From positions 1 through 6,429 of the IMG/VR virus record IMGVR_UViG_3300013666_000001: 6,429 nucleotides of DNA; one strand, given 5' to 3'. Below the pieces are notes generated by a model that had not been told where the DNA came from, did no database searches, and was given only the letters and a program-made list of their open reading frames with translations. Positions within the stretch are counted from its first letter, which is position 1; each line of letters begins with the position of its first letter. The DNA is from a virus. Made by a program: the position numbers and the translations under genes. Positions 1 to 6,429 of the stretch are shown in pieces.

Positions 1-103
1 GTGCATGCACATGGAAGTCGCTTTATGTACTTCGTTGACTGGCTCACGGTGTCCCAAGAACACGCATTCGACCTTCCGGTCGTGTGCGATGTGATGACTA
101 TCA
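1..103. repeat. Terminal direct repeat, left copy (circular-genome overlap)
   Basis: Bases 1-103 are identical to 6327-6429 in my base-by-base comparison. Confidence 0.95.
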
Positions 104-1158
104 CAATCGACACGAACACCAATGAAGTGCTCTCCACCCGCCAGCCTCGCTTCAAGCATGAGGCCAGTTATTCCACTTCAGTCACGATCCATGTGCAGGG
201 GCGGAAAATCCGCGTCGAGGGCAACCCAAGCCGGGTAGGGCGCCTGGACAACCTGTTCGGTTTCTCGACCATCGAACAGTGTGTTTCGGTCTACAACCAG
301 CTTCTGGCCGAGTACGGCCTACCGGGCTTCACCCGCTGCACCCGTGTTGATCTGCGGGACGGCGCTTCAGGTGCAAAGACCGGTGATCGCGTGGCAGACG
401 GCGCCAAGATCGAGCGCATCGATCTCACCACGAACGTATCGGTAGGCGAGGGTAACGTGCTGGCCTACCTGCGCGGCGTTTCCTCCCAGCGCATCGGCCA
501 CAGCATCGGCTTCCTGTATCCCAACGGCCGCACCGTCGCGTGGACCCCGAAGGGCAACGGCAAAGGCGGGCGCCTCCAGTACCGCAAGGCCTACGACAAG
601 GCTTTTGAGCTGGACGAGAACCTGCTCCCGAAGATCAAGCGCCTGTACGGCGATGAATCCCCCGAGTTCCTGTACGTGCAGCGCGTCCGCGACTACTGCG
701 CCCTTCATGGCGTGGTTCGGATGGAGCAGGAGCTGAAAAACGAATTTTTGCAGCGCGAATGCTTGGCCTATTGGGGCCTGTTTGACGAACGGCGTTTTGC
801 CGAACTCCACGACGAGTTTTTGAGAATTGACGAACGACTGAAGGTGACCGCCATGGACATCGTTTCCATATCCGAGCAGCTCTTGGCTGAGCAGATCGTA
901 GACACCACCCGTGCAGCGAACACCACCGCTATGTATGCCATTCAGTGGATGCACGGCCAGCAGTTCGACTTCGGCAAGAAGCAAGTCCAGACCCATGCCG
1001 CTCGCCTCAACCGCATCGGCATCAACATCCGTAACGCCTGCGATACCTCACGCTTCGCGCCTGTCTTCGTCCGTCAGGCCCGCGAAATCACCAAGTCCAC
1101 CGTGCTGGCCATTCCGAGCTGGTACCAGCGCCCGAACCATCTGCAGGTGGCTGCATGA
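25..1158 (+). CDS. Rolling-circle replication initiator (filamentous-phage gpII / RstA-like Rep)
   Basis: Long ORF 1-1158. I prefer the ATG at 25 (MYFVDWLT...), which has GGAAG 7 nt upstream. The GTG at 1 (=6327 on the circle) is an alternative; the frame is closed upstream by TGA at 6309-6311. An N-terminal DWL motif, EGNPSRVGRLDNLFGF and a Tyr motif (RKAYDKAFEL) match what I recall of phage/plasmid Rep proteins of the gene II/CRI/Rep_trans type. It is the first gene downstream of a divergent repressor, like rstA in CTXphi. Confidence 0.8.
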   Translation: MYFVDWLTVSQEHAFDLPVVCDVMTITIDTNTNEVLSTRQPRFKHEASYSTSVTIHVQGRKIRVEGNPSRVGRLDNLFGFSTIEQCVSVYNQLLAEYGLPGFTRCTRVDLRDGASGAKTGDRVADGAKIERIDLTTNVSVGEGNVLAYLRGVSSQRIGHSIGFLYPNGRTVAWTPKGNGKGGRLQYRKAYDKAFELDENLLPKIKRLYGDESPEFLYVQRVRDYCALHGVVRMEQELKNEFLQRECLAYWGLFDERRFAELHDEFLRIDERLKVTAMDIVSISEQLLAEQIVDTTRAANTTAMYAIQWMHGQQFDFGKKQVQTHAARLNRIGINIRNACDTSRFAPVFVRQAREITKSTVLAIPSWYQRPNHLQVAA

Positions 1159-1271
1159 TGCGCACCCTCTACTCCGTTGCTTGCCAGTTTTTCTTTATTG
1201 GCGGTGCCATTGCTGGCTGGTTCATCGCTGCTTTCTACATCGGCAAGTTATTTGGATGGTTCTTCGCATGA
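1155..1271 (+). CDS. Small hydrophobic protein (38 aa), translationally coupled to Rep
   Basis: My translation: MMRTLYSVACQFFFIGGAIAGWFIAAFYIGKLFGWFFA. The ATG overlaps the rep stop as ATGA (1155-1158), with AGGTGG at 1145-1150. It has one predicted TM segment. The six-frame track omits it because it is short. Confidence 0.45.
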   Translation: MMRTLYSVACQFFFIGGAIAGWFIAAFYIGKLFGWFFA

Positions 1272-1354
1272 TCGCACCGACCCTCTCTCTCCTGGTCACC
1301 CTCGCGGGCGGTGTCATCGCGCTCTACTTCGTGCGCTTGGAGTTCCGTCCATGA
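1268..1354 (+). CDS. Small hydrophobic protein (28 aa), translationally coupled
   Basis: MIAPTLSLLVTLAGGVIALYFVRLEFRP. The start overlaps the previous stop as ATGA (1268-1271) and its own stop overlaps the next start as ATGA (1351-1354). Single TM segment. Size and composition resemble gpVII/gpIX-type minor coat proteins, but the position is atypical. Confidence 0.35.
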   Translation: MIAPTLSLLVTLAGGVIALYFVRLEFRP

Positions 1355-1584
1355 CTCGCACCGTCAGCTTCCAAGGCACCCAGCTCACCAGCGGCCAGCG
1401 CCGCCGCCTTCAAGAGCAACAGCAGGCCCGGCCATTCGTTAACCCGGTTCTGCAGCAGCAAGTAAACGAAACCCTGGCAGCGCTCGAAGCTCGCCAGTCC
1501 GAGGGCATCAAGCCCGAACGCCAATGGTTCTTGGAACGCCAAGAGCGTGGCACTCCCTGCGTTGCCGACCTGTTCGGCTTTTAA
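1351..1584 (+). CDS. Hypothetical basic, Gln-rich protein (77 aa)
   Basis: MTRTVSFQGTQLTSGQRRRLQEQQQ... GGAG at 1339-1342 lies 8 nt upstream of the ATG. It fills the gap between the micro-ORFs and the gpV-like gene. It is the C-terminal part of track ORF 1177-1584. Confidence 0.6.
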   Translation: MTRTVSFQGTQLTSGQRRRLQEQQQARPFVNPVLQQQVNETLAALEARQSEGIKPERQWFLERQERGTPCVADLFGF

Positions 1585-1596
1585 GAGGCAATACCC

Positions 1597-1884
1597 ATGG
1601 CTATGACTATCAAGATCGAAACCACCGGCAACTTCCGTACCGGTACCGCTGCCAAGTCTGGCAAGCCCTACTGGATGGCCGAAGCCTACGCGCACCTGCC
1701 GGGCGTCCCGTACCCGCAGAAGTTCAGCTACTACGCCGCCTCTCAGAACGAAGTTTTGCCGGTCGGTCATTACGAGTGCGACATTTCCTGTTCTATCAAG
1801 GATGACCGCATTCACTTCGAAGTTGACCCGCGCCAAGCCCGCCGCATTTCCGCTCCGGCTCCTAAGGCGGTAGGCGCTAATTAA
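1597..1884 (+). CDS. Putative ssDNA-binding protein (gpV-like)
   Basis: 95-aa ORF with AGAGG at 1584-1588, 8 nt upstream of the ATG. Its size and its position between the replication genes and the coat genes match inovirus gene V. Function is inferred from synteny only. Confidence 0.6.
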   Translation: MAMTIKIETTGNFRTGTAAKSGKPYWMAEAYAHLPGVPYPQKFSYYAASQNEVLPVGHYECDISCSIKDDRIHFEVDPRQARRISAPAPKAVGAN

Positions 1885-2072
1885 TGGACACCTACGTCTG
1901 CACTGAACTTGTCAATGGCGTCTGCCAAACATGGGTCGTGCAGTCTTCAATAATTCCGCCTCTCACTGTTACTGATGGGCTGAAACTCGGATGGGCCGTT
2001 GTTGCGTGTTACGGCGCTGCCTGGGGATGTGGTTTGTTAACACGCTTTCTTCTATCTCATGAAAGGAACTGA
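1884..2072 (+). CDS. Small membrane protein (62 aa), candidate minor coat (gpVII/IX position)
   Basis: The start overlaps the upstream stop (TAATG). It has a C-terminal hydrophobic segment (GWAVVACYGAAWGCGLL) and lies directly upstream of the major coat gene. Confidence 0.55.
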   Translation: MDTYVCTELVNGVCQTWVVQSSIIPPLTVTDGLKLGWAVVACYGAAWGCGLLTRFLLSHERN

Positions 2073-2075
2073 AAT

Positions 2076-2216
2076 ATGGATGGCTCGATGATTCCCGCTG
2101 ACGTACTGACCGCGATCACTGCACTCAAGGGCGATGTTCAAACCATCGGTGGTGCAATGTTCGTTGTTGTGCTTGTAGTGGTGGCTTTCGCCTACTTCCG
2201 CCGTTCCGCTCGTTAA
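2076..2216 (+). CDS. Major coat protein (gpVIII), leaderless Pf3-type
   Basis: My translation: MDGSMIPADVLTAITALKGDVQTIGGAMFVVVLVVVAFAYFRRSAR (46 aa). It has an acidic N-terminus, a hydrophobic core and a basic C-terminus. AAGGA lies upstream. TAL.GDV.TIGGA aligns with TAVQADITTIGGA of the Pf3 coat as I remember it. A terminator follows. Confidence 0.85.
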   Translation: MDGSMIPADVLTAITALKGDVQTIGGAMFVVVLVVVAFAYFRRSAR

Positions 2217-2234
2217 TTCGAGCCTCGGCAACTA

Positions 2235-2258
2235 GGGGGCTTAGCGGCCCCCTTTTTT
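2235..2258 (+). terminator. Rho-independent terminator after the coat gene
   Basis: GGGGGC (2235-2240) pairs with GCCCCC (2247-2252) around a 6-nt loop, followed by TTTTTT (2253-2258). The placement is the same as the terminator after gene VIII in Ff phages. Confidence 0.8.
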
Positions 2259-2271
2259 ATTGGAGTTCCGA

Positions 2272-2364
2272 ATGGACGTTGCAAGTTGGGAGTTTTCAGG
2301 ATGGCTTGTTGTTTTCGTTATGGTCTCGTCCTTCTGGCTGCTGTTCTATACAGCGTCCAAGTAA
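2272..2364 (+). CDS. Candidate 30-aa hydrophobic micro-ORF overlapping the gpIII start (speculative)
   Basis: MDVASWEFSGWLVVFVMVSSFWLLFYTASK. TGGAG at 2261-2265 lies 6 nt upstream of the ATG. It overlaps the gpIII signal-peptide region in another frame, which can by itself produce hydrophobic alternative-frame peptides. Confidence 0.2.
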   Translation: MDVASWEFSGWLVVFVMVSSFWLLFYTASK

Positions 2365-3638
2365 GCGCCTCGGTTCTTACTCCTATAACCGACCCCGGCA
2401 CCGGTCAAAAGGTATATGTTCCAAAGCCTGACGGACTTGAGCGCTCGCGCACCTTTAATTCCAACGTCAACGTCGGGTCAGGCTCTTTAACGATCCCTAC
2501 CAAGCTTAGTGGTAAATTCGGGTGGGCGAAGGTCGGTACCGCTGTACGCACTATTGCCAAGGGGTCGCCGCAGGCTGTTATAGGTAGTGTTGCACTCGCA
2601 TACCTTCTTGACAAAATACCGGGCGGCTCCGTAGGTGCCGACGGAACGCTATACCGGACTCCGGACCTAGTGACCTCCGGTTACTACTGGCCGGCCAACC
2701 TCGCCAACTCGTCCCCAGGGCATGTCGTTACCCGCCATTCATCAGCGGACGCTGCATGCAAGTCCCTATGGCCGCAGGCTGTCTCTCCGCAAACTGTTCG
2801 CCTCAAACAGACTGGCACTACTTCATACGATTGCATTCGTTATGATCCTTGGTCGTCTGTGCCCGAGCAATATATCGGCTACACGCAAAGAACGGCGTTT
2901 AACTGTCCTAACGGTGTTAACCCTGACTACACATGCCGAAGTACTAAGCCTTCGCCTGTTCCTTTTTCGGATGCCGATTATGAACAGCTCGCATCCCACG
3001 TCCCATCAATTCCACAAGAGCATTGGGCGGACTTCGGCCCTCGTCTCGACTCAATCCCCGGAACCTTTGATTATCCAGACGCCACCGACTTCACAGGCCC
3101 CGCCTCTGTTGATTTGCCGTCAGTTACTACAACCACGACTAACCCCTCAACTGGCGATATATCTGTAACTGAAACCATGCCTTCAATTCAGTTCAAGTAC
3201 AGTCCCTCGCCGCTTTCTGTTACCGCGACCCCGACCTCAACTACCACCACATATCAGAACGGCATCAAAACTAGCACTTCTACAACCACGACCACCACCA
3301 ACAATACGACCACCGTCACGCCGCCTAAAATCGAAGTCCCAACTGACTGCGCGTTCATGCCGACAGTCTGTTCATTCATTGATTGGGTTAAACAACCATT
3401 CACCGAGGAAGCTCCAGACTTCTCTGATTTTATCGATGATGAGGATTTTTCAGACTCCATAACTATTCCGGGCAATGCAACTTGTCCAGCTCCTACAATG
3501 ATCGAGACTAATCTCGGCTCATATGAATTCAGCTGGCAGCCTGCGTGCACCTGGGCGGGAATGATCAAACCGCTTGTTATCATTGCTGCACTAATTGCAG
3601 CCATCTATATCAGTCTCGGCGTAGCGAGGTCGGAATAA
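2301..3638 (+). CDS. Adsorption / minor coat protein (gpIII-like)
   Basis: The track ORF starts at TTG 2286. I prefer ATG 2301, which has GGGAG at 2288-2292. It has a signal peptide (MACCFRYGLVLLAAVLYSVQVSA|S), Thr-rich low-complexity linkers (TTTTTNPS, TSTTTT, TSTSTTTTTTNNTTTVT) and a C-terminal TM anchor (LVIIAALIAAIYISLGV). It is the largest ORF and lies downstream of the coat gene. Confidence 0.8.
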   Translation: MACCFRYGLVLLAAVLYSVQVSASVLTPITDPGTGQKVYVPKPDGLERSRTFNSNVNVGSGSLTIPTKLSGKFGWAKVGTAVRTIAKGSPQAVIGSVALAYLLDKIPGGSVGADGTLYRTPDLVTSGYYWPANLANSSPGHVVTRHSSADAACKSLWPQAVSPQTVRLKQTGTTSYDCIRYDPWSSVPEQYIGYTQRTAFNCPNGVNPDYTCRSTKPSPVPFSDADYEQLASHVPSIPQEHWADFGPRLDSIPGTFDYPDATDFTGPASVDLPSVTTTTTNPSTGDISVTETMPSIQFKYSPSPLSVTATPTSTTTTYQNGIKTSTSTTTTTTNNTTTVTPPKIEVPTDCAFMPTVCSFIDWVKQPFTEEAPDFSDFIDDEDFSDSITIPGNATCPAPTMIETNLGSYEFSWQPACTWAGMIKPLVIIAALIAAIYISLGVARSE

Positions 3639-3919
3639 TGCCTGCGATTCTCGTAACTATCGGCGTTTACATAATCTCCAGCGTCATCGCTAAGATATTC
3701 GTTGCGCTTGGCATTGGCGTCTTTACTTACTACGGATTGCTCACGCTCGTTGAGCAACTTGTACAGCAGGTGCAAGTTGCTTTTGGCGGTCTTCCGGCGC
3801 AAGTAAGCCAAGTTCTTAGTATCGCCGGAATTCCTCAGGCACTTTCCATCGTCTGTAGCGCTTTCCTAACTCGCGCTTCCATACAAGCCATTCAAACCTT
3901 CTTCGGGTCTCGCATATGA
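3638..3919 (+). CDS. Minor coat / membrane protein (gpVI-like)
   Basis: 93 aa beginning MPAILVTIGVYIISSVIAKIFVALGIGVF. GAGG lies 8 nt upstream. The start overlaps the gpIII stop (TAATG) and the stop overlaps the gpI start (ATGA). It has multiple hydrophobic segments and sits between gIII and gI as in other inoviruses. Confidence 0.7.
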   Translation: MPAILVTIGVYIISSVIAKIFVALGIGVFTYYGLLTLVEQLVQQVQVAFGGLPAQVSQVLSIAGIPQALSIVCSAFLTRASIQAIQTFFGSRI

Positions 3920-4941
3920 TCACCCTTATCACCGCTGTTCCCGGTAGCGGGAAAACCCTTTACTGCATTGGCCTGATTCTTAAGGCAGTTGAGGAGGGCA
4001 GACCGGTCTATTCCAACATCGCCGGCCTGAAAATCCCGCAGTGCCATCCAGCCCCTGACGACTGGAGAGACACACCCGAGGGCTCGCTCGTTGTTTACGA
4101 CGAGGCTCAACAGCCGCACCTGTATCCATCCACCGCTCACCGTGGTGAGGTCAAGGACGAGCGTCTACGCCAGATGGAAGTCCATCGGCACACTGGCCAT
4201 GACCTTGTTTTCGTCAGCCAATCGCCCAGCTTTCTTCATCACCACATCCGCAAGCTGGCCGGTGAGCACATCCACCTCTATCGAGCCTTTGGCGCTAAGA
4301 TCGTTACCAAGTACACATGGCAACATACCGTTGACTCTCCCAACGATCGGGGCGAGCAGGGCAGAGCAGACAGCGTCCCATGGAAGTTTCCGAAAGAGCA
4401 CTTCCAGTACTACCAGTCGGCCACCATCCATACTCACAAGTTCAAGGTGCCTAAGAAGCTCGCGGCGCTCTTGATATTCATCGTCGTTGTATCTGGTCTG
4501 GTCGTTTGGAATGCTTCAACCAATCAGAACAGCCTGCTGACCGGCTCAGGTGCTGACATTCATCAACCTGTTGCCTCTGCAACGGCAGCGCCTTCTGAGC
4601 CCGGTGGTGTACGCGCAGCGTCCACCACGGGCCAGAAGAAAGCGCTGCCAGCTACGACAACCCTCTATGACTGGTCAGAAACCGAGACGGCCAAGCCTGT
4701 TGCCGGCTGCATTTACAACGCGACCCGTTGCCAGTGTTTCGACGCTTCCGGTTCGCTCTACGCGATGGCTCATGCACAATGCCTGTCCGTGGCAACTAAC
4801 ATGCTGCCGCGATCCATCAACGTAGGAGGTTCTAGCCGTGGGTCTTCAAGACAGGGAATGGTTTCAGGAGAGTCGCAACAATCGCTCATCGGCGCGAATC
4901 CATTCGCCGAGGCAGCAACCCCGGCGCCGGGGGTTCTTTAG
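3916..4941 (+). CDS. Assembly NTPase gpI (Zot family)
   Basis: The N-terminus MITLITAVPGSGKT contains a Walker A motif. LVVYDEAQ is a Walker B motif. A central TM segment (LAALLIFIVVVSGLVVW) is followed by a Cys-containing C-terminal domain. This is the typical Zot/pI architecture and position. Confidence 0.88.
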   Translation: MITLITAVPGSGKTLYCIGLILKAVEEGRPVYSNIAGLKIPQCHPAPDDWRDTPEGSLVVYDEAQQPHLYPSTAHRGEVKDERLRQMEVHRHTGHDLVFVSQSPSFLHHHIRKLAGEHIHLYRAFGAKIVTKYTWQHTVDSPNDRGEQGRADSVPWKFPKEHFQYYQSATIHTHKFKVPKKLAALLIFIVVVSGLVVWNASTNQNSLLTGSGADIHQPVASATAAPSEPGGVRAASTTGQKKALPATTTLYDWSETETAKPVAGCIYNATRCQCFDASGSLYAMAHAQCLSVATNMLPRSINVGGSSRGSSRQGMVSGESQQSLIGANPFAEAATPAPGVL

Positions 4942-5035
4942 TCACTTTGTCGTGCTCGTCCTGGGCATTGTGATCGGCATGGTCGTTGCCGACCTGCACT
5001 GGCTCGACATGCTGCGGCAGCAGCTCCCGTTCTGA
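4838..5035 (+). CDS. Hypothetical 65-aa membrane protein overlapping the gpI 3' end out of frame
   Basis: GTG start with a perfect AGGAGG (4824-4829) 8 nt upstream. Basic N-terminus and one TM segment (FFSHFVVLVLGIVIGMVVA). It overlaps gpI by 104 nt in a different frame. Confidence 0.45.
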   Translation: MGLQDREWFQESRNNRSSARIHSPRQQPRRRGFFSHFVVLVLGIVIGMVVADLHWLDMLRQQLPF

Positions 5036-5041
5036 TTGGGC

Positions 5042-5076
5042 GCTTCGCATAATTGAGGCTCGGCGTTATGTTGAGC
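5042..5076 (+). other. dif-like XerC/XerD site A with an over-long spacer (attP half)
   Basis: GCTTCGCATAA (9/11 to the E. coli dif XerC arm GGTGCGCATAA), then a 13-nt spacer, then TTATGTTGAGC (8/11 to the XerD arm TTATGTTAAAT). Confidence 0.65.
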
Positions 5077-5121
5077 CGGTGCGCTGGGACTATCCTGCGG
5101 CCAGCGCAGCCCGTAGGGCAG

Positions 5122-5150
5122 GCGTAACATAACGGCGGATTATGCGAGGC
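5122..5150 (-). other. dif-like XerC/XerD site B, inverted orientation (attP half)
   Basis: The minus strand reads GCCTCGCATAA-TCCGCCG-TTATGTTACGC, with arms of 8/11 each to dif and a 7-nt spacer. It is complementary to site A, so the two pair in ssDNA. Confidence 0.65.
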
Positions 5151-5153
5151 GAC

Positions 5154-5282
5154 TGGTACCATTTTTGCGGATCTCCGATCGCACCAGGTCGAACAAATGG
5201 TACCAATCTCTAGGTATTCTTCGGATGGTTTGGTACCATTTCCCTCCTCGAGGAACGAACCTGGTTGAAAGGAAAGGTACCA
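5154..5282. promoter_or_regulatory. Array of four palindromic operator-like sites (consensus AWWGGTACCWWT)
   Basis: TGGTACCA at 5154-5161, 5198-5205 and 5231-5238, and AGGTACCA at 5275-5282. A/T-rich symmetric flanks: CTGGTACCATTTT, AAATGGTACCAAT, TTTGGTACCATTT, AAAGGTACCAAAA. Centre-to-centre spacing is 44, 33 and 44 bp. The last site overlaps the RBS of the 5285 ORF. Confidence 0.6.
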
Positions 5283-5284
5283 AA

Positions 5285-5539
5285 ATGCTGATCAAATTCG
5301 ATGTGACCACCGAGGAAGGTGACCGCCTCAAGATGCAGTACGGCCAGAAGGTCGCCAGTAAGGCGTTCAAAATGGCCGCACTCGATGCCTTCGACCTGTA
5401 CCACAAGAATCAGGAGCTGCACGAAGTCATCGATAGCCAGCGAACGGAGATTCGCCGGCTCCGCCACATCATCGAGCAGGCCCGCGCCTCGGCTGCTCAG
5501 CTGCTTGAAAAGACTGGTCAGGAGGACCTTTATGCTTGA
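5285..5539 (+). CDS. Hypothetical 84-aa protein, possible ribbon-helix-helix regulator with a C-terminal coiled coil
   Basis: ATG at 5285 with GGAAAGG upstream. The track ORF from TTG 5165 would read through the operator array, so I reject that start. The N-terminus LIKFDVTTEEGDRLKMQYG...ASKAFKMAALDAF has a strand-helix-helix pattern. The C-terminus is heptad-like (EIRRLRHIIEQARASAAQLLE). Confidence 0.6.
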   Translation: MLIKFDVTTEEGDRLKMQYGQKVASKAFKMAALDAFDLYHKNQELHEVIDSQRTEIRRLRHIIEQARASAAQLLEKTGQEDLYA

Positions 5540-5747
5540 GTACTACATGGACCCAGCAACGGAGCGGCGCTGGCTTGATAACGCCCATGTCAGGGCGTGG
5601 AAGTCTTGGTGGTATTGGGAGGGGAAGCACTTCGACAATGGTCGCCGCCACCCCGATTGGCAGTTGGTCAGTCCGCCCGGTAACGCGCAATGCGCTGCTT
5701 TGAACGTCCCCATTCCCGCTGGAATCCTTGATCAGTCAAGGGCCTGA
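5532..5747 (+). CDS. Hypothetical Trp-rich 71-aa protein
   Basis: ATG at 5532 with AGGAGG (5520-5525) 6 nt upstream. It overlaps the upstream stop by 8 nt. MLEYYMDPATERRWLDNAHVRAWKSWWYWEGKHF... I recognise no family. Confidence 0.55.
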   Translation: MLEYYMDPATERRWLDNAHVRAWKSWWYWEGKHFDNGRRHPDWQLVSPPGNAQCAALNVPIPAGILDQSRA

Positions 5748-5751
5748 CCGG

Positions 5752-5769
5752 AAGCCGCAGCGGCTTTTT
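5752..5769 (+). terminator. Weak candidate rho-independent terminator
   Basis: AAGCC (5752-5756) pairs with GGCTT (5762-5766) around a 5-nt loop, followed by TTT. It lies directly after the stop at 5747. The stem is short. Confidence 0.35.
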
Positions 5770-5979
5770 CGCATCGCTCCACCGCGAAAAAACGAACGGG
5801 TGAGGATCAGGGGCGAAGCCTTCACCCTTGACCCTTCCTCCGTCCCTCCACTCTCCGCCTGGGGAGCAGGGGAGAGCTTTTCCCCCTGCACCCCTGGCCC
5901 TCGCCGAGAGACCCCCGGTAGGGCCGTCGGAGACGCTCTTGATCTTGCTTCTTGGCTCGCCGATCTGGAGCCGGATGGG

Positions 5980-6024
5980 GTGGGGGTGCTGTTACACCCC
6001 CACTTTACCGTGGTTTCCCACGGT
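5980..6024. other. Tandem perfect hairpins (candidate terminator of the minus-strand gene and/or ori or packaging structure)
   Basis: GTGGGGGTG (5980-5988) pairs with CACCCCCAC (5995-6003), 9 bp with a 6-nt loop. ACCGTGG (6007-6013) pairs with CCACGGT (6018-6024), 7 bp with a 4-nt loop. The second hairpin abuts the stop codon of the minus-strand ORF. Confidence 0.5.
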
Positions 6025-6233
6025 CACTCGTACTCAATGACTATCTCGCCCTCGCTTGTCAGCTGGGCGTAAGCCAATGATTTTTCAAGGATTTTGTGCA
6101 CAAGCTCGCTATCCCTGAGCGGTTGGCGCCCCTGCTTTATCAGTAACTTGTTGATTTCTATTGCTTTTTGCCTGAGCGCTTCCTGCTCGGATTGTGTCAG
6201 GCGCACGTTCGTTGGCATGTCGTTCCCATTCAT
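6024..6233 (-). CDS. Putative phage repressor, ribbon-helix-helix-like (69 aa), divergent from rep
   Basis: MNGNDMPTNVRLTQSEQEALRQKAIEINKL...RDSELVHKILEKSLAY shows a beta-strand (VRLT) followed by two helices, typical of Arc/CopG-type proteins. The minus strand has GAGGTGGATCA before the ATG. It is the only minus-strand gene, placed like rstR relative to rstA. Confidence 0.65.
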   Translation of the reverse strand: MNGNDMPTNVRLTQSEQEALRQKAIEINKLLIKQGRQPLRDSELVHKILEKSLAYAQLTSEGEIVIEYE

Positions 6234-6337
6234 TGATCCACCTCATCAAAATCATACGTGTGTGCATGTGACTCGTATTGACTTGTGCACGTTCGCACGT
6301 GTAGATTTTGAGCCATTGTTATTTGTGTGCATGCACA
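6234..6337. promoter_or_regulatory. Divergent promoter/operator region between the repressor and rep
   Basis: A 10-bp direct repeat TGTGTGCATG occurs at 6259-6268 and 6324-6333. TTGTGCAC is at 6283-6290. The 12-bp palindrome TGTGCATGCACA is at 6326-6337. GCACGT occurs twice (6288-6293 and 6295-6300). On the minus strand, TATGAT (complement of 6251-6256) is a possible -10 for the repressor. Confidence 0.55.
6278..6307 (+). promoter_or_regulatory. Candidate sigma70-type rep promoter
   Basis: TTGACT (6278-6283), an 18-nt spacer, then TAGATT (6302-6307), about 45 nt upstream of the rep ATG (6351 = 25). The spacer contains the GTGCAC/GCACGT motifs. Confidence 0.5.
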
Positions 6338-6429
6338 TGGAAGTCGCTTTATGTACTTCGTTGACTGGCTCACGGTGTCCCAAGAACACGCATTCGACCT
6401 TCCGGTCGTGTGCGATGTGATGACTATCA
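6327..6429. repeat. Terminal direct repeat, right copy (circular-genome overlap)
   Basis: Identical to 1-103. This implies a 6326-bp circular or tandem unit. Confidence 0.95.
6351..6429 (+). CDS. Rep N-terminus, duplicate partial copy truncated by the window end
   Basis: Same sequence as 25-103 (MYFVDWLTVSQEHAFDLPVVCDVMTI...). It is the same gene seen again because of the terminal redundancy. Confidence 0.9.
   Translation, partial: MYFVDWLTVSQEHAFDLPVVCDVMTI

Follow-up and report, generated by a model that had tools for sequence, protein, structure and literature searches.

Comparative sequence analysis points to a CTX-type folded attachment site in an integrase-less, Pf3-like filamentous phage

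Introduction

How does a filamentous phage that carries no integrase gene enter the chromosome of its host? This question is raised by the window, the whole 6,429-nt stretch of viral DNA analyzed here (IMG/VR record IMGVR_UViG_3300013666_000001), in which two inverted dif-like sites lie close together at positions 5042 to 5150. The original prediction, made from the letters of the sequence, held that both sites fold into a forked hairpin in the packaged + strand and thereby form an attP of the kind described for CTXphi. According to reviews (PMC3089051 among them), CTXphi integrates as a forked hairpin of its + strand by an exchange that involves XerC only and is resolved by replication; the reaction is irreversible, and phage is made from tandem copies. 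The reviews also bear out the CTXphi architecture on which the prediction had relied, namely, attP1 with a 12-nt spacer, attP2 with a 5- to 7-nt spacer, and about 90 bp between them.

Results

The window represents a Pf3-like phage without a recombinase gene

The window covers a circular genome with a unit of 6,326 nt, since positions 1 to 103 are repeated as positions 6327 to 6429 at its ends. Nearly all genes are located on the + strand, and in inoviruses the gene-carrying strand is the packaged strand. Scans against Pfam and PHROGs identified the following genes.

1 to 1158, + strand: G2P-type rolling-circle replication initiator (Pfam PF05155, 7e-21, and PF05144)
1597 to 1884: single-stranded DNA (ssDNA)-binding protein
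2076 to 2216: coat protein B, 46 aa
2286 to 3638: pIII-like protein
3638 to 3919: DUF2523 protein
3916 to 4941: Zot/pI

All other matches of the open reading frames (ORFs) were to families of unknown function. No integrase, transposase, or resolvase was detected by Pfam or PHROGs among the 19 main and alternative ORFs of both strands, in agreement with the predicted lack of an integrase gene. The Zot protein shares 58% identity with its counterpart in Pseudomonas phage Pf3, and, judged by its genes, the window is a small filamentous phage related to Pf3. A search of the Pf3 genome for a pair of dif-like sites found none, and thus the attP module is not universal in this lineage. Prophages of relatives were found in a Pseudomonas sp. 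metagenome-assembled genome, in Ectopseudomonas mendocina, and in Halopseudomonas formosensis. From the Zot relationship and these prophages in Pseudomonas-type genomes, the host lineage is judged to be Pseudomonas-like, consistent with the non-Vibrio host that had been proposed.

Two inverted dif-like sites make up the putative attP

The pattern CGCATAA-N(4-16)-TTATGTT matched the window exactly twice, at 5046 to 5072 on the + strand and at 5126 to 5146 on the - strand, and did not occur in any of 200 shuffled versions of the window. As had been predicted, both site A (5042 to 5076, + strand) and site B (5122 to 5150, inverted) possess exact CGCATAA and TTATGTT arms, which are separated by spacers of 13 and 7 nt, respectively. 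Positions 5042 to 5150 almost certainly constitute a XerCD/dif attachment site, with the following parts.

5042 to 5052, + strand: XerC-binding arm of site A, GCTTCGCATAA, an exact arm match and part of the top strand of the folded attP(+)
5053 to 5065, + strand: central region of site A, 13 nt, TTGAGGCTCGGCG, as arranged in the minimum free energy (MFE) structures
5066 to 5076, + strand: XerD-binding arm of site A, TTATGTTGAGC, which pairs with 5122 to 5132
5077 to 5121, + strand: apical forked part with a stem (5080 to 5087 with 5101 to 5108), a 13-nt loop (5088 to 5100), and a mini-hairpin (5109 to 5112 with 5116 to 5119)
5122 to 5132, - strand: XerD-binding arm of site B, TTATGTTACGC on the - strand, part of the bottom strand of the folded site
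5133 to 5139, - strand: central region of site B, 7 nt, TCCGCCG on the - strand, which sets the 7-position spacing of the arms in the hairpin
5140 to 5150, - strand: XerC-binding arm of site B, GCCTCGCATAA on the - strand, which pairs with 5042 to 5052

The outer ends of the XerD arms match those of CTXphi, i.e., attP1 in the case of site A (TTATGTTGAGG) and attP2 in the case of site B (TTATGTTACGG). The module ends after the XerC arm of site B, because variant phages switch to another type of sequence directly 3' of this arm. The 13-nt apical loop was hypervariable among hairpins that were otherwise identical.

The + strand is predicted to fold into a forked hairpin

DNA folding of positions 5030 to 5160 of the + strand yielded an MFE of -39.7 kcal/mol (z = -6.19), and none of 200 shuffled sequences was as stable. 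The - strand of the same region folded less well (-31.1 kcal/mol, i.e., 8.6 kcal/mol weaker). The MFE structure was the anticipated forked hairpin, which was also kept in both the MFE and the centroid structure of a 401-nt context (4900 to 5300). All of the pairings that had been proposed were present: 5041 to 5053 with 5139 to 5151 (including a T5044·G5148 wobble), 5066 to 5073 with 5125 to 5132 (including a G5073·T5125 wobble), 5075 to 5077 with 5121 to 5123, and the apical stem of 5080 to 5087 with 5101 to 5108. An A5074xG5124 mismatch lies within the XerD-arm pairing, and the mini-hairpin (5109 to 5112 with 5116 to 5119) is what makes the apex forked. In contrast, the central bubble of 12 by 6 unpaired nucleotides that had been part of the prediction was not recovered, as the center was mostly ordered. 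T5053 pairs with A5139; positions 5054 to 5059 form a 6-nt bulge present on the top strand only; 5060 to 5062 pair with 5136 to 5138; G5063 and G5135 form a 1x1 mismatch; and 5064 to 5065 pair with 5133 to 5134. With the center paired and the bulge restricted to one side, the two arms are held at the 7-position spacing of site B.

The hairpin is conserved by compensatory changes and shows a strand bias

About 60 related loci were gathered by searches with the Zot protein and the site A sequence, and 15 distinct hairpins from relatives were aligned (alignment A1). All 15 shared one layout, consisting of an XerC-arm stem, a top-strand bulge of 3 to 6 nt, a paired remainder of the center, an XerD-arm stem, and a variable apical stem-loop. 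The bulge started after the first or second central base and always adjoined the XerC cleavage point. Most relatives had a simple, unforked apex and a bulge of 2 to 4 nt. Spacers of site A ranged from 8 to 13 nt, and those of site B from 6 to 8 nt (mostly 6 nt; 7 nt in the window and locus L017, 8 nt in L016). The same layout was found in the deposited Phage silverpheasant213, in the Pseudomonas aeruginosa phages 17897 and WX_Y from GenBank, and in a low-GC relative (L028).

RNAalifold predicted 29 pairs for alignment A1, 14 of which were supported by compensatory double changes. One such pair is located within the XerD arm itself (C-G in 8 sequences, T-A in 6), and the apical stems covaried across relatives as well. 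Paired cells amounted to 94.6%, compared to 81.4% after shuffling (a value of 94.6% was reached by 0 of 500 shuffles), and the covariation score was 0.396 versus 0.170 in shuffled alignments. Controls with slid partners were only 27 to 43% paired. Moreover, the arms of sites A and B changed jointly, as seen in the TTACGTT types and in L028, where GCCATAA replaces CGCATAA in both sites.

In all 15 aligned hairpins the + strand fold was the more stable one, with a margin of 1.7 to 10.4 kcal/mol over the - strand. Over these hairpins, G·T pairs numbered 53 in the + strand folds and 1 in the - strand folds, a ratio that overstates the number of independent events because the wobble pairs are partly common by descent; A·C 1x1 mismatches were absent from the + strand folds. 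By our own reading of the RNAalifold table, about 11 alignment columns contained G·T and 3 contained A·C, all 3 of the latter at poorly aligned positions. Since a repeat maintained at the level of the duplex should decay to G·T and A·C equally, this bias indicates selection on the + single strand. Phage 17897 displayed no strand bias (-33.8 versus -34.2 kcal/mol), and the difference was small for WX_Y.

Prophage junctions map the crossover to the XerC side of site A

The prediction implied that prophage copies should be found at dif rather than, for instance, in a tRNA gene. Prophages at dif, and not in a tRNA gene, were indeed found for near-identical relatives (L009, L012, and L023), for a phage with a window-type attP (L053), and for distant relatives (L003, L004, L011, L013, and L014). 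Similarity of the window to the prophages L009, L012, and L023 ends at 5052 to 5054, where host sequence (TCTATATTATGTTAAAT) follows. At the right junctions (L009, L012, L023, L011, L013, L003, and L004), phage gcttCGCATAA is joined to host tctata or tgtata followed by TTATGTTaaat. There, the phage sequence "...gggcgcttCGCATAA" runs into "tctataTTATGTTaaat" and then into a flank common to L009, L011, L012, L013, and L023. Left junctions (L011, L014, L023, L053, L003, and L004) consist of the host XerC arm joined to the central region of site A of the phage, followed by the XerD arm, the loop, and site B. In L053, the phage part of this junction is the window's own sequence, with TTGAGGCTCGGCG standing exactly after the host XerC arm. 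The left flank, which adjoins an AraC-like gene, is common to L011, L014, L023, and L053; thus, identical host flanks surround different phages in these four loci. Both junctions were present on a single contig in L011 and in L023.

[quoted passage not shown] This placement, at 5052/5053 and 3' of A5052 in the top strand of site A, contradicts the earlier expectation of a crossover within 5133 to 5139. In the junctions examined, the crossover was always in the long-spacer site A and never in site B with its canonical spacer, which fits a folded rather than a duplex site. As sequences, however, the junctions would look alike for a folded single-strand site and for a duplex site A cleaved only by XerC.

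The junction sequences imply that the phages integrate at dif and that the right end regenerates a dif open to further phages. On the complete chromosome of E. mendocina (L004), two tandem prophages occupy positions 143 to 6357 and 6358 to 12572, at about 50.7% along the record. The three sites bordering them read gattCGCATAA plus phage, gcttCGCATAA plus phage, and gcttCGCATAA-tgtata-TTATGTTaaat. The dif site rebuilt from these junctions, GATTCGCATAATGTATATTATGTTAAAT, is identical to the published dif of P. aeruginosa PAO1. Arrays are also indicated by L013, where a further inovirus-like region lies upstream of the prophage, and by L054, L055, and L059, where the end of a different phage is joined to a window-type attP.

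The flanks of L011, L014, L023, and L013 belong to one organism group with a GC content of about 58 to 63% and the dif center TCTATA; synteny with the Pseudomonas-lineage flanks of L003, L004, and L006 was absent. A literature search for the exact dif string with the TCTATA center gave no match. In two other loci (L008 and L020), the XerC arm was followed by other sequence. The Halopseudomonas loci L006 and L029 contained only a dif resembling a right junction, about 1.7 kb beyond Zot, and the search pattern detected no left end in them.

Integration is proposed to use a folded single-strand site

Taken together, we consider it probable (roughly 78%) that this integrase-less phage uses host XerC and XerD through a folded, CTX-type single-strand attP. 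Pairing between site A and the inverted site B within the packaged + strand would create a hairpin whose stem mimics dif. This mimic would comprise an 11-bp XerC arm, a center at the 7-nt spacing of site B with 6 extra top-strand nucleotides bulged at the XerC cleavage point, and an XerD arm. XerC would cleave the top strand after A5052 and swap it with its counterpart in the host dif. Pairing would be needed only at the first one to three central bases. A point against the proposal is that the central top strand of the phage shares just 1 to 3 nt of homology with the host dif.

Following the CTXphi rule that bases next to the XerC site form Watson-Crick or wobble pairs (PMC3089051), the phage 5'-TT is predicted to form T-A and T·G pairs on the bottom strand of a TCTATA dif, and the host 5'-TCT to form T-A, C-G, and T·G pairs on site B. 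A TGTATA dif would permit pairing of the first base only, and hence the window phage is predicted to prefer TCTATA hosts; near-identical relatives were found in such hosts. Beyond its first two bases, the site B center TCCGCCG does not match host TCTATA. By our own reading, the first two central bases of site B equal those of the host in 5 of the 6 prophages whose host dif is known, which suggests that site B supplies the bottom strand.

Replication would then turn the junction into a prophage whose left end consists of the host XerC arm plus phage sequence from 5053 onward. At the right, a working dif would be rebuilt from the phage XerC arm and the host center and XerD arm; it would accept more phages, giving rise to arrays. 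As duplexes, site A with its 13-bp spacer and site B with its wrong orientation and a center unlike dif are both expected to be unusable, so that integration should be irreversible. If so, new + strands should arise by rolling-circle replication across tandem copies, and the G2P-type initiator would, by analogy with CTXphi, regenerate + circles from tandem prophages. We infer that ssDNA is the substrate; catalysis by XerC only, replicative resolution, and irreversibility are likewise deduced. Indirect support comes from the strand bias, the use of site A in place of site B, and the position of the bulge.

The best-surviving alternative, which we regard as improbable, is that integration resembles that of VGJphi: site A in the double-stranded replicative form would be the attP and undergo one XerC strand exchange, and site B and the hairpin would have some other task in the single strand, for example as a packaging signal or a complementary-strand origin. 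The junctions fit an exchange on the XerC side of a duplex site A equally well, VGJphi-type phages also use an exchange by XerC only, and filamentous phages employ + strand hairpins for other purposes. However, site A spacers of 8 to 13 bp exceed the 6 to 7 bp of dif and of known duplex attP sites. A duplex site A would also leave it unexplained why site B retains full XerC and XerD arms 6 to 8 nt apart, why the arms of both sites change jointly, why the bulge always lies beside the XerC cleavage point, and why there is a strand bias. The agreement of the first central bases of site B with host dif in the 5 of 6 prophages likewise speaks against it. In Xanthomonas phages, moreover, packaging is signaled by a short hairpin of its own and not by the attP.

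Somewhat less probable still is a cruciform, in which the inverted repeat would be extruded from the supercoiled replicative form and its + arm would be the Xer substrate. Such a structure would present the same folded site and yield the same junctions, and an imperfect palindrome of 109 nt could in principle extrude. Extrusion would presumably be disfavored, though, by the bulge, the mismatches, and an apical region of 44 nt; the + strand-specific G·T pairs would become A·C mismatches in the opposite arm; and reviews give the + single strand as the integrating form of CTXphi.

It is very improbable that the hairpin is mainly a terminator, packaging signal, or complementary-strand origin with incidental dif-like arms, or that the attP is site B in duplex form, with its 7-bp spacer: even though the hairpin is intergenic, follows the last morphogenesis genes, and contains a site B that alone resembles a near-canonical dif, the junctions lie exactly at the XerC arm of site A within bona fide dif sites. 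A terminator was rejected on account of these junctions and of a terminator scan that did not report the hairpin (its only nearby match was at 4919 to 4932), and duplex site B because a crossover there would yield a prophage in reverse orientation relative to dif, with an undisturbed site A next to Zot, an arrangement that was never seen. A second role of the hairpin in addition to that of attP is possible.

Discussion

Relationship to CTXphi and other Xer-using elements

The proposed folded attP(+) closely resembles that of CTXphi. Both phages have an inverted pair of dif-like sites with a long and a short spacer (12 and 5 to 7 nt in CTXphi, 13 and 7 nt in the window), a forked + strand hairpin, a crossover at the XerC side, a dif rebuilt on one side, tandem arrays, and no integrase. 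For a direct comparison, minimal hairpins were assembled from attP1, a GAAA loop, and the reverse complement of attP2, with the CTXphi El Tor sequences taken from PMC3089051. The window and CTXphi El Tor yielded almost the same dot-bracket structure, in which the XerC stem, extended by the first central T, is followed by a top-strand bulge of 5 or 6 nt, 3 bp, a 1x1 mismatch, a 10-bp XerD-arm stem, a 1x1 mismatch, and 2 bp. The 1x1 mismatches thus occupy corresponding places in the central region and at position 9 of the XerD arm. In addition, the XerD arms share the ends GAG/ACG, and the central regions share TG.GGC.CGGC and T.CGCC. The two differ in the XerC arm (CGCATAA, as in Pseudomonas-type dif, in the window, compared to CGTATTA in CTXphi), in the distance between the arms (44 nt versus about 90 nt), and in the Pf3-like backbone of the window, with a coat protein B that has no leader and a G2P replication protein.

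On metagenomic contigs, the attP module was found behind several different upstream sequences. The likeness to attP1 and attP2 beyond the dif consensus, the identical mismatch places, and this occurrence behind different upstream sequences lead us to the tentative and rather doubtful idea that the folded attP is a portable cassette, common by descent to CTXphi and Pf3-like Pseudomonas phages and re-tuned through its XerC arm and first central bases. If that were true, the conserved mismatches and the bulge of 2 to 6 nt would be functional determinants of one-way recombination by XerC only, and the natural series of variants would represent a ready-made mutational map.

Among non-Vibrio filamentous phages, CUS-1phi of Escherichia coli and Ypfphi of Yersinia pestis also reside at dif, often in tandem, and are listed in reviews as probable CTX-type members on account of their attP sequence features; they differ from the window phage in their enterobacterial hosts and belong to an unrelated phage lineage. 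VGJphi-type and Xanthomonas-type phages (Cf1c, phiLf, and XacF1) share the use of host XerCD and dif, and in VGJphi the first exchange is by XerC. In contrast to the window, their attP consists of only one dif-like site, whose spacer is canonical and which recombines reversibly as duplex. In distant relatives of the window phage (L030 to L046), the same pattern detected one minus-strand site, with a 6-bp spacer, and no second one; this attP resembles the VGJphi- and Xanthomonas-type duplex layout.

Assignment of the window to the VGJ-type IMEX was rejected, as it has two sites and its 7-bp-spacer site B is not the crossover and would invert the prophage if used. TLC-type IMEX have, according to reviews, a degenerate XerD arm and a center identical to dif, with an exchange begun by XerD together with an activation factor; assignment to this type was rejected as well, given good TTATGTT XerD arms in both sites and centers unlike dif. 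Features of a CTX-type IMEX that were found are the inverted pair of sites, the + strand fold, the lack of a recombinase gene, the crossover in site A at dif, and arrays, to which spacers expected to preclude use as a duplex may be added. Outside phages, integron attC sites are, according to PMC4792948, likewise folded single-strand hairpins with extrahelical bases, on which a tyrosine recombinase performs one strand exchange that is resolved by replication. They differ in their recombinase, IntI, are unrelated in sequence, and do not belong to phages.

A candidate route for integrase-less Pf prophages

According to reviews, direct integration of ssDNA by host XerCD was demonstrated for CTXphi and proposed from sequence for CUS-1phi and Ypfphi. 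The original prediction had seen in the window the ssDNA strategy in a different inovirus lineage. Comparative support for this was obtained in the Pf3-like lineage, yet it is not the first such proposal outside Vibrio, as CUS-1phi and Ypfphi are already listed. Rather, the Pf3-like phages of Pseudomonas, Ectopseudomonas, and Halopseudomonas would represent a third, unrelated CTX-type lineage. Compared to the earlier proposals as the reviews describe them, the covariation, the strand-specific wobbles, the mapped junctions, and the arrays are new kinds of support. Given a rebuilt dif and the stacking of prophages in arrays, such phages could influence both lysogenic conversion and the makeup of the terminus region in Pseudomonas, a possible parallel to the IMEX arrays that do so in V. 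cholerae.

Surveys of Pf prophages in P. aeruginosa report phage-encoded integrases, and our literature search found no description of CTX-type integration in Pseudomonas phages. A study from 2023 described small, integrase-less Pf prophages of P. aeruginosa (groups 4 to 7) with terminal repeats of 11 to 12 nt in "intergenic regions". Its only suggestion, for groups 4 to 6, was that integrases encoded by the host might be involved, and it left the integration route open, also for phage 17897. A CTX-type hairpin would offer a concrete mechanism for these prophages. Phage 17897, a member of group 7, contains the two-site hairpin, and its annotated 12-nt terminal repeat, TTCGCATAATGT, corresponds to the XerC arm of the PAO1 dif together with the adjoining TGT.

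Two inverted sites in other phages and variation of the hairpin

The hairpin built from two inverted dif-like sites was also present in two deposited P. aeruginosa filamentous phages, 17897 and WX_Y:

1-120 and 7171-7182 of phage 17897 (L061, OR621025): hairpin, terminal repeat
5686-5806 of phage WX_Y (L062, OQ354711): hairpin of the two inverted sites

The 12-nt terminal repeat annotated in phage 17897 is identical to the PAO1 dif site over its XerC arm plus TGT, and the replication protein of WX_Y carries the annotation RstA1. A hairpin as in the window was likewise found at 4560-4650 of L028, a low-GC relative with a 53% identical Zot protein. Here, the XerC-arm core reads GCCATAA at both sites, which implies a host dif with a different XerC arm.

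Among otherwise identical hairpins, the 13-nt apical loop (5088-5100 in the window; the equivalent loop in the related loci L049-L060) varied at several positions, with variants including ctatcctgcgg, ctatcgaccgg, ctatcatccgg, and ctatcacacgg. In the window and the same loci, two sequence types were found 3' of site B, and the switch between them lies directly after the XerC arm.

Single sites and arrays at dif

Distant relatives (L030-L046; Zot 37 to 39% identical) exhibited a single dif-like site on the minus strand, atttCGCATAA-tgtata-TTATGTT, with the canonical 6-bp spacer; a second site was not detected in them with the pattern that had retrieved the first. The site of this group, which comes from one data set with the two-site phages, is of the classical duplex attP type. 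An example is as follows:

6903-6922 of L031, minus strand: single dif-like site

Heterologous arrays at dif were seen among the collected loci. A further inovirus-like region lies upstream in the prophage-bearing contig L013 (1-4528), and upstream of attP in three loci (L054, L055, and L059) an L011-type phage end is joined to a window-type attP. In L018/L019 and L025, the right junction is followed downstream by a related flank that is not of phage origin; the dif preceding it differs at the XerD-arm end (aagt/aaag), and L018 and L019 are distinguished solely by a T versus a C as first central base. In the Pseudomonas sp. MAG L003, an extra site is located ∼70 nt upstream of the left prophage junction and may have been left behind by another Xer-dependent element:

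4440-4459 of L003, minus (opposite) strand: extra dif-like site, gcttCGCATAA-tgtgag-TTATGTTtaac

Further features of the window

The 130 nt from attP to the open reading frame at 5285-5539 contain repeated copies of a palindrome with the core GGTACCA, which also recurs within the replication gene:

5154-5161, 5198-5205, 5231-5238, and 5276-5282: copies of TGGTACCA
1120-1127: fifth copy of TGGTACCA

In the window, 9 strand-hits of this palindrome were observed versus 0.48 expected, and its copies base-pair mutually in the single-strand fold. The repeats 3' of attP look like an operator array of a dimeric regulator.

Two additional regions were noted:

6024-6233, minus strand: gene of 69 amino acids (phrog_5642, 2e-26)
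5748-6020: GC-rich non-coding stretch with several inverted repeats (e.g., 5857-5872/5883-5898)

The former is the sole convincing minus-strand gene of the window, is kept in relatives (tblastx), and likely encodes a repressor or regulator. The only promoter-like site called (6278-6307) is located between this gene and the replication gene, which face each other. The non-coding stretch is a candidate for the origin of replication or for a packaging region; over 5961-6010, the window matches the P. aeruginosa inoviruses 17897 and WX_Y at 94 to 97% identity.

Follow-up and report, generated by a model that had tools for sequence, protein, structure and literature searches.

The main non-coding region of this filamentous phage carries four copies of a short palindrome laid out as two pairs, and on comparative grounds we consider it probable that the array is an autoregulatory operator, in which the two pairs of 8-bp palindromes would be bound by the 84-aa product of the gene immediately downstream. 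The window, as we term the whole 6,429-nt stretch of DNA that was analysed, is a small inovirus genome or a genome-length segment of one; its ORFs were assigned by way of PHROGs/Pfam to replication, ssDNA binding, coat, Zot and small proteins of unknown function, and a pVI-like protein is encoded as well. Near-identical modules are found in prophages of Stutzerimonas and Pseudomonas, which points to a host in that group. Neither a structured RNA nor a tRNA was found in the window, and Rfam gave no match. The features on which the argument turns, numbered from the first letter of the window, are as follows.

1-1158: G2P-type replication protein
1597-1884: ssDNA-binding protein
2076-2216: major coat protein
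2286-3638: pIII-like protein
3916-4941: Zot/pI
5036-5284: non-coding stretch after Zot/pI, the main non-coding region, which holds the array
5041-5151, + strand: dif-like attP hairpin of about 110 nt, with arms TTCGCATAAT/ATTATGCGA and CGTTATGTT/AACATAACG, ending 3 nt before site 1
5154-5161: site 1, TGGTACCA, with the inner flank ATTTTT; left site of pair 1, kept in relatives
5183-5189: ACCAGGT, third conserved element of pair 1; distance to the centre of site 2, 15.5 bp
5198-5205: site 2, TGGTACCA, preceded by the inner flank CAAAT; the right-hand member of pair 1, at 44 bp from site 1
5211-5239, + strand: candidate promoter of the 84-aa gene, with a putative -35 TAGGTA (5211-5216), a 17-bp spacer and a TG-extended -10 TACCAT (5234-5239)
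5231-5238: site 3, TGGTACCA; the left-hand member of pair 2, at 33 bp from site 2, overlapping the extended -10-like TGG-TACCAT (5231-5239)
5259-5265: ACCTGGT, third conserved element of pair 2; distance to the centre of site 4, 16.5 bp
5267-5277, + strand: putative ribosome-binding region of the 84-aa gene, GAAAGGAAAGG, 7 nt before the ATG at 5285, as read from the sequence
5275-5282: site 4, AGGTACCA; the right-hand member of pair 2, at 44 bp from site 3, overlapping the ribosome-binding site and ending 2 nt before the ATG
5285-5539, + strand: 84-aa gene (phrog_8031, no assigned function), the proposed site binder, with a predicted N-terminal strand MLIKFD, helix 9-19, turn and helix 24-83
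6024-6233, - strand: 69-aa gene

The four (T/A)GGTACCA sites are centred on 5157.5, 5201.5, 5234.5 and 5278.5, at distances of 44, 33 and 44 bp, just as the original prediction had described them. GGTACC occurs seven times in the window against 0.98 expected, a count that none of 200 shuffles reached, and the longer WGGTACCW occurs five times against 0.18 expected, again reached by no shuffle. Further copies of the hexamer do lie at 1121, 1642 and 2535, with the full 8-mer among them only at 1120-1127, and the last site of the array does fall over the region of the ribosome-binding site and start codon, where it overlaps GAAAGGAAAGG. What did not stand up is the description of the single sites as palindromes of 12-14 bp: the element is instead TGGTACCATTT at sites 1-3, with the variant TGGTACCTTT at site 4. 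These elements alternate in orientation (+ - + -), which places the A/T tract chiefly towards the interior of each 44-bp pair.

It had been argued that the case for a regulatory array would fall if homologous phages lacked the motif or its phasing, and the comparison bears the array out: dozens of related inovirus contigs and of prophages in Pseudomonas/Stutzerimonas retain four sites at 44/33-34/44 while their spacers have diverged, and some 50 distinct inovirus and prophage sequences of these two genera share the array. One set of loci was fetched by a protein search, which found only a small family. These loci have four GGTACC cores at 44/33-34/44 and a distance of 9-12 nt from the last core to the ATG (the core starts 9 nt before it in most close relatives), and this four-core layout holds at 45% protein identity with spacers that can no longer be aligned. 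A second set came from a search of viral contigs and genomes with the DNA pattern only, which yielded further arrays; those in genomes belong to Pseudomonas, Stutzerimonas, Phytopseudomonas and one Cellvibrionaceae MAG, and one of them (L110) is a tandem prophage at dif. Pattern matches in L043, L085, L103, L112 and L113 proved to be unrelated GGTACC-rich tandem repeats and were rejected.

Among 54 distinct array/gene combinations the arrays hold four to seven sites each, and nearly all of them have paired sites 44 bp apart. The earlier claim that all sites are separated by whole multiples of 11 bp holds roughly; the relatives keep 44 bp within pairs and vary from pair to pair, where the distance is 22-24, 32-34 or 55 bp; spacings of 41-43 bp are met with rarely. 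A distant lineage with a Rep_1-type replication protein has three GGTACC cores spaced 42/33, and a few loci have an extra small gene after site 3, with a degenerate unit of sites 3 and 4 repeated before the 84-aa gene. The information profile reaches about 2 bits at each core position, is moderate over the A/T flanks and falls to near 0 in the spacers. As the cores and their layout are kept while the spacers diverge, selection acts on the sites and on their geometry, and the functional unit, as judged from these relatives, is the 44-bp pair and not four equivalent sites.

Each pair also encloses a third conserved element, which the original prediction had overlooked, as it had the attP hairpin next to the array. 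CCWGG, usually in the form ACCWGGT, occurs in 26 of 29 spacers of either pair where about 1.7 would be expected; in relatives its centre lies 13-14 nt from one core, it is never found between pairs, and the only ACCWGGT copies in the window are the two inside the pairs. About 13 bp past it stands a second, G+C-rich palindrome (CTGCAG, CTCGAG or GCCGGC). Since ACCWGGT occurs also in arrays of the TGCTAGCA type, which are built on a different core, its presence does not depend on core specificity, and it may be the site of a shared factor. The autoregulation model leaves the conservation of ACCWGGT in each pair unaccounted for.

With respect to the protein that goes with the sites, the comparative data identify the 84-aa protein, and not the 69-aa one, as the most likely binder. 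Every genuine array from the DNA-only scan is followed by an ORF of about 85 aa that starts ML[IV]K, MTLIK, MPLVK or VLIK, in a few loci with one small gene in between, and some of these array-linked ORFs are too divergent for a protein search to detect. A profile search extends the family to 104 clusters, all of them from the Pseudomonas group or metagenomic, with no Pfam domain; the GenBank label for the homologue in Pseudomonas phage 17897 is merely 'DNA-binding protein'. Across the loci compared, the 84-aa family is the only consistent partner of the array, and the linkage of the sites to this gene family is exclusive. The 69-aa minus-strand protein was rejected as the binder, its gene being present in only about one third of the array-bearing phages and missing from most. 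The replication protein was likewise rejected: silverpheasant213 (L001) has a replication protein 93% identical to that of the window and wholly lacks GGTACC, and arrays also occur beside unrelated replication proteins, including the Rep_1-type protein of L132. Finally, a 71-aa ORF that lies 3' of the 84-aa gene was considered as the toxin partner of an antitoxin-like 84-aa protein and found unsupported, as it is absent in 33 of 33 related contigs surveyed, with the TGCTAGCA-type locus L127 as the one place where it turned up.

The sequence of the sites changes together with the N-terminus of the protein. Where homologues have an L-T-[LI]-R-D N-terminus, TG[C/A]TAGCA replaces TGGTACCA in ten of the ten loci examined, and the GGTACC array is absent from all ten; the layout of these arrays is 44/24/44 or a close variant of it, with pairs of 42-43 bp in L131 and L133. 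The homologue in silverpheasant213 (89 aa, starting KTLTLRDV) falls in the same PHROG (hhalign 95.5%), and its gene is flanked by TGATAGCA sites at 44/24/44 upstream and 44/44 downstream. Four of the proteins from these ten loci (P0048, P0053, P0058 and P0061) have C-terminal halves nearer to those of the GGTACC type, yet the adjoining sites are TGCTAGCA in all four cases, and it follows from these hybrids that the motif goes with the first 35 or so residues, in a co-variation that comprises two motif classes only and in which related sequences are not independent observations.

From an alignment of 86 sequences, AlphaFold2 modelled the 84-aa protein as an extended or coil segment (1-8), a helix (9-19), a turn (20-23, GQKV) and a long helix (24-83) at a mean pLDDT of 92.4, whereas 17 sequences gave one long uninformative helix. 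The beta-alpha-alpha order of ribbon-helix-helix (RHH) proteins is present in this model, in which the strand, being in a monomer, cannot pair. The earlier guess of an RHH regulator thus agrees with a confident topology, while no search by sequence or by fold lent it significance. Against the PDB, the best Foldseek matches were TCP-domain/DNA complexes and the N-terminal RHH domain of NikR (rmsd 2.2-2.5 Å over 40 residues, all E > 3), and among the non-significant matches to viral models (BFVD) were a HicB antitoxin and a NikA-like protein (E > 0.8). Pfam reported coiled-coil families only, and no RHH domain, for 30 members of the family and for TGCTAGCA-type members; no RHH entry was returned by PDB profile searches with the whole protein or with residues 1-40, and the C-terminal part scores as coiled coil only. 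An RHH fold with its second helix prolonged is probable, a grade that we do not raise further because the Foldseek matches are not significant.

The length of that second helix is kept with great strictness, S25 to Q79 being exactly 55 residues in 86 of 86 relatives, down to 17% identity, with no indel in the long helix across this set. An indel-free rod and an invariant 44-bp spacing together suggest an oligomer that bridges both sites of a pair. By rough arithmetic, two rods of about 80 Å, if they met end to end at the conserved C-termini, would reach across about 150 Å, the length of 44 bp.

Within the second pair, site 3 falls on an extended -10-like element, TGGTACCAT, a pattern that is retained in the TGCTAGCA class as TGC-TAGCAT. 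In 29 non-redundant arrays TTGnnn stands 16-17 bp upstream of TACCAT, and the mean match to TTGACA is 3.41/6 against 2.52 +/- 0.17 in shuffles (maximum 3.07); the same test on the minus strand gives 2.31, which is no signal. It is from this comparative -35 test that we infer a promoter; the -35 of the window itself is weak (3/6 matches), and a generic sigma-70 scan reported no promoter in the array. A sigma-54-like reading of site 1 (TGGTAC-N5-TTGCG) was dropped because its spacing is not conserved among relatives. The predicted transcription start lies near 5246, which would put site 4 in the 5' UTR, over the ribosome-binding site. With site 3 on the -10 element and site 4 over the ribosome-binding site, the arrangement would be the classical layout of an autorepressed promoter.

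The proposed mechanism is one of repression. The RHH-type N-terminal module of the 84-aa protein would read the DNA, with a dimer reading each palindrome. The second helix would continue as a 60-residue coiled-coil rod, and the rods would join two dimers, such that one oligomer spans both sites of a pair, with neighbouring pairs lying roughly whole helical turns (about 11 bp each) apart. Given that site 3 would form the -10 element and site 4 would cover the 5' UTR and ribosome-binding site, occupancy of the sites would shut off transcription of the 84-aa gene and of anything co-transcribed with it.

Several other explanations of the array deserve consideration. The array nearly always follows an attP hairpin, which hints at a role beyond autoregulation. 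The arms of this hairpin are dif-like XerC/XerD half-sites of the CTXphi type, and of 28 non-redundant arrays, 21 show attP-like arms at most 330 nt upstream, the usual distance to site 1 being 11-16 nt. One could accordingly picture the array and the 84-aa protein as serving XerC/XerD recombination at attP in an architectural or accessory role, by analogy with plasmid cer/psi accessory sequences or with the arm sites of lambda attP. In that role they would control integration, prevent excision or mask the site, which would be compatible with autoregulation. The proximity of the attP-like hairpin in the window (3 nt from site 1) and near most other arrays is in keeping with this, as is the order attP-array-gene, which is kept across phage backbones and prophages at dif, the L110 tandem included. 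We nonetheless hold it to be unlikely: in L025/L026, L053, L109 and L119 attP and site 1 are separated by a gene or an attP cannot be recognised nearby, the TGCTAGCA-type loci and L025 have extra sites 3' of the gene and distant from attP, and no data tie the 84-aa protein to Xer. It is a good deal less probable that the sites act in single-stranded (+) DNA, where paired palindromes would fold into hairpins, whether as a packaging signal or as a minus-strand origin in which a TGnTAnnAT duplex would mimic an extended -10 for priming by RNA polymerase, as in hairpins B/C of Ff. Odd and even sites are reverse complements of each other with their A/T flanks included, the arrays fold better as ssDNA than do shuffles (z -1.1 to -4.7), and the pattern TGnTAnCA(T) is common to both motif classes. 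However, the arms lose their complementarity once the core and a short A/T tract are passed (3-7/12), and the predicted topology (1-2/3-4 or 1-4/2-3), of low ensemble frequency, varies and is not conserved among eight arrays that include that of the window. Neither the exact 38-nt loop nor the phasing of about 11 bp between pairs is required by a hairpin, pairing is impossible for the downstream TGATAGCA sites of silverpheasant213, which repeat a non-palindromic 8-mer in direct orientation, and co-variation with the N-terminus of a protein is not what such hairpins predict. With complementarity ending after the A/T tract and topologies differing among relatives, conserved ssDNA hairpins are unsupported.

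The position of the array in the main non-coding region also calls to mind the plus-strand origin, where the sites could be iteron-like binding sites of a replication initiator of the G2P/pII family; the pII protein of Ff binds repeated sites next to its nick site. We regard this as very improbable in light of the near-identical replication protein of silverpheasant213, which goes without GGTACC, and of the arrays that accompany unrelated replication proteins. There is less reason still to suppose, and we give it the least credence of all, that sites 3 and 4 are conserved as coding sequence, namely as the N-terminal extension MVWYHFPPRGTNLVERKGTK with which the protein is annotated by many gene callers. 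Several database entries do start 20-21 codons upstream, and the peptide looks conserved, but the upstream frame is closed in the divergent arrays L029, L061 and L080, which rules the extension out. Moreover, site 4 and the ATG do not stand at a fixed distance, the ATG at 5285 has a Shine-Dalgarno sequence in front of it, the conserved start is ML[IV]K, and sites 1 and 2 lie outside any such ORF.

In the searchable literature on the motif, on dif-integrating filamentous phages of Pseudomonas and on RHH operators of inoviruses, no description of the module was found. By analogy, it most likely works like the repressor/operator systems of Mnt/Arc, AmrZ, ParR/parC and omega, yet it is no detectable member of those families, and it is set apart from them by the 44-bp geometry of its paired sites, by a continuous long helix (as predicted) and by the extra conserved element in the spacers. 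Mnt and Arc of phage P22 are RHH repressors, and Mnt has a C-terminal coiled-coil domain for tetramerisation. Like them, the present protein is a small phage protein (about 83 aa) with an N-terminal strand-helix-helix, here predicted, and a putative C-terminal helical oligomerisation region, and its sites are symmetric subsites on one face of the DNA, phased at about 11 bp, in an operator that would overlap the promoter. Unlike Mnt, with which it has no detectable sequence similarity (hhalign probability 0.4%, for the N-terminal profile against the Mnt sequence), and unlike Arc, its predicted helix B runs on for 60 residues. Its sites, moreover, stand 44 bp apart in pairs and 22-55 bp apart between them, and not one turn apart in one operator of about 20 bp, and there are four to seven of them where Mnt and Arc have a single operator. 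AmrZ of Pseudomonas aeruginosa is an RHH regulator that forms a tetramer through its C-terminal domain and autoregulates through two sites. It shares with the 84-aa protein the host genus and the combination of an RHH module with C-terminal oligomerisation and autoregulation through separated sites, as we propose these here, but no homology between the two was detected in any of our searches. AmrZ is, furthermore, a chromosomal global regulator whose sites are A/T-rich and not strictly spaced palindromes.

Centromere-binding RHH proteins such as ParR (with parC, plasmid R1), ParG and omega (pSM19035) have iterated, phased sites at the promoter of their own operon. The array resembles these in that iterated sites surround what would be the promoter of the gene for the putative binder, with sites downstream of the gene as well in relatives, and in that the sites may be direct or inverted, as those of the TGATAGCA type illustrate. 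It differs in its repeat unit, 44 bp here as against 7-11 or 20 bp, and in having no ParM/ParA-type NTPase partner, for among the ORFs of this 6.4-kb genome the PHROGs/Pfam assignments contain no NTPase other than Zot/pI. Two further comparisons follow from the neighbouring attP. RstR of CTXphi is a helix-turn-helix repressor encoded divergently from the replication gene, with operators in ig-2. As with CTXphi, we are dealing with a dif-integrating filamentous phage that has a folded attP and phage-specific repressor/operator variants of the 'immunity' kind; the genomic position of rstR, however, is held here by the 69-aa gene, or in relatives by an XRE-type gene, and the GGTACC array with its gene forms a separate module beside attP. 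The Xer sites cer and psi have accessory sequences that are bound by ArgR/ArcA and PepA, and here too a candidate protein-binding region of about 130-180 bp lies right beside the XerC/XerD core site. In contrast to cer and psi, the binder would be encoded by the phage, and some of the arrays are not adjacent to attP.

It is tempting to draw these elements into one wider picture, that of a 'molecular ruler' repressor whose two heads would be set apart by a 55-residue coiled coil, and hence by 44 bp. ACCWGGT would then serve a second, shared and probably host-encoded factor, the complex, seated right next to the folded attP, would couple the regulatory state to XerCD integration at dif, and the exchangeable N-terminal modules (TGGTACCA versus TGCTAGCA) would define immunity-like groups. 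Taken as a whole this is a speculative proposal, and we offer it as a possibility open to considerable doubt.

Genomes and metagenomes commonly contain filamentous phages of about 7 kb that integrate at the dif sites of Pseudomonas and Stutzerimonas, and the regulation of these phages is unstudied. The module described here offers a testable candidate for a switch, with a defined operator, an unannotated protein family (phrog_8031, no Pfam) and two natural specificity classes with exchanged N-terminal modules, and experiments are feasible, as the cultured P. aeruginosa phages 17897 and NEU2023 carry it. With a 44-bp spacing and a helix length that are both invariant, it would make a clean system in which to ask how a small repressor measures distance along DNA, and with a CTX-type attP next door, regulation and Xer-dependent integration may possibly be coupled in these phages.

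The GGTACC array is bordered on its upstream side by attP, the phage attachment site, and is accompanied in the window and in related loci by the following elements:

1177-1584: 135-aa ORF, flanked by the genes for the replication and ssDNA-binding proteins
4919-4932: G+C hairpin with a T-rich tail, resembling a terminator, just 5' of the Zot stop codon and within a 65-aa ORF (4838-5035)
5041-5151: imperfect attP hairpin of ~110 nt, with arms TTCGCATAAT/ATTATGCGA and CGTTATGTT/AACATAACG
5183-5189 and 5259-5265: copies of ACCWGGT
5532-5747: 71-aa ORF, which overlaps the 84-aa gene's stop codon (ATGCTTGA)
within 6024-6429, minus strand: 69-aa gene (phrog_5642), facing the replication gene
phage silverpheasant213 6196-6426, and related loci L025 196-426, L127 836-1069 and L128 83-313: phrog_13909 genes

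The attP hairpin has dif-like half-sites for XerC and XerD as its arms, which folding brings together, as in the attP(+) of CTXphi, and the hairpin is kept in silverpheasant213 and the majority of related contigs. In a P. mangiferae locus (L110), the prophage is present in two copies, ~6.9 kb apart. Within the array itself, in the window as in most related arrays, a conserved ACCWGGT lies inside each 44-bp pair of sites, in 26 of 29 spacers against an expectation of ~1.7; it stands 13-14 nt off one core, never falls between pairs, and recurs in arrays built on the alternative core motif. The first site and its flank (TGGTACCATTTTTGCG, 5154-5169) also fit the sigma-54 -24/-12 pattern (GG-N10-GC), a reading that we set aside as a probable coincidence of sequence because most relatives do not conserve the spacing.

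Several small genes surround this region. The phrog_13909 product, a second small coiled-coil protein beginning MR.(A/P)LDL, looks like a distant paralogue of the 84-aa proteins. In every TGCTAGCA-type locus examined, as well as in L025, its gene separates attP from the array, and the protein's N-terminus stays the same whichever motif the array carries. A homologue of the 71-aa ORF occurs 3' of the TGCTAGCA-type gene in L127, most relatives are without this ORF, and a search for a family match to it found none. The 135-aa ORF likewise gave no family match, but is probably a real gene, given tblastn matches (40-98% identity) in most related contigs. The 65-aa ORF has a 91% identical copy in a related locus (L077), and is placed in some doubt by the terminator-like hairpin that falls inside it.

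The 69-aa protein has a ribbon-helix-helix-like start (NVRLTQSEQEAL), and the intergenic region between its gene and the replication gene holds TGTGTGCATG twice (6259 and 6324) along with the sole sigma-70-like match (6278-6307). Gene and intergenic region likely represent the lysogeny repressor with its operator; in relatives, an XRE-type helix-turn-helix gene takes the place of the 69-aa gene. A 50-nt stretch at 5961-6010 (hairpin GTGGGGGTG..CACCCCCAC) shares 94-97% identity with unannotated DNA of 17897 and WX_Y, two filamentous phages of P. aeruginosa. In 17897 its counterpart separates two minus-strand genes, with the repressor gene just upstream, so the stretch may serve these phages as a common terminator or be a conserved element of another kind.

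The same module is found in cultured P. aeruginosa inoviruses, namely Pseudomonas phage 17897 (OR621025; 1-514) and NEU2023 (PQ144888). That of 17897 comprises an attP hairpin, GGTACC at 125, 169, 191 and 235 (spacing 44/22/44) and an 86-aa gene annotated as 'DNA-binding protein', and both phages are suited to experiments.
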